Of a stretch of 64,000 nucleotides of DNA, positions 1 to 64,000 are shown in pieces. The stretch spans positions 2,720,001-2,784,000 of the forward strand of contig OY762209.1 in the NCBI GenBank assembly GCA_963665295.1, written 5' to 3'. The stretch's first letter is position 1. Each line of letters begins with the position of its first letter. The position numbers and the translations under genes are program-made. This stretch comes from Syntrophorhabdaceae bacterium (GTDB taxonomy: Bacteria; Desulfobacterota; Syntrophorhabdia; Syntrophorhabdales; Syntrophorhabdaceae). The notes beneath the pieces are model-generated. The model had not been told where the DNA came from, did no database searches, and worked only from the letters and a program-made list of their open reading frames with translations.

Positions 1-166
1 CCACAACTGTGGCCCAAAAGAGTTACAAAGCTTTGTTTTCCGAAGAATATCCAATCTTGTTATATGCTAAATGCGCCCAAATAATGAAACGCGTTGACGG
101 TTATTTGGACGAAAAAGGTCTTCCCCAAGGGGCAAAGCTAAATATGGTATTCTATCTAGTGTCACG

Positions 167-860
167 TCACTCCTCTAATGTCGGATAAAGCCGTCTGAGT
201 TTTATTCGCGCATCCTTCGTGGTGAATTGCCAGTTTACTTTTGCCCGGAGATTATCCCTACGGGCTTGCCAGGCAGCAACTTCGGAGCGGACCTTGGCAA
301 TACTGTCGATCCGGCGGTCGAGGCATTGGTGAATGAGCACATTGAGTTCAATCTCCGCCATATTGAGCCAGCTTCCGTGTTTGGGTGTGTAGACGAAGTC
401 AAAGCGGTCCCAGATGCGCTTCGCTTCCTCGGGTGGAAAGGCTTCATAGAGGGAGCCGGGTTTGTGGGTGTTCAGGTTGTCCATGACGAGAGTGATCTTC
501 TCGGCATCTTGATAACTGGAGACAATATCCCGGACGAATTCCGCCCAGTCGCACTTTGTTCTTCTCTCCGATACGTTCGTGAGACGGGTTCCCGCTAATG
601 GCTCGTTGGCCATAAATATGGTGCAGACACCGCAGCGCTCATACTCGTAGTCATGACGTTCAAGGCGTCCGGGAGTTTGAGGAATGGGGGTACGGGTTTC
701 TTTAATCAACTGCCGTGGCGTCTCATCCATGCAGACTACCGGGAACTTTGGATCATACGGACGTTTATACACATCGAGCACACATTCCATGGCGGCGACA
801 AAATCAGCATTGGCCTCCGGAGGGATGACCCACCCCTCTTGCTTCCAGGGTTTTGTTTCG
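167..860 (-). CDS. IS630 transposase OrfB (DDE domain), probably expressed as a frameshift fusion with OrfA
   Basis: VCMDE, VMDNLNTH and SWLNMAEIE catalytic motifs. The frame extends upstream of the listed Met (790) as ETKPWKQEGWVIPPEANADFVAAM back to an A7 run at 861-867. Confidence 0.9.
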
Positions 861-1298
861 TTTTTTTAAAACCCGACGCACGGTCTCATAGGATATGTTC
901 CCGATATAATTGAGTGTCACCATTCGGTCTGCAAGCAACCGTAAAGTCCATCGGGCATACCCCTCGGGCGGTTCACTGCAGCTTAAGGCAATGAGATGGG
1001 CCTCGAAGTCGCCGTCGGCCTTCTTCTCGTAGACCCGGTCGGCCTTATGTCCGGTGAGGGCGGTATCAAGTCCTTCTTCCACGAACCGCTTCTTCACCCT
1101 GTCGATCTTCCGCATGCTGATCCTCAAGACGGCCGATATATCCTCATTCTTCATCCGATGATCCTGAAACCGGCCCTCGTCGCAATTCAAAAGGATCAAT
1201 GCATTAAGCACCTTCTGGGACTTATGATTGCCTTTCAGCACCACGCGTTCTAACTCCCTTCGCTCTTCTTGTTCGAGCGTCACCTTGTATTTCCTCAT
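804..1298 (-). CDS. IS630 transposase OrfA (N-terminal helix-turn-helix part)
   Basis: PPEGYARWTLRLLAD and ISYETVRRVLKK motifs typical of IS630 N-termini; GGAGG RBS upstream. Confidence 0.9.
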   Translation of the reverse strand: MRKYKVTLEQEERRELERVVLKGNHKSQKVLNALILLNCDEGRFQDHRMKNEDISAVLRISMRKIDRVKKRFVEEGLDTALTGHKADRVYEKKADGDFEAHLIALSCSEPPEGYARWTLRLLADRMVTLNYIGNISYETVRRVLKKRNKTLEARGVGHPSGGQC

Positions 1299-1642
1299 TC
1301 GGACCTCCCCATGGCTGAATGTTTGCCTTGGGGAGATTTTATACTATATCATACGACAATACAAGTGTGACGTGACACTAGCCATGTACGCAACTTGTGC
1401 CGCACTTGGATCTGTTAAGCCCAACAGAAAGAGAATAGCTGGCATTGACGCCTCCCTCTTAACCGATATTCTATTGGATATGTGTTATAAGTGGCTCCGG
1501 GCAAAGTTTGAGGAACTTGGCGGAAACGACCAGACGGCTAAAGGGCCTACGCTAGCCATGGCACTGAGACAACACATTATTGAAGAGTACGGAGTGAAGA
1601 AGAGCGCAGAAGAGAAAAGACTAAAACAACCCGATTTAGATT

Positions 1643-1789
1643 CTATTTCTTAAAAATCTTTGAACATGCCTTCTCAAACTTTTCGTCTGCATCCTCCGAC
1701 TGCACAACTTTCGCAGTCTCCAAAAAGCGTGCAGACTGTTCCTTGTTGTCCGGCTTCGGACCCTTTTCTTTTCCAAGGTTTCTTTTTAT
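1643..1789 (-). pseudogene. Small (48 codon) accessory ORF of the kind found downstream of IS1595 transposases; start appears as ATA
   Basis: Reads IKRNLGKEKGPKPDNKEQSARFLETAKVVQSEDADEKFEKACSKIFKK* after a GGAGG RBS, immediately behind the transposase remnant's stop. The EQSxRFxExA...FE pattern is recalled from IS1595-linked small ORFs. Confidence 0.5.
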
Positions 1790-1800
1790 GGTCGCCCTCC

Positions 1801-2032
1801 TCAGTGAGTCGTTTCATACGTAAGGCGCTTGCCCACAAAGCCCATCAAGCACTGTTCCGCACGTGGTTCATCGTCAACGCATAGCACTTATAAGTGCTAT
1901 GCGTGTGCTCTTACCTTACATCTTGCTTATACGCTTAGTCTCGCCGCAATGAGGCCATATCCGGGCTTCGACAAATTCATAAGCAGCATCTTCATTGTGG
2001 AAGCAAGGGGAGGATATAATTGAATCGCTCAT
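1801..2032 (-). pseudogene. Internally deleted IS1595-family transposase remnant
   Basis: N-terminus MSDSIISSPCFHNEDAAYEFVEARIWPHCGETKRISKM*GKSTRI/TYKCYA (zinc ribbon with stop and frameshift) is joined directly to C-terminus VDDEPRAEQCLMGFVGKRLTYETTH*. The DDE core is absent. AGGAG RBS upstream. Confidence 0.85.
1877..1904. repeat. Perfect 28-bp palindrome
   Basis: ACGCATAGCACTTA|TAAGTGCTATGCGT with no spacer. Confidence 0.95.
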
Positions 2033-2070
2033 CGTTCTATCTCCTTTCTAGCGCTAAGTATAGAACAAAT

Positions 2071-2096
2071 GTTTGGGTAGTAAAGTATAATATTCC
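2071..2096 (-). mobile_element. Probable left terminal inverted repeat of the IS1595 element
   Basis: GGAATATTATACTTTACTACCCAAAC on the minus strand just upstream of the transposase remnant, resembling IS1595 ends. Partner repeat not seen in the window. Confidence 0.55.
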
Positions 2097-2107
2097 GCAC
2101 AAAACGG

Positions 2108-2136
2108 TTGACAGGTTTCGGGTTGGCTGGTATACA
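2108..2136 (+). promoter_or_regulatory. Sigma70-type promoter
   Basis: TTGACA-17bp-TATACA upstream of the DUF948/YtxH genes. Confidence 0.6.
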
Positions 2137-2291
2137 GAAAGTGCAGTCGTGCCGTTGCCGGGCGACATCGGAACTTTTACGCGGGTTGGGCGGAATCCGT
2201 TGAAAAGGAGAATGGGAATGTTTATAGTAATCAATGGCGGTTGGTGCGGGAGAGTGGCGTTGTCCCGTCTCCCCGGTGTGAAGGAGGCAGA

Positions 2292-2684
2292 ATGAGCGAT
2301 ATTTTCCTCGGCATTATAACCTTCGTGGTTATAGTAGTAGCGATCGTTTTTATTCGTGTCCTGATGGAATTGCGACAGGGACTGAAGACGGTCAGGGAAT
2401 CTGCGCAAAAGACGGAAGAACTGCTGGTGCCCGTGCTTCAGGAACTTCAGACATCTCTCCGGAGTCTGCGGCAGACTACGGACGACATGGATGCGGTGGT
2501 GGAAGATGTGAGGGTCCTTTCAGGCTCCATGAGACAGTTCGGCGAGAATGTGAAGCGAATAAGCGATGTGGTGAGGGTCGTGTCCGAATCGACGGCGTTA
2601 AACGTGACAGGTCTCGGGGTGGCGGTGAAGGCTGCTTCTACGCACCTGTTGAAAAACTTTCTCAAGAAAAAGAAAACTTATTAA
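2292..2684 (+). CDS. DUF948/YoxC-family membrane-anchored coiled-coil protein
   Basis: N-terminal TM helix then coiled coil; AAGGAGG RBS before ATG 2292; typical partner of YtxH. Confidence 0.75.
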   Translation: MSDIFLGIITFVVIVVAIVFIRVLMELRQGLKTVRESAQKTEELLVPVLQELQTSLRSLRQTTDDMDAVVEDVRVLSGSMRQFGENVKRISDVVRVVSESTALNVTGLGVAVKAASTHLLKNFLKKKKTY

Positions 2685-2695
2685 GGAGGCGTGAC

Positions 2696-3010
2696 ATGGC
2701 ATTAAACGAAAACAATGGTTTTGGCGCAGGTTCCCTTATTCTGTCATTCTTTGCAGGCGGTCTGGTGGGCGCGGGAGTCGCTTTGCTCGTGGCCCCGAAA
2801 TCGGGTAAGGAAACCCGGGAGCAACTCATGGAGATAGCGGACGACTTCAGGGGCAAGGCTGAAGGCTATATAGAAGAGATGAAGGAACAGGTATCCACTG
2901 TGGTAGAGAAAGGGAAAGACATACTGGAAGAACAGAAATCCATCCTCGTTTCAGCGGTAGAAGCGGGAAAAGAGGCCTTCGAGAAAGAGAAAGAAAAGCT
3001 TGTAAAGTAA
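2696..3010 (+). CDS. YtxH-domain protein
   Basis: FFAGGLVGAGVALLVAPKSGKETRE signature. Confidence 0.9.
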   Translation: MALNENNGFGAGSLILSFFAGGLVGAGVALLVAPKSGKETREQLMEIADDFRGKAEGYIEEMKEQVSTVVEKGKDILEEQKSILVSAVEAGKEAFEKEKEKLVK

Positions 3011-3268
3011 GGGAGCACCGGGGTACTATATGACCGGTACATGAATAGTTGAAGTGCGTCGCGGGCCCGGCGCGTAGCGCTCTCAAGGGGCTACGCGGCG
3101 GTTCTCCGGGACATAGGTTCACGAGCACTTGCCCGGGCGGGTTTGTTGTCCGGAGCGGCGCGAGGCTTACCGGGCCTTCGGGAACGGGATCACACAGGTC
3201 TGTATAGAACAGGGGGGAGTCACCCCTGATGGGGGTTTGTCGAAGAGTGTCCTTTTACTTTTTATATA

Positions 3269-4330
3269 ATGCCGGCTAACAAATTTTCCACCTTTGCCCT
3301 CCTTCTGGTCGCGGCGCTCCTCGGATACCTGACTTACCAGATCCTTATGCCTTTTGTGTCTGCCATCGTGTGGGCCATCGTCCTGTCCATAATCTTTTAT
3401 CCCCTCTATGTACAATTTCTGAAGTATGTCAAACTGAGGTCCGTGGCATCGCTCCTCTGTCTTCTTGTGATCCTTGTAGTCCTCCTCGGTCCCTTCGCGT
3501 ACCTGTCCTACGTTCTTACCCAGGAGATTATGAGCCTCTCCGCGTACCTCCGGGATGCCCCGACGGACCCGGTGAGCAGTATCCTGCAGCATCCGGTGGT
3601 GAGTAAGGTCGTATACAGGGTTCTTACCGTGTTCCATATGACCGAGCAGGAGTTTGCCCGAACGGTGGCGGAGAACATCTCGGAGTTGGGAAAGCAGTCG
3701 GTAGGCATAATCAGGAGCGGACTGGGGAATGTGGTCGCCACAGTGGCCAATTTTATTTTCATGATGCTTTCCATCTTCTTCTTCCTTGCGGACGGGCCGG
3801 AACTTCTGGAAAAGTTCAGCACTTTCGGACCCTTCTCGAAGAGGCAGAGGGAGAGGCTGAGCAGGCAGACACGGGATATAGTCGTGTCCACCATCTACGG
3901 AGGGGTGACGATCGCGGTCATCCAGGGATTGATGGGCGGGATCGCCTTTTCCATCCTGGCCATATCGTCCCCTGTCATGTGGGGAGTGGCCATGGCCATT
4001 TCGTCTTTTATCCCCCTTGTGGGCACCTTCGTGGTGTGGGGTCCTGCAGTGGTGTACCTCGCCATGCAGGGATTTTTCTGGAAGGCAGTGGCGCTCTTCA
4101 TAATAGGGGTAGCCGGGATAAGTTCGGTAGACAGCTTCCTTCGGCCCCTGATCATACGGGGCAGGTTGAAACTGCCGACCCTTGCCATCTTTTTCAGCAT
4201 TCTCGGAGGGATCAAGGTTTTCGGCTTCGTCGGTTTTATCATGGGGCCCCTCGTGCTTGCCCTTTTTATCTCGGTTCTCGAAATATTGAGATACGTGGCA
4301 GAAGAAGCCTCCGGTCAGACCCACCAGTAA
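3269..4330 (+). CDS. AI-2E (PerM/YdiK) family transporter
   Basis: Multi-TM protein with FIPLVGT, DSFLRPLII and FGFVGFIMGP motifs. Confidence 0.9.
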   Translation: MPANKFSTFALLLVAALLGYLTYQILMPFVSAIVWAIVLSIIFYPLYVQFLKYVKLRSVASLLCLLVILVVLLGPFAYLSYVLTQEIMSLSAYLRDAPTDPVSSILQHPVVSKVVYRVLTVFHMTEQEFARTVAENISELGKQSVGIIRSGLGNVVATVANFIFMMLSIFFFLADGPELLEKFSTFGPFSKRQRERLSRQTRDIVVSTIYGGVTIAVIQGLMGGIAFSILAISSPVMWGVAMAISSFIPLVGTFVVWGPAVVYLAMQGFFWKAVALFIIGVAGISSVDSFLRPLIIRGRLKLPTLAIFFSILGGIKVFGFVGFIMGPLVLALFISVLEILRYVAEEASGQTHQ

Positions 4331-4333
4331 CGG

Positions 4334-5020
4334 TCAGATGAGCGTTCTTTTTCCGGAGGCCACGGCAACAAGGGCGTCTCTGTCGAGGAGCGTGATCTTC
4401 CGGCCCTGGACCTCTATGACGCCTTCCGTTACCATCTTGCCGAGAATGCGGGAAAGGGTTTCCGGTATGGTGCCGAGGAGGCTTGCCAACTGGCCTTTTG
4501 TAATGGTGAGCTGCACATAATCCCTGTCGCGGTCCTCGCTTCCGTAGAGGAGGTAGGAGGCAAACCTCTGGGGCACCTCTTTCAGGGAGAGGTCTTCGAT
4601 GAGGAGGGTGAAGGATCTGAGCCTCTTGGACAATATGGCAAGCATATTCATGGCAAGGTAGGGGTCTTTTGTGATGAGATTGACGAAGGCCGTCCGCGGA
4701 AAAATGACCGCTTTGCTTTCCTCCAGCGCCTCGGCGTAAGCGGGAAAGGTAGTGCCCAGAAACACAGCCACCTCGCCGAAGGGCTCACCGGGTCCTATGA
4801 GGTGGAGTATCTGCTCCTTACCCTCCATGGAGAGTTTGAAGATCTTCACATGGCCCACGAAGAGTATGTAGAGTCCGTCGGCAAAGTCCCCTTCCGAAAA
4901 GATAAGCTCACCCCTTTTATATGTACGGGTTTCGGCGATGCCCGAGAGTTCTTCGATCTGAGCCGCGGGAAGTCCCTTGAAGAGAGTGACGTTCGAAATG
5001 AAGTTGACCATCTTTGCCAT
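4334..5020 (-). CDS. Crp/Fnr-family transcriptional regulator (no Fe-S cysteines; HcpR/Dnr-like)
   Basis: cNMP-binding domain (GEPFGEVAVF) and HTH LASLLGTIPETLSR; likely start ATG 5020. Confidence 0.9.
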   Translation of the reverse strand: MAKMVNFISNVTLFKGLPAAQIEELSGIAETRTYKRGELIFSEGDFADGLYILFVGHVKIFKLSMEGKEQILHLIGPGEPFGEVAVFLGTTFPAYAEALEESKAVIFPRTAFVNLITKDPYLAMNMLAILSKRLRSFTLLIEDLSLKEVPQRFASYLLYGSEDRDRDYVQLTITKGQLASLLGTIPETLSRILGKMVTEGVIEVQGRKITLLDRDALVAVASGKRTLI

Positions 5021-5185
5021 AAGCGCTCCTGCGGGAAGTCCCCGTGTTCCCATTGTAATCCAAAAGCCCCGCAAATGGAAGAAGCGAAAATCCACATGAA
5101 CAGAAAGTAGAGAACAAACGCTGATTTTCTAGAAAAGGACGGGGTTTTCATGTATATTAAGGCGAATTCATATCAAGGAGATGAC

Positions 5186-5686
5186 ATGACGAAACCTAAG
5201 GTGCTTATCCTTATCGGCAGCGACAGTGACCTTCCGGTTGTGGGGGAGGCTGCGAGGCTATTGAAGGAGAACGGAGTGGAAGTGACCCTCGATGTATCTT
5301 CCGCCCACAGGAACCCCGAGAAGACCGTTGCCTATGCGAAGGGTGCACGGGCTGAAGGTTTCGAGGTGATTATTGCCGCAGCGGGCCTCGCGGCCCACCT
5401 GCCTGGTGTTATCGCGTCCCATACCACGCTGCCCGTTATCGGCATCCCCATGAGTGGCGGCGCCTTGAATGGGGTGGATGCCGTTCTTTCCATACTTCAG
5501 ATGCCGGCAGGGGTGCCCGTGGCTACCGTGGGCATCAATGCCGCGCGTAATGCCGCAATTCTCGCGTGCGAAATACTCTCCATAAAGTATGAGACGGTGC
5601 GGGAAAAACTGGAAGAAATGAAGATATCCATGAAGAGGGAAAATGACGAGAAATCCGCCCGGCTTAAAGATCATTTCAAGGATTGA
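5186..5686 (+). CDS. purE: N5-carboxyaminoimidazole ribonucleotide mutase
   Basis: GSDSD, SAHRNP, AGLAAHLPG and QMPAGVPVATV motifs. Confidence 0.95.
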   Translation: MTKPKVLILIGSDSDLPVVGEAARLLKENGVEVTLDVSSAHRNPEKTVAYAKGARAEGFEVIIAAAGLAAHLPGVIASHTTLPVIGIPMSGGALNGVDAVLSILQMPAGVPVATVGINAARNAAILACEILSIKYETVREKLEEMKISMKRENDEKSARLKDHFKD

Positions 5687-5711
5687 CAACCCTTCCCGCT
5701 TCTGGTAAGGT
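5683..5711 (+). promoter_or_regulatory. Sigma70-type promoter giving a near-leaderless transcript
   Basis: TTGACA-17bp-TAAGGT, 9 nt before ATG 5721, with no Shine-Dalgarno. Confidence 0.5.
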
Positions 5712-5720
5712 TTTCATCAC

Positions 5721-6701
5721 ATGCTCAACGCCATCACCGATGTACCCGGCATAATGGTAGGTCACGCGTCCGACTTCGCAGGGTTTACAGGCTGCACGGT
5801 AGTCCTCTGCGGGTCAGGGGCGGTGTGCGGCATCGACGTGAGGGGGAGCGCCGCGGGCACGCGTCAGGTGGACGCCTTGAGCGTGAACCATATCGTCGAA
5901 GAGGTCCACGCCGTGCTTCTCGCGGGGGGCAGTTCTTTCGGACTTGATGCGGCGAGCGGTGTGTCACGGTACCTCGAGGAGAAAGGCGTCGGTTTCAATG
6001 TCGGGGTAACCCGAATACCCATAGTGCCCACCGCAGTGATTTTCGATATTCTCTTTGGTGACCCCAAGGCGAGACCAACGCCGGATATGGGCTATGAGGC
6101 CTGTCTCAATGCGTCGGAGGTCGTGGAAGAGGGGAGCGTGGGTGCGGGAGTGGGCGCCACGGTAGGCAAACTCTTCGAAACGTCGAGAGCAATGAAAGGC
6201 GGGGTGGGCACAAGCAGTCTGATGCAGTCCGACGGACTGGTCGTAGGCGCCCTTGTCGTGGTAAACGCCTTTGGAGACGTCGTCGACAATGTGACAGGGA
6301 AAACGATTATCGGCGCGAGAAAGGCGGAGGACAGCCTGGAATTCGCCAATACGGCTGATTCCATATGGGGTGGTGTGACCAAGAAGCAGTTCGGCCTCGT
6401 CAATACAACCCTCGGCGTGGTCGCCACCAACGCCCGTTTCCAGAAAAGAGAGATTACAAAGATAGCCCAGATGGCCCAGGGCGGGCTCATCAAAACCATA
6501 AACCCTGTACATACCACCTTCGATGGCGACCTGGTATTTGCTATTTCAAAGGGGGATGTGGAGGCTGACGTCAATAAAGTCGGGATATTGGGTGAATTTG
6601 TCCTTGCCGAGGCCATCAAAAGGGCGGTAAAAAAGGCGGACGGATTCGGAAGGATACCCGCCTTCAAGGATATTGCGAAAGGCTGGAAGACTACCCGGTA
6701 A
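5721..6701 (+). CDS. P1/S58 (DmpA-like) peptidase
   Basis: NAITDVPGIMVGH, GGSSFGLDA, NTTLGVVATNA and HTTFDGD motifs. Confidence 0.9.
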   Translation: MLNAITDVPGIMVGHASDFAGFTGCTVVLCGSGAVCGIDVRGSAAGTRQVDALSVNHIVEEVHAVLLAGGSSFGLDAASGVSRYLEEKGVGFNVGVTRIPIVPTAVIFDILFGDPKARPTPDMGYEACLNASEVVEEGSVGAGVGATVGKLFETSRAMKGGVGTSSLMQSDGLVVGALVVVNAFGDVVDNVTGKTIIGARKAEDSLEFANTADSIWGGVTKKQFGLVNTTLGVVATNARFQKREITKIAQMAQGGLIKTINPVHTTFDGDLVFAISKGDVEADVNKVGILGEFVLAEAIKRAVKKADGFGRIPAFKDIAKGWKTTR

Positions 6702-6755
6702 GGGAGGGCAGGAACACGAATGATCGTGTGACTATCGGGAAGGAGGAGCAGGAGA

Positions 6756-7490
6756 GTGGAGAAGCGCCGGCTGGTAGCGGAATTGATAAAAGAAAAGGGA
6801 TATGTCGTGGCCTTTACCGGGGCAGGGATCTCCGTGGACAGCGGAATACCGGCTTTCAGAGGCGGGCAGGGGCTCTGGGAAAAATACGACCCCATGGAAT
6901 ATGCCCATATCAGGGCCTTTCATACCAACCCGGCGAAGGTCTGGACCATGCTCCGGGAAATGTCGAGGGTAATCTTTGAAGCCGGTCCGAGTCCGGCCCA
7001 TAACGCCTTGAGCGACATGGAGAAGAAGGGTTATCTGAAGGCGGTAATTACTCAGAATGTCGACGGCCTCCATCAGGTCGCGGGCAACACCAACGTAATA
7101 GAGTACCACGGAAACCACCGGTGGCTCGTCTGCATGAACTGCTCAAAAAAGGTGGCCCTTCAACCGGAAATGCTTACTGCCATGCCGTACCCCGTATGCG
7201 ATAAGTGCAACACGCCTCTGAAACCGGCGGTAGTCTTCTTTGGAGAGGGTATCCCGGCGAAGGAGATGGTGCGGGCGAACGAGGAAGCCAACAGGTGTGG
7301 AGTGCTCATAATCATAGGGACCTCCGGGGTGGTGTACCCGGCTGCGGAGATTCCCTATGCCTGTAAATCACAGGGTGCCGCGATAGTAGAGATCAATGTC
7401 TCTCCTACGCCTTTCACTTCGTCTATAACCGACTATTACCTCGAAGGGAGCGCCTCCGAGATATTGCCCGCCATTCTGGGACTTCTCTAG
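6756..7490 (+). CDS. cobB: NAD-dependent protein deacylase (Sir2 family)
   Basis: TGAGISVDSGIPAFRG, TQNVDGLH, HG, CxxC...CxxC and GTSGVVYPAA motifs. Confidence 0.9.
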   Translation: MEKRRLVAELIKEKGYVVAFTGAGISVDSGIPAFRGGQGLWEKYDPMEYAHIRAFHTNPAKVWTMLREMSRVIFEAGPSPAHNALSDMEKKGYLKAVITQNVDGLHQVAGNTNVIEYHGNHRWLVCMNCSKKVALQPEMLTAMPYPVCDKCNTPLKPAVVFFGEGIPAKEMVRANEEANRCGVLIIIGTSGVVYPAAEIPYACKSQGAAIVEINVSPTPFTSSITDYYLEGSASEILPAILGLL

Positions 7491-7501
7491 GAGGGAGACA
7501 T

Positions 7502-8584
7502 ATGAGCAGCAACCTCATTGACCACACCTTTTGTGTGATAATGGCAGGCGGCAAGGGTGAGAGGTTTTGGCCCCTCAGCACGGACCATGCCCCCAAGCCC
7601 TTTCTTAAACTGATGGGCGAGAAGACCCTGATCCAGCTTACGGTGGAACGGGCGTCAAGGATCGTACCGGAAGAGAGGATATTTATCGTCCTCGGCCGAC
7701 CTCATCTGGAAATAGCCAGAGAGCAGCTTCCCTACCTCAAAGACCGGAACTTCATCGTGGAACCGGAAGGAAGGGATACGGCCCCCTGCATCGGCTTCGC
7801 CGCCCTTTCCCTCATAGGTATCGACGAGGAAGCTATCATGATCACCCTGCCCGCCGACCATTATATCGCCGATGTCCAGGGCTTCGCCGACACCATCCTG
7901 CAAGGGGTGAGATGTGCGAGCCAGGGCGACTACCTCGTGACCGTGGGGATCAGGCCGGACCGGCCTGAGACCGGTTACGGTTACATCAACGCATACGAGG
8001 CCTTCGATTTACCCGGCGCAGACTGCCGTAAGGTGAAGAGGATTGTAGAAAAGCCCGATGAAAAAAGGGCCCGCGAGTACCTGGAAGAAGGGAATTACTA
8101 CTGGAACGCAGGGATATTTATCTGGAAAGCCGGGGTAGTCATGGCCGGAATCGAGCGGCACATGCCCGAATTGTACGCGGGTCTCATGAAAATAAAGGCG
8201 GAGAAGGCACGGACCGGCGGCGGGGCTATTGAGGCCATCTACGGGAACCTGCCGAGAAAATCGATAGATTACGGCCTCATGGAAAAGGCCGACAATGTGC
8301 TCATGGTGCCGTCGGGTTTCGACTGGGACGATGTGGGGACGTGGACCTCTCTTTTCAGGGTCCTCGACCTTGACGGGAACGGTAACTGCAAGGCAGGGGA
8401 TGCTTTGAGCATCGACACCCGGAATTCGGTCATATTCAGCGATGGTATCACGGTCGGCACCCTCGGGGTATCGGATATCATAGTGGTGGCATCCAAAAAT
8501 GGCGTCCTGGTGTGCAGCCGGGACAGGGTCCAGGAAGTGCGGGAGATAGTAAGGAAACTTGACGCTGAGAAACGGAGAGACTGA
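7502..8584 (+). CDS. manC: Mannose-1-phosphate guanylyltransferase (monofunctional, no isomerase cupin)
   Basis: MAGGKGERFWPLS, EPEGRDTAP, PETGYGYI, SIDYGLMEK and WDDVGTW motifs. Confidence 0.9.
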   Translation: MSSNLIDHTFCVIMAGGKGERFWPLSTDHAPKPFLKLMGEKTLIQLTVERASRIVPEERIFIVLGRPHLEIAREQLPYLKDRNFIVEPEGRDTAPCIGFAALSLIGIDEEAIMITLPADHYIADVQGFADTILQGVRCASQGDYLVTVGIRPDRPETGYGYINAYEAFDLPGADCRKVKRIVEKPDEKRAREYLEEGNYYWNAGIFIWKAGVVMAGIERHMPELYAGLMKIKAEKARTGGGAIEAIYGNLPRKSIDYGLMEKADNVLMVPSGFDWDDVGTWTSLFRVLDLDGNGNCKAGDALSIDTRNSVIFSDGITVGTLGVSDIIVVASKNGVLVCSRDRVQEVREIVRKLDAEKRRD

Positions 8585-8651
8585 GGCCGCGGGTTCCCGG
8601 GCGCCCATACTTCATAGTTAGCTCTATTTCCCGGAAAACAAAGGGGGACTC

Positions 8652-10184
8652 ATGATCTCCAAGATCTTCACCGCCACTCTTTTCGGAATTGACGGGATAA
8701 AAGTGGACGTGGAAGTCGATATTGCATACGGTCTTCCTTCATTCAGCATCGTGGGCCTTCCCGAGACGTCCGTCAAGGAAAGCAAGGAAAGGGTCAGGGC
8801 TGCGATAAACAACGCCGGATTCGAGTTTCCTAACGACAGGATTACCATCAACCTTGCCCCTGCGGACCTCAGGAAAGAAGGATCTTCCTTTGACCTTCCT
8901 ATTGCGGTGGGCATCCTCACATCCCTCGGCATCATCAAGAGGGAAGCAGTTCAGGACTATCTCATCGCCGGGGAGCTTTCCCTCGATGGGAGGATTAAAG
9001 GGGTTCGCGGCACCCTGCCCATTGCCATTCTTGCCCGGAGGGAAAAGGTGGCGAGCATTATCGTCCCCCGGGAGAACATGTTGGAAGCCTCCATAATTAA
9101 GGACGTCGCCGTATATGGAGCGGCACACCTTCTCGATATTGTGCAGTTTTTCAAAGGTGAAGGAGAGCTTGAGAGGATTTCGCAGTTCCACGATATGACT
9201 TCCCACAGCGGTCGGGATTCGGGGCTGAGTTTTGCGGACATAAAAGGCCAGAGTCAGGCGAAACGGGCCCTCGAGATCGGCGCAAGCGGGAGCCACAACG
9301 TTCTCATGATCGGGCCTCCGGGGTCGGGAAAGACCATGCTTGCCCGGCGCATCTCCAGTATTCTCCCTCCCCTCGTGTACGAGGAGGCCATAGAGACCAC
9401 GAAGATTCACAGCATAGCCGGTTATCTCGACGCCGACAGGTATCTCGTTCTGGAGCGCCCCTTCAGAGCGCCCCATCATACGATCTCGGACGCGGGGCTG
9501 ATAGGGGGAGGCCATGTTCCCAAACCGGGAGAGGTGAGCCTTGCCCACAACGGTGTGCTCTTTCTCGACGAGTTCCCCGAATTCAGAAGAAATGTCCTTG
9601 ATGCCCTGCGGCAGCCCCTTGAAGACGGAAATGTGACGATCTCACGGGTTAACCATTCGGTCACCTATCCGGCCCGTTTCATGCTGATCGCCGCCATGAA
9701 CCCCTGCCCCTGCGGGTACTGGGGCGACTCGCGGAGGGCCTGCGTGTGCAACGGCGCCCAGATCAGAAGGTACAGGTCCAAAGTCTCGGGCCCGCTCCTT
9801 GACAGGATGGACATTCATATCGAAGTCCCCCCTGTCACCATAAGAGAACTCTCCATGGACAGGGAAGAGGAATCTTCGGACGTGATAAGGGAAAGGGTGG
9901 CCGGGGCGCGGCAAATTCAGGAAGAGAGGTTCAAGGGCAAGAAGATCCACGCGAACAGCCAGATGACCGCGAAAATGGTGAAGAAACATTGTGTGGTAAA
10001 CTCTGAAGGCCAACTCCTCCTCGAAAGGGCCGTGGAAAAGTTCGGACTCTCCCCCCGCGCCTATCACCGTGTCCTCAAAGTGGCAAGGACCATCGCCGAC
10101 CTGGATGGGAAGGAGCACATGGAAGAGTCGCACATAGCGGAGGCCATACAATACCGCGCATTAGACAAAAGACATTCTCTGTAG
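8652..10184 (+). CDS. comM: YifB/ComM Mg-chelatase-like AAA+ ATPase
   Basis: KEGSSFDLPIA, GPPGSGKT, PFRAPHH, LFLDE and MNPCPCG motifs. Confidence 0.93.
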   Translation: MISKIFTATLFGIDGIKVDVEVDIAYGLPSFSIVGLPETSVKESKERVRAAINNAGFEFPNDRITINLAPADLRKEGSSFDLPIAVGILTSLGIIKREAVQDYLIAGELSLDGRIKGVRGTLPIAILARREKVASIIVPRENMLEASIIKDVAVYGAAHLLDIVQFFKGEGELERISQFHDMTSHSGRDSGLSFADIKGQSQAKRALEIGASGSHNVLMIGPPGSGKTMLARRISSILPPLVYEEAIETTKIHSIAGYLDADRYLVLERPFRAPHHTISDAGLIGGGHVPKPGEVSLAHNGVLFLDEFPEFRRNVLDALRQPLEDGNVTISRVNHSVTYPARFMLIAAMNPCPCGYWGDSRRACVCNGAQIRRYRSKVSGPLLDRMDIHIEVPPVTIRELSMDREEESSDVIRERVAGARQIQEERFKGKKIHANSQMTAKMVKKHCVVNSEGQLLLERAVEKFGLSPRAYHRVLKVARTIADLDGKEHMEESHIAEAIQYRALDKRHSL

Positions 10185-10454
10185 CCGAAACAGAAGGGCC
10201 CGCCGCGCCCCCTGGAACCATTTTCCGCGACGCCTTGCGGAAGAGCCGGTAGGACCATTCCGGCATATTTCCCCGGTTCATACCGACCATCATTTTTCAC
10301 ATCCCTCTTCGCTCTTCTCTCGCGTCCTGCCAAGCCCGGCCTGTCACCGGAGATAGATCCGTATGGACATCAGGACCTTGCGGTTTTATCTTGATTGTAT
10401 ACAGAATCGCGAAGATGGGCTATTATTCTATAATAAGACCTTGGGGAGGAAGAC

Positions 10455-10892
10455 ATGGGCAGAAGGCCGAAAATCTTGCTTGTGGATAACGACGTGGATT
10501 TTGTGGACCTCAATAAGGCCATCCTCGAGAATAACGGGTTCGAGGTTGTACCCGCGTTTTCAGGTCGCGAGGTAATGGACAAGGTGAGGTTCGAGCAGCC
10601 CGACCTTATTATCCTCGACCTCATGCTGGAAAAGCATGACACGGGTTTTGCCGTTGCCAAGGCCCTGAAGGCGGACCCCATTTACAGGAATATCCCCATA
10701 CTCATGCTGACTGCCGTAGAGAGCGAGACAGGCATGGACTTTTGCCAGGCCCTCGACGGCTACTGGATGAAGACGGATGACTACGCAAATAAACCACTCC
10801 CTCCCGAAGAACTGATGGAAAGAATAATCCGGCTCCTCGTAAGGGCAAGAAAGAACGCTGAAGACGCGTATGACAAACAAGGAGTGTTTTAA
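10455..10892 (+). CDS. Single-domain response regulator
   Basis: Receiver with ILLVDND, IILDLML, LMLTA and NKP motifs. Confidence 0.9.
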   Translation: MGRRPKILLVDNDVDFVDLNKAILENNGFEVVPAFSGREVMDKVRFEQPDLIILDLMLEKHDTGFAVAKALKADPIYRNIPILMLTAVESETGMDFCQALDGYWMKTDDYANKPLPPEELMERIIRLLVRARKNAEDAYDKQGVF

Positions 10893-10936
10893 CTCCCATG
10901 ACGAGCAAAGGGGGACGACCCAAGCCCCATTAACCT

Positions 10937-12127
10937 ATGTTGATGAAGAAAGCACGCATATTAATCGTTGACGGCGAGGAGGGCATGGAGGAGAGATATG
11001 GCCCCGCCATGAGGAGTGGAGGCTGCTCCGTAGACATCGCCTGGAGCGGGGATAGGGCCCTGGAAATGGCGGCGGACGGGGACTACGATCTTGTGGTTGT
11101 CGATCTGGCGGCCTTTACGGAGACCCTTGACCTCGTGGAAGCCATAGGGCGCGCGGACCCGCGGGTCGTGGTGATCGCAGTGGCAGGCCGCTCAGCGGGG
11201 GATGGGATGGAAGCGGTGAAGCGTGGGGCCTACGATTTTGTGGAGGAACCGTTTCCTCCGGAACGGCTCATGGTCGTGGTAACACGGGGACTGGAAAAAA
11301 GACGGTTAAGCGACGAAGTGAGGACCCTTGATTCAACCCTCAAGGCAATGGCCGGGGAACAGGAGGGCTGTGAAGGCGCGAGGTCAAGGTTCGTCACCAT
11401 GGTCGCCCACGAGTTGAGGGCGCCCCTTGCCGCAGTGGAAGGGTATCTTTCCGCCTACCTCACCGGCGCGGCGGGGACGGACCCGGAGTTGAACCGCCGG
11501 ATGCTCGAACGGGCGCGGCAGAGGACCCATTCCTTGTTGGATCTTGTAAACGACCTTCTGCAATATAACCGCCTCGAATCGCCGCGGATCGACAGAAAGA
11601 GGGAACTGCTCAACATGGTGGACATGATCGCGGACACCATGGAGCTGATGAAGACGGAGGGCGAGAGCAGAGGGCTTACCTTCGAGACACATTTTCAGGA
11701 ATCACTTCCCCTTATCGAGGCGAACAGGACAGAAATGGAGCAACTTCTTACGAACCTCATTTCCAACGCCATCAAATATAATGTAACAAAGGGCAAGGTG
11801 GAAGTGTCGGCGAAGTCTCTGGAGAGGGCTATCGAGGTCAAGGTGACGGACACGGGTATAGGGATCGGCAAGGAAGACCTGCTCTTTATTTTTGAAGAGT
11901 TTTACAGGGCTTCGGGACCTCAAACCAGATATACCACGGGGACCGGTCTCGGCCTTTCCATTGTAAAAAGGATCGTGGACGCCTACTGCGGCCTTATAGA
12001 AGTGGAGAGTATACCGGGAAGGGGCACGACTTTCGCGGTGATGCTCCCTGTCAGCGCGGGCCGGCCTTCCCGGGACGACGGGGAAAAGGGAAAGGGGAAA
12101 GAGGACAGCGTCCACTCGGGTTCGTGA
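10937..12127 (+). CDS. Hybrid histidine kinase with degenerate N-terminal receiver
   Basis: AHELRAPL H-box, NLISNAIKYN, DTGIGI and GTGLGL; the receiver has EPF in place of KPF. Confidence 0.9.
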   Translation: MLMKKARILIVDGEEGMEERYGPAMRSGGCSVDIAWSGDRALEMAADGDYDLVVVDLAAFTETLDLVEAIGRADPRVVVIAVAGRSAGDGMEAVKRGAYDFVEEPFPPERLMVVVTRGLEKRRLSDEVRTLDSTLKAMAGEQEGCEGARSRFVTMVAHELRAPLAAVEGYLSAYLTGAAGTDPELNRRMLERARQRTHSLLDLVNDLLQYNRLESPRIDRKRELLNMVDMIADTMELMKTEGESRGLTFETHFQESLPLIEANRTEMEQLLTNLISNAIKYNVTKGKVEVSAKSLERAIEVKVTDTGIGIGKEDLLFIFEEFYRASGPQTRYTTGTGLGLSIVKRIVDAYCGLIEVESIPGRGTTFAVMLPVSAGRPSRDDGEKGKGKEDSVHSGS

Positions 12128-12179
12128 ACGGGCCGTGTCCGGAGGCGAAGGGAACAGACCGAAGAGGAGGGGACAGCCA

Positions 12180-14438
12180 ATGGCGAGAGAGCTGATACCG
12201 AATGAGATTGTGGAGAAAAGGCAACTGGCGCCGTCAATCACTCTTTTCAAACTCTATGTGCCGGACATAGCGACGAAGGTAAAACCGGGACAGTTCGTCG
12301 TCCTCCGGGCAAATGATTACGCGGAAAGGATCCCTCTTACCGTGGCTGATTTCGACCGCGACCAGGGCCTCATCACCATCGTCTTTCAGACCGTCGGGAC
12401 TTCTACCCAAAAGATGGAGAAATTTGAGGAGGGCCAGACGATCCTGGACGTGGTGGGACCTCTCGGGAAACCCAGCCACATCGAAAAATTCGGCACCGTT
12501 GTCTGCGTGGGAGGAGGAGTGGGCGTCGCTCCTGTGTATCCCATTGCAAAGGCCCTTCGCGAGGCCGGAAACGTGGTGATCTCCATCATCGGGGCCCGGA
12601 CCCGGGAGATGCTCATACTCGAAGACGAGATGCGGGCCATAAGCTCGGAGCTTTTTGTTACCACCGACGACGGTACATACGGGCGGCACGGTTTTGTCAC
12701 TGATGTGCTGAAGAAGCTGATCGATGAAGGGCGGAAGATCGATCTCGTTATCGGTATCGGTCCGGTGATCATGATGAAAGCGGTCACCGATGTGACCCGT
12801 CCCTTCAACCTGAAGACCGTGGTAAGCCTCAATACCATCATGGTGGACGGTACCGGCATGTGCGGGTGCTGCCGGGCCACCATCGGTGGAGAGACGAAGT
12901 TCGTATGCGTTGAAGGCCCGGAGTTCGACGGCCACCAGGTCGATTTCCTGGAGCTTGTGCAGCGGCAGAAGATGTATAACCGGGAAGAGCGGCGTGCCGT
13001 GTGGGACCACCAGTGCAAGCTCGAGTTCCAGGCCACGCAACTCAAGAAGACGAAGAAACGTGAGAAAATGCCGGAGCAGGACCCGAAACGGCGCATCCAG
13101 AACTTCGACGAGGTGGCCCTGGGCTACACGCGGGAGAACGCCATACGCGAAGCCTCCCGCTGCCTCCAGTGCAAGAACATGCCCTGCGTGGAAGGCTGTC
13201 CGGTCAACATCACTATTCCCCTCTTTATAAAGAAGATCAAGGAAGGCGATTTTATGGGCGCCATCCATGTGATAAAGGAGACGAACGCCTTGCCCGCGGT
13301 ATGCGGACGCGTCTGTCCCCAGGAATCTCAGTGCGAGAGCAAATGTGTGCTCGGCAAAAAGGGCGAGTCTGTAGCGATAGGCCGCCTGGAGCGATTCGCC
13401 GCGGACTTTGAATCGAAACAGGGCGACGTGCGCGTGCCCGAACCGGCGGCGCCCACGGGAAAACGGGTCGCCGTGGTCGGCGCCGGTCCCGCGGGACTCA
13501 CTGTTGCAGGTGAACTGGCGAAAAAAGGACACGACGTGACGATCTTCGAAGCCCTCCACAAGGCAGGCGGGGTACTCGTGTACGGCATTCCCGAATTCCG
13601 CCTCCCCAAGGCTATCGTCCAGAGAGAAGTCGATTATGTGAGCAAACTCGGCGCGAAGATTAAGGTGGACACCATAGTGGGGCAGACGGTGTCCGTGGAC
13701 GAACTGATGGCCCGGGGATACGACGCGGTCTTTGTAGGGACCGGCGCGGGCCTCCCTTATTTCCTCGACATCCCGGGGGAAAATCTGAACGGTGTTTACT
13801 CGGCCAACGAATTTCTCACCAGGGCGAACCTGATGAAGGCATACCTGTTCCCCGAATATGATACACCTGTCCGTGTGGGCAGCAAGGTGGCGGTCATCGG
13901 GGGCGGCAACGTGGCTATGGACTCCGCGAGGGTTGCAAAGAGGATGGGCGCGGACCACGTCTATCTCATCTACCGGAGGTCCCGCACCGAGATGCCCGCG
14001 AGGGCGGAGGAATCCCATCACGCGGAGGAAGAGGGCATCGACTTCAGGCTCCTCACGAACCCTATACGGGTCGTGGGCGATGAGAGCGGCTGGGTGAAGG
14101 GTATCGAATGCGTCCGGATGGAACTCGGCGAGCCCGACGCGTCGGGGAGAAGGAGGCCTGTGGAGAAGAAGGGATCAAATTACATAATCGACGTTGACGT
14201 GGTTGTGGTGGCTATCGGACAGGGTCCCAACCCCATACTCGCCCGGAACACGGAAGGATTGGAATTGAGAAGAACAGGCAATATCGAAGCTGATCCGGAA
14301 ACGGGCAAGACCAGTAAGAAGGGCGTGTTCGCGGGAGGCGACATCGTCACCGGCGCGGCAACGGTAATCCTTGCCATGGGCGCGGGAAGAAAAGCGGCGG
14401 CGGCCATAGACGAGTACCTGAGAACGGGCAAATGGTAG
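12180..14438 (+). CDS. nfnAB: Fused NfnA-NfnB, probable electron-bifurcating NADH-dependent reduced ferredoxin:NADP+ oxidoreductase
   Basis: N-terminal ERIPLT, GPLG and MVDGTGMCGCCR...CVEGPEF (NfnA). C-terminal RCLQC..C..GCP, CGRVCPQE..CE, GAGPAG and GGGNVAMD (NfnB/GltD-like). Confidence 0.88.
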   Translation: MARELIPNEIVEKRQLAPSITLFKLYVPDIATKVKPGQFVVLRANDYAERIPLTVADFDRDQGLITIVFQTVGTSTQKMEKFEEGQTILDVVGPLGKPSHIEKFGTVVCVGGGVGVAPVYPIAKALREAGNVVISIIGARTREMLILEDEMRAISSELFVTTDDGTYGRHGFVTDVLKKLIDEGRKIDLVIGIGPVIMMKAVTDVTRPFNLKTVVSLNTIMVDGTGMCGCCRATIGGETKFVCVEGPEFDGHQVDFLELVQRQKMYNREERRAVWDHQCKLEFQATQLKKTKKREKMPEQDPKRRIQNFDEVALGYTRENAIREASRCLQCKNMPCVEGCPVNITIPLFIKKIKEGDFMGAIHVIKETNALPAVCGRVCPQESQCESKCVLGKKGESVAIGRLERFAADFESKQGDVRVPEPAAPTGKRVAVVGAGPAGLTVAGELAKKGHDVTIFEALHKAGGVLVYGIPEFRLPKAIVQREVDYVSKLGAKIKVDTIVGQTVSVDELMARGYDAVFVGTGAGLPYFLDIPGENLNGVYSANEFLTRANLMKAYLFPEYDTPVRVGSKVAVIGGGNVAMDSARVAKRMGADHVYLIYRRSRTEMPARAEESHHAEEEGIDFRLLTNPIRVVGDESGWVKGIECVRMELGEPDASGRRRPVEKKGSNYIIDVDVVVVAIGQGPNPILARNTEGLELRRTGNIEADPETGKTSKKGVFAGGDIVTGAATVILAMGAGRKAAAAIDEYLRTGKW

Positions 14439-14502
14439 GGTGATGTGAGCCGTTCAGGCGCACGCCCGACAGGGGCACACATGGGTAGAAGGAAGAGACA
14501 AT

Positions 14503-14532
14503 GAGGCCGCACCGCGGGAAGGAGGCGCGGCC
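14503..14532. terminator. GC-rich hairpin between convergent genes
   Basis: AGGCCGC...GCGGCCT stem with only a weak U tail. Confidence 0.35.
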
Positions 14533-14550
14533 TTCGCCTTCTATGTGACG

Positions 14551-14883
14551 CTACGCCGCCAGACCCAGGGCGACGAGGAGTTTGACTGCGGCGGATATCA
14601 GTTTTGCAGCGGCATTGATGGCCTCCGCCACCTTTGAGATGTCTTGTTGGGCGGTCTTGATGGCCTTATTTGCTTCACTCACCGCCTCAGTTGCCTTCTT
14701 GTATTCAGCCATAGTCTCGTCCAGTTTTTTATTCCACATCTTTTCCTGAGTGGCGGTCAACTCCAGGATCTCATTATAGACGTCGTCTTTCTGCGGACCC
14801 GGGGGTAGTGAATTGTGAAGCGCATTGAGTCCGGTCAGGACGGTTGACACACCGCTTTTCAGGTCGGTCTTTTGATCAGGCAT
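14551..14883 (-). CDS. Hypothetical alpha-helical protein with hydrophobic C-terminus
   Basis: 110 aa, GAGGAGGGAG RBS, heptad-like pattern, ends ISAAVKLLVALGLAA. Confidence 0.8.
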   Translation of the reverse strand: MPDQKTDLKSGVSTVLTGLNALHNSLPPGPQKDDVYNEILELTATQEKMWNKKLDETMAEYKKATEAVSEANKAIKTAQQDISKVAEAINAAAKLISAAVKLLVALGLAA

Positions 14884-14905
14884 TTCTCCCTCCTCTCATA
14901 GATGG

Positions 14906-15793
14906 TTATTTACTCAAGACCCTTACCGCGTCCACAAGAACCTTTACGTTTGTACCGAATTCCTTAATATCTTTTTCGGAAACGGCGTCGGACTCGACGG
15001 CCAGGGCCATCTCGTTGTTCGCCTTCTGGAGCTTGATCAACGCGTCCCGGATGTCGGCAAAAATGACCTTGCTGCGGGTAAAATTACCCTGTGCATCCTC
15101 GTGGGCTTTAAGGGCCTTTTCCCGGCAATAGATATCGATACATTTGTCAAAGATCCGGACTGCGGTCGCGGCGGTGCGCGCCGCATACAGAAGGTATATC
15201 CCCGCCGGGGTGCCGTCCGCCTGCTGGTCGAAAGTGTGTGCGATTGTCCCGGCCAGACGGTTGACCGGTTCCTTGTAGGTCCTGACTATCTTGAGTACAT
15301 ACTCTTTTTTCATTTCTTCGAGGAACATTCCTCCCCCGGTAGTCACCAGTTTGGCGATGGCATCCTTGTCGTCCTTGGACAGGGTGAGGTATTCGGCGGG
15401 TATGCCGTCCGTGCTTTTTACAAGGTTATCGGCGGCTTTCTTGAGATCATCCTCCCGGGTGTCCTTAACCAGCGTCTGCAAAGACTCGCCGTAAGTCTTG
15501 AGCATTTCGACGGCCCGAAAGATCGCTGTTGTGACCTCGGGCGTAAATATACCTTCAAACTTGCCCATCTCCACGAAGTCCTTTCGGGGCCCGGCGAGTT
15601 CGAGGGCGCTCCGGTTCATCGAGATAGCTTCGTTTCGCATGGAGACGACCTCGTTGGAGGCGATTTTGCCGACTGCCGCAGTCGATGAGGCGAAGTTATC
15701 GACGGCGGCACGCTGAGTCGCATGTAGCCCGCAACCCGTAATCATCGCGAGCGCCATGAGGGCCGGTAACAAAAACGACCAATGCCTTTTCAT
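14906..15793 (-). CDS. Hypothetical alpha-helical lipoprotein
   Basis: AAGGAGG RBS; signal peptide MKRHWSFLLPALMALAMITG-C (lipobox); long ORF. Confidence 0.8.
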   Translation of the reverse strand: MKRHWSFLLPALMALAMITGCGLHATQRAAVDNFASSTAAVGKIASNEVVSMRNEAISMNRSALELAGPRKDFVEMGKFEGIFTPEVTTAIFRAVEMLKTYGESLQTLVKDTREDDLKKAADNLVKSTDGIPAEYLTLSKDDKDAIAKLVTTGGGMFLEEMKKEYVLKIVRTYKEPVNRLAGTIAHTFDQQADGTPAGIYLLYAARTAATAVRIFDKCIDIYCREKALKAHEDAQGNFTRSKVIFADIRDALIKLQKANNEMALAVESDAVSEKDIKEFGTNVKVLVDAVRVLSK

Positions 15794-15822
15794 ACTTTGT
15801 CCTCCTTCAGAAATGTGTTTAT

Positions 15823-15848
15823 CACAGGGCAACCCATATTGCCCTGTG
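15823..15848. repeat. Perfect 10-bp stem hairpin upstream of the lipoprotein gene
   Basis: CACAGGGCAA-cccata-TTGCCCTGTG. Confidence 0.8.
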
Positions 15849-16339
15849 CCGTTTACCTGAGCCCGTATCAATAACCGTGACCAGTCTGGACCCGTGTTCG
15901 CCCTCGACCGGAAGAGTTGAGCCTTGAGGATGGTTGCATTTGCGCCGACAGGTATGGATCGACCGGAATCGGAGGAGAACGGGATGTCTGCGAAAAATCG
16001 TTATGATGAAAGCGCCTGGTCCCCCGAGTCTCAGCTTCACTGATTTTTCAACACCCTGGAGGCTCATAAGCTCCTTCCTTTCTATGGGCTCAGGCGATTG
16101 AAAATGTCTGGTGGTGTCGATTTACTGATCCCGGACGATGTGTTAATTATTGACCGTTTTTTTCGGGTTTGCAAGAGGAAAACAAGACTTTTTACGCTCC
16201 AACTCCCCTGTCCCGAAGCCTTCCCCGCCAAGGTTCGGGCTGCTCGTGGCGAAGTATTGACCTTATCAAGAAAAGACTTAGACTTCTATGAGTACGAATG
16301 CTGATCGTGTCCGCCTGTTGGCGGACGGAAGGAGGATGG

Positions 16340-16879
16340 ATGGCCAAGTTTGTGCTGGATGAGGAGCACTGTTCTGCCCGGTTTGAGGTTCGTCACATGA
16401 TGGTGACATGGGTTGAGGGGCAGTTTTGCAAGGTGAGGGGCTCTCTCGAATTTGACCCCCTTCAAGTCGCCCAACTGTCCGTGAAAGCCGAGATTGACGT
16501 GGCAAGCATCTATACGGGAGTGGAAAAACGCGACGACGACCTTAGGAGCCCGAACTACTTCGATGCGGAAAAATATCCTGCCATCACTTTCGAAAGCACC
16601 GGCGCCGAGGTTGCGGGCATCGACCGCTGCTTCGTGCGGGGGGACCTGACGATCCACGGCGTGACCCGTCAGGTGACCCTCGACGTGAGTTTCGCCGGGC
16701 CGTCCCATTTTGACGATGAAGGCCGTTTATACACCACCTATGGCTTTCGGGCGAGGACCCGCGTCAACCGTGAAGATTTCGGGATGATGACCAACATGGA
16801 GCTGGAAAACGGTGGGTGCATGGTGGGCAGGCACGCGTACCTGACGATCAACGCGGAAGCGGACCTGGTGGAGGAATAA
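16340..16879 (+). CDS. YceI-family polyisoprenoid-binding protein
   Basis: FEVRHMMV..V.GQF, SIYTGVEKRDDDLRSPNYFD..KYPAITF and GDLTIHGVT motifs. Confidence 0.92.
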   Translation: MAKFVLDEEHCSARFEVRHMMVTWVEGQFCKVRGSLEFDPLQVAQLSVKAEIDVASIYTGVEKRDDDLRSPNYFDAEKYPAITFESTGAEVAGIDRCFVRGDLTIHGVTRQVTLDVSFAGPSHFDDEGRLYTTYGFRARTRVNREDFGMMTNMELENGGCMVGRHAYLTINAEADLVEE

Positions 16880-17006
16880 ACCCCGGCGTCATGCCCGGCG
16901 TTGGGAAGACTTCTCCTGACCGCAGCATACGTTCCCCGGCCATGCATATGTCACGCGCTTCCTGTTCCGATAGCCTGAGATGGACGTTTTCTGTTATACT
17001 CTTCAA

Positions 17007-17810
17007 ATGCGGGTCTTTGAACGGATAGAGGTGGAATGCTACAGTGGCTACAAGGCCGATGAACGCCCTGTGGCCTTTGTCCGGAGAGAAGGCCGATACG
17101 AAATAACGGAGATTATGGACCGGTGGTACGAGGGTGGTCTTGAGCCCGGACGTCCGGAGGCAGACTACTTCAAGGTGAGGAGCAGTGAAAACGAGGTATT
17201 TCTCCTCTGTTATATCCCCCTTTCCGACGAGTGGTCCCTGTACACGGGTGAAGAAGAAGATGGGCCCCGGGGCCCGGACTCGCACGACCGGTCATTATCG
17301 AAAGGCGGACAGGGTATGGCAGACGAAATTATGGTGAGGATGATCAGATATTTCGGGGATGATGCGAGGCGGACAAACCATGCGGTAAAGGTTCATGGTT
17401 TCGCGGGAGCCATCTGCGGCGGCGAAGGAATATCAGGAACGACGGGAGAGATTATTATGCTCGCGGCGATCCTCCATGATATCGGTATAAAAGAGGCTGA
17501 AAGGAAATACGGCTCTTCAGCGGGAAAATACCAGGAAATGGAAGGTCCCCCCATCGCCGGACAGATACTCCGCGAGGCCGCGATAGAGGAAAAGATCGTG
17601 GAGAGAGTCTTGTTTCTTATTGGGAATCACCATACCTACAGCAAGATTGACGGCATCGATTTTCAAATCCTCGTGGAGGCCGATTTCATCGTGAATATTT
17701 TCGAGGACGCCATGAAAGGCAATGCCGTAGAGAGTGTGCGCAAGAAGTATTTCAAGACCCGGACCGGCAGGGATATTCTCGATTCCCTCTATCCGTCCGG
17801 CCGCGCATAG
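17007..17810 (+). CDS. Small DUF6504-like domain in frame with an HD-domain phosphohydrolase (possible internal start at 17316)
   Basis: VECYSGYKADERP..F...DRWY...YFKV, then a low-complexity linker, then H...AILHDIG...IGNHH...LVEAD. Confidence 0.75.
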   Translation: MRVFERIEVECYSGYKADERPVAFVRREGRYEITEIMDRWYEGGLEPGRPEADYFKVRSSENEVFLLCYIPLSDEWSLYTGEEEDGPRGPDSHDRSLSKGGQGMADEIMVRMIRYFGDDARRTNHAVKVHGFAGAICGGEGISGTTGEIIMLAAILHDIGIKEAERKYGSSAGKYQEMEGPPIAGQILREAAIEEKIVERVLFLIGNHHTYSKIDGIDFQILVEADFIVNIFEDAMKGNAVESVRKKYFKTRTGRDILDSLYPSGRA

Positions 17811-17822
17811 GGAGAGGGCGCC

Positions 17823-18452
17823 ATGCCCGATACATCCACTCTCGTTCTGTTCTTCGGGGCCGCCCTGGCCCTTCTGGTCACCCCGGGCCCTGCGGTGATC
17901 TTCGTCATAACCCGCAGCATTGAACGGGGCCGTGCGGCAGGCGTCGTTTCCGCATCAGGCATGGCGGTAGGAACCCTGTTTCATGTAACGGCCGCGGTGG
18001 CGGGCCTCTCCGCGTTAATGCTTTCCTCGGCTATGGCGTTTAACAGCGTAAAATACGCGGGCGCTTTGTACCTCATCTATCTGGGGATCAGGAAGCTTTT
18101 TTCCCGGGAGGACGCCTTCAAGCCCGACAGAAGGAAAAGTGGGGACATGAGACAGCTTTTCCTGCAGGCGGTTATGGTAAACGCACTTAATCCCAAGACG
18201 GCTCTCTTTTTCATCGCCTTCTTGCCCCAGTTCATCGACACGTCAAAAGGGACTGTAGCGGGACAGGTCCTGTTCTTCGGCGTTGCATTGGCGATCATGG
18301 GATTTTTCAGCGACAGCCTGTACGCGCTGCTCGCCGGCGGAACGGCGAAGTTCTTTCGCGGCGCCATGTCCGTTATCCCCCGGTATGTGTCGGGCGGAGT
18401 CTATATCGGCCTCGGCATCGTAGCCGCGTTTTCGTCCCTGGAAAGAAAATGA
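17823..18452 (+). CDS. LysE/RhtB-family exporter
   Basis: TPGP, KYAGALYLIYLG and LNPKTALFF..FLPQF motifs. Confidence 0.92.
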   Translation: MPDTSTLVLFFGAALALLVTPGPAVIFVITRSIERGRAAGVVSASGMAVGTLFHVTAAVAGLSALMLSSAMAFNSVKYAGALYLIYLGIRKLFSREDAFKPDRRKSGDMRQLFLQAVMVNALNPKTALFFIAFLPQFIDTSKGTVAGQVLFFGVALAIMGFFSDSLYALLAGGTAKFFRGAMSVIPRYVSGGVYIGLGIVAAFSSLERK

Positions 18453-18629
18453 CAGGTCCCGTTGTCCCTGGAGGACGGAACGCGATGGCCGGCCGCCTTC
18501 CCGCGCGAGGACATCTGCATTTCCCGGTTGAAGAAACGAATGAGAACGATTACTATATTCCAAGGGAAGACCTGACCCCGATCCGGACCCGAAATGTGTA
18601 CCAATTCAAGAGACTAGGAGGTATATGCC

Positions 18630-19418
18630 ATGCACACAACCCTTTGGTTGAAGAGAATCGTGATCCTTGCCTTTGTCGTGACCCTTTTGCATGCATGCGC
18701 AACGCCTCCGCCGCCTCCTCCTCCGGTGCCGCCACTCAGGGTAGGGGTGGTTCGGGATTACCCGCCGCTGGTTTACAGGATGAGTGACAGTTATTCGGGC
18801 GCCGAGGTCGAGATGGCGAGGCTCCTCAGCCGGGAGACGGGCAGACCCCTCCAGTTTGTGGAACGCGGTTTCGATGATCTGATCCCCGCCCTCCTGGCGC
18901 GGGAGATAGACATTATTATGGCGGGAATGACTATCACGGCCGAAAGGAAGGTACGGATAGACTTTACCGATTATTATCTGAGAAGCGGACTTGCCGTTGC
19001 CATGCGCATGGACAAAGCCGACGAATTCGGTTCTCTGGAAAAGATAATCGCCAATGCTCAGACGGTAGGGGTGGTAGGCGGCACGGTCGCCGAAGCCTAT
19101 GTGCGCCGCACCTTCCCCGCTTCCATAAGGATTATCCTTCTCGGGAAGCCATCGGACGCCCCTTTTGAGCTAAAGAACCGGCGCATCGATGTGTACGTGG
19201 ACGATGCACCGTCCATTGCCTGGCTCATCTCCTCTGATGCGTCCGAGGTGCGGGGCTTGTTCGAGCCTCTGAGTGTGGCCTATTACGGCTGGGGTGTGAG
19301 TAAGGATAATATCGAGCTTTCAAACCAGGCAAACGCGGCGCTTACAAAATGGAAACGGGACGGCATCCTTGACAGGGTTCTGGACAGGTGGGTCCCGAGC
19401 CTGAAGAACCGTTATTGA
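18630..19418 (+). CDS. Family 3 (amino acid) solute-binding lipoprotein
   Basis: LHA-C lipobox, poly-Pro linker, DYPP, FDDLIPAL, GMTITAERK..IDFT. Confidence 0.88.
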   Translation: MHTTLWLKRIVILAFVVTLLHACATPPPPPPPVPPLRVGVVRDYPPLVYRMSDSYSGAEVEMARLLSRETGRPLQFVERGFDDLIPALLAREIDIIMAGMTITAERKVRIDFTDYYLRSGLAVAMRMDKADEFGSLEKIIANAQTVGVVGGTVAEAYVRRTFPASIRIILLGKPSDAPFELKNRRIDVYVDDAPSIAWLISSDASEVRGLFEPLSVAYYGWGVSKDNIELSNQANAALTKWKRDGILDRVLDRWVPSLKNRY

Positions 19419-19555
19419 CGCCCGGGCGAGGCAGGGAAGGGGAGAAGCCCATGTACATATGTCGGGCATTTCCCCGGCCCGTTGCGTGGCGTTGGCCTGA
19501 AGTGTGACAAAAGCACTTGACAAAGGCCTGCAATAGAGATAATTTCACACTGTCT

Positions 19556-20143
19556 ATGAAGAAACTCACCCTCATATCGGTTTTGGGCGCAATCCTTCTC
19601 ATGGGGAGTGTCTGCCATGCGAACATCTACGGATACCAGGATGAGAACGGCGTCTTCCACTTCACCAATATCGTGCCTGCCCATAAGAAATACCGTACCG
19701 TTCTGTATACGGGCAAACCCTATAGCGGCAGTTTCACGAAACCCGGGTCCCGGCAGGCGGTCGGCGGAGATCGGAGCGAAGTGATCGGTGTTGCAAAGAC
19801 TTATCTGGGAACTCCCTATAAGCTGGGCGGTAATCTTACCACAGGCATCGACTGTTCCGGTTTCGTGAAACAGGTGTATTCCGCATTTGATATCAGCCTT
19901 CCGAGGACCGCGCGGGAGCAATTTCACGAGGGGAAGAGAGTCGAAAAGGATAGCCTGAGGCCTGGAGACCTGATCTTTTTCCGAAGTGAAAAGAGCAGTG
20001 ATCCCGCCCATGTCGGCATCTTTATAGATGAGGACAGGTTTATCCATGCCACCACGCGTCACGGGGGCGGCGTCCGGATAGATTCCCTCGACGAAAACTA
20101 CTATCGTCGGACTTTTCTGGGGGCGTCCCGGGTAATGCGGTGA
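19556..20143 (+). CDS. DUF4124 plus NlpC/P60 cell-wall peptidase
   Basis: Signal peptide, IYGYQDENGVFHFTN, LGTPY..GG, DCSGF, HVGI and FIHA; TTGACA-17-TAATTT upstream. Confidence 0.9.
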   Translation: MKKLTLISVLGAILLMGSVCHANIYGYQDENGVFHFTNIVPAHKKYRTVLYTGKPYSGSFTKPGSRQAVGGDRSEVIGVAKTYLGTPYKLGGNLTTGIDCSGFVKQVYSAFDISLPRTAREQFHEGKRVEKDSLRPGDLIFFRSEKSSDPAHVGIFIDEDRFIHATTRHGGGVRIDSLDENYYRRTFLGASRVMR

Positions 20144-20296
20144 CCTGCCCGGAGGCGACCGTTTTCCCGCGTATCGATAACCCCCTAAACCTCGCTGCTA
20201 TGTTGCTTCCCCCTTTGCTATTTCGACCTTGATTTGAATTGTCCTTACTGGTATCTTTTACGGAACCGGCTTTTTCAGGGGCCGGGAGAGGTTTCC

Positions 20297-22369
20297 ATGA
20301 AAAAAGACTGGTATGCAATCGAAGGGACCCCGGGTCCACAGGGCGTGGCATGGATCGAGGAGGAAAATGCCTTCAATTTTGCCCTCTATTCCGAGAACGC
20401 CACCGGCGTCACCCTGCTCCTTTACGGGGAGCGCGACCCTGTACACCCTGTCCGGGAACTGAAGTTCGATTATCTCAGGAATAGATCGGGAAGGATCTGG
20501 CACTGCCGGATATCGGCTGCCGGCATGAATAACGCCGTCTATTACGCATACAAGGTGGAAGGTCCAATCGATCCCGCGAGGGGCCACCGGTTCGACCCGG
20601 ATAAAATTCTTCTCGACCCTTATGCGAGGGGGGTCTTCTTTCCTCCGGGGTTCAGCAGGGAGGCGGCAAGAAGACCGGGGTCAACCGCAGGGAAGGCGCC
20701 GCTTGGAGTCATCATTAAAGACGATTCGACTTTTGGCTGGACCGATGACAAGAAACCCTGGCACACTTCCGACAAAATCATCTACGAGCTTCACGTAAGG
20801 GGCTATACCATGAGGCCCAACTCGGGGGTCACCCCGGGCAGAAGGGGCACCTATGCGGGCCTTGTCGAGAAGATACCCTATCTTAAGGAACTCGGCGTGA
20901 CTGTTGTGGAACTGCAACCCGTGTTTCAGAGCGATCCTCAGGAGGGGAGCTACTGGGGATATATGCCGCTCAACTTTTTTACACCCCACCAGGGGTATGC
21001 GGACGGAGAGGGCCGGCATGACACGGTAAACGAATTCAAGGCCATGGTGGAGGCGTTCCATAGGGTGGACATTGAAGTCGTCCTTGACGTGGTTTACAAC
21101 CACACCACCGAGGGCGATCAGGATGGCCCCACCTATTCTTTCCGCGGGATCGATAATGCGGCATACTATCTGCTCCAGGAGGACAAGCGGTTCTACCGGA
21201 ACGATACGGGTGTGGGGAACGTGCTGGAATGTGCCCATCCGTACGTACGGATGGTCATTACGGACAGCCTGAGCTTCTGGGCGAGGGAGATGCACGTGGA
21301 CGGGTTCCGTTTCGACCTTGCATCTATCTTTACGCGGGATAGTGAGGGCAAGATCAACCTCCAGGACCCGCCCATAATAACGGAGATCAGGGTGCACCCC
21401 GATCTGATAGACGTGGAGCTCATTGCGGAGGCGTGGGACCTCTCCACCTATCAACTGGGTAAGAGTTTTCCCGGCCTCTTCTGGCATCAGTGGAACGGGC
21501 AGTTCCGGGACGACGTCCGCTCGTTTGTAAGAGGCGACGCGGGCAAAGTGGCTACTCTCATGACCCGCATGTACGGGAGTAACGACCTCTTTCCGGACGA
21601 TATGGATAACGTGTTCCGCCCGTACCAGAGCATCAATTTTGTGACGGCCCATGATGGGTTCTGTCTCTACGACCTAGTATCCTATAATATCAAACATAAC
21701 GAAGCCAACGGCAACGACAATACGGACGGCACCGACCACAACCTGAGCTGGAACTGCGGCTGGGAGGGGGACGACGGTGTGCCCGACGAGGTGATGGACC
21801 TCAGGCGACGGCAGGTCAGGAACTTCTGCGCCATACTCTTTCTCTCGAACGGCACGCCCATGATGCGGGCCGGCGACGAGTTCATGAACACCCAGAAAGG
21901 GAACAACAATCCCTATAACCAGGATAACGGGATTTCCTGGCTCGACTGGGACCTCCTGAAAAAGAACCATGATATCTTCCGTTTTTTCAAACTGATGATT
22001 GCCTTCCGAAAAGATCACCCTTCCCTGGGGAGGGGGCGGTTCTGGAGAGAAGACGTGAAATGGTACGGGGTGGGCGAAAAGCCGGACTTGAGTTTCAATT
22101 CCCGGAGCGTTGCCTTTTGCCTCCACGGCTCCTCCGAAGAGGATGATGATATCTATGTAATGATCAACGGCTACAAAGAGGACCTCAAATTCACGGTGCA
22201 GGAGGGCGCGGCCTGCCAATGGTTGAAAGTCGCCGATACGGGTCTTCCGGGCCCCCTGGACATCTCGGACAGGGGAGAGGAAGAGAATCTCGAAGACCTG
22301 GAATATAATGTGTCGGCGCGCTCTGTGGTGATCCTGCGCCGTCCCATGGCAGGCCCCGGGCGAGCCTGA
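20297..22369 (+). CDS. glgX: Glycogen debranching enzyme / isoamylase (GH13)
   Basis: IYELHVRG, YWGY, DVVYNHT, DGFRFDLA, IAEAWD and TAHDGF motifs. Confidence 0.93.
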   Translation: MKKDWYAIEGTPGPQGVAWIEEENAFNFALYSENATGVTLLLYGERDPVHPVRELKFDYLRNRSGRIWHCRISAAGMNNAVYYAYKVEGPIDPARGHRFDPDKILLDPYARGVFFPPGFSREAARRPGSTAGKAPLGVIIKDDSTFGWTDDKKPWHTSDKIIYELHVRGYTMRPNSGVTPGRRGTYAGLVEKIPYLKELGVTVVELQPVFQSDPQEGSYWGYMPLNFFTPHQGYADGEGRHDTVNEFKAMVEAFHRVDIEVVLDVVYNHTTEGDQDGPTYSFRGIDNAAYYLLQEDKRFYRNDTGVGNVLECAHPYVRMVITDSLSFWAREMHVDGFRFDLASIFTRDSEGKINLQDPPIITEIRVHPDLIDVELIAEAWDLSTYQLGKSFPGLFWHQWNGQFRDDVRSFVRGDAGKVATLMTRMYGSNDLFPDDMDNVFRPYQSINFVTAHDGFCLYDLVSYNIKHNEANGNDNTDGTDHNLSWNCGWEGDDGVPDEVMDLRRRQVRNFCAILFLSNGTPMMRAGDEFMNTQKGNNNPYNQDNGISWLDWDLLKKNHDIFRFFKLMIAFRKDHPSLGRGRFWREDVKWYGVGEKPDLSFNSRSVAFCLHGSSEEDDDIYVMINGYKEDLKFTVQEGAACQWLKVADTGLPGPLDISDRGEEENLEDLEYNVSARSVVILRRPMAGPGRA

Positions 22370-22413
22370 CGTCGTGAGAGACCGGCCGTACCGGTAGGAT
22401 TACACACTCGCGG

Positions 22414-23847
22414 TTATCGGTGTCTTGTTCCGTTTCTTATAAGAAAAGAGCTTACGAAGGCAATAAAGGCGACCAACGCCCCGAGGGCATAGGCATTCTG
22501 GAAGCCCGCGAGGAGGGCGTGAGTCGGGGCTGAGCTTATGTCTACCCGGGCGCTGTGGCCGGGCAGGAAATGGGAGAAGATCGTCTCGAAAAGGGTCACG
22601 CCGAACACGAGGCCAAGGCTCGTGATGGTATTGAAGACCCCTGATGCGATCCCCTGCTCGTTACGGGGTGCCAGTTTCATGGCCTGATTGTTATTCGGCG
22701 AGATAAAGACCCCGAAAGAAAGGGCGAGCCATACGAGGAAGATCAAGGGGAAAGACAGCCCCCGGCAAGACAGGGTGAGCACGAAAGTAAGGCAACATGC
22801 CGCTGCGGAAATCATTGCCACGGCACAGAGGACGCTCGGGTCCATCTTGTCGGAAAGCTTGCCCGCGAAAGGGCCGGTAATCATATAGACCACGGAGAAG
22901 ACCACAATGACGAGACCTGCCTGGGCAGTAACGAGGCCTTTCGTCATCTCAAGGTAGAAGGGCATGAGAAAGCCTGAGCCCGCCATGAGCATGAAGGCCG
23001 AGAAGGCGGCGATATTTGCATAGGTGAACCTCATATTGCTGAAAAGCCTGAGGTCGAGAAGAGGGTGTTCGTGTCTCTTTTCCCACACGACGAAAAGGAG
23101 AAGGAGCACAAAGGCCGCGAAAAAGCAGCCGAGGGTCAAAGGAGACGACCATCCTGTTTCCTCACCCCTGTTGAGGGCAAAGATAAGGGCGAAGAGGCCC
23201 GTGAAGCTCATGACGGTCCCGAAGATATCAAACTCCTTAAGCCTCTTCAATATGGTCCTCTCAGGCGGTTTGGCTTCCCTTATTACCCTGTAGGCGATCA
23301 GAATGGCGAGGATGCCCACGGGAAGGTTTATGAGGAATACCCAGCGCCACGAGAAGAATCCCGTAAGAAAACCTCCCACAGGTGCGCCGACGATAACCCC
23401 CAGGCCGGCACCCGTGCCGAGGATGCCGAAGGCCGACCCGAGAAGGCTCCTGGGGAGCAGCCTGGGGACCATGGCAAAGGCACTCGTGACCAGCATGGCG
23501 CCGCCCAGGCCCTGCATGCAACGGAAGGCGATGAGCATCTTTATGGAAGGGGCAAGTCCGCACAGGAGGGAACTGAAGGTGAAGATGGCATACCCGCCGA
23601 TGAAGGTCTTCTTCAACCCTATGTCGTCTCCCAGCTTGCCGAAGATCATCATGGTGGTGGTCTGGACCAGCAGGTAACTCAGGATCACCCATGAGGCCGT
23701 GCCGGGGTTGATATCAAAATGGCGGGAAATCGTGGGGAGCGAAATGTTGACGATGGAACTGTCGAGTTTCGACATGAAAGCGGCGAAGGCAATGCTGATT
23801 ATGACCCATCGCTGGGAGTTCCTGTCGGTGACGGTTTCCATTGCCAT
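22414..23847 (-). CDS. MFS transporter, DHA2 (EmrB/QacA) family
   Basis: LDSSIVNISLP, GKLGDDIG, WRWVFLINLP and HPLLDLRLF motifs. Confidence 0.92.
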   Translation of the reverse strand: MAMETVTDRNSQRWVIISIAFAAFMSKLDSSIVNISLPTISRHFDINPGTASWVILSYLLVQTTTMMIFGKLGDDIGLKKTFIGGYAIFTFSSLLCGLAPSIKMLIAFRCMQGLGGAMLVTSAFAMVPRLLPRSLLGSAFGILGTGAGLGVIVGAPVGGFLTGFFSWRWVFLINLPVGILAILIAYRVIREAKPPERTILKRLKEFDIFGTVMSFTGLFALIFALNRGEETGWSSPLTLGCFFAAFVLLLLFVVWEKRHEHPLLDLRLFSNMRFTYANIAAFSAFMLMAGSGFLMPFYLEMTKGLVTAQAGLVIVVFSVVYMITGPFAGKLSDKMDPSVLCAVAMISAAACCLTFVLTLSCRGLSFPLIFLVWLALSFGVFISPNNNQAMKLAPRNEQGIASGVFNTITSLGLVFGVTLFETIFSHFLPGHSARVDISSAPTHALLAGFQNAYALGALVAFIAFVSSFLIRNGTRHR

Positions 23848-23942
23848 GCTGATGATTGCTATACCATTGCGGGGCACGCATAATCAACTGTTTTTCCGGG
23901 CCGCCGGACCCTATCCGATGGGTCATCGTCGATTCCTTGTGG

Positions 23943-25148
23943 TCACTCGTGACGCAAAGCCTCGATGGGGTCCATGCGCGCGGCTTTAAGGGCGGGGAAG
24001 TAGCCGAAAATCATACCTACTGCCCCTGAAAAGAGGAAAGAGATGAAAACGATGGACCCGTTGAATACGAAAGGCACCTTGAGAAAACCTGCAAGCCACA
24101 CGGATATGCCGAGGGCGGCCACTACCCCCAGGAAACCGCCGCATGATGAAAGGACCACCGCCTCCACGAGAAACTGGAGGAGCACTTCCCTCTCCAGGGC
24201 GCCTATGGCGAGGCGGACGCCGATCTCGCGGGTGCGCTCCGTGACGGACACGAGCATGATATTCATGATCCCGATGCCCCCCACGAGGAGACTTACCGCC
24301 GCCACCGCGCTCAAGAGGGCCGTGAGCATCTGCGTGGTGCCCGTGAGCATCCGTGTGATCTCCTTCATATCCATGACCGTGAAGTTGTCGTCGTCGCTTG
24401 CCGCCAGATGCCGCCGCTCCCTCATGAGCCGTGTGATGTCCTTTTGCGCCTTTTCGGTGGACTCTCCCTCCCTGACGGATACCTGGATGAGGTCCACGTC
24501 CTGGGTACCCGATATACGCCGCTGGTATGCGCGCAGGGGCACCACCACGATATCGTCCTGGTCCGTGCCCATGGTGCTCTGGCCTTTTTCCTTTACCACG
24601 CCTATCACTTCGCACGAGAGTTTCTGAAGGCGAATCCTCTCTCCCAGGGCATCCTGACCGCCGAAGAGCTTCTTGCGCACCGTGTCCCCTACGATGCAGA
24701 CCGCCGCACCCCCGCTTAGCTCACCTTCATTGAATGGGCGTCCCGCCCCTATGGGCCTGTTGGTGACCTTGAAATACTGGTTGTCACTTCCTATTACCTG
24801 AGTAGTCCAGTTCTGGTTGCCGAATATGGCCTTGAGGGATTGCGAGGCGACCGGGGCCAGGGCTGCCACGGAGCCTACGTCCTTGCTGATGGCGTCGGCG
24901 TCGGCCTGTTTGAAGGGGATAGCCGTGGTGCTGTGGCCCGGTCCCATTCTCTTTCCCGGGGAGACCATGAGGAGATTGCTCCCCATGTTCGCGATCTGTT
25001 CCTTGACCTGGCGCGTTGCGCCTCCGCCGATGGTCACCATGATGATGACCGCGGCCACGCCGATGACGATCCCGAGGGTGGTGAGAAAGGACCTCATGGC
25101 GTTGCGCCTGATGGCCCTCAGAGACAGGACAATCGTACTCCACAGCAT
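23943..25148 (-). CDS. MacB-like ABC transporter permease
   Basis: RSFLTTLGIVIGVAAV and GGIGIMNIMLVSVTERTREIG motifs. Confidence 0.93.
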   Translation of the reverse strand: MLWSTIVLSLRAIRRNAMRSFLTTLGIVIGVAAVIIMVTIGGGATRQVKEQIANMGSNLLMVSPGKRMGPGHSTTAIPFKQADADAISKDVGSVAALAPVASQSLKAIFGNQNWTTQVIGSDNQYFKVTNRPIGAGRPFNEGELSGGAAVCIVGDTVRKKLFGGQDALGERIRLQKLSCEVIGVVKEKGQSTMGTDQDDIVVVPLRAYQRRISGTQDVDLIQVSVREGESTEKAQKDITRLMRERRHLAASDDDNFTVMDMKEITRMLTGTTQMLTALLSAVAAVSLLVGGIGIMNIMLVSVTERTREIGVRLAIGALEREVLLQFLVEAVVLSSCGGFLGVVAALGISVWLAGFLKVPFVFNGSIVFISFLFSGAVGMIFGYFPALKAARMDPIEALRHE

Positions 25149-25852
25149 TAGCCGGTCCTCCCGTTCTTCATATCCTTTTCCACGAGACCATCCCTGAAGT
25201 GGATGACCCGTTTTGAGTATGCAGCCATATCGGGCTCATGGGTGATCATGATAATGGTAATCCCCCGGTCGCGGTTGAGGGCTGTGAGGAGTTCCATGAT
25301 CTCCGTGCTTCTCATGGTGTCGAGGTTCCCCGTGGGTTCGTCCGCGAGGAGTACTGTGGGTTCCGTCACGATGGCCCGCGCGATTGCCACCCTTTGCTGC
25401 TGGCCTCCCGACAGTTCGCCGGGCGTGTGGGCCTCCCAGCCGTCAAGTCCCACTGTCTCGAGTGCTTTCATGGCCCGTTGCTTTCGCTCGGCTGCGGGAA
25501 CGCCCCGGTAAATGAGGGGAAGCTCCACGTTTTCCACCGCCGAGGTACGGTTGAGGAGATTGTACCCCTGGAATACGAAACCCTGATAATGGCGGCGCAA
25601 CAAGGCCCGCCGGCTCCGGGTCAATTGTCCCACATCCACGCCCTTGAACATGTAGGTACCCGAGGTGGGCGTATCCAGACAACCGAGTATATTCATGCAG
25701 GTCGATTTACCCGACCCGCTCGGACCCATGATCGCCACAAACTCCCCCTCCATGATATCGAGGTCGATCCCCGCGAGGGCCTGCATGGACGCATACCCCT
25801 GACCGTAGACCTTGGTGACGCCCCTGAAGGCGATGACCTGCCCTGCCGTCAT
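25148..25852 (-). CDS. ABC transporter ATP-binding protein (MacB/LolD-like)
   Basis: GPSGSGKST, LSGGQQQRV and LADEPTGNLD motifs. Confidence 0.95.
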   Translation of the reverse strand: MTAGQVIAFRGVTKVYGQGYASMQALAGIDLDIMEGEFVAIMGPSGSGKSTCMNILGCLDTPTSGTYMFKGVDVGQLTRSRRALLRRHYQGFVFQGYNLLNRTSAVENVELPLIYRGVPAAERKQRAMKALETVGLDGWEAHTPGELSGGQQQRVAIARAIVTEPTVLLADEPTGNLDTMRSTEIMELLTALNRDRGITIIMITHEPDMAAYSKRVIHFRDGLVEKDMKNGRTG

Positions 25853-27135
25853 TTCACACCCCGGATCGTGTCTGTCACCACCGGGGTACCCGGCTTGATG
25901 CCATTGGCAAGGACCTCCGTCATGCTCCCGTTGGTGGCCCCCGTTGAGACAGACGCGCCGAGCAGCTCGTTGTCCTTTAATATCCAGACCCTCCGCTCCT
26001 TGCCCGGAGCCCCCTCTTTGCTGTCCCGGGTCGCCTGCTTCGGAGGGTGGGGGATGAGGGACTCCATAAGGCTCCGCTGCGGTTTCGCGTCCTGACGGAC
26101 CGGCGGAGAGAAGCGCAAAGCGGCGCTCGGGATGAGAAGCACCCTTTCGAGTTTTCTTACCGTAATGTCGGCGGTGGCGGTCATGCCGGGCCTCAGGGAA
26201 AGGTCGGAATTGTTGACCCTCAGCACCGTCTTGTAGGTGACCACCCCGGACGTGGTGGTGGAGCCGTAACGGGCCTGTATAATGCGCGCCTCGAAGGTCC
26301 TGTTCGGATACGCGGAAACGGTAAATGTGGCCTTTTGCCCCACCTGGATCTTGCCGATATCCGCCTCGTCCACGTTTAGTTGCAGGTCCATCTGGGTGAG
26401 GTCTTCGGCGAGGGTAAACAGGGTGGCGACCTGAAGGGATGCGGCCACGGTCTGACCGGGTTCCACGCTGCGGGAGAGAACGACCCCGTTAAAGGGAGAC
26501 CTTATGACGGATTTGGAAAGGTCCGTTTTATTGGCCTGAAGAATTGCTTCCGCCTGGGACACGGCCGCGACACAGTAGGCGAGGTCCGCGTTGGCCCGCT
26601 CGAAGCCGGCTTCCGCCCCATCCATCTCCAACTGGGATGGGACCTTGCCGTCACTCAGCTTCCTCACGTTCCGGTACTGGGCCAGTTTTGCCTTCGTTTC
26701 CTTTACAGTGGCTTCGGCCTGGAGCACCTTCGCTTTTGCCGATGCGAGGGAGGCTTCGGACTGCGCAATGGTAGCCATCAGTTTCGTGGTATCGAGCCTG
26801 GCGAGGGCCTGACCGGCCTTCACCGTGCTGTTGTAAGTCACCTCCACGCTCTTGATGATGCCCGACAGCTCACTGCCTACATCGACGGAATTCTTCGGCT
26901 GCAGCGTGCCCGTGGCGGTGACGGTCACGGTGAGATCGCCATACCGTGCTTCCTCGGTCTTGTACTTGACCTGCTCGGATTTTCCCGTCCCTCTGACGAT
27001 AAGGAACGCGGCAATGGCCGCAAGGATCAGGAGGGCCGCGATGATGAGGGACTTCATCTTCCTGAGCCGCGGGGTCTCGTGTCCCATATTAAGGGTTTTC
27101 GCAATATCCTGTTCGGGGTTCATATCGGGTTTCAT
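25849..27135 (-). CDS. MacA-like periplasmic adaptor (membrane fusion protein)
   Basis: N-terminal TM, VGSELSG, IRSPFNGVV, VDEADIG and LRPGMTA motifs. Confidence 0.92.
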   Translation of the reverse strand: MKPDMNPEQDIAKTLNMGHETPRLRKMKSLIIAALLILAAIAAFLIVRGTGKSEQVKYKTEEARYGDLTVTVTATGTLQPKNSVDVGSELSGIIKSVEVTYNSTVKAGQALARLDTTKLMATIAQSEASLASAKAKVLQAEATVKETKAKLAQYRNVRKLSDGKVPSQLEMDGAEAGFERANADLAYCVAAVSQAEAILQANKTDLSKSVIRSPFNGVVLSRSVEPGQTVAASLQVATLFTLAEDLTQMDLQLNVDEADIGKIQVGQKATFTVSAYPNRTFEARIIQARYGSTTTSGVVTYKTVLRVNNSDLSLRPGMTATADITVRKLERVLLIPSAALRFSPPVRQDAKPQRSLMESLIPHPPKQATRDSKEGAPGKERRVWILKDNELLGASVSTGATNGSMTEVLANGIKPGTPVVTDTIRGVK

Positions 27136-28628
27136 TTCCTTTGTACCTTTGCGAGGGTCGCTTTTTGCCCGGCATCGAAGGACTCCCATCCGCCGCCCAG
27201 GGCCTTGTAAAGTTTTATGAGGTTCGACGTTACCGCCCCGTTACTCTGGGCCAACTGGTTCTGGAAGGTGAGGAGCGAACGTTCGGCGTCGAGGACGGCC
27301 ACGAAGTTGGTGAGTCCCGCTTCGTACTTGCGCTGCGCGAGTGAGACCGCCTTGCCTGCCGCTTCTTCCGCCGCCCTCAGGGCGTCCCTCTTATTCTGCT
27401 CCTCGGCATAGGCGGTAAGGATATTCTCCACCTCTTCGAGGGCGGTGAGGAGGACGGTCTCATAGTGGATGGCGGCCTGCTCCTGGAGGGCCGACTGTAT
27501 CTCGATATTGCCCCGGATGGCCCCGCCATGAAAGATGGGGGCCGTGACGCCGGAGCCGAAACCGAGGACCCTGCTCCCCCACGAGAACAGGTTGCCCGTG
27601 GAAAGGGATTCCACGCCGATATTCCCGCTCAGGGTGAACACCGGGTAGAGACTCGCCACCGCCACCCCGACCCTGGCCGTCTCGGCGGCAAGTTCCCGTT
27701 CTGCCTGACGTATGTCGGGACGGCGGCGCAGGGTGTCTCCAGGTACGCCCACTGCGACCCGGCCGGGGATGCCCGGTACAGGCGCCGGTTTTTCGAGGTA
27801 TCCGTGGATTGCGCCCGGCTGTTCCCCCAGGAGCACGGCGAGCCGGTTCATGGCTTCTTCGAGGCCCGTTCGCAGGGCCGGCACCTGGGACCTGGTGTTT
27901 TCCAGGTTGTACCGGGCCTCCTGCACCGCAAGCTCGTCGCTTAAGCCTGCCTGACTGCGCCAGAGCGTCAACTGAAGGGTGTCTTGCTGGGCTCGGGCGT
28001 TTGCCTCCACCGAGGCGATCCTCGCCTGGTAGGTGCGCACGTCAATATAGTTCAACGCCGTTTCCGCGAGAAGGGAGACGAGCACGTCGCGGAGGTTCTC
28101 TTCGCGGGCCCCTATATCCGCGTCGGCAGCTTCCACCGACCGGCGGGTGCCGCCGAAGATATCCAGCTCCCATGACGCGTCGAATCCTGCGTTGTAGAGG
28201 GTGCTGTAGTTGTTGCCCGTTGCTCCGTAGTTCGCGCCGGTCATATTGTCGCTTGCCCGGCTCCTCGTCCCCGAACCGGAGGCATCCACTGTGGGGAAGA
28301 AGGGAGCCCTTGCCACCACACGACGGGCGCGGGCTTCACGAACCCTGGCTTTCGCCTTTTTAAGGTCCAGGTTGCCCTTTACGGCCCGGTCTATGAGACT
28401 CGACAATTGGGGGTCGTCAAAGGTAGTCCACCACGCCGCGAGGTCCGACGGGGCCGGGTCACCCGGGACCAGCCCGCCTTTCAACGGTGTGTGCCAGGCG
28501 GGGGAGGCGGCGAGGTCGGGCGCGACATAATCGGGCCCCACGCTGACGCAGGCGGCGAGGTTCATGACGAGTGACGCCAGGGCGATACCCATGAAAACGT
28601 AGCGGTTGATCCGATCGCTGACGAGCAT
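27132..28628 (-). CDS. NodT/OprM (TolC-family) outer-membrane efflux lipoprotein
   Basis: LAA-C.VGPDY lipobox, SWELDIFG, RRPDIRQAE and LYKALGGGW motifs. Confidence 0.93.
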   Translation of the reverse strand: MLVSDRINRYVFMGIALASLVMNLAACVSVGPDYVAPDLAASPAWHTPLKGGLVPGDPAPSDLAAWWTTFDDPQLSSLIDRAVKGNLDLKKAKARVREARARRVVARAPFFPTVDASGSGTRSRASDNMTGANYGATGNNYSTLYNAGFDASWELDIFGGTRRSVEAADADIGAREENLRDVLVSLLAETALNYIDVRTYQARIASVEANARAQQDTLQLTLWRSQAGLSDELAVQEARYNLENTRSQVPALRTGLEEAMNRLAVLLGEQPGAIHGYLEKPAPVPGIPGRVAVGVPGDTLRRRPDIRQAERELAAETARVGVAVASLYPVFTLSGNIGVESLSTGNLFSWGSRVLGFGSGVTAPIFHGGAIRGNIEIQSALQEQAAIHYETVLLTALEEVENILTAYAEEQNKRDALRAAEEAAGKAVSLAQRKYEAGLTNFVAVLDAERSLLTFQNQLAQSNGAVTSNLIKLYKALGGGWESFDAGQKATLAKVQRK

Positions 28629-28671
28629 CTTCACTGCCTTTCCTTTTGCATACCCACAATATTGCACATCC

Positions 28672-28752
28672 TGTGATTAATGTGGATTAAGAATGGTTAA
28701 ATAAACACGTCCTTTTGTAAAGGACGGGGACAATTCTTAACACTTTTTAACA
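28672..28752. promoter_or_regulatory. Tandem TTAA direct repeats, probable OmpR-family binding sites in a divergent promoter region
   Basis: TTAA at 28677, 28687 and 28697, again at 28737 and 28747 (exact 10-bp period); 8-bp inverted repeat CGTCCTTT/AAAGGACG between the two sets. Confidence 0.6.
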
Positions 28753-28812
28753 GGCTAAAGGAGACATTTTTGGTTATAATGGGAATAACCGAGGAGTAAA
28801 GGAGTCCGGCGA

Positions 28813-29520
28813 GTGAACCGCATTCTTATAATCGACGATGACGTGGGCCTTACGGAATTATTGACCGAGTATCTCGCATCGGAGGGTCTTGCAGTGGACT
28901 CCGTGCATGAGGGAGAGGGAGGGGTCCTGAAGGCGGTCTCGAACGAGTACGCACTCATAATCCTTGACGTCATGCTGCCCGGCATCACCGGATTCGAGGT
29001 CCTGAGCCGCATCCGGAGTTCATCCACGATCCCTGTCCTCATGCTCACCGCACGGGGAGACGACGTGGACCGGATCGTAGGACTTGAAATGGGGGCTGAC
29101 GACTATCTGGCGAAACCATTCAATTCGCGGGAATTGGTGGCCCGCATACGGGCAATCCTCCGGCGCGCAAAACGGGAGACGGGCGAGCCCCCTCAAAAGT
29201 CGCCTCCTTCCAGGGTTGTTGTCGATGATATCGAGATGGACCTGGGGACCATGGAGGTGTTGCGCCAGGGTGAACCGGTGGATCTCACTTCAGTGGAGTT
29301 CAAGCTTCTCGAGGTTTTGGCCCTGAGGGCCGGCATCATCCTCTCCAGGGAAGAACTGACCAGGGAAGTGCTCGGCAGATCGCTCTCACCCTACGACCGG
29401 AGCATAGACGTGCACGTGAGCAGACTCCGGAGAAAGCTGGGAAGCAGGCCCCAGGGAGGGGAACGCATCAAATCGGTGCGCAATTCCGGGTACATATACC
29501 TTCTTCATCAAGAGGTCTGA
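28813..29520 (+). CDS. OmpR-family response regulator (CpxR-like)
   Basis: IILDVMLP, GADDYLAKPF and DRSIDVHVSRLRRKL motifs. Confidence 0.93.
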   Translation: MNRILIIDDDVGLTELLTEYLASEGLAVDSVHEGEGGVLKAVSNEYALIILDVMLPGITGFEVLSRIRSSSTIPVLMLTARGDDVDRIVGLEMGADDYLAKPFNSRELVARIRAILRRAKRETGEPPQKSPPSRVVVDDIEMDLGTMEVLRQGEPVDLTSVEFKLLEVLALRAGIILSREELTREVLGRSLSPYDRSIDVHVSRLRRKLGSRPQGGERIKSVRNSGYIYLLHQEV

Positions 29521-29530
29521 CAGAGGGACA

Positions 29531-30916
29531 TTGATACGGCGACGGGGCATCTTCATCAAGATGTTTATCTGGTTCTGGCTGGTCATGACCGTGGTGATCG
29601 CCATAATCATCGCCCTCGACAGGCTCACCGAATCGGACGGGCGCGAGACGCCGCTCCACGATGCTGTGGGGGCGCCTCTGACCCACTATGGACACGTCGC
29701 GGTCGAACAGGCCGAATCGGGCGACCGGGAGGGTCTCGGCCGGACTATGGAGGCCATGAGGACCGTCGCCGGGATGAATGCCTTCCTCTTCGACGGCGCG
29801 CTCAGGGAGTTAAGGGGGGCCGCTCCCCCGGGAGAGGTGGTTGAATACGCGGAGAGGGCCTTGAAAAGGGGCAAAGCGGTCTTTGCCTTTTCTCACGCGA
29901 GGATCCTGGGCGCCATGGTGCTTGAGGGGAGAGAAGGGCGGCATTATGTGATCGTCGGGATGGTACCCGGCAGGGCCCCCGGTTCTTCCTGGGGAGGGGC
30001 GCTGTTCCTGCTGCCCCGGCTGGGGATTGCCCTCGTGATATCGTGCCTGGCCTGCTATCTCCTTGCCCGTTACCTCACGGTTCCCATTATCCGGCTCGGC
30101 AGTTCCGCGAGGCAGTTGGCGTCAGGGGACCTTACGGCGCGGATCAACCCTGCCTCAGGGAACAGGTGGGATGAGATAGGCGAATTGGCCCGCGACTTCA
30201 ACCTTATGGCCGAGCGCATTCAGCTCCTCCTCTCGTCGGAACGCAGGCTCCTGGGCAATATCTCCCACGAATTGCGCTCTCCTCTGGCGCGGCTCAACGT
30301 CGCCCTGGAACTCGCCAGGCGTCACTCCACGCCGGAGGCGGAGAAATCACTCGACCGGATTGAATGGGAGGCCGAGCGCCTGAACGATCTGATAGGACAG
30401 CTCCTCACCCTCACTCGTCTCGAAAGCAGTCTGGAGAATGCGAAACGAGAGGCGTTCGGTCTCGCGGATATGATCCGGGAGGTTGCGGACGACGCTGATT
30501 TCGAGGCCCAGAGTCTCAATAGGGCGGTAGGGTTCACGGAAGACGGGGACTGTGAGGTGACGGGGGTAAGGCAACTGCTCCGGAGCGCCGTGGAGAACGT
30601 GGTGCGAAACGCGGTCTGGTACACAGGGGAAGGCACGGAAGTGGAGATCAACCTTCGTTGTACGGCAGAGAAGGGTTCCCAACTGGCCCTGGTGACCGTA
30701 CGCGACCACGGCCCGGGCGTGCCGGAGGAAGCGCTCCCCCACCTTTTCCGGCCTTTTTATCGCGTGGATGGGGCCCTTGAGCGTCAGCCCGGAGGCGCGG
30801 GGCTCGGGCTTGCCATTACGGAGCGCGCCGTTCTTCTTCACGGGGGCACCGTGAGAGCATGGAACGCGATGGACGGGGGACTCGTCATCGAGATAGCCAT
30901 ACCCGCCAAAGGCTGA
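29531..30916 (+). CDS. HAMP-domain sensor histidine kinase (CpxA-like)
   Basis: Two TMs, HAMP, SHELRSPLARL, ENVVRNA, DHGPGV and GAGLGL. Confidence 0.93.
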   Translation: MIRRRGIFIKMFIWFWLVMTVVIAIIIALDRLTESDGRETPLHDAVGAPLTHYGHVAVEQAESGDREGLGRTMEAMRTVAGMNAFLFDGALRELRGAAPPGEVVEYAERALKRGKAVFAFSHARILGAMVLEGREGRHYVIVGMVPGRAPGSSWGGALFLLPRLGIALVISCLACYLLARYLTVPIIRLGSSARQLASGDLTARINPASGNRWDEIGELARDFNLMAERIQLLLSSERRLLGNISHELRSPLARLNVALELARRHSTPEAEKSLDRIEWEAERLNDLIGQLLTLTRLESSLENAKREAFGLADMIREVADDADFEAQSLNRAVGFTEDGDCEVTGVRQLLRSAVENVVRNAVWYTGEGTEVEINLRCTAEKGSQLALVTVRDHGPGVPEEALPHLFRPFYRVDGALERQPGGAGLGLAITERAVLLHGGTVRAWNAMDGGLVIEIAIPAKG

Positions 30917-30942
30917 TCATCTACCGCCTGCACGATCGGATC

Positions 30943-31620
30943 TTACCGGCTCAATATGATCCTCGCGTCCGCCACAATGCACCTCTCCTTGGAGCATATG
31001 ACGGGGTTGAGGTCGATGGATTCAATTCTCTCCCCGAGGTCCATCACCAACGCGGAGAAGCGTAGAAGCATACTGTAGAGGGCCTCCTCGTTTACGGGCT
31101 CGCTCCCCCGATACCCTTCGTAAAGCGGTCGGGCCCGAAGAGAGGCCATCATGGACCCTGCATCCTCCCGGGTAAGAGGGGCCATTCTGAGGGTAACGTC
31201 CTTATATATCTCAACCGCGGTGCCTCCGGCGCCGAGGAGAATAACAGGCCCGAACTGGTCGTCCAGTTTTGCCCCCGCAATGAGTTCCATGCCTTGTACC
31301 ATTTCTTCCACTATCACCCCTGTGGCGCCTTCTATCCTGCTCAGGCGCTCGAAGGCCCGCGTTAGTTCTCCGTCATCGGCGATGCCTGCCGCGACGCCAC
31401 CCACATCCGACTTGTGGATTATCCGGGGAGAAACGACCTTCGCCACCAGAGGATAACCGGTTGCACGGGCGAAGGCCGTAGCTTCTCCAAGGTCCCTGGT
31501 AAAGACGAAGCGGGTAACATCGATCTCCGCAAGGCCGAGAAGCGTCTTCGCCCCGGGCTCCATCACCCACCCGTCATCCTTTGCCGCCGACAGAACGCCG
31601 ATCATGTCGCTGGTTAGCAT
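30943..31620 (-). CDS. acdB: ADP-forming acetate/acyl-CoA ligase beta subunit (ATP-grasp)
   Basis: GYPLVAKVVSP.IIHKSDVGGV, FGPVI..G.GG and IDLNPV motifs. Confidence 0.85.
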   Translation of the reverse strand: MLTSDMIGVLSAAKDDGWVMEPGAKTLLGLAEIDVTRFVFTRDLGEATAFARATGYPLVAKVVSPRIIHKSDVGGVAAGIADDGELTRAFERLSRIEGATGVIVEEMVQGMELIAGAKLDDQFGPVILLGAGGTAVEIYKDVTLRMAPLTREDAGSMMASLRARPLYEGYRGSEPVNEEALYSMLLRFSALVMDLGERIESIDLNPVICSKERCIVADARIILSR

Positions 31621-32981
31621 CGTTTGTTCCTCCTTATTGCCTCCGCCATGTGCACCGCGGCATCCACGGAGTGACCCACGGGTATGCCGGTCGAGACAAA
31701 TCCTTCAATAAGGATCTGGTATTTCTCCACGTGGGGCACGTATGCGATGAGCGGCTTGCCTTCCTGCTGACACACCATGCCGAGCCTTGCCCCCAGATCC
31801 AGGGTGACCCCGGGGAGATAGGGAAGCACAAGGGCGAGGATGCAGTCGATGTCGTCCCTGCCGCTCAAGTACCTTGCAGCAGCGACAAAGTCGTCATCCA
31901 CCGAGCTTCCCGTGAGGTCGATGGGATTCGTGCATGTGGCAATCTCCCGTATGGGAGGGGAGAGGACCTGCCTCAACTCCGCCTTTTCCTTTTCATCCAG
32001 AGGAGGGACTTTCAGTCCCTGGGAGATGCAGGCATCAACGGCGAGGGCTCCGTGCCCGCCGCTTCCCGTAATGATACCGATGTTGCCCTCGAAGGGTGTA
32101 CGGTAGCAACTCAATGATTCGGCGAAGGAAACGAGCTCGAATTCGTCCTTGGCTTCGATGATGCCGTACTGAGCCATTACCGCGGAAAAGACTTCATAGT
32201 TGCCGGCCATGGACGCAGTGTGGCTGCTTACCGCCTTGGTTCCCGCAGCGGTCTTGCCGGATTTGAGGACTATTACGGGCTTTCCGCACTGAGAGGCAGC
32301 CATGGCGAATTCCCTTCCATCGTTCTTGTCGAATCCTTCCAGATAGAAGGCGATCACATCCGTGTCGGGATCATTGCCGAAATGCCTGACGAAGTCACAT
32401 TCCTTGACAAAGGCCTTGTTTCCGATGCTGATACCGGCGGAAAGGCCGACCATCTCGGCCGCACACAGGACCATATGGTCCACAAGGATGCCGCCGCTCT
32501 GGCTTATGAGGGCGACCCTTCCTTCACCGGGTTTGACCATCCGTTCGTTGGGCACGAAAAACGTGTCCATATAGGGCGGTGCGTAAATGCCGAGGCAGTT
32601 GGGCCCGATAAAGGGGAACTCTGCCTCCCGCGCCATGGAAACAAGGCGGTCCTGAAGCGCCGTCTGGCCGACCTCGGAAAAACCTCCCGACACCACCACG
32701 GCACCCTTGGCCCCGGCCCTGATACAGTCCTCCATGACCTTGGGCACAAACTCGGCCTTTGTGGCGATAACCGCCAGGTCCACCGGTTCGGGGATCTCCG
32801 TAATGTTCGTCCAGAGTTTTTCGCCCCGGAGAACGCCCCCGCGCTCGTTCACGCCGAAGACCTTCACCTTGTGGCGGAGGTGATTTTTCTGAAAGATCAC
32901 ATTTGCGGGGTGGTCATCCCTTGTGAGGGAGACCCCGATAACCGCCATCGTCCGGGGTTTCACTATGGTGCTTAAATCCAT
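31614..32981 (-). CDS. acdA: ADP-forming acetate/acyl-CoA ligase alpha subunit (CoA-binding)
   Basis: GPNCLG, SQSGG, SSHTASMAG (phospho-His) and NPIDLTG motifs. Confidence 0.85.
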   Translation of the reverse strand: MDLSTIVKPRTMAVIGVSLTRDDHPANVIFQKNHLRHKVKVFGVNERGGVLRGEKLWTNITEIPEPVDLAVIATKAEFVPKVMEDCIRAGAKGAVVVSGGFSEVGQTALQDRLVSMAREAEFPFIGPNCLGIYAPPYMDTFFVPNERMVKPGEGRVALISQSGGILVDHMVLCAAEMVGLSAGISIGNKAFVKECDFVRHFGNDPDTDVIAFYLEGFDKNDGREFAMAASQCGKPVIVLKSGKTAAGTKAVSSHTASMAGNYEVFSAVMAQYGIIEAKDEFELVSFAESLSCYRTPFEGNIGIITGSGGHGALAVDACISQGLKVPPLDEKEKAELRQVLSPPIREIATCTNPIDLTGSSVDDDFVAAARYLSGRDDIDCILALVLPYLPGVTLDLGARLGMVCQQEGKPLIAYVPHVEKYQILIEGFVSTGIPVGHSVDAAVHMAEAIRRNKRC

Positions 32982-33027
32982 GGCAACCTCCTTTTATGTC
33001 TTCAGTCCATGATGCCGGGACGGGGTG

Positions 33028-34455
33028 TCAGAACTTCACCCTTACCCGGTACGTAAGTTTCGTCTCTCCGTCCTTGCCCACGGGCACATCGAAGGAAACG
33101 GTGCGGGCATCTTCCTTCTTATATGCCTGCGATGCTTCCAGGACCTTCCAGTCCCCCGGGAGGGGTTCGACGACCTTGATAGTCACGCCCTCCTTTTTGT
33201 GGTTTCTCAGAGCGATCTCGAAGGCTACCTCGTAGGTGTCCTTTGAAATCTTTTCCCACTGGGTCTGTTTCCTTTTGGCTGCTATGTCAAAGGCGTAACC
33301 GAGCCTCGCCTTGATCAATTCGTCCTTGGGCGTATGCTCTATCCGGTCTTCGCCGATGAACTGGAGGCTGCCGTCGCTGTCGAGCTTGTACACCCTCATT
33401 GTCCCTTTCGGCAGGGGCATGCCGAGGTTGTTATCCTTCTTGTTCACTAGTTCCACGAAGACGGAGACCTTTTCCTTTGAAACAGGGTCCTCGTAGCGGC
33501 TCTGGAAATAGTAGGACGCGCCCCGGTATTCGAATTGTTTTTTCACGGGGATGTTCCCGGCATCGAGAAAACTTATCTGTTTGGTCTGGTTTTCCCGGAG
33601 CGTGGTCCGTCTGTCAAGTTTGTAAATGTGATACTCGAAGAAAGACTCTTCCCGGAATTGAGGCGCGGCCCCGGCCATAGCCCTGTCGGACTTGTACAAT
33701 GCCGGTGCCGGACGGGGCTGCTCGACCCGGTGGATGTCTCCTGCCACGAGTTTAAGCCGGGCGTCTTTATAGGGAGCGCCGCTTTTGTTGTCGATGGTCA
33801 CCCACCCGGAAAGGTCGGCCAAGGTATCTTTCTCATTGAGAAGGAGTACGTAATCCGCCTGCCACGTGATCCCGTTGGTGAGATAAAGGGCCTCGATCTC
33901 CCGGGGGCCGCTCGTCTTGCTCGCAAGGAGCCATACGAGGGTCGGTTTGGGAATGAGATTTTCCGGAAGACGGGGGAATATGATTCTTCCCGGGTGATTG
34001 AAAGTGATCTCATCGCCTATCTTGAAGACAGGCACTCCTCCATCGTTCGACAGGATCGTCGCCGCGACGATCTCCTCCTTGTCGGTATAGGGGTTTTTCG
34101 TCACGAGCTTTACCTCCTTGCCCACGTACTTGTCGCGGAGCTTCGAGGGATTCAGGAGGTCATACTCATAATTCTGCTCCAGCACCGACAGTCCGTCCTG
34201 GGCGGAGAGGGACCTGATGCTCACGCTCGCCGGTATAACCTGGGACGCTACATCCATGAACCTCAGTTCCTGGGTGCCCTTCGCAAGACTGATCCTTCTT
34301 AAGTCCTTTACGAGCCCGATATTGCTGTTGTAGACCGTGACTTCAACGGCTGTCTGGTCCCTGAGATCCGTCGAACGGGTCTCTGCGGCGTCTGCCGGTC
34401 CCCCGGCAAAGGTGAGGAGGGCGATCAGGAGTGCGGCGTGGAATAACTGTTTCAT
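33028..34455 (-). CDS. Exported DUF4139-domain protein
   Basis: Signal peptide, VTVYNSNIGLVKD, EQNYEYDL, W.ADY and LGMPLPKG motifs. Confidence 0.85.
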   Translation of the reverse strand: MKQLFHAALLIALLTFAGGPADAAETRSTDLRDQTAVEVTVYNSNIGLVKDLRRISLAKGTQELRFMDVASQVIPASVSIRSLSAQDGLSVLEQNYEYDLLNPSKLRDKYVGKEVKLVTKNPYTDKEEIVAATILSNDGGVPVFKIGDEITFNHPGRIIFPRLPENLIPKPTLVWLLASKTSGPREIEALYLTNGITWQADYVLLLNEKDTLADLSGWVTIDNKSGAPYKDARLKLVAGDIHRVEQPRPAPALYKSDRAMAGAAPQFREESFFEYHIYKLDRRTTLRENQTKQISFLDAGNIPVKKQFEYRGASYYFQSRYEDPVSKEKVSVFVELVNKKDNNLGMPLPKGTMRVYKLDSDGSLQFIGEDRIEHTPKDELIKARLGYAFDIAAKRKQTQWEKISKDTYEVAFEIALRNHKKEGVTIKVVEPLPGDWKVLEASQAYKKEDARTVSFDVPVGKDGETKLTYRVRVKF

Positions 34456-34494
34456 CGGTTTAACCTCCATCGTGTTATTGTGGATCAAGCCTGT

Positions 34495-37329
34495 TCATAC
34501 GTGACAAAGGAGATTGAAAGGGCAGGCGGAACAGGCAAGGTCATCGAAGGGCTTGAAAGGCACGGACCTGTCGAGAATGTGTCCGAGCACCGTGCTCACG
34601 CCCTCCATGTACTTCTCCTCAACGGATTCCCTTTCCTCCGGGGCCGCGGTTTTAAACAGCATTTCTTCCCGGTTGTTCTTAAGGAATATAAGCTTTGCAT
34701 TCACCTTTTGTGAAGAAGAAGGATGGTTCCCGCGAAAAAGAGTGATATAGACGGGAAGTTGAAAGGTGACGCCCTGTCCGTGGATATCCGCCATGGAACG
34801 GAAATCGGTCTTTAAAAAGGTCCCGCGGGAATACTGCCCGGCGCCCCCGGTCTTGTAATCTATTATGGTGAATTCGTCCTTTTCAGGGCAGAAGTCGATC
34901 CGGTCAACGCGCCCTTTCAGCCGCACCGAAACATCCCCCGCCTGGAACGGGGATTCGAAGGCCTGCTCAAGGTACTTCACGATGAAAGGATTTTCCGTTT
35001 CTCCCACATTTTTTCTGAGGAAGGAGTCGAGTTTGAAGGCCGCGATCTTCTTGAAGAGATAGAATTCTCCTGTAATGACCTTGTGCCTGAATTCCCTCTC
35101 CAGGGCTTCCGACATAAGGGCTGCCAGGGCTCCATGCGCGGAACGGTCAATCTCCTTGTCCTTAAAAGGCTCAAAAGTTTCGAAGAGGACCTGGTGGATG
35201 ATTTTCCCCCGGTCCATGGCATCGATATCTTCGGTAACCTCCTTTCTTTCCTCGAACTTCAGAACCCGGCTGAAGTAGAACGACACAGGACATCGTATAT
35301 ACGCGTCCATATCAGATGGCGAGTAGGTCCTCGCAAGGAGCGCCTCGTATATCTCGTCCGATTTTCGGATCTCGGGCAGTCTTCCTTGCGGCGCCAACCT
35401 TATGGGAAAGGACGTGGCGTCCACCTCGATGACATCGAGGGCTTTCTTCTCTTTCTCCGCTTCCCAGATGATCTGTTCTATATATCTGCTCCTGGGCCTG
35501 TCCTCGGCATCGACGTAGAGGAGGTGGACGTGCTTTGCCGATTTCACGAGGCGGTAGAAGTAATACCGGTAGATTTCCTCGTTATGCTCGGGCGAGGGTA
35601 TGCCGAGTTTCTCATAAACGCCCAGGGGGACAAGGGGATCGATCTTCCTCGGCTGGGGCATGATCCCTTCGTTCGCGTCGAGCATGATCACCGTATCGAA
35701 ACGGATGCTCCTCGATTCGAGGACCCCTATGATCTCGAGAGGCTCAACGGGCCGCGTCTCGAAGGGAAGGGTGGCCGACTTCATAAACTGAAGGAGGAAT
35801 CCGCACACGGTCTGCCTGTTCCCTTTTTCGTTCCTGTCGAATATTTCCCTGCTGAACCTTGTTTCCCGCACTCTTTCAAGCAACTCGAAGGTACGGGTGA
35901 ATATCTCGCCGGAAAGCACGTAGGAGCGCACAGGGGTGTTTCTGAGGACGAAATCGAGCAACTGTTCGAGTTTTCCCGCGAATCCGTAAAGGGTTGTTTC
36001 GCTTTCGAAGGACCGGAAAAAGAGATCATGTACTTCCCTGAGGGCTGTCACGGCCCCCTGGGCGACAACGAGGGCGGCCCCGTCCCTTACGCTCAAGGCC
36101 TGGGCGGCATTCTCCATCTCTCCGAGGGTGACAAAAGCCTTGTGCGCCACCGTAAGCCCCGGTATTTCCCCTGCGAGCGCCCTTTCCAGGGCGAGAAGGA
36201 GGGTCCTCAAGCCTTCGTGGAGGTTAAGATTTTTTACAAAGGGGTGGAGCATTACCTTGAGATATGACTTTACAGGGTAGAGGGTGCGGTCTCTCTTCGT
36301 AGTCTGGCTGTTGATCACGTTGGAGATGAGGTCGAAGACCGGTGTCCGCATGAGGGGGTAGCCGAGGGATATGTTATACCGGGTATCGATGCCGTCGATT
36401 GCGAAGGTGAGGAGGGGAAAGAGCGCCTCCGACAGGGGAAGGACTACCGCGGTCTTTTCGGACTCCGTCCGCTCCAGAATGGTGAGGACCTTCAGGGCCT
36501 CCGCGTGGGTATCGAAACCGGAATAGAGTCTCACCCTCTCGGGAGACCTGGTTTCCACGGGGATCTTCTCCACTTTTGCGCCGAAATGGGCTACGAGGTC
36601 CTTGAGTATCCTCCACTCTTCCACATCCCCTTCGAAGATGATGTCCCCGGTGCCCCGCTCCCAGAAGTGCTTCGTGACCTTTTTCTCGACGCCCGTCATT
36701 CCGAAAATACCCGCAAAATAAATATGCTCGAATTCGTCGAAGCCGGATTTATCGAGGGCGGCCGCCGTCAGGATACACTTGTATCCCCTGGTGAAGAGGT
36801 GTTCTTCGTCAAGTATGGAGTGGAAGCGCTCCCTCAGGAGGCTGATATTCACGAGGAGGTCGTTGATGCTCTCCGGGACGTCGTAACCGAGTTCCGCGTT
36901 CTTTTCAAGGGAATGGAGCTTCGCCGAGGAGATGTTCTCCGCATCGATCTGGTCTATGAAGGAGAAAAGGTATTGTCCCCAATAATAGAACCTGTCGAAA
37001 CCTTTTTGTCTGAGCGGGTGGTTGCGAAAGGGTTCAAGGGATTCGACTGCCTGGTAAAGAAGCCAGATAGCGTCATTGTATTCCAGGTCCGTAAAGGTAG
37101 GGTAGAAGGCCCCTGCCATGTGGTCGGTAAAGGTGTCAACGGAAAAGAATCCCGGGGCGTAAAACGGGCGGCCGAGTTTTTCCGATAGTCTTCTTCTCAG
37201 GTAGAGGGCCGGTCTTTTGCCGGGGAAGACCACCGCGAGGCGATCGAGGGGTATTTCATCCTTGAGGATGAAGGCACTGAGCCCGTCTATGAAATCTGCT
37301 CCGAAGGGTATGGAGTAGAGCGGCCTCAC
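34495..37329 (-). CDS. addB: AddB-like PD-(D/E)XK nuclease subunit with Fe-S cysteines
   Basis: FPGKRP, YIRCP, GRVDRID..IIDYKTG and C-terminal CSACPFNLLC; overlaps the addA stop. Confidence 0.8.
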   Translation of the reverse strand: MRPLYSIPFGADFIDGLSAFILKDEIPLDRLAVVFPGKRPALYLRRRLSEKLGRPFYAPGFFSVDTFTDHMAGAFYPTFTDLEYNDAIWLLYQAVESLEPFRNHPLRQKGFDRFYYWGQYLFSFIDQIDAENISSAKLHSLEKNAELGYDVPESINDLLVNISLLRERFHSILDEEHLFTRGYKCILTAAALDKSGFDEFEHIYFAGIFGMTGVEKKVTKHFWERGTGDIIFEGDVEEWRILKDLVAHFGAKVEKIPVETRSPERVRLYSGFDTHAEALKVLTILERTESEKTAVVLPLSEALFPLLTFAIDGIDTRYNISLGYPLMRTPVFDLISNVINSQTTKRDRTLYPVKSYLKVMLHPFVKNLNLHEGLRTLLLALERALAGEIPGLTVAHKAFVTLGEMENAAQALSVRDGAALVVAQGAVTALREVHDLFFRSFESETTLYGFAGKLEQLLDFVLRNTPVRSYVLSGEIFTRTFELLERVRETRFSREIFDRNEKGNRQTVCGFLLQFMKSATLPFETRPVEPLEIIGVLESRSIRFDTVIMLDANEGIMPQPRKIDPLVPLGVYEKLGIPSPEHNEEIYRYYFYRLVKSAKHVHLLYVDAEDRPRSRYIEQIIWEAEKEKKALDVIEVDATSFPIRLAPQGRLPEIRKSDEIYEALLARTYSPSDMDAYIRCPVSFYFSRVLKFEERKEVTEDIDAMDRGKIIHQVLFETFEPFKDKEIDRSAHGALAALMSEALEREFRHKVITGEFYLFKKIAAFKLDSFLRKNVGETENPFIVKYLEQAFESPFQAGDVSVRLKGRVDRIDFCPEKDEFTIIDYKTGGAGQYSRGTFLKTDFRSMADIHGQGVTFQLPVYITLFRGNHPSSSQKVNAKLIFLKNNREEMLFKTAAPEERESVEEKYMEGVSTVLGHILDRSVPFKPFDDLACSACPFNLLCHV

Positions 37330-40300
37330 AGGGTCTCCAGCCTGTTTTCGTCAATGTAGAGGAGGTGTTTCGCCACGGGCCTGTCCTTGTGAATTTGCTC
37401 CAGGAGGCGTCCATAGTTGCGTATCTGCTCCACGTGTTCCTTGCTCCGGGTCTCGCCGGTCTTGAAGTCGATCACGTCCACGCGGTCCTCCCGGATCACT
37501 ATGCGGTCCGCCTTGTACGCTTCACCTCTCTTATCCACGATCTCCTTTTCCGTATATACGGTGCTGCCGTTTCCTGGGAGGAAGAAACTTCTGAACGGTC
37601 CGTAACTGAAGAAGCGGGTCATCATGTCCCGGATCTCCTTCTCGTGGCTCGAAAGCCCGAAGCGCAGGACCCCCTGACGTATCGCGTTGTTGAGGACCGT
37701 ATCGTCGCCCTCGGGGAAATAGGGGATAAGGGAGAGGATGAAATGAATCACATCCCCTTTTTTCTTTGCTGAGACTTGTTCCCTCGAACAGCTTTCGGAA
37801 GGCTCGAACTTGCCGCGCACCTTTTCGAGCCACCTGAGCTGTCCTGTTTCGCCGAAACGGGGAGCCTCCCATGGGGAAGGAGCCGGACTTTCTCTCAAGG
37901 AGGGTCGGGTGCCGTCGTATTCCTTCTTCCGCCCCATCTCCAGGATACTGCCTCGCGCGAAGGGCTTGAGTTTCTCCAGGACAAAGAGGTAATCGATGAA
38001 GTAATTCTTCTGCCTTTTGGAATCGGCAAGGATTATATAGAGTTCCTTTTCGGCACGGGTGCATGCCACGTAGGCGCTATTGATTTCATCGATCAGGTAC
38101 TCCGTCTCTTTTTCGAGATAGATGTCCCTCAACTTCGGCGAATAATCGATATATTCCCTCTTGATCTGAAGGAGCTTCAGACCCACCTCGTCCGCCACGA
38201 AGAATTTACCCTTTTCCCTCCTGTCCGAAGCGCCGAAATCGGCGAGTTTCAGGAAGGGGAGGATTACCACGGGGAATTGGAGCCCCTTTGCCTTGTGGAC
38301 GGTGAGCACCCGGACGGCGTTCGCCCCCTCCGTTGTCTTGAGGAGGAAAGGCGTCTCGTCTTCCTGTTCATCGCCGAAAGCCGAGCCGCCGCCCCCTCTC
38401 CAGAATTGGAGGAAGCCGGTAAGGTTGTTGCTTCCCAGGCCCTCCCTCTTCTTGATCAACTCACATACATGGAGAAAGTAGGGGGCATCCTTGGGAAATC
38501 GGCTTAATATGGCCCAGCGCTTGAGGATCAGGACAAAAAGCTCGTAGAGGGGGAGGTATCCCGCGCTCTTGAAAAAGGTGGCGAAATATTCATCCCACAG
38601 GACGGGATGGGAGCGCTGAAAAGCCCGGTAGAGGGGGGTTGAACCACCATGCAGACGTCTGACAGTAATCCACTGGATAATCTCGTTCCGCCTGGCGGGG
38701 GAGACTTCCTTCATAATCGTGCCCGTGAGGAACCCTGCAAGGGCTGCGTCGTCGTGGGGCGTGCCGAGGAACTGGAGAAGGCCGATCATCTCTTTTATGA
38801 GGGGGTTGTTCTTTACGTTGACCGTGAATTCCGAGTCCACGCTTATTCCCGCTTCAAGGAGCTTTTTTACGATCAACTCCGCCTCCTGCCTCCTTCTCAC
38901 AAGAACAGCGACATTGCGGTCCTCGTATATCCCGCGGGCCCTTATTTCCTTGACCATGGCCTCGACTTTTTCCGCGACGAGCCGGTTGCGCGTCTCCCTG
39001 GAAAATGTCTCGTCGGATTCAGTCTCCTCAGTGTCTTCGCAGAGCTTCTCCACGTATACGTATCCATCCCCTTTCTTTGCGTCGAGGCATTGCTGGCCCG
39101 ACCCCTGGTAGGTTTCGAGTATCCTGAGCCAGCCCGCGGGGATCTCCGGTTTTGCGAAACTTGCGAGGAGGCGCATGATATTGCCCGTATCGAAGACCTC
39201 GTTGTTAAAGGCTATCACGTGCTCTCCGCTCCGGTAGTTGATATCGAGGCAGAGCGGGTACATTGCGTATGACGGATAGGAACCGGCAATCTCATCCACC
39301 AGCTCCGCTTTTCCGCCACGCCAACGGTATATGGCTTGTTTCTTGTCGCCCACGAGAAAGAGGGTGCCGCCCCTGCTCAGGGCTTCGTCCGCGAGGACGC
39401 CGATGTTCTTCCATTGGAGGTGGTTTGTGTCCTGGAATTCGTCGATAAGGAAATGGGAGTACCGCTCGGCAAGGGCATAGTATATCTCCGGGATAAAATG
39501 TTTCCCGCAGATCACGTCCTGGAGCAGCTTGTTCAACTCTTCGATGAGGATGAGCCGTTGGCGGTAGGTAACCTCTCCTCTCAGGCGGTCCTTGAAAAGC
39601 CTGTAGACTTCCAGATAGGAGGAAAACTTGGTCTCCGCCATGCCTTCCACCAGGAGGGCGATGAGGCCCCTGATATCTTTCCAGGCCTCTTCGGCCTCTC
39701 CGTCCGCCTCCGCGCTCCCCTTATTGAGGGATTGGGCGATTGTCTTTCTCCTGAAACAGGCGCTCCCCTTGAAGCCGGTCTTATCCACGGCGGAAAGGTT
39801 GGTGAGGGCGTTGACGAAGTCTTTTCGGGGCTTCAGGCCCTCCGCTTTCAGAAGGTGCGCGAGGAGCGCCGCCGATGCCGCGGCGATTCCCTTGCGGAGG
39901 CCGTCAACCCTTTCAAGTCCCCCATCGACGAGAAACTCTTTGTTCTCCTTGGCCTCCTCTTTCCAGAATCGGTAGACCGTGTCCGTAAGGAACCTCTTCG
40001 GCACCCACGCGGTGTTCTCGCCCTCGATCTCCACATAGGACCGGAGAAAGGCGTCGAAGGTTCTCCTCACGTCGGTGTTCTCAAGGATTTCCTGGAGGAC
40101 CTCCTGGACCACGGCGTCCACGTAGAGGGCCGATTCGGTGGATATCTCGAAATCGGGCGGCAGGCCCAGCTTGAAGGCCGATGCCTTCAATGTGAGGTTC
40201 ACGAAGCTGTCTATGGTGCCGACCTTGAAGTCGTAGAAATTCTTTATCAGGTCTTCGAAATCCGCCTCCACGGAACGCATGATCTCCGCCCTCTGTTTCT

Positions 40301-40592
40301 CGTCGAAGGGGCCGGAGACAATCTGGTCAACGGGCTTGATCGAGGAGCCTTTGAAGGGGATATCGAGGATGATCCTCTTCATCCAGTCGATGATCCGGCT
40401 TCGCATCTCGGAAGCGGCCTTGTTGGTGAAGGTTATGGCCACGATATTACATATGTGGCTCCTCAAGTCCGGCCGGCCCACGGCGCTGCCCAGGGTGAGA
40501 AGCTGAAGGTAACGGAGCGCGAGGTTGTAGGTCTTGCCCGCCCCCGCAGAAGATTTGACGGTGACGATATGGGGGAATTCCCGGTTATCCAT
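37326..40592 (-). CDS. addA: AddA-like UvrD helicase-nuclease
   Basis: SAGAGKT, TFTNKAA, IDEFQDT, VGDKKQAIYRWRGG, TVHKAKGLQF and C-terminal DR..IDFKTG. Confidence 0.85.
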   Translation of the reverse strand: MDNREFPHIVTVKSSAGAGKTYNLALRYLQLLTLGSAVGRPDLRSHICNIVAITFTNKAASEMRSRIIDWMKRIILDIPFKGSSIKPVDQIVSGPFDEKQRAEIMRSVEADFEDLIKNFYDFKVGTIDSFVNLTLKASAFKLGLPPDFEISTESALYVDAVVQEVLQEILENTDVRRTFDAFLRSYVEIEGENTAWVPKRFLTDTVYRFWKEEAKENKEFLVDGGLERVDGLRKGIAAASAALLAHLLKAEGLKPRKDFVNALTNLSAVDKTGFKGSACFRRKTIAQSLNKGSAEADGEAEEAWKDIRGLIALLVEGMAETKFSSYLEVYRLFKDRLRGEVTYRQRLILIEELNKLLQDVICGKHFIPEIYYALAERYSHFLIDEFQDTNHLQWKNIGVLADEALSRGGTLFLVGDKKQAIYRWRGGKAELVDEIAGSYPSYAMYPLCLDINYRSGEHVIAFNNEVFDTGNIMRLLASFAKPEIPAGWLRILETYQGSGQQCLDAKKGDGYVYVEKLCEDTEETESDETFSRETRNRLVAEKVEAMVKEIRARGIYEDRNVAVLVRRRQEAELIVKKLLEAGISVDSEFTVNVKNNPLIKEMIGLLQFLGTPHDDAALAGFLTGTIMKEVSPARRNEIIQWITVRRLHGGSTPLYRAFQRSHPVLWDEYFATFFKSAGYLPLYELFVLILKRWAILSRFPKDAPYFLHVCELIKKREGLGSNNLTGFLQFWRGGGGSAFGDEQEDETPFLLKTTEGANAVRVLTVHKAKGLQFPVVILPFLKLADFGASDRREKGKFFVADEVGLKLLQIKREYIDYSPKLRDIYLEKETEYLIDEINSAYVACTRAEKELYIILADSKRQKNYFIDYLFVLEKLKPFARGSILEMGRKKEYDGTRPSLRESPAPSPWEAPRFGETGQLRWLEKVRGKFEPSESCSREQVSAKKKGDVIHFILSLIPYFPEGDDTVLNNAIRQGVLRFGLSSHEKEIRDMMTRFFSYGPFRSFFLPGNGSTVYTEKEIVDKRGEAYKADRIVIREDRVDVIDFKTGETRSKEHVEQIRNYGRLLEQIHKDRPVAKHLLYIDENRLETL

Positions 40593-40655
40593 GAAACACG
40601 CGCCTTCTCATCATCAGAAAAAGATAGCATGTGAGAAGGTTTTTGGCGACAACTA

Positions 40656-41492
40656 TTATGGCTGCCCACGTCCTTCGCTGCGCCACTCACGGTAAAAGGT
40701 TTCCAATGTCTCCCGTATGTTCCTGCCTACGGCGATATATGCAGGGTCTTCCATGTTGGCGAGAGAGACCCTGAGCGTCCAAGGGGGAGCGGCAAACCCT
40801 TCACCGGGAAGGCACAGGGTCAGCCTGTCGCGGGCGAGGCTGAAAAGGAAGTCATGGAGCGTCCGGCTTTCGGAGAGGTATTGCTGAAAGGCTTCGCCGC
40901 CCATGGACCCCGCCATGGCCCCTATGTCGATAAGGGCGTAATAATTTGTGCTGTGGGGGAGGTTGGGAGGAGCCATGCCAAGTCCTTCGTGGAGAGCGGC
41001 AACCCTTGCGCGAAGAAGGGCGCGGACCTCGTCTTTGTAATGCCGGTTTTCGTCGGAGAGGCTGAAAAGGGAAAAGAGGCACATGATTGCCTGCTGGGGA
41101 CATGACAATCCCCCTGTGTGGGCAAGGGCGATGTCCCTGCTGTCCATGGCGAGACGGGCATAGCGGAGGGCCCGGTCAAAAAAGTCCGTTCCCGGACCCG
41201 GTGATTCGTCAAAGTATCGGACCAGCCTTTCGGCGATACCGATTCCCGATGGCCGGAAACCGAGGTGAGAAAGGGAGTTACGGACCGATGAACACCTGAG
41301 GGCGAAGAGGCTGAGATGGGAAAAGGCCGCCCTTGCCGTGGCGTTGAAGAAGTTGGGGTTGGCTCTTCCCGCGTCCAGCACGCTGCAGCGGTCGCCGTCC
41401 CTGTTCCTCCGCCTGCATGCCTGGTGCGCCGTTTCTTCCAGGACCTTCTGGACTTCAAAGGGAGTGAGGTCTTCTATCTCTTTCTGTGCGAT
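40656..41492 (-). pseudogene. aspD: Aspartate 4-decarboxylase with large in-frame internal deletion; start appears as ATC
   Basis: LTPFEVQ..L, LDAGRANPNF, then directly SRDIALAHTGGLSCPQQ, NYY..ID and GFAAPPWTLRVSLAN. About 278 codons against roughly 530 for intact AspD; the central PLP-lysine region is absent. Confidence 0.8.
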
Positions 41493-41564
41493 ACGTCAGC
41501 CTCCGCAGGATCGGTCACCTTCTAAACATAATACCGGTCCTGTCCGCTGCCTATCCCCCCGGCG

Positions 41565-42041
41565 CTATTCCGGATGGGTCCGCCCGGCCCGGGAGGGTGT
41601 CTGGAAGAGAAGCTCCTCTATAATCTCCGCCGCATCTTTGACGAATACGGCGCAGAGCCGGGTGTGAAGGTCATTTTCCTTCATAAACTTCATGCCCTCG
41701 GGGGTCCCTACTTCGCAGCCGAGCAATTCCCTGCAGAGGAGCGTAAAATGGCGGGCCTTGAACCGCTCGATAAATTCCTGCGCGGTCCCGTACGTCCTTT
41801 TCTTGGCCTCCTTGTCTTTCGCATCCGTCATGCCCCGGGCGAGGCCTATGACCATGAGGGCCCCGCTCACCGCGCCGCACGTCTCGCCCATGGCGGCCAC
41901 GCCGCCCCCGAAGGCCGCCGCCGTCCTGAGGGCATCGTCCCTCGTAAGACCGAATTCGGGGCCGTACGCAGCGACCACCGCCTGGGCGCAGTTAAAGCCC
42001 TCCTGAAAACAATGCAGAGCCCGATCAATTCCGTCAGTCAC
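41565..42041 (-). CDS. C_GCAxxG_C_C family putative redox protein
   Basis: FNCAQAV, FGGG, TCGAVSGA, CRELLG and final C. Confidence 0.9.
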   Translation of the reverse strand: MTDGIDRALHCFQEGFNCAQAVVAAYGPEFGLTRDDALRTAAAFGGGVAAMGETCGAVSGALMVIGLARGMTDAKDKEAKKRTYGTAQEFIERFKARHFTLLCRELLGCEVGTPEGMKFMKENDLHTRLCAVFVKDAAEIIEELLFQTPSRAGRTHPE

Positions 42042-42073
42042 TTCTGTTCCTCCTTGCATGTCGTGTTTAAAAG

Positions 42074-42112
42074 AAAAACCCCGCCCGGACCTTTCGGGTC
42101 ACTCGGGCGGGG
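42074..42112 (-). terminator. Rho-independent terminator after the Tim44 gene
   Basis: CCCCGCCCG...CGGGCGGGG stem followed by TTTTT on the minus strand. Confidence 0.75.
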
Positions 42113-42136
42113 AGATTGTTTCCTGTTGCTGATGAA

Positions 42137-43138
42137 TCAGTAATCGCCCTCCTGCGTGATGCCCGCGAGGATCCAGTTTCTCTCGCCCACTTTCCGTGTA
42201 AATGTCCAGTATTCGAGGAATTTCACGGGATCGGTGGTGCTTCCCGAGATTACCTGGTTGCCCGTATCCTCCACCATATAATCGAGGAGACTTGCAAGGA
42301 ATTTTACCGTAATGTACTCTTCGCCCTGATCCTGGACCGCATCGACGATCTCGACCTGGCGAACCGCAATATTTTCCAGGCGGTTGATCTGCTTATCGGC
42401 AATATATTTGTTCACGTCTTCCTGGAACGTATTGAACATACGGGGAGTGAGGAGGTGCTTTATCCCGCCCAAATCCCTTTTTGTCCATGCGCTCTGGATC
42501 TTGAAGAAGTTGTCCTCCACCGTCTCCTTGAACCTGAATTCATCGAAAGACGGGTCCATTTCGCTGATGTGACGGAGTCCGTCGGAAACCAGGTCCTGTT
42601 GTGTCGGGGGCGGATAGGACGGAGCCTCCGCAGGTCCGCTGTATCCGGCGGGAGCATAGGTCGTTCCGAAGGTTTCTCCCACTGAACTGAAGCTCATTCC
42701 CTGTCGTTTCGCCCTGAAATGTTTCACCACGAACCAGATGACGACTCCTATGATGATGAGGAGTATGAGGTCGCCGAGTCCGAATCCTCCGCCTCCTCCA
42801 CCCCAGCCTCCGCCGCCTGCGTACCCGCGACCGCCGAAGAGCATGCTGCCGAGCATACCGCCCACCAGTCCGCCACCCAGTCCCGCCATGAAACTTCTGC
42901 CCGCGGAAGGCGGCCTCGGAGCCGTGGGAGACATTTGAGGCGTTGTCGGCTGACGCTGGTAGCCGCTTGAAGGAGAGGTGCTGCGGTAGGTGCTCCCTGA
43001 ACTGTATCCTCTGCTTCCCGAAGACCTGCCGCTGCCCGCCCTTGCAAAAGCGACGGATTCCATTCCTGTGAAGACGAGAAAAAAGAGTGCTGCCACAAGC
43101 GCCATTACTTTAATGTGACGATTTATCGAATGTGTCAT
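42137..43138 (-). CDS. Tim44-domain membrane protein
   Basis: ARAGSGRSSGSRG, Gly-rich TM region, MDPSFD..F...FFKIQSAW, F.EYWTF and WILAGITQ. Confidence 0.9.
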   Translation of the reverse strand: MTHSINRHIKVMALVAALFFLVFTGMESVAFARAGSGRSSGSRGYSSGSTYRSTSPSSGYQRQPTTPQMSPTAPRPPSAGRSFMAGLGGGLVGGMLGSMLFGGRGYAGGGGWGGGGGGFGLGDLILLIIIGVVIWFVVKHFRAKRQGMSFSSVGETFGTTYAPAGYSGPAEAPSYPPPTQQDLVSDGLRHISEMDPSFDEFRFKETVEDNFFKIQSAWTKRDLGGIKHLLTPRMFNTFQEDVNKYIADKQINRLENIAVRQVEIVDAVQDQGEEYITVKFLASLLDYMVEDTGNQVISGSTTDPVKFLEYWTFTRKVGERNWILAGITQEGDY

Positions 43139-43381
43139 GATTTACCCCCTTGACTTGATGACTGATTTCGTATGGTGCCGGTTGTTCCAGTCGATCCCAC
43201 CCCCCCCTGGTCGTTTGTTGAATTCCGGTTCTGAATTGACATGTGCCGCACTGTTTTAATATCATATTATCGTGAAGTATGTCAAAATGCAGCCCATGAT
43301 AACGAGCAAAGAGAAGGGCTCAGGGGCGTGCGGGTGATAATGAACCGCCGCCCTTCAGCCCGGTCGGTCGCGAAACGGTTT

Positions 43382-44437
43382 CTATATCCTGCGGCACCAG
43401 CCCAGTTTATCAGGTCGTTCACCATACTGGATTCCGGTTATCTCATCATATAACCTCTGGGAAAGGTCTCCCGTCTTACCGTCGTTGATTCGGATGAGGG
43501 TATCCTGGTGCTGGATTTCCCCCACGGGCGAAATTACCGCGGCGGTTCCCGTGCCGAAGGCTTCTTTCAGCCTTCCTTCCTTTGACGCGGACAGAACCTC
43601 GTCAATGGATATGCGTCTCTCGACCACCTTGATGCCCCAGTCCCCGGCAATCTGAATGACCGAGTCGCGGGTAACGCCTGCGAGTATCGATCCTTCCAGG
43701 GCGGGCGTTATCAATTCATCATCTATGACGAAGCAGATGTTCATGGTCCCTACTTCCTCGATGTACTTTCTCTCTACTCCGTCCAGCCAGAGTACCTGGG
43801 TGAAACCTTTTCTATGTGCCTCTTCGGCGGGCAGCAGACTCGCCGCGTAGTTTGCAGGTGTTTTCGCCATACCCAGTCCACCCTGGACTGCCCGGACATA
43901 TTCACCCGATGTGGCGAGGCGCACGGGGTTCATGCCCTCCTTGTAATAGGCGCCCACCGGCGAAGTGAGGATCATAAAACAATACGTCTTTGAGACCCTT
44001 ACCCCGATGTAGCTGTCCGTGGCGAAAACAAAGGGCCTGATATAAAGGGAACAGCCTTTCTTCCTCGGGATCCATTCCCTGTCAAGGGCGATCAGTTCCT
44101 CTAAGGCCATGAGAAAGGTGTCAAAACTCATCCCTGGTATGCAGAGTCTCTGGCACGACTTGTTGAAACGCTCGTGGTATTTCTCGGGACGAAAGACATT
44201 AATGTAGTCTCCTTCCGTGTAGAAGGCTTTCAGACCCTCGAAAACCACCTGACCGTAATGGAGGGAACAGAGAGACGGGAAAATCTCTATCCTTCCGAAA
44301 GGGCGGATGTGAGGGGTCATCCAGTGTCCGAACTCGTAATCCATGCTGAGCATGTGGTCGGAGAAGACTTCACCGAACGCCAGGTTGTCAAAATCAACGG
44401 ACTCGATCTTACTTTGGTCTATTCTGCAGATATCCAT
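43382..44437 (-). CDS. ilvE: Branched-chain amino acid aminotransferase
   Basis: LHYGQVVFEGLKA, LYIRP, K..ANYA, EEVGTMN, ILAGVTR and GTGTAAVISP motifs. Confidence 0.95.
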   Translation of the reverse strand: MDICRIDQSKIESVDFDNLAFGEVFSDHMLSMDYEFGHWMTPHIRPFGRIEIFPSLCSLHYGQVVFEGLKAFYTEGDYINVFRPEKYHERFNKSCQRLCIPGMSFDTFLMALEELIALDREWIPRKKGCSLYIRPFVFATDSYIGVRVSKTYCFMILTSPVGAYYKEGMNPVRLATSGEYVRAVQGGLGMAKTPANYAASLLPAEEAHRKGFTQVLWLDGVERKYIEEVGTMNICFVIDDELITPALEGSILAGVTRDSVIQIAGDWGIKVVERRISIDEVLSASKEGRLKEAFGTGTAAVISPVGEIQHQDTLIRINDGKTGDLSQRLYDEITGIQYGERPDKLGWCRRI

Positions 44438-44559
44438 ATCGTATAACACCTCGGAGGGGTTTCGTTCGAATTTCGTCTTATATTTTGCCACAATAGAAGC
44501 CCCATTGCAAATCAAAAATGGCCGTTTTCCCGATCCGGGCCATTGACGGCGGACGATAT

Positions 44560-44588
44560 TTGTATTAGAAAAATCTTCATGATATAAT
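44560..44588 (+). promoter_or_regulatory. Sigma70-type promoter with extended -10
   Basis: TTGTAT-17bp-TATAAT preceded by TGn. Confidence 0.6.
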
Positions 44589-44727
44589 CCACTCTTGCTC
44601 CTTGTTTTTAGCGGGGACCCGGCCGCAGCCGGTTTGACCCTGCGATCCGGGGTTGGGAGCCGGACGGAAGGGCTGTAAGAACCGGAAGAGGCAGAATACT
44701 CCGGCTATTCCGACGGGAGGTGGCAGG

Positions 44728-45450
44728 GTGCCCGATGCACCGGAAAGTTTGATGATTCTTATTTTGACCGCAGCATCCATAGGGTTCTTCCATACCCTCG
44801 TGGGGCCGGACCATTACGTTCCCTTCATAGTGATGGGCCGGGCGAGAAAATGGTCGGCGGGCAAGACGGCATGGATAACGGTCCTTTGCGGTGTCGGTCA
44901 TATCCTGAGTTCGGTTCTTCTCGGTATCGCAGGTATAGGCTTCGGGATTGCGGTGACGAGACTCGAGGTCCTGGAATCCTTCCGCGGCAGCCTCGCGGGG
45001 TGGTCTCTCATTGTGTTCGGCCTTGTCTATTTTGCCTGGGGCATCAGGAAGGCGATGCGTAACAGGCCCCATGAGCACATCCATTTCCATAAGGATAATA
45101 AGGTCCATATTCACACCCACGTGCACCAGGAGGAGCATGTGCACGTTCATGCGGCGGAAAAAGAAACAAGCCTTACCCCGTGGATACTCTTTACCGTGTT
45201 CATTTTCGGCCCCTGCGAGCCCCTTATACCGCTTCTCATGTATCCTGCCGCAAAAGGAAGTTATATGGGTGTAGTCTGGGTGACCGCCGTATTCGGCATG
45301 GTCACCATTGCCACCATGCTCGGCATGGTCCTCATATCATCCATGGGCATCAAATTAGTGCCTCTCGGCCGTATGGAACGTTACAGCCATGCCATGGCAG
45401 GGGCGACCATATGCCTGTGCGGGTTGGCAGTGCAGTTCCTGGGTCTATAG
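44728..45450 (+). CDS. His-rich nickel/cobalt transporter-like membrane protein (UreH/RcnA/NiCoT-related)
   Basis: HTLVGPDHY motif, GVGH, loop HEHIHFH..VHIHTHVHQEEHVHVH, GPCEP and about 6 TMs. Confidence 0.75.
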   Translation: MPDAPESLMILILTAASIGFFHTLVGPDHYVPFIVMGRARKWSAGKTAWITVLCGVGHILSSVLLGIAGIGFGIAVTRLEVLESFRGSLAGWSLIVFGLVYFAWGIRKAMRNRPHEHIHFHKDNKVHIHTHVHQEEHVHVHAAEKETSLTPWILFTVFIFGPCEPLIPLLMYPAAKGSYMGVVWVTAVFGMVTIATMLGMVLISSMGIKLVPLGRMERYSHAMAGATICLCGLAVQFLGL

Positions 45451-45480
45451 GGGACCGTCTCCGGCCTGCCAAATTCGTCC

Positions 45481-45509
45481 TTGACATATCTTCCTCAACC
45501 ATTTAAAAC
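45481..45509 (+). promoter_or_regulatory. Sigma70-type promoter
   Basis: TTGACA-17bp-TAAAAC upstream of the EF-hand gene. Confidence 0.5.
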
Positions 45510-45550
45510 ATGGTATCGTCTTTATCAAAATCCTACTAGGAGGCAGAAAC

Positions 45551-46153
45551 ATGAAAAGAGTTTCACTATTCGTTCTCGCCCTACTGATTTCCGTTGCATT
45601 CGTTACCACCGGTTTTGCCCAGGATAAGGCCAAGGCCCCTGAGAAACCTGCCGCCGCTGCCGAGAAACCCGCAGCCGCTGCTCCTGAAAAGCCTGCTACC
45701 CCTGAAAAAGCCGCAGCACCCGAACAGGCGGCCAAACCGAAGGCAAAACCGAGAGCGGGTTTTGTGGGCGAAGTCACCGCCATCGACGCCGCAGCGAAGA
45801 TCTTCACCGTGAAGAGCGCGAAAGAAGCGGTAACCTTTGACCTGACCAACGCGAAGTTCAAGGGGTACAAAGATGCCGGCGAGATAAAGACGGGCGACAA
45901 GGTAGTAGTGAAGTACGCCAAGGCCGGGATCAAGGTTGACAAGATCGGCGGAAAGAAAGCCACGAAGGCAGAAAAGGCAAAGAAGGCGGCCTTCAAGGAC
46001 GTGGATAAGAACAGCGACGGCAAGATCACCGTTGAAGAACTCGTGATAGTCTTCGTGAATGTTACCCCGGATCAGTTCAAGGCTCTCGACAAGAACAATG
46101 ACGGCGCCCTTGATGAGTCCGAGTACAAAGCCATGAAACCTGCCGACAAGTAA
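45551..46153 (+). CDS. Exported protein with Ala/Pro/Lys-rich repeats, small beta domain and two EF-hands
   Basis: Signal peptide, EKPAAAA repeats, DKNSDGKITVEE and DKNNDGALDESE loops. Confidence 0.85.
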   Translation: MKRVSLFVLALLISVAFVTTGFAQDKAKAPEKPAAAAEKPAAAAPEKPATPEKAAAPEQAAKPKAKPRAGFVGEVTAIDAAAKIFTVKSAKEAVTFDLTNAKFKGYKDAGEIKTGDKVVVKYAKAGIKVDKIGGKKATKAEKAKKAAFKDVDKNSDGKITVEELVIVFVNVTPDQFKALDKNNDGALDESEYKAMKPADK

Positions 46154-46180
46154 CCGTACCATTTTCTTCGTATTACTGGA

Positions 46181-46206
46181 CCCCGCCCTTGATAAGGCGG
46201 GGTTTT
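46181..46206 (+). terminator. Rho-independent terminator
   Basis: CCCCGCC...GGCGGGG followed by TTTT. Confidence 0.75.
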
Positions 46207-46231
46207 CTGTTCGACGGTCCCGGACTCCCAT

Positions 46232-46260
46232 TTGACAGGCTCCGCTCCGTAATGTAATAT
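46232..46260 (+). promoter_or_regulatory. Sigma70-type promoter
   Basis: TTGACA-17bp-TAATAT upstream of the ABC-F gene. Confidence 0.55.
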
Positions 46261-46331
46261 ATGGAAGTCTTCCTCGGGTCAACTCAGAGAAGCGGTGCCC
46301 CACCGAAGGTGCGGGCGGTTCGGGAAACCTC

Positions 46332-48257
46332 ATGATAACAGCTACAGGGCTTACGAAAACATACGGTCTGCAAACCCTTTTCGAAAACGGTTCCTTCATC
46401 GTAGGTCCCGGCGAGCGGGTGGGCCTCGTAGGAAGGAACGGAAGCGGCAAGACGACCCTTTTCCGTCTCATCCTGGGGTTGGAAGAGCCCGACTCGGGAT
46501 TTCTCAACATTCCCCGGAACTATGCCATAGGGTACCTGTCCCAGCATATCTCCTTCACCCGTTCCTCGGTGCTTGAGGAGGCATGTGCGGGCCTCAAGAT
46601 GGACGAGGACGGAACGGACAGGACGTACAAGGCCAAAGAGATACTCCTGGGGCTCGGTTTTTCAGAGAAAGACTTCGGCCGCAGCCCTCTCGAGTTGTCG
46701 GGGGGTTACCAGATCAGGCTCAACCTTGCAGGCCTTCTTATCTCCGAACCCGAGATGCTTCTTCTCGATGAACCCACGAACTACCTCGACATCCTTTCCG
46801 TGCGCTGGCTCGCAAGGTTTCTCACTGCGTGGAAGAGGGAGTTGATTCTCATTACCCATGACCGGGCGTTTATGGACAGCGTTACCACCCATACCATGGC
46901 GATCCACAGGTTTGCCTTCAGGAAGATGGAAGGTTCCACCCATAAGCTCTACCAGCAGATCCTCCAGGAAGAGGAGGTGTATGAACAGACCAGGGTAAAC
47001 GAGGAGAAGAAGAGGAAGGAAATAGAACAGTTTGTGAACAGGTTCCGGGCGCAGGCAACGCGGGCCCGGGCGGTACAATCACGGATCAAGGCCCTTGAGA
47101 AGAAGGAAAGGCTACAGAAGATGACGGAGGAGAAGAGCCTGGATTTCGAGTTCCAATCCGCCCCCTTCCACGGCAAATGGCTCCTGGAAGCGAGGAACCT
47201 TTCTTTTTCCTTTGACCCGGATGGTCGGCCCCTCATCGACGGGCTCAGCTTTTCTATCGGTAGGAAAGACCGGATAGGCGTGGTGGGCAAGAACGGGAAA
47301 GGCAAGACAACGCTGCTCAGCCTCCTAGCGGGCGAACTCAAGCCCTCGTCCGGGTCTATAGTCATCCATGAAAACGTGAAACAGGGTTACTTCGGTCAAA
47401 CCAATATCGACCGCCTCAGTATGTCGCGCACGGTGGAGGAAGAGATAGGGTCCGCCTTCCATGACGGAGGGTACGGCGCGGTCCGCAATATCTGTGGATT
47501 GATGATGTTCGAGGGGGACAAGGCGGAGAAGAAGATCAGCGTTCTTTCGGGAGGCGAGAAGAGCAGGGTGCTCCTCGGCAAGATGCTCGTCAGCCCGGCG
47601 AACCTCCTGTTCCTCGACGAGCCTACCAACCATCTCGATATGGAATCGATCGACTCCCTCGTGGAGGCCATGGAGACGTTCAAGGGTGCGGTTGCCATTG
47701 CCACCCATAGTGAAATGATCTTGAAAGCCGTGGCCACGAAACTGATCGTCTTCGACAGGGGCACGGTCACCCTTTTCGACGGCTCCTATGATGATTTTCT
47801 GGAGCGGGTAGGGTGGGAGAACGAGGACGGAGGCCCTGGCGATCAGGCAACGGACCGGGGCGCCAAGGAAAAAGGACTTGACAGGAAAGAGTTCAAACGG
47901 CTGAAGGCCGATATTGTGGCCCTCCGCTCAAAGGCGCTCAACCCCCTGAAGGAACGCATTGCCCGCCTGGAAAGCAGGATCATGGAACTCGAAAACAAGG
48001 TAGAGGAGGAAAACAGGGCGCTTCTCAAGGCCTCCGAGAATGGCGACGGCAAGAAGATCGTAGCCCTCTCCATGTCGATCCATTCCGGGAAGAAAGAGAT
48101 TGACACTGCCTTTGAAGAACTGGAGATATGTTCCACGGAATATTACGAGAAGGCGCGGGAATTCGAAGACAGGCTGGACGAACTCGACAGGCTCGATAAC
48201 CCCATGGCGCGCCGGTCGGATCTTGCCGACGGAATGACCGGACAGGCTTCCGGTTGA
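46332..48257 (+). CDS. ABC-F family ribosome-associated ATPase
   Basis: Two NBDs (GRNGSGKT/LSGG/LDEPTNYLD; GKNGKGKT/LSGGE/LDEPTNHLD), no TMs, interdomain linker and C-terminal coiled coil. Confidence 0.93.
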   Translation: MITATGLTKTYGLQTLFENGSFIVGPGERVGLVGRNGSGKTTLFRLILGLEEPDSGFLNIPRNYAIGYLSQHISFTRSSVLEEACAGLKMDEDGTDRTYKAKEILLGLGFSEKDFGRSPLELSGGYQIRLNLAGLLISEPEMLLLDEPTNYLDILSVRWLARFLTAWKRELILITHDRAFMDSVTTHTMAIHRFAFRKMEGSTHKLYQQILQEEEVYEQTRVNEEKKRKEIEQFVNRFRAQATRARAVQSRIKALEKKERLQKMTEEKSLDFEFQSAPFHGKWLLEARNLSFSFDPDGRPLIDGLSFSIGRKDRIGVVGKNGKGKTTLLSLLAGELKPSSGSIVIHENVKQGYFGQTNIDRLSMSRTVEEEIGSAFHDGGYGAVRNICGLMMFEGDKAEKKISVLSGGEKSRVLLGKMLVSPANLLFLDEPTNHLDMESIDSLVEAMETFKGAVAIATHSEMILKAVATKLIVFDRGTVTLFDGSYDDFLERVGWENEDGGPGDQATDRGAKEKGLDRKEFKRLKADIVALRSKALNPLKERIARLESRIMELENKVEEENRALLKASENGDGKKIVALSMSIHSGKKEIDTAFEELEICSTEYYEKAREFEDRLDELDRLDNPMARRSDLADGMTGQASG

Positions 48258-48269
48258 ACGTTGTTTAAA

Positions 48270-48506
48270 TCAGGATTTTAGCTCCACAATCTCCCTGATC
48301 TCGGGAATCGCTTCTTTAAGCAGCTTCTCCACCCACAAACTGAGGGCATCGATGCCGCATCAATGAAGCCTGCCATCCACAAGCCTTATCCTCACCACGC
48401 CCAGGGACTCGTCAACGTCCTCGAGCACGGCATAGCCGTCGGCCAGGTCAATGAGCCGCGGCTTCAGGAGATCGATCGTTTCACGGACTCTCTCTGTTAA
48501 GGTCAC
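48270..48506 (-). CDS. Nfu/NifU-C-like protein with in-frame TGA, candidate selenoprotein (78 aa)
   Basis: GGGAG RBS plus GTG; MTLTERVRETIDLLKPRLIDLADGYAVLEDVDESLGVVRIRLVDGRLH(TGA)CGIDALSLWVEKLLKEAIPEIREIVELKS*. Nfu-like pattern on both sides of the TGA (48360-48362). Confidence 0.75.
48330..48348 (-). promoter_or_regulatory. Candidate bacterial SECIS hairpin
   Basis: UGCCCUCA-GUU-UGUGGGUG begins 11 nt after the UGA; the apical loop starts with G at +20. Confidence 0.5.
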
Positions 48507-48637
48507 TTATACTCCCGATGTGAAAATGATATATGCAGATATTACAATACCTTCTTGGCATGGCCTTCACGTCGCAGCCCTGTGTGCGGCTGATCGGGAA
48601 GACCATGTTCGATGTTCTCCGTTTCAGGAGCGGAAGG

Positions 48638-48826
48638 CTATAAGCCGCCGCGGACGGTGTGATAATTCAAAATGCTGATAAACGCCTCGTCATCAAGGAA
48701 CTCATCGTAGCTTAATTCCTTTGTAACCATGCTACTGCCGCAATTGGGGCAGAAATTGTCTGGGACCTCTCCGTCAAGAAAGGCATAGCCACACAAGTCG
48801 CATACAAACTCATCGGGTATTCTCAA
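48638..48826 (-). CDS. Small zinc-ribbon/rubredoxin-like protein
   Basis: CDLC...CPNC; GAGGAGG RBS before TTG. Confidence 0.7.
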   Translation of the reverse strand: MRIPDEFVCDLCGYAFLDGEVPDNFCPNCGSSMVTKELSYDEFLDDEAFISILNYHTVRGGL

Positions 48827-48992
48827 TCGTATTCCTCCTCTTTTCCCTACCCCCGGAAGCCTCCATGTATTTCATATGGATGACGCACCGGGTTCTATGC
48901 TTGCAGAAATCGTTGGGATGGGGACATGATGTTTTGTCTATATCCACGTTTTCTTTGTATTTCAGACAGGTAAGGACTCTCTCATCTGTCAC
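48810..48992 (-). CDS. Small Cys/His-rich hypothetical protein
   Basis: C...CPHP..FCKHR..CVIH; GTG lies 6 nt after an extended -10 (TGG-TAGACT). Confidence 0.65.
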   Translation of the reverse strand: MTDERVLTCLKYKENVDIDKTSCPHPNDFCKHRTRCVIHMKYMEASGGREKRRNTIENTR

Positions 48993-49067
48993 TGGAATAG
49001 TCTACCATATATTTGGGGAATATGCACAACCCTATTCGAAGGCCCTGTATCAATCGTAGGAAAGGGG

Positions 49068-49721
49068 TCAGGAGTATTGATCAAGGATGGCCCGGAAGTT
49101 CTTTTCTATGGTCTGTTTTCCCTGGACCATCTCGCCATGACCCGGGATGAGGTATTCGATGTCGAGTTTCGACAGCCTCTCGATACTCTTCACGAGCAAC
49201 TCGGCGTCTCCTCCATAGAGGTCGGTCCTTCCCACGCCCATATAGAAGACCGTATCCCCGGAGATAAGCACCTTCTTTTGTTCCCAGTAAAGGCAAACCG
49301 CTCCAGGCGCGTGGCCCGGGGTAAGAATTACCCTGAAAGTCTTGTCCCCCACATTGATTATGCCTTCTTTAAGAAAAACCGTGAAGAGCTTGGCAGGGGA
49401 TTGGCAACCCATAGCGAGAAACATCTCTTTGTACCCGTCGTTGAGATAGGCGTACTCTTCCTTGCTTATCCCTTTGATGACACTGTCGTCGAACCGGTCA
49501 AGGGCCTCTATGTGGTCCGGGTGGCCGTGTGTACAGAGCACCATCTTCACAGCCTCCACTGTCAATCCATCCCGCGCCATGCCCTGTATCACGTGGTCAA
49601 AGAGATGGGTGTGGCCGGGGTCTATGAGCATGGGGACCTTTCCGTCAATAAAGACGGCATTGCAGTTGTTCTCCTGATAGGAGACCCATGGGTATGCGTA
49701 AAAATCATCAAAAATCTTCAT
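49068..49721 (-). CDS. Metallo-beta-lactamase-fold hydrolase (glyoxalase II-like)
   Basis: THGHPDH, TPGH, SGD, GRTDL.GG and PGHG motifs. Confidence 0.92.
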   Translation of the reverse strand: MKIFDDFYAYPWVSYQENNCNAVFIDGKVPMLIDPGHTHLFDHVIQGMARDGLTVEAVKMVLCTHGHPDHIEALDRFDDSVIKGISKEEYAYLNDGYKEMFLAMGCQSPAKLFTVFLKEGIINVGDKTFRVILTPGHAPGAVCLYWEQKKVLISGDTVFYMGVGRTDLYGGDAELLVKSIERLSKLDIEYLIPGHGEMVQGKQTIEKNFRAILDQYS

Positions 49722-50722
49722 CGTGATTCCTTCTCCTGGATCCTGAATGCCTCATAGTCCATCTCGATCCGATTCACCGTATATGTTTGCGGTACGCCCG
49801 CATCGGCCCGGACCGAAATGGCGGGAGACGTGTTCTTTGCGTAAAAACCGATGATATTGGCGGTCAACCCTATGATCTCGTCATTGAGGGCGCCCTTGAG
49901 CACAGCCTGGGGACCTTTGAAATCCACGGGGGAAAAGAATACATAGGGCGGGGCGCACATGGACTGGAGTCTCTCGTTTTCGTCTTGGTTTCTCCCCACG
50001 ATCAGTTTAGTATCTTCCCTCAACCTGAAGTGCCTGCCGACGCTCAGAAAATCGATGTCCTTCAGAGTGAAGTCTTTGTCTTTCGAAAAGAGCTCCCGGA
50101 GCTTCACGGAGAATATGGGGTCGGTAAGAAGGCACCCTCCTCCCGGCTTGCTGAATTCCTTGAAGTTGTATTTTTTTGCAAGGGTATATTGTGCGGTGCG
50201 AGACCTTCCCGTTATATCGAGAAGGTCCTTCCTGTCGAGGATGCCCTCGATCTCGGGGACCGTGGCGGCGAAGCACCGCCCGGATAGGGGTCTCACGATA
50301 AGACCCTCGAGGCCGCTTTCCTGCTCTATCTGCCTTATAGTCTCCCTTCGCTGGGACATGGGCCTCTGGCCCAGGACTTCTCCTGTCACCACGAAAGAGT
50401 TCCCGGTTTCCGCCATGACGCGGGCGATTATCTTCAACATGTAGATCCTGCAGTCAATGCAGGGATTCATGTTCTTCCCATAGCCGTGCCGGGGGTTCCT
50501 GAGCACGTCGAGATAGTCCTCTTCCTTGTGGCGGATGATGAGTTCTATGCCGAGTTCGGAGGCGGTCTTTATGGCCATAGCCCCCTTTTCCTTATCTCTG
50601 CGGCTCGAAAAGGGCGAGGTAAAATGAAACCCCGTCACCTCTATGCCCTGGTCCATAATGAGCTTCGTGGCGAGTATGCTGTCGAGTCCCCCCGATATGA
50701 GGGATATTGCCTTCTTTTCCAT
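49718..50722 (-). CDS. PP-loop tRNA thiouridylase-like protein (ThiI/MnmA-related, probable Fe-S)
   Basis: SGGLDS, NPCIDCR, TGEVLGQRPMSQ, GGCLLTD and GRHFR motifs. Confidence 0.85.
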   Translation of the reverse strand: MEKKAISLISGGLDSILATKLIMDQGIEVTGFHFTSPFSSRRDKEKGAMAIKTASELGIELIIRHKEEDYLDVLRNPRHGYGKNMNPCIDCRIYMLKIIARVMAETGNSFVVTGEVLGQRPMSQRRETIRQIEQESGLEGLIVRPLSGRCFAATVPEIEGILDRKDLLDITGRSRTAQYTLAKKYNFKEFSKPGGGCLLTDPIFSVKLRELFSKDKDFTLKDIDFLSVGRHFRLREDTKLIVGRNQDENERLQSMCAPPYVFFSPVDFKGPQAVLKGALNDEIIGLTANIIGFYAKNTSPAISVRADAGVPQTYTVNRIEMDYEAFRIQEKESR

Positions 50723-50763
50723 GATATCCTTATGTTTCGAGACGCCCCGGAGTACCGTCCCGT

Positions 50764-51972
50764 CTATATTGTCCCGGGGGTCCTTTCATCAAGGGTATTC
50801 ATCTTGATCCCCGCATCCACGCCGGGCAGGTTTACAACGGGGCTGGTAAGGAGGAATTTTCCCTCTGCCACCCAGCCTTTCAGTATGGTCGCAATCTCCA
50901 CCGCCTTCGGGTAGCTTGAAATAGGAAATGAAGGTATCTCTTTTCCGTTGAAGGTTATCCTGCCGGTCTTCAGTTCGGCGTAGCTCACTTCGCCCAGGCT
51001 GACGGGTTCCCTTTCAGGGTAATCGGATCCGTAGTCGACGACCTGTGCAAAGTAGTCCTCGTCACCCCTGGACGTGAGGTATGCCATCTCTTCATCGAGG
51101 ACAGGTATGGGGATGCCGATGCCCACGAACATGGTAGCCCCGTAGCCCATAAAGCTGGCGCCCCTGAGAAAATTGCTGTTCATCTGTTTCGCGTCGCCGA
51201 TGGTCGCGAGCGTTCCCGCTCCTGCCCTGGGAATACCGTCAGGGCTCCTTTTTACGTCGGGGTTATGCTGGGTTCCGTGCCACGCGACGTAACCGATGCC
51301 GCCCCCGAGGAATATCCTTGTTCCGATGCCTATAGTACGGTACAGGGGGTCGTTGAGGAGCGGGGAGAGTTGGCCGGCGCTCGAATAGTTAGCGCTTCCC
51401 ATGTTCGGCTTCAACACGCCCATGTAGGTATGGATAACCCTGCCCGACAGGTTGACGGCAACGTTGTAGTTCTGATAATCGTTTCGAGGGTTGTAGAGAT
51501 ATGCCTCGTTGACATTGTTCTTGTTTATGTAGGTATCGATCTTCTTCCGCGGGTAACAGTCGGTGCCGTATGCGGAGACGACGAGGTGTATGTCCTTGCC
51601 GTCGACGAATTCCTCTATTACGTGCCCGCCGCCGTACTTGAAAGCGCCGGGGTACACGGTATTTCGGGGATCGTCATCGGGTGTGGCGGTGGCCCCCATG
51701 TAGATGTCGACCGCGGCGAGGCCGCAATATGCGGGAACATCGTTCAGGTAGCATCTTCCTCCGCCGACCTTGATCCTCGGCTTGGAATGGCCCAGATTGA
51801 CGAACATCCCGCTCGAGCACATGGGGCCGAAGGTGCCCGTGGTTACCACATCCACCTCTTCCGAGGCCTTCTTCACGCCTTTTTCCCTGGCGATCCCGAT
51901 CATCTCCTCAGCGGTAACGACGACTACCTTGCCGGTTCTTATCTTTTCGTTTATTTCTTCAATAGTTTTCAA
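50764..51972 (-). CDS. Homocysteine biosynthesis sulfur-incorporation enzyme (DUF39, aspartate semialdehyde sulfurtransferase-like), no CBS domains
   Basis: KTIEEINEKI, VDVVTTGTFGPMCSSG, YGGGHVIE, GTDCYP and NPRNDYQNY motifs; GAGGAGG RBS before TTG 51972. Confidence 0.88.
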   Translation of the reverse strand: MKTIEEINEKIRTGKVVVVTAEEMIGIAREKGVKKASEEVDVVTTGTFGPMCSSGMFVNLGHSKPRIKVGGGRCYLNDVPAYCGLAAVDIYMGATATPDDDPRNTVYPGAFKYGGGHVIEEFVDGKDIHLVVSAYGTDCYPRKKIDTYINKNNVNEAYLYNPRNDYQNYNVAVNLSGRVIHTYMGVLKPNMGSANYSSAGQLSPLLNDPLYRTIGIGTRIFLGGGIGYVAWHGTQHNPDVKRSPDGIPRAGAGTLATIGDAKQMNSNFLRGASFMGYGATMFVGIGIPIPVLDEEMAYLTSRGDEDYFAQVVDYGSDYPEREPVSLGEVSYAELKTGRITFNGKEIPSFPISSYPKAVEIATILKGWVAEGKFLLTSPVVNLPGVDAGIKMNTLDERTPGTI

Positions 51973-52149
51973 TCTTTCCTCCTCGCCGCCGATGATACGC
52001 TGTAATGGGCGATGTATCGATTTTTGTCCGTTCGGTAAAGGTGCGTCCTCCCCGGTTTCCGGCTTCACGCGCAAGGGAAGCCGCGCGCCGTCATTCCGAC
52101 GCCCATAGTCCGGGCGGAAACGGGTTCTTGAGACCGCTTCGATATTATA
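51973..52149 (-). promoter_or_regulatory. TATAAT promoter plus about 165-nt multi-hairpin 5' leader
   Basis: -10 TATAAT at 52144-52149; several hairpins; a TCGCC/GGCGA pairing abuts the RBS. Confidence 0.5.
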
Positions 52150-52190
52150 CACCAATTCGGGTGTAATTTCGAAAGTTTCTACCGTCATAT

Positions 52191-53572
52191 TCATGAGAAA
52201 TCGGACCCTGCACGCGACCGGGGGAAAGCGAGGGACTTGCTTACGGCCTCGAGGGTTTGGTTTTTCACGTTAACCGGGTAAAAGGCGACCAGGAAGACGC
52301 AGAGGAAACAGGGTATGGAAAAAAAAGGAAGAACTGCTGAAAACTGAGCCCGAGGGTCTGAAAGAGTCCTCCCAAGGCGGGTCCCAACATGGAGCCTATC
52401 CGTCCCGCGGCCTGGGTCGATGCGATCCCGGTGGCCCGCATGCCGGTGGGGTATATTTCGCTGCATACTACGTTCAGGGCTGTGGGGGTCCCCACTACAA
52501 GGACCCCGGTGGCGGCCCCCGCGACATAGAGACAGAGGTTCGAAGTAACGGAACCGAAGAAGATAAGGGAGAGTCCGCCAAGAAGATAGGCGAGTATAAG
52601 GCCGTGCTTTCGCCCGACGCGGTCCATCAGGCAGCCCAGGAGTACCCCGCCCATTGCCGACCCCCCGGCCTGAACCATGGCAAAGGAGTAGCTCTTCGCC
52701 AGCGAGAAGCCCCTTTCCACCAGCAGGGACGGGAGCCAGGAGGAAAGGCCGTAGAGGGCCATGGTGTTAAGGAGGTAGGTGGCGCAGACGAGAATTGCCA
52801 TGACCACCGGGCCTCCCCGGAACAGCGGTACCGGGCCTCCCTGTGGCTCCTCCGGAAGGACGAGGTTGTCCTGCGACCACGGGAGAGCCGGGAGGTTCGC
52901 GAACTTCTCGATCTTTCCCGCTTGTTCGAGGGCTTCCCCGCTGAATCCTTTGCCCACGAGGAACCGGATCGATTCGGGAAGGTAGATGCGGAGCACGGGA
53001 ATCAGAAGGAGCGGAAGGAGGCCGAACTGGAAGACCGGGCGCCAGCCGTACTTCGGGATGAGGATCATGGAAAGGGAGGCGGCCACCACCCACCCGAAGG
53101 TAAACCCGCTGACTGCAGCGGTTACGAGACGTGCGCGGACAGACGAGGGAGAAAATTCCGAGAGGAGGGCCACGGTAAGAGGAAAGGCGCCGCCTATGCC
53201 GAGACCGGTAAGGAACCGGAGAACAGCAAGGAACCGGTAATCCGGCGCAAGGGACGCACATCCGCTGAGAAGGGAAAAGAGCGCGATGGCCGCCATGAGG
53301 GCCTTTCTTCTCCCTATGCGGTCCCCGAGAACGCCGAACCCGAGGGCCCCCATCATGAGGCCCAGGAATCCGCAGGACATCAGCGTTCCGCACTGGAGCG
53401 GTGTGAGCGCCCATTCTTTCAGAATAACCGGAACGGCATAGGCGAGGATCTGGAGGTTGTAACCGGCGGCAGCGAGGACGAGGCAACTCGTAACCAGCAT
53501 AAAGGCGTGAAATCTGTTGAAGGGAAGCCCGTCCAGCCACGGGAAGATCATTGTTTTTCTGTCGTTCTTCAT
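52191..53572 (-). pseudogene. MFS transporter (aromatic acid:H+ symporter-like) with a frameshift in a T8 run near the 3' end
   Basis: GDRIGRR, RFLTGLGIGG, SEFSP..R, MDRVGRK and EIYPT.MRATG motifs. The last TM and tail (SIPCFLCVFLVAFYPVNVKNQTLE) lie in another frame after 52319-52326. Confidence 0.75.
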
Positions 53573-53662
53573 AGTATACCCCCTTTTTGGGCGACAATGG
53601 CTGCGTACCAATGCGTGGAGCGCCATTGAGCCGTTACAGACCGGTGACCGGGGAGTACCTGT

Positions 53663-53699
53663 AAAAAAAGCCATCCTCGGGAAGGTCGGGATGGCTTTT
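53663..53699 (-). terminator. Rho-independent terminator (possibly bidirectional)
   Basis: AAAAGCCATCC...GGATGGCTTTT stem with T7 on the minus strand. Confidence 0.8.
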
Positions 53700-53734
53700 G
53701 CCTTGCATAACCTTTGTGTGTCTGCTGTTGAGGC

Positions 53735-54343
53735 TTAAGTTACCTCTTTTTGCCCGCCCGAGTCAAGATGTACGGCACGACTGTGAACCGAGCCGTCCCA
53801 TATCTCCTGGGGGAGTATGACGCTTTTCGTGCCGGGTATGCGGCCTACGCCGACGCCGGTATTGAGATCGATCCCCTGCCTGAAATAGGCCTTGTAGGCC
53901 AGTTGACTGCAATAGAAGGCTCTTTCCGTGGACGAATTGAGGAAGTTGATATTATATGGTTTTTCAAGCACCGCCTGTTCGAGGCAGTACCGGGCCACCT
54001 CTTCCCGTATGAGGTCCTGGCTGCTCCGGCTCAGACCCTTCCCTTCCAGGGGATAGGCGACGCCGTGCAGGGTATCGACGAACATCCCCCTCTGGTCCAT
54101 CATACTCCGCGCATCCCATGTGTCGCCGGTTATGTCAAAGGTGATCACCTTGCCTTTGGCGCCGGCCTCCACTGAGCGGCCTCCCGGACCCACATAGATG
54201 GCGATATGGTCTACATCGCCCGGTATGAACTTGCCTATGAGCCTCCAGAAGAGCCCCACAATATCACCGCCTTCTCCGTCGGTGGTACAGATGAGATCAC
54301 CGGTTTGCAGCGTCAGGCCGGATATGTGGTGCTCGTACACCAT
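53735..54343 (-). CDS. YiiX/YebB-like permuted papain-like (NlpC/P60) hydrolase
   Basis: LQTGDLI, DHIAIYVG (His first), KPYN, FYCSQL.YKAY (Cys later) and ILPQEI. Confidence 0.85.
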   Translation of the reverse strand: MVYEHHISGLTLQTGDLICTTDGEGGDIVGLFWRLIGKFIPGDVDHIAIYVGPGGRSVEAGAKGKVITFDITGDTWDARSMMDQRGMFVDTLHGVAYPLEGKGLSRSSQDLIREEVARYCLEQAVLEKPYNINFLNSSTERAFYCSQLAYKAYFRQGIDLNTGVGVGRIPGTKSVILPQEIWDGSVHSRAVHLDSGGQKEVT

Positions 54344-54350
54344 GGGCTAG

Positions 54351-55115
54351 TTACGCGATGAGCTTTACGATGTCCCTGTAGGAGACGACCACGGTGAGAA
54401 GGACGAAGAGGGCCAGACCGGCGATGGTAGCCGCCTGATATGTTTTCGGGCTGAAGGGTTTCCTTCTTATGGATTCCATGGCAAGCATGAGCAACTGGCC
54501 GCCGTCCAGGGCGGGAAAAGGGATGAGGTTCATGATGCCGAGGCTCAGGCTGAGGGCCGCGGTAAAATAGGAGAGGTTCACGAGGCCCTTGCTCGCCGCC
54601 TTCCCTGCCATGGCTGCGATGCCCACAGGTCCCGACAACCCTTCCATGACGCCGCTTCCGGAGAAGAGGTTCACGAGAAACATGACAGTCCCCGAGACCG
54701 CGGACCATGTGGTCTTTGCGCTCAGTGCCGCCGCGTCGAGAAAATGAAGGTGTTTGCCGATCATGAATACGGGTACGAATAGAAGGAGGGCAAAGAAGAT
54801 ATTGGCGAGAGAGCCTGCGGCCATGATGAGAGCCCTTCTCATACGGGGCGCCTCAAGCAGAGCCTTTGCCTCTTCAGTGGTCCCGTCTTTTGAAAAACTT
54901 ACAAATCCGCCGAGAGGAAGGAGCCTCAGGGTGAACTCCGTTTCCTTGTGATGAAAAAAGGTGAATATCTTCGGGCTGAAAGGAAAGCCTATGGAGAATT
55001 CATACACCTTGATCCCCGATTTTCTCGCGGCGAGAAAATGCCCGAATTCATGAACAAGGACTACGAGGGTAAATACGGCGATAAAGGAGACAAGTGAAAC
55101 CACCATCTGCATCAT
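54351..55115 (-). CDS. Site-2 (M50) intramembrane metalloprotease, RseP paralog lacking PDZ
   Basis: HEFGH, FSIGF, PLGGFV, AGSLAN, GPVGI and NLIPFPALDGG; no PDZ insert. Confidence 0.9.
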   Translation of the reverse strand: MMQMVVSLVSFIAVFTLVVLVHEFGHFLAARKSGIKVYEFSIGFPFSPKIFTFFHHKETEFTLRLLPLGGFVSFSKDGTTEEAKALLEAPRMRRALIMAAGSLANIFFALLLFVPVFMIGKHLHFLDAAALSAKTTWSAVSGTVMFLVNLFSGSGVMEGLSGPVGIAAMAGKAASKGLVNLSYFTAALSLSLGIMNLIPFPALDGGQLLMLAMESIRRKPFSPKTYQAATIAGLALFVLLTVVVSYRDIVKLIA

Positions 55116-55158
55116 ACATCGTCCTCCGATAGGTGAGACTTTTTGTTGCGGTCCCTCA

Positions 55159-55842
55159 TCAGGTGACCGTTACGTTGAACCTGATCTCCGCTTCCGAGAG
55201 GCGGCCGTAAATGGGTTGGGTGGCAGTGGCATCCCCTGTCCGCCTCAACGCCTCTTTTATGAGTTCTTCGCATGAAACCCTGAAGAACGCGTCTTTCACG
55301 ATGGTAATGCCGCCGACTCCTGAAAGGAACTCCTCGCAGAGGCGGGCGCCGGTGCCGAAGCAGAGGCAGGGAGTCAAGACTCCCTCTGCGATATCCTTAG
55401 GTTTTACCGCCCGGTAGTTCGTGAGCCGTTCCATGCTTCCCCCGGAAGCCCGGTAAAGAGCCGAAAATACCTCACCCTTCTTGGCATCGACAAGAGGAAA
55501 GATGAAGTGATCCTCCATGAACGAGAAGGGGGCTGCGAGCACGTCGAGGGTGGATATGCCGAGGAGAGGGATGTTGCGGCCCGCGCTCACGCCCTTCGCA
55601 AAGGCGAGGGCCACTCTCATGCCCGTAAAGGACCCGGGTCCCAGGGTGACGGCGACGAGGGAAAGGTCGTCCACCGTAAGTCCATGGCCCGCGAGCATCT
55701 GGTTGACGTGTCCCGGAAGGATCTGGGACGGGGGCAGCGTGTTCTTTATGCGCCGCTCTTCGATCAGCCTTTCTTCGAGGGAGAGGGCGATATTCAGGAA
55801 ATCTATTGAATTGTCGATTCCGAGGACGAGCCTACTTTCCAC
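55159..55842 (-). CDS. tsaB: tRNA t6A biosynthesis protein TsaB
   Basis: VLGIDNS, GPGSFTGMRV, DAKKGEVF and PIYGR motifs. Confidence 0.9.
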   Translation of the reverse strand: MESRLVLGIDNSIDFLNIALSLEERLIEERRIKNTLPPSQILPGHVNQMLAGHGLTVDDLSLVAVTLGPGSFTGMRVALAFAKGVSAGRNIPLLGISTLDVLAAPFSFMEDHFIFPLVDAKKGEVFSALYRASGGSMERLTNYRAVKPKDIAEGVLTPCLCFGTGARLCEEFLSGVGGITIVKDAFFRVSCEELIKEALRRTGDATATQPIYGRLSEAEIRFNVTVT

Positions 55843-56914
55843 CAAAGAACCTCGAAAAACTGAAAATCCTGTCAAGGTCGTTATAAAAGGCGAAGACCAT
55901 GATGAGAATGAGGATGGAAAGACCCACCTTCTGCGCTATGTCGATAACCTTGGTGGAGAGCTTCCTCCTGGTCACAAGCTCGATAAGGTGGATGAATATA
56001 TGTCCGCCGTCGAGGATAGGTATGGGCAGGAGGTTCACCACGCCCAGGTTTATACTTATTATCCCGATGAAATAGATGAGGTTGTTCGTCCCTTCTTTCG
56101 CCTGTTTTCCCGCTGCCTGCAAGATGAGTATGGGGCCCCCGATATTCTTGGGCGAAATGCTCCCCTGTACAAGCTTTACGATCCCGATGAGGGTGACCTT
56201 GGAGAGGTTGTAAGTCTGGTAAAACGCCTTGGACGCGGCCCCGGTGACGGTTTCCTTTTTCATCACGAGCTCGCTTGACGCGCCCACCCCGATGATCCTC
56301 CGTTTTATGGTTTCGCCGAAGATATTCTTGCTTTCCATTTCCTTGGGCTTGATCGTGACGTCGAAGAGCCGGCCATCCCTCTTGACACTGAACTTGAGGG
56401 GGCCTTCCCCGACGTTCGCCATGGCATCCATGAGGTCGCTGAATTCCTGGAGGGGTTTTCCTTCGACGGCCACGATGACGTCTCCCGGCTGGATGCCGGC
56501 CGCGTACGCGGGAAGCCCCTTTTCCACGGTTCCCACCTTGGTGGAAAGTACCGAATACCCGCTCATGAATACGAGGTAGAAGAGCAGGAAGGCAAAGATA
56601 ATATTGAAGAGAGGGCCCGTGAAGGCAATGAGTATCTTGACCCAGGGAGGCTTGTGGGCGTATGATCGCGGGATGTCCTCCTCCGCGATCTCATCTTCCG
56701 TGGACTCGCCGAGGAGCTTCACATATCCGCCGAGGGGCACGAGTGAAAGGGCGTATTCCGTCTCGCCCTTCTTGAAAGTGAAAAGTTTTTTTCCAAAGCC
56801 GAGGGAAAAGGCGAGGACCTTCACGTTCGCGAGGCGGGCCACGATAAAATGTCCCAGTTCGTGTACCAGTATGAGCAGACTTAAAGCTATGATGCCGTAA
56901 ATTACATTAACCAT
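55832..56914 (-). CDS. rseP: RIP metalloprotease RseP
   Basis: HELGH, one PDZ domain, NLLPIPILDGG; conserved position after dxr. Confidence 0.95.
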   Translation of the reverse strand: MVNVIYGIIALSLLILVHELGHFIVARLANVKVLAFSLGFGKKLFTFKKGETEYALSLVPLGGYVKLLGESTEDEIAEEDIPRSYAHKPPWVKILIAFTGPLFNIIFAFLLFYLVFMSGYSVLSTKVGTVEKGLPAYAAGIQPGDVIVAVEGKPLQEFSDLMDAMANVGEGPLKFSVKRDGRLFDVTIKPKEMESKNIFGETIKRRIIGVGASSELVMKKETVTGAASKAFYQTYNLSKVTLIGIVKLVQGSISPKNIGGPILILQAAGKQAKEGTNNLIYFIGIISINLGVVNLLPIPILDGGHIFIHLIELVTRRKLSTKVIDIAQKVGLSILILIMVFAFYNDLDRIFSFSRFFGGK

Positions 56915-58064
56915 AAAGCTCCCTTATTTTCCTTTCAGTGTAATCTTTTGCCCATTCGTGAATTTCCCATATTGTTTCAACCGTGTCAATAACGGGAACG
57001 ACGGGGTGGTGATTGAGGGCCTCTTCGATGACGACCGGAATGTCCGTGAAGTCTATCTTGCCGTCCATGAATGCCGACGCCGCAATTTCATTGGCGCTGT
57101 TTATCGCGATGAGGGCACTGTCGCCCGATTCGAGGGCTTCGTAAGCAAGCCGCAATGAAGGGAACCGGTCAAGGTCCGGGGGATGGAAGGTAAGGCTGAA
57201 AGATTCCGCCAGGGTCATTTTGCCGAAGGGAAGGGGACACCTTTCCTCTTCGTTCAGGGCAAAAGAAATGGGTATTCTCATGTCGGGATAGGACATATAG
57301 GACATGAACCCGTTGTCTATGAATTCGACGATGCCGTGGATTATGCTCTCGGGATGGACAACGACGTTGATCCGGTCCCCGCCGATGTCGAAGAGCCACC
57401 GCGCTTCGATGACCTCGAGGCCCTTATTCATCAGGGTTGCCGAGTCCAGGGTGATCTTGTTTCCCATCTTCCACGTGGGATGGTTGAGCGCTTCCTCGGG
57501 TTTTACCTTCTTGAGCGCTTCCTTCCCGTGGCTTCGGAAAGGTCCGCCCGAAGCGGTAATGGTGAGGGCCTTCAGCTCTCTGGGAGGGACGGAACCGAGG
57601 AGCTGGTAGAGGGCGGAATGCTCACTGTCAACGGGGATAAGCTTTCCCGAACCTTCTTTGACGAGCCTTTGTACCAGGCGGCCCGCCATGACGAGACTCT
57701 CCTTGTTTGCGAGGGCAAGGACCTTGTCCTTTCTCAGGGCTTCCAGACTTGGTTCGAGCCCCACGCTTCCGGGCAGGGCATTCACCACGATGTCCGCGTC
57801 CATGCCGATCATTTCCTTTATGCCTTCCATACCGTACAGGACCTTCGCCGTGTCGAGACGATCCTGAAGGGCCTTTCCGGGGACGCCGTCATATATGGAA
57901 ACAAAGGAAGGTTTGAATTTTGCTATCTGTTTCTTCAGAAGTCCCAGGTTTTCCCGGCACGCGAGACCCAGGACCTCGAATTTGTCTTTCTGGTGTTCGA
58001 TCACATCCAGGGTTCCTTTGCCGATGGACCCCGTGGAGCCGAGTATAAGGACCTTTTTCTTCAT
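56907..58064 (-). CDS. dxr: 1-deoxy-D-xylulose-5-phosphate reductoisomerase
   Basis: LGSTGSIG, LANKESLV, PVDSEHSA, HPTWKMG and NKGLEVIEA motifs. Confidence 0.97.
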   Translation of the reverse strand: MKKKVLILGSTGSIGKGTLDVIEHQKDKFEVLGLACRENLGLLKKQIAKFKPSFVSIYDGVPGKALQDRLDTAKVLYGMEGIKEMIGMDADIVVNALPGSVGLEPSLEALRKDKVLALANKESLVMAGRLVQRLVKEGSGKLIPVDSEHSALYQLLGSVPPRELKALTITASGGPFRSHGKEALKKVKPEEALNHPTWKMGNKITLDSATLMNKGLEVIEARWLFDIGGDRINVVVHPESIIHGIVEFIDNGFMSYMSYPDMRIPISFALNEEERCPLPFGKMTLAESFSLTFHPPDLDRFPSLRLAYEALESGDSALIAINSANEIAASAFMDGKIDFTDIPVVIEEALNHHPVVPVIDTVETIWEIHEWAKDYTERKIRELYG

Positions 58065-58858
58065 ACTTTCAGACCTGCAAGGTAGTGATAGAGCAACGGC
58101 GCGGTAAAGATGAAGCTGTCTATCCGATCCAGGATTCCGCCATGTCCCGGGATCAGGGAAGAAGAATCCTTCACGTTGCTTACCCGCTTCCAGATCGATT
58201 CGAAGATATCTCCCGCCTGACCGAGAAAACCCAGGGCCATTCCGAGGAGGACGGCCTCAAGGATGCCGAGTCCCAGGACGCTGCTGGATATGGCCATGAC
58301 TATCATGCTCCCCACCATGGCCCCTGCCAGTCCTTCATAGGTCTTCTTGGGGCTGATGAGGGGGACGAGTGGCCTTTTCCCGAAGTTCTTTCCAAAGATA
58401 TAGGCCCCTGTGTCGCTTGCCCATATAGTGAAGAGAAGAATTAAAGGAAAAGCATTGCCCAGACCCTTGAGGAAATAGAAGTAGAACAGGGGGAGCACCA
58501 CAAAGACCTCCGAGAGGAAGAGGGTGTTGATGCCGGTCATGATCTCGCCGTTGATCTTAGCTTTGGTGCCCTTGCCGCTCAAGGAGACGGCCAGGAGGTA
58601 GACGACGGGCGAAAAAAGAAGCCAGAGCACATAGGACTGGAGGGATTGCCGGTAGAGCGGAACGAGGCAGACGATTGCGAGGAGGGCAAGAAGGTATCCT
58701 TGCCTCGGCTCCGCCATCTTGACGAGCTCAAGGACCGCGAGTGCGGAAACGAGGGCGAGAAAGAGAAGGAACCATTCCCGGGGGAGGTAATAAAAGACAA
58801 TAACTATCGGGGGCGCGAGGCAGACGCCTGCCAGCACCCTTTTATGAATCTCTTTCAC
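58061..58858 (-). CDS. cdsA: Phosphatidate cytidylyltransferase
   Basis: SDTGAY, ISPKKTYEG and KDSSSLIPGHGGILDRIDS motifs. Confidence 0.95.
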   Translation of the reverse strand: MKEIHKRVLAGVCLAPPIVIVFYYLPREWFLLFLALVSALAVLELVKMAEPRQGYLLALLAIVCLVPLYRQSLQSYVLWLLFSPVVYLLAVSLSGKGTKAKINGEIMTGINTLFLSEVFVVLPLFYFYFLKGLGNAFPLILLFTIWASDTGAYIFGKNFGKRPLVPLISPKKTYEGLAGAMVGSMIVMAISSSVLGLGILEAVLLGMALGFLGQAGDIFESIWKRVSNVKDSSSLIPGHGGILDRIDSFIFTAPLLYHYLAGLKV

Positions 58859-59577
58859 TCAGTCCCCTTTACTCTCCCGAATCTCCTGTCCCGCTTTGTG
58901 AATTCCCGGAGGGCTTCAAAGTATTGTTCCCTTCTGAAATCGGGCCAGAATGTTTCGGTCACGTATATCTCGGTATAGGCCATCTGCCAGAGGAGAAAGT
59001 TGCTGAGCCGCATTTCCCCGCTTGTCCTGATAAGAAGATCGGGATCAGGCATGTCCCTGGTGTAGAGATATCTGTTGAACACCTTTTCGTTGATCCGCTT
59101 GATGCGCCCTGCGAGGACGTCTTCGACCACGGAGGAGACGGCGCTCAGGATCTCTTTTCTCCCGCTGTAACTCAATGCGATATTGAGAAGAAGGTCCTTG
59201 TTTTTCTCTGTAGCCTTCATTACTTCGGCCAGCTTTACCTGGAGTACCCGGGGAAAATCCTTGATCACTCCGAGTACGTTGAATTTGATGCCCTTTTCCA
59301 TCATAAGAGGCAGTTCTTTTTCCAGGTAAAAGCCGAGGAGCTGCATGAGAGTCCGCACCTCTTCCCGCGGTCTCGTCCAGTTTTCCTTGGAAAATGCGTA
59401 GAGCGTGAGGTAGGGAATATCCATGTCCCGTGTTGCGGTCACTATTTCCCGCACGGAATCGATGCCTACCGCATGGCCGTGTGCCCTCGGCAGGCCGCGC
59501 GACGTTGCCCATCTCCCGTTGCCGTCCATGATTATGGCTACATGGACCGGGAGGCTCTCCGCTCTTAGATTGTGCAT
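58855..59577 (-). CDS. uppS: Undecaprenyl diphosphate synthase
   Basis: HVAIIMDGNGRWA, FSKENWTR and DLLIRTSGEMRLSNFLLWQ motifs. Confidence 0.97.
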   Translation of the reverse strand: MHNLRAESLPVHVAIIMDGNGRWATSRGLPRAHGHAVGIDSVREIVTATRDMDIPYLTLYAFSKENWTRPREEVRTLMQLLGFYLEKELPLMMEKGIKFNVLGVIKDFPRVLQVKLAEVMKATEKNKDLLLNIALSYSGRKEILSAVSSVVEDVLAGRIKRINEKVFNRYLYTRDMPDPDLLIRTSGEMRLSNFLLWQMAYTEIYVTETFWPDFRREQYFEALREFTKRDRRFGRVKGTE

Positions 59578-59585
59578 ATCCTGTG

Positions 59586-60143
59586 TCAGATCTCCAGGAT
59601 CTCTTTTTCTTTTTCGGAATATGCCTTCTCTGCCATTTCTATATATTTGTCGGTGAGTTTCTGGACATCTTCCTGGTCCTTATGGAGATCATCTTTGGAA
59701 ATGAGTTTGTCTTTTTCCTGTTTCTTCAGCTTCTCGTTGACCTCCCGCCTCACGTTCCTCATGGCCACCCTCGTGGCTTCGAGCATCTTGCTCCCGAGTT
59801 TCGTCACCTCTTTCCTTCGCTCTTCGGTGAGCTTGGGAAATGAGAGCCTGATGGTTTTGCCGTCGGACATGGGGGTTACGCCTATATCCGATTTCTGGAT
59901 GGCTTTCTCTATTTCACCTATGGCCGAACTGTCCCAGGGCTGTATGGTGATGGTCCTGCTGTCCAGAACGCCTATGGCCGCCACCTGGTTCAGGGGAGTG
60001 GGCTGATTGTAGTAGTTTACCTTGATGTCTTCGAGGAGGTTCACAGACGCGACCCCTGTTCTCAATTTAGACATGTCTTTCTGGAGCGTGGTGAGCGACT
60101 TCTTGAGCTTGTCTTCGAGCTCATCTATAGCTTCATTTTTCAT
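59586..60143 (-). CDS. frr: Ribosome recycling factor
   Basis: LRTG.AS, PTPLNQVA, PKLTEERRKE and VQKLTD motifs. Confidence 0.97.
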   Translation of the reverse strand: MKNEAIDELEDKLKKSLTTLQKDMSKLRTGVASVNLLEDIKVNYYNQPTPLNQVAAIGVLDSRTITIQPWDSSAIGEIEKAIQKSDIGVTPMSDGKTIRLSFPKLTEERRKEVTKLGSKMLEATRVAMRNVRREVNEKLKKQEKDKLISKDDLHKDQEDVQKLTDKYIEMAEKAYSEKEKEILEI

Positions 60144-60145
60144 AT

Positions 60146-60850
60146 TTACCTCCTCACAATAGTTCCGACGGGCTCACCGGTGACCGCCTTCTTCATATCG
60201 TCTCCCTTTATATTGAAAACGATGATCGGCAGCTGGTGGTCCCGACAGAGGGTAATCGCCGTAAGGTCCATTACCCCGAGGTTTTTGCTGATCGCTTCCA
60301 TATAGGTTACCTCCGGCAGGAAAACGGCGTCCTTGTGGACCTCCGGGTCCTTGTCGAATATACCGTCAACCTTTGTCGCCTTGCACATGACGTCGGCCCG
60401 GATCTCTATGGCCCTGAGTGCCGCCGCGGTATCGGTGGTGAAGAACGGGTTTCCCGTACCTCCCGCGAATATCACGACACGCCCCTCTGAGAGATGTCTT
60501 ACGGCCTCTTGAGTCATGTACGGTTCGACAATGCCCGCTATCCCCACGGCGCTCTGGACAGTCACGGACAGACCCGCGCTTTCGAGAGCAGCCCGCAGAC
60601 CCAGTGCGTTTATCACTGTGGCGATCATGCCCATGTGATCGCCCGTTACCCGGTCTATACCCTGCTTTTGGGCCTTGACGCCCCTCATGATGTTTCCGCC
60701 TCCCACCACCAGGCCTATTTGAACCCCGAGGTCAGCGACGCTTTTGATCTGAGCAGCCACGGCAGCAAGGGTATCGGGGTCCAACCCGTACCCTTGCGTC
60801 CCCATGAGGGCTTCACCACTTAACTTTAAGAGAATTCTTCTGTAAGTCAT
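60146..60850 (-). CDS. pyrH: UMP kinase
   Basis: RILLKLSGEAL, GGGNI.RG and GTGNPFFTTD motifs. Confidence 0.97.
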   Translation of the reverse strand: MTYRRILLKLSGEALMGTQGYGLDPDTLAAVAAQIKSVADLGVQIGLVVGGGNIMRGVKAQKQGIDRVTGDHMGMIATVINALGLRAALESAGLSVTVQSAVGIAGIVEPYMTQEAVRHLSEGRVVIFAGGTGNPFFTTDTAAALRAIEIRADVMCKATKVDGIFDKDPEVHKDAVFLPEVTYMEAISKNLGVMDLTAITLCRDHQLPIIVFNIKGDDMKKAVTGEPVGTIVRR

Positions 60851-60854
60851 TAGG

Positions 60855-61460
60855 TTACTCGGCGAGTGTCTCACCAAGCTGAAATCTTACGAACCTGTTG
60901 ACCACGATCTTTTCGCCCATCTTTACGATGAGTTCTTCAAGAAGGTCCTTTATCGTAATATCCTGATTCTTTACAAAGGTCTGCTCCATCAAGCAGATTT
61001 CCTGGAAATACTTCTCCATCTTTCCGTCCGCGATCCTGTCGATGATCTTTTCCGGTTTTCCGGACTCGAGGGCCTGGACCCTGTAAATGTGTTTCTCCTT
61101 TTCCTTCGCCTCTTCAGGTACGTCCTCTCTTCTCACGTAAGAAGGGTTCGCCGCGGCGATCTGCATGGCCAGGTCCTTCGCAAACTCCTGGAACTGAGCG
61201 GTCTTCGCCACAAAGTCCGTCTCGCAGTTTACCTCTACCATGACCCCTATTTTGCCGCCCGTATGGATGTAGGAAGAGATTACGCCTTCCGACGCGACCC
61301 TGCCCATGCGTTTTTGCAGCTTTGCCAGCCCCTTTTCTCTCAGGAACTCAATAGCTTTCTCTAAGTCGCCCTCCGCATGCTTCAACGCCTCTTTGCAGTC
61401 CATGAGGCCGACGCCTGTCTTTTCTCTAAGTTTTTTTACGAGTTCTGCGGTGATTTCCAT
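60855..61460 (-). CDS. tsf: Elongation factor Ts (short form)
   Basis: VKKLREKTG..LMDCKEAL and EVNCETDFVA motifs. Confidence 0.97.
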   Translation of the reverse strand: MEITAELVKKLREKTGVGLMDCKEALKHAEGDLEKAIEFLREKGLAKLQKRMGRVASEGVISSYIHTGGKIGVMVEVNCETDFVAKTAQFQEFAKDLAMQIAAANPSYVRREDVPEEAKEKEKHIYRVQALESGKPEKIIDRIADGKMEKYFQEICLMEQTFVKNQDITIKDLLEELIVKMGEKIVVNRFVRFQLGETLAE

Positions 61461-61474
61461 CTGTTTCCTCCTTC

Positions 61475-62263
61475 CTATTTGCTGCTGTCGTAGTCATCAT
61501 ATTTTTCTTCGAGGATGCTTTCGTCTATAAAGGGCTTCAGTTCTTCGTTCCCTTCCTCTTTAGCCTGAAATTCCTCAACGTACAGTGCTTTTCCCTCAAG
61601 GACCGCGTCGGCTATCTTCGAAGTGATGAGCTTAATGGCTCTTATGGCGTCATCGTTCCCCGGGATGATGTAATCGATATCGTCCGGATCGCAGTTCGTG
61701 TCGACTATACCGACGGTGGGTATGCCCAGTTTCTTCGCCTCGTTGACCGCAATGTATTCTTTCTTCGGGTCCACGATATAGACTGCGCCGGGAAGACGCT
61801 CCATGCCCTTGATGCCGCCTATGTTTTTTTCCAGTTTCAATCTGTCCTTTTCTATGCCTATGGCCTCTTTCTTCGGGAGGACCTTGTAAATATCGCTTTC
61901 CTTCAGTTCTTCGTATTTCCGGAGCTTGTCAAGACTTTTTCCGATGGTCTGGAAGTTGGTAAGGGTGCCGCCGAGCCACCTCACCCTGACGAAGAAGGCG
62001 CCGCATCTCCTGGCCTCTTCCGCGATGGCTTCCTGGGCCTGTTTCTTTGTGCCGACGAAGAGGATATACTCGTTCCGAGCTGCTACCTCTTTGACGAAGT
62101 TGTAAGCTTCCTTGAACATTTTCAGCGTCTTCTGAAGATCGATGATGTAGATACCGTTTCTCGCGCCGAAAATATAGGGTTTCATCTTCGGATTCCAGCG
62201 TTTTGTCTGGTGCCCGAAATGCACACCTGCCTCGAGAAGTTGTTTGATGGTAAGATTGGACAT
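61475..62263 (-). CDS. rpsB: 30S ribosomal protein S2
   Basis: [19 protein letters not shown] and PGNDDAIRA motifs. Confidence 0.98.
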
Positions 62264-62365
62264 ACTACCTCCTGGTTTTTTTGTCTTCCGCCCTTCGCAT
62301 TTTAGTTATAGACAGATTTTCTGCACCCTACGACTAATTGAAAGACGTGTAGATTTGATTCCACG
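62264..62365 (-). promoter_or_regulatory. Probable rpsB (S2) autoregulatory leader
   Basis: About 100-nt leader with ACAC...GGGUG...AACC elements before the GGAGG RBS, in the expected position. Confidence 0.45.
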
Positions 62366-62602
62366 TATAAATACCATATGATTTCAAATATTTCAACAGA
62401 AAATAGAAAGGGGCGGCAACGTGACGGGAGAGGATTGCCGGCCTGCTTTCACGGAGATACTGTGGAGGGGACGGTGAGGTCGTGGGAAGACGCGCCTTTA
62501 TGCCCGGGGAGCCCCCCGGGGGCTGAAGGACCTTATATTGCTTGAAGATAAAAGGAGTTATGTGTTATATTCAAACGGACAAAAATAAGGAGGAAGAGTA
62601 CT

Positions 62603-62734
62603 ATGGCATCCAATACGAAAAAGACCGACGCAAGAAGGAAGAGAAAAAAGACCAGCCAGGGCAAAAAGAGAAAGGTGATAATGTCGAAAATGTCCACACC
62701 GGCTTTCGCAGTACATGTAGAGAAGAGCGAATAA
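62603..62734 (+). CDS. Small, highly basic 43-aa protein (not in ORF track)
   Basis: AAGGAGG RBS; MASNTKKTDARRKRKKTSQGKKRKVIMSKMSTPAFAVHVEKSE*. Confidence 0.75.
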   Translation: MASNTKKTDARRKRKKTSQGKKRKVIMSKMSTPAFAVHVEKSE

Positions 62735-62765
62735 ACAAAAGAAGCCGTGAAAAGCCAAGAGAAAC

Positions 62766-63920
62766 ATGGGTGAGACCCTTAGATACGAGATAGGACCCAT
62801 CAGGCCCCCCAATGAAGCTTACAGCCTGCTGGTAAGGTTTACGAGGAACTGCCCCTGGAACCAGTGCGAGTTCTGTCACACCTATAAGGGCAAGAGATTC
62901 GAAAAACGGAAACTGTCGGACATCAAAAGGGATATAGATAGCATAAAGGCCATACGCGACGATGTGACCGGTCTTTCCATGACCATGGGATATGAAGGTA
63001 AGATCACGGAGGAACTGGTTGACCATATCTTCGGGGACAGCAGCCGCAACGACTGTTACCGGAGCGTCGTTGCGTGGTTGTACTTCGGCGGCAAGAACGT
63101 CTTTATACAGGACGCGAATTCCCCGGCCATGAAGACCGAAGTGTTTGTCGAGGCCCTCCAGTACCTCAAGGAGAAGCTCCCTTCCATCGACCGGGTTACA
63201 TCCTATGCGCGGTCGAGGACGATCGCCAAGAGATTGAGCCTCGACGACTTGAAGGCAATGAAGGAAGCCGGTCTGACCAGGCTTCACGTCGGCATGGAGA
63301 CGGGCAGCAACGTTCTCCTCAATGAGATCAACAAAGGCGCGACAAAAGAAGACCATATAGCCTGCGGCAAGAAGGTGAAGGCAGCGGGAATAGAACTCTC
63401 CGAGTATGTAATTCTCGGCCTTGGCGGAAAGAAGCTGTGGGAAGAGCATGCCCTTGAAACGGCTGCCGCCCTGAACAGGATAGACCCCGATTTCATTCGA
63501 TTCCGGACGTTGAAAGTCCTGAAGGATATGCCCCTCTATGAAAAAGTGAGCAGGGGCGACTTCCTCATTCCCCATGATGAAGATATCCTGCGGGAAGAAA
63601 TGCTCCTCATCGAACATCTGGAAGGCATCGGGAGCCGGATAAAGAGCGACCATATCCTTAACCTCCTGGAAGACGTGGAAGGTAAGCTTCCTGAAGACAA
63701 GGAACGGATGATTTCAGTCATCGACCGGTTTTTTGCCATGAGCGCCGAAGAGAAGCTTGTGTACAGATTCGGCAGAAGGGCAGGAATGTATCGGAGCCTC
63801 GACGACCTCCATGACGAGCTTTCCTATTACAGGATAAAGAAGGCCATCAAGGACATGGAAGAGAAAGAACCGGGGAGCGTGGAAAAGACCCTGTCCCTCC
63901 TCCTCGAAAATTACATCTGA
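62766..63920 (+). CDS. Radical SAM protein of unknown function
   Basis: GPIRPPNE..SLL, CPWNQCEFC (CxxxCxxC), GMETGS and SDHILN motifs. Confidence 0.92.
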   Translation: MGETLRYEIGPIRPPNEAYSLLVRFTRNCPWNQCEFCHTYKGKRFEKRKLSDIKRDIDSIKAIRDDVTGLSMTMGYEGKITEELVDHIFGDSSRNDCYRSVVAWLYFGGKNVFIQDANSPAMKTEVFVEALQYLKEKLPSIDRVTSYARSRTIAKRLSLDDLKAMKEAGLTRLHVGMETGSNVLLNEINKGATKEDHIACGKKVKAAGIELSEYVILGLGGKKLWEEHALETAAALNRIDPDFIRFRTLKVLKDMPLYEKVSRGDFLIPHDEDILREEMLLIEHLEGIGSRIKSDHILNLLEDVEGKLPEDKERMISVIDRFFAMSAEEKLVYRFGRRAGMYRSLDDLHDELSYYRIKKAIKDMEEKEPGSVEKTLSLLLENYI

Positions 63921-64000
63921 TACAATTTACCATCTGAACAAAATCGTTCACCCTCCGCATTGTCCGGCAAAGACCGCCCGTATTCCGGGAATGACGGGTT

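Follow-up and report, generated by a model that had tools for sequence, protein, structure and literature searches.

Thioredoxin reductase carries out its redox chemistry with a vicinal Cys-Sec pair, which in the animal enzyme forms a C-terminal Gly-Cys-Sec-Gly redox centre. Nfu proteins are Fe-S carriers with a CxxC motif, and the accessible part of PMC6006212 states that the Nfu dimer needs this motif to bind its cluster. Nfu1 is also termed a persulfide reductase in the available text of PMC5741617. Here, we describe a gene found in a window of 64,000 nucleotides, the whole stretch of DNA that was analysed, whose product would carry a Sec-Cys pair on an Nfu-like scaffold. The window comes from the genome of a Syntrophorhabdaceae bacterium (G000; one contig, 98% complete). 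The gene very likely represents a real and apparently undescribed selenoprotein family, in which a known recoding and a known fold are combined with a rebuilt active site.

The gene and its in-frame TGA

The gene occupies 48270..48506 on the minus strand. It opens with a GTG at 48506, continues for 47 sense codons to a TGA (codon 49, 48360..48362), and then runs through a TGC (Cys50, 48357..48359) and 28 more codons to a TGA stop, giving 78 residues if codon 49 is read, very likely as Sec. A Shine-Dalgarno-like GGGAG (48512..48516, minus strand) stands 5 nt ahead of the start. Because the table-11 product is 48 aa long, no ORF of at least 60 aa was listed at 48270-48506. The first-pass annotation had described an ORF led by a ribosome-binding site and hidden by the TGA, and the GGGAG, the GTG and the TGA are all in place. 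It had also followed the Nfu/NifU C-terminal pattern across the TGA, and the Pfam NifU model does span that codon (residues 7-73, E 5.5e-5), with 23.7 bits at a cut-off of 27. The residues around codon 49 are DGRLH-U-CG. Cys50, the vicinal partner of Sec49, is invariant in 31 of 31 distinct homologues, and the D of DGRLH is a substitution peculiar to the window copy, the position being G in 30 of the 31. Three contigs (X1, X3 and X4, from two studies) cover codon 49 with zero letter differences, and these may be the source of the window DNA; a further contig, X5, stops short of the codon.

The genome is equipped for Sec insertion, as the first proposal of a selenoprotein had demanded: it encodes selA, selB, two selD genes (one of them with an internal TGA, of the Sec type) and a tRNA-Sec that is its sole tRNA with a TCA anticodon. 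Among the 39 carriers of the family in the class (see below), 36 have selA and the remaining three have tRNA-Sec. A genetic code with UGA as Trp is contradicted by the presence of RF2 (prfB, over cut-off), by the tRNA list, and by the family's own Trp codon, which is TGG in 31 of 31. Moreover, TGA is the terminal stop of the window gene where homologues use TAA or TAG.

The annotation had made its proposal depend on homologues keeping both the TGA and the frame behind it, and this is what was found. A search with an alignment of 30 homologues gave a TGA-bearing match (E 5.5e-22 or better) in 39 of 96 genomes of the class, with 38 whole copies and one (G057) frameshifted upstream of the codon. 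Also among the 96, the copy in G082 is decayed, and an additional tandem paralogue without Sec is present in each of G021 and G075. The family gene was not found in the three other genomes of the window's genus, and it is patchy among Sec users, since selA is present in 91 of the 96 class genomes and the family gene in 39. In a metagenome scan that took in 58 of 64 parts, the best 80 of 88 confirmed loci comprised 78 with TGA, two with TAA (one allele at two loci) and none with a Cys codon. Overall identity with homologues is 36-59%, frame and sequence are conserved past the TGA, and the named records of close homologues are mostly from Syntrophorhabdus, Syntrophorhabdaceae or Syntrophorhabdales. 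A 23-nt DNA pattern search of genome contigs returned 34 matches, one of which (L101) is an unrelated protein.

In protein records, codon 49 is the C-terminal end in 113 of 120 listed entries (out of 171 matches). The site residue of the other seven, which are protein records only, is Trp in six and Arg in one (P0006). Judging from their sequences, the six Trp records appear to come from gene calling with TGA translated as Trp; one of them reads on via Trp where a close homologue stops at TGA, which fits such calling. No Cys-for-Sec form was found among the 64 proteins of up to 200 aa in the 71 full HMM search matches (the seven longer ones were left out), and no Cys orthologue was found in the 96 class genomes, in the best 80 of 88 metagenome loci or in the 120 listed of 171 protein matches.

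It was anticipated that Trp, Arg or Gly at this codon in homologues would argue against Sec. Trp and Arg do appear in the seven protein records, whereas the DNA of 78 of the 80 metagenome loci has TGA. The gene could in principle be a nonsense pseudogene, encode a 48-aa peptide or use UGA as Trp, and these seven records, the broken copies in G057, G082, G105 and G108, and the TAA allele seen twice would all agree with this. However, conservation of frame and sequence past the TGA, the near-constant choice of TGA at the metagenome loci, TGG as the family's Trp codon, the presence in the window's genome of RF2 and of a single TCA-anticodon tRNA, called as tRNA-Sec, and termination with TGA where homologues have TAA or TAG make a non-selenoprotein hardly credible. 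We consider this almost certainly a real selenoprotein gene. The broken copies (G057, G082, G105 at L203, G108 and L229/L230) show frameshifts, truncation or a change of TGA to TAA, which suggests repeated loss of the family gene.

The SECIS-like hairpin with a GUU loop noted at first pass was confirmed. It occupies 48320..48358 (minus strand), with an upper stem at 48330-48348 that begins 11 nt past the UGA and an apical GUU at 48338-48340, 19 nt past it. The bacterial SECIS model, as given in the accessible part of PMC13188914, has a loop of 3-9 nt, a G in the first two loop positions, a distance of 16-37 nt from the UGA and an MFE of -7.5 or lower, and the window hairpin (MFE -17.3 kcal/mol) satisfies all four constraints. 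Its energy on its own is modest evidence (z -2.27; 6 of 200 shuffles fold equally well), and the weight comes from conservation. In the constrained fold, an MFE of -7.5 or lower was obtained for 68 of 75 copies with the Sec-Cys order of the window gene and for 21 of 21 copies of a sister lineage with the order Cys-Sec. Among the 75 distinct Sec-Cys proteins, synonymous entropy is 0 at three stem or loop codons (Ala GCC 75/75, Leu CTC 75/75, Ser AGT 50/50) and the next Leu codon is G-ending in 74, compared with 1.3-2.3 bits for 17 further codons of four- or six-fold degeneracy. Sec-Cys and Cys-Sec forms share one SECIS core, 22 or 19 nt from the UGA (19 in the window gene), which four of four Sec-less paralogues have lost. 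A C-G pair has become U-A by two synonymous changes in 5 of 21 Cys-Sec copies, perhaps in a single event. In a 31-row Sec-Cys alignment, pair counts were not above column shuffles (130/500 for percent paired, 43/500 for covariation) because the core is nearly invariant.

Other sites with this core were seen in the same genome, where a loop-core scan run with no shuffle control gave 11 matches. Two genes with formate dehydrogenase alpha subunit-like flanks have the same loop core 19 nt past a TGA, and one of them has the UHxP motif found in the accessible table of PMC13188914. Outside the window, an open frame at G000:C1:2352364 (+) contains a TGA and a hairpin core closely like that of the window SECIS, and is possibly an unannotated selenoprotein. 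At G000:C1:1942146 (+), a TGA falls in a C-x-U motif and is accompanied by the same loop core; from its motif, this gene has the look of a rhodanese-type selenoprotein. Most of the remaining matches have no assignment.

Predicted fold and register of the Sec site

The structure prediction suggested along with the annotation returned an Nfu fold. An AlphaFold2 model from 30 sequences, with Cys in place of Sec, has a pLDDT of 87.6 and of 63 in the motif loop; its six best Foldseek matches are all Nfu domains (probability 0.99-1.00, TM 0.61-0.67 on the query), and there is a profile match to CnfU (2z51) at E 2.7e-8. The window protein is predicted to have the Nfu fold, with the Sec-Cys pair in a flexible loop where Nfu bears CxxC.

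The Cys-Sec lineage was found in 11 of 81 genomes around G061 (one copy frameshifted) and at 21 metagenome loci. Its motif, GG[RKSTM][LV]C-U-[GA]G, is one residue longer than the window's form, and the Cys-Sec form aligns with Nfu gap-free from the strand through the last helix, so that Sec falls at the position of the second CxxC cysteine. A third lineage, present in 4 of 61 genomes around G188, is also Cys-Sec, with a different hairpin. With the Pfam NifU model, one Cys-Sec relative scores 37.1 bits and one third-lineage relative 22.9, on either side of the score of the window protein. The first Cys of CxxC is lost and a Cys adjoins Sec, ahead of it in 21 distinct proteins and behind it in 75. 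The gap-free relatives thereby back the register assigned from the window alone, with Sec in the place of the second Cys, no first Cys and a new Cys beside Sec. The CXXC for cluster binding was absent in all family members examined, and the DGG stretch of canonical Nfu is replaced by LA[ED]G.

In a tree with the motif masked (70 columns; 41 of 101 family rows after thinning, the third lineage being left out), the Sec family stands apart from 18 canonical Nfu rows with support of 100/100. The Cys-Sec group has support of 73/82, and p-AU is 0.46 for the other group as one clade. From length identity with Nfu, we infer that the Cys-Sec order may be older than Sec-Cys. A canonical Nfu with GACGSC is present elsewhere in the window's genome (C1:5279042), and the Sec-Cys protein is a paralogue beside canonical CxxC Nfu, not a replacement for it.

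Two further variants were observed. Tandem paralogues (L029/L067 in G021, L163 in G075, L246 and L262) have lost Sec, the vicinal Cys and the SECIS, and have acquired one or two Cys in the helix that comes next; in a tree without Cys-Sec rows, they make up a single clade inside the Sec-Cys group. Some Sec-Cys members (L016, L023, L025, L028, L033 and others) have a C-terminal extension with C-x-C, a possible second metal or redox site.

Gene neighbourhoods and candidate functions

Upstream of the window gene lie genes for a sulfur-inserting homocysteine biosynthesis enzyme, a ThiI-like protein and a protein of metallo-beta-lactamase fold, and two small Cys-rich ORFs, in an order that recurs only in a few genomes of one family. 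One of the ORFs (62 aa, 48638..48826, minus strand) is zinc-ribbon/rubredoxin-like, with weak Pfam matches under cut-off, and adjoins the family gene in G006, G008, G010 and G024; the other (60 aa, 48810..48992, minus strand) belongs to no known family. Both are syntenic neighbours only, with 36-78% identity in several relatives and no family above cut-off in Pfam or NCBIfam. On the other side, a gene with two ABC-ATPase domains (46332-48257, plus strand) runs toward the Nfu-like gene, and 12 bases separate the two stops. No conserved operon was found for the Sec-Cys form, whose neighbours (46 of them scanned) vary from clade to clade, with most neighbourhoods bearing no relation to one another.

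The Cys-Sec gene lies directly behind a gene fusion in 10 of 11 carrier genomes (the 11th at a contig end) and at 18 of 21 metagenome loci (the other three starting near a contig end). In the fusion, an ArsC-like domain is joined to a flavodoxin-like FMN reductase domain that bears a four-Cys motif and that we take to be Isf-like. At L064:2755-3741 and in relatives, the ArsC-like domain has C-X5-R and later C-X3-C, and no NCBIfam model covers the fusion. Further upstream come DUF166 and either sufC-sufB (L064, L073, L203) or oxygen-stress genes (L167, L172). The latter run includes rubrerythrin, a Sec-peroxiredoxin, desulfoferrodoxin (superoxide reductase), a flavin reductase-rubredoxin, a flavodiiron-type protein, DUF166 and a Sec-glutaredoxin, and in L171, L173 and L174 ferritin and peroxidase genes lie behind the Cys-Sec gene. 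Unannotated Sec-glutaredoxin (UxxC) and Sec-peroxiredoxin (TxxU) genes were seen in these oxygen-stress clusters (L167:4792-5034; L172:4773-5030; upstream in L167/L170/L172; L305). The third lineage lies directly behind sufC-sufB in three of four genomes (Pfam-checked for G188 only). Since the Cys-Sec and third-lineage genomes are kin, these context counts are not independent.

Of 20 genomes with the fusion, 10 show no intact Cys-Sec gene (including one contig end, one gap and one truncated copy). In the class of the window the fusion is present in 3 of 96 genomes, unlinked to the family gene; no fusion was found in 36 of the 39 genomes that carry the window's form, nor in the window's own genome. 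SufBD is present in 6 of 39 class carriers compared with 21 of 57 non-carriers, and the window's genome has no SufBD match and four NifU N-terminal-domain matches. Obligate links of the window's form to the Isf/ArsC-like fusion and to SufBD were both rejected on these counts.

The reading we prefer, with a probability of roughly 0.45 for the statement as a whole, is that Sec readthrough would give a 78-residue protein of predicted Nfu fold whose Sec49-Cys50 pair acts as a redox switch, maintaining the reduced state of Fe-S proteins, or of the donors of their sulfur, during oxygen stress. With codon 49 read as Sec, the exposed selenolate would attack oxidised sulfur (a disulfide or persulfide) on a partner docked at the Nfu surface, the neighbouring Cys would resolve the adduct to leave a vicinal selenenylsulfide ring, which would be opened again by a cellular reductant. 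A redox switch is favoured because adjacency is conserved rather than CxxC geometry, because the motif loop is Gly-rich, because a normal Nfu is retained in the genome, and because the informative neighbourhoods, those of the Cys-Sec lineages, hold oxygen-stress and selenoprotein redox genes. That adjacency and not ligand geometry was kept is indicated by the Cys standing after Sec in some proteins (75) and before it in others (21). The loss of CxxC spacing and of DGG, together with the low confidence of the loop, likewise counts toward redox chemistry rather than a canonical carrier. Against a redox switch, these informative neighbourhoods are not those of the window's Sec-Cys form, and two S/Se donors per monomer remain, as a cluster-binding dimer needs.

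Those two donors could instead serve a specialised Fe-S carrier, in which a homodimer would hold a [4Fe-4S] or [2Fe-2S] cluster, coordinated by two selenolates and the two thiolates next to them, and deliver it to client proteins, for instance for repair after exposure to oxygen. The predicted Nfu fold, the position of Sec exactly at the Nfu ligand, the presence of two donors per monomer in all 96 distinct Sec copies, and the location of the third lineage behind sufC-sufB (3/4 genomes) and of L064, L073 and L203 downstream of sufCB point this way, as does the four-Cys cluster-type motif of the gene ahead of the Cys-Sec form. In addition, 4 of 41 short canonical Nfu records terminate directly ahead of the second Cys, as expected of CxxU forms. 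These canonical-looking entries (P0213, P0215, P0221 and P0224) are protein records only, and no CxxU Nfu copy was found among matches at E 1e-7 or better in a sample of 301 genomes from the phylum of G061. However, adjacent ligands to one cluster are rare, the Cys stands on opposite sides of Sec in different lineages, and most carriers of the window's form are without SufBD (6/39 have it). The CXXC that is required according to the accessible part of PMC6006212 is also absent. A cluster carrier, the main rival to the redox switch, is conceivable but doubtful, and it is rather unlikely that an Nfu descendant delivers an Fe-S cluster via selenolate and vicinal thiolate for oxygen-stress repair in strict anaerobes, its partner Cys having switched sides of Sec while the SECIS moved one codon.

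The protein might also be a metal or metalloid chaperone whose vicinal Sec/Cys pair binds soft ions, for instance As(III), Hg(II) or Cu(I), and passes them on. The Cys-Sec gene directly behind the ArsC-like fusion with C-X5-R (10/11 carrier genomes, 18/21 metagenome loci) would agree with this, and so would the CU motifs of SaoL, SaoC, HgcA and MbdU in the accessible parts of PMC13188914 and bioRxiv 2022.07.06.499078. Such a role is improbable given that 36 of 39 carriers of the window's form lack a detectable fusion and that no recurring ars, mer or cop genes were found among the scanned neighbours, where we saw one ArsP-type gene (L203) and one P-type ATPase (L174). It is more improbable still that Sec or Cys holds a persulfide or perselenide for SelD, SufB, tRNA thiolation or homocysteine-forming enzymes. 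This is what the window's upstream same-strand genes, for the sulfur-inserting homocysteine biosynthesis enzyme and the ThiI-like protein, would suggest, but that order occurs in only a few genomes, all of one family, and looks like simple synteny; at most loci the neighbours are different.

Comparison with described families

The family adds a selenoprotein family on a fold without an entry in the 2026 catalogue: no Nfu/NifU row is found in Table 1 (119 prokaryotic selenoprotein families) in the accessible part of PMC13188914. The window protein matched nothing in NCBIfam 20 at E up to 1, and three of four relatives gave weak NfuA/NifU matches there. In a term search, 'Nfu' and 'NifU' were absent from the accessible main texts of PMC12013277, PMC13326102, PMC13745706 and bioRxiv 2022.07.06.499078. 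A literature search that did not extend to the BSepDB family table and most subscription papers found no report of a Sec-containing Nfu. The impression at first pass that this is not a described family agrees with its absence from the accessible catalogue of 119 families and from NCBIfam 20.

Homology pipelines would miss the family because no close Cys orthologue was found and because database entries mostly stop at the UGA (113 of the 120 listed). It provides a natural experiment on the Nfu active site, with CxxC, Cys-Sec and Sec-Cys on one scaffold, plus Sec-less paralogues without SECIS. The size of 78 residues makes two questions directly testable, namely whether Nfu domains can be redox catalysts apart from cluster carriage and whether a selenolate can be a ligand of an Fe-S cluster on a carrier. 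For studies of SelB recognition, the 16-nt SECIS core also offers a clean, strongly constrained case.

A parallel for the motif is animal thioredoxin reductase, in which Cys and Sec are likewise vicinal, Gly-flanked and placed in a flexible segment; in the window family, in contrast, the pair is internal to a small Nfu-fold protein and occurs in either order. Adjacent Cys and Sec are also described, in the accessible part of PMC13188914, for SaoL, SaoC, HgcA, KCU-star, MbdU and the CopZ-type (2Fe-2S)-binding forms 1 and 2, but their domains differ and no NCBIfam model of theirs matches the window protein. The HesB-like selenoprotein (TIGR01911, motif UxGP; same source, accessible part) is likewise named after an Fe-S biogenesis family, but it belongs to another family with another motif and gives no match.

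The Nfu/NifU C-terminal domain (PF01106; PDB 2z51 CnfU, 2m5o human NFU1 C-domain, 1veh and 1xhj) is alike in predicted fold, size, sequence profile and the presence of a chalcogen residue at the second Cys. In contrast to Nfu, the window family has Arg or Lys at the first Cys, Sec at the second and a new adjacent Cys; it has LA[ED]G for DGG with one extra residue, and the window's form is one residue shorter past the motif. It forms a separate clade even with the motif masked and coexists with canonical Nfu. Without the CXXC that marks Nfu carriers, the family is, as far as its sequences tell, an Nfu-derived selenoprotein and not an Nfu carrier.
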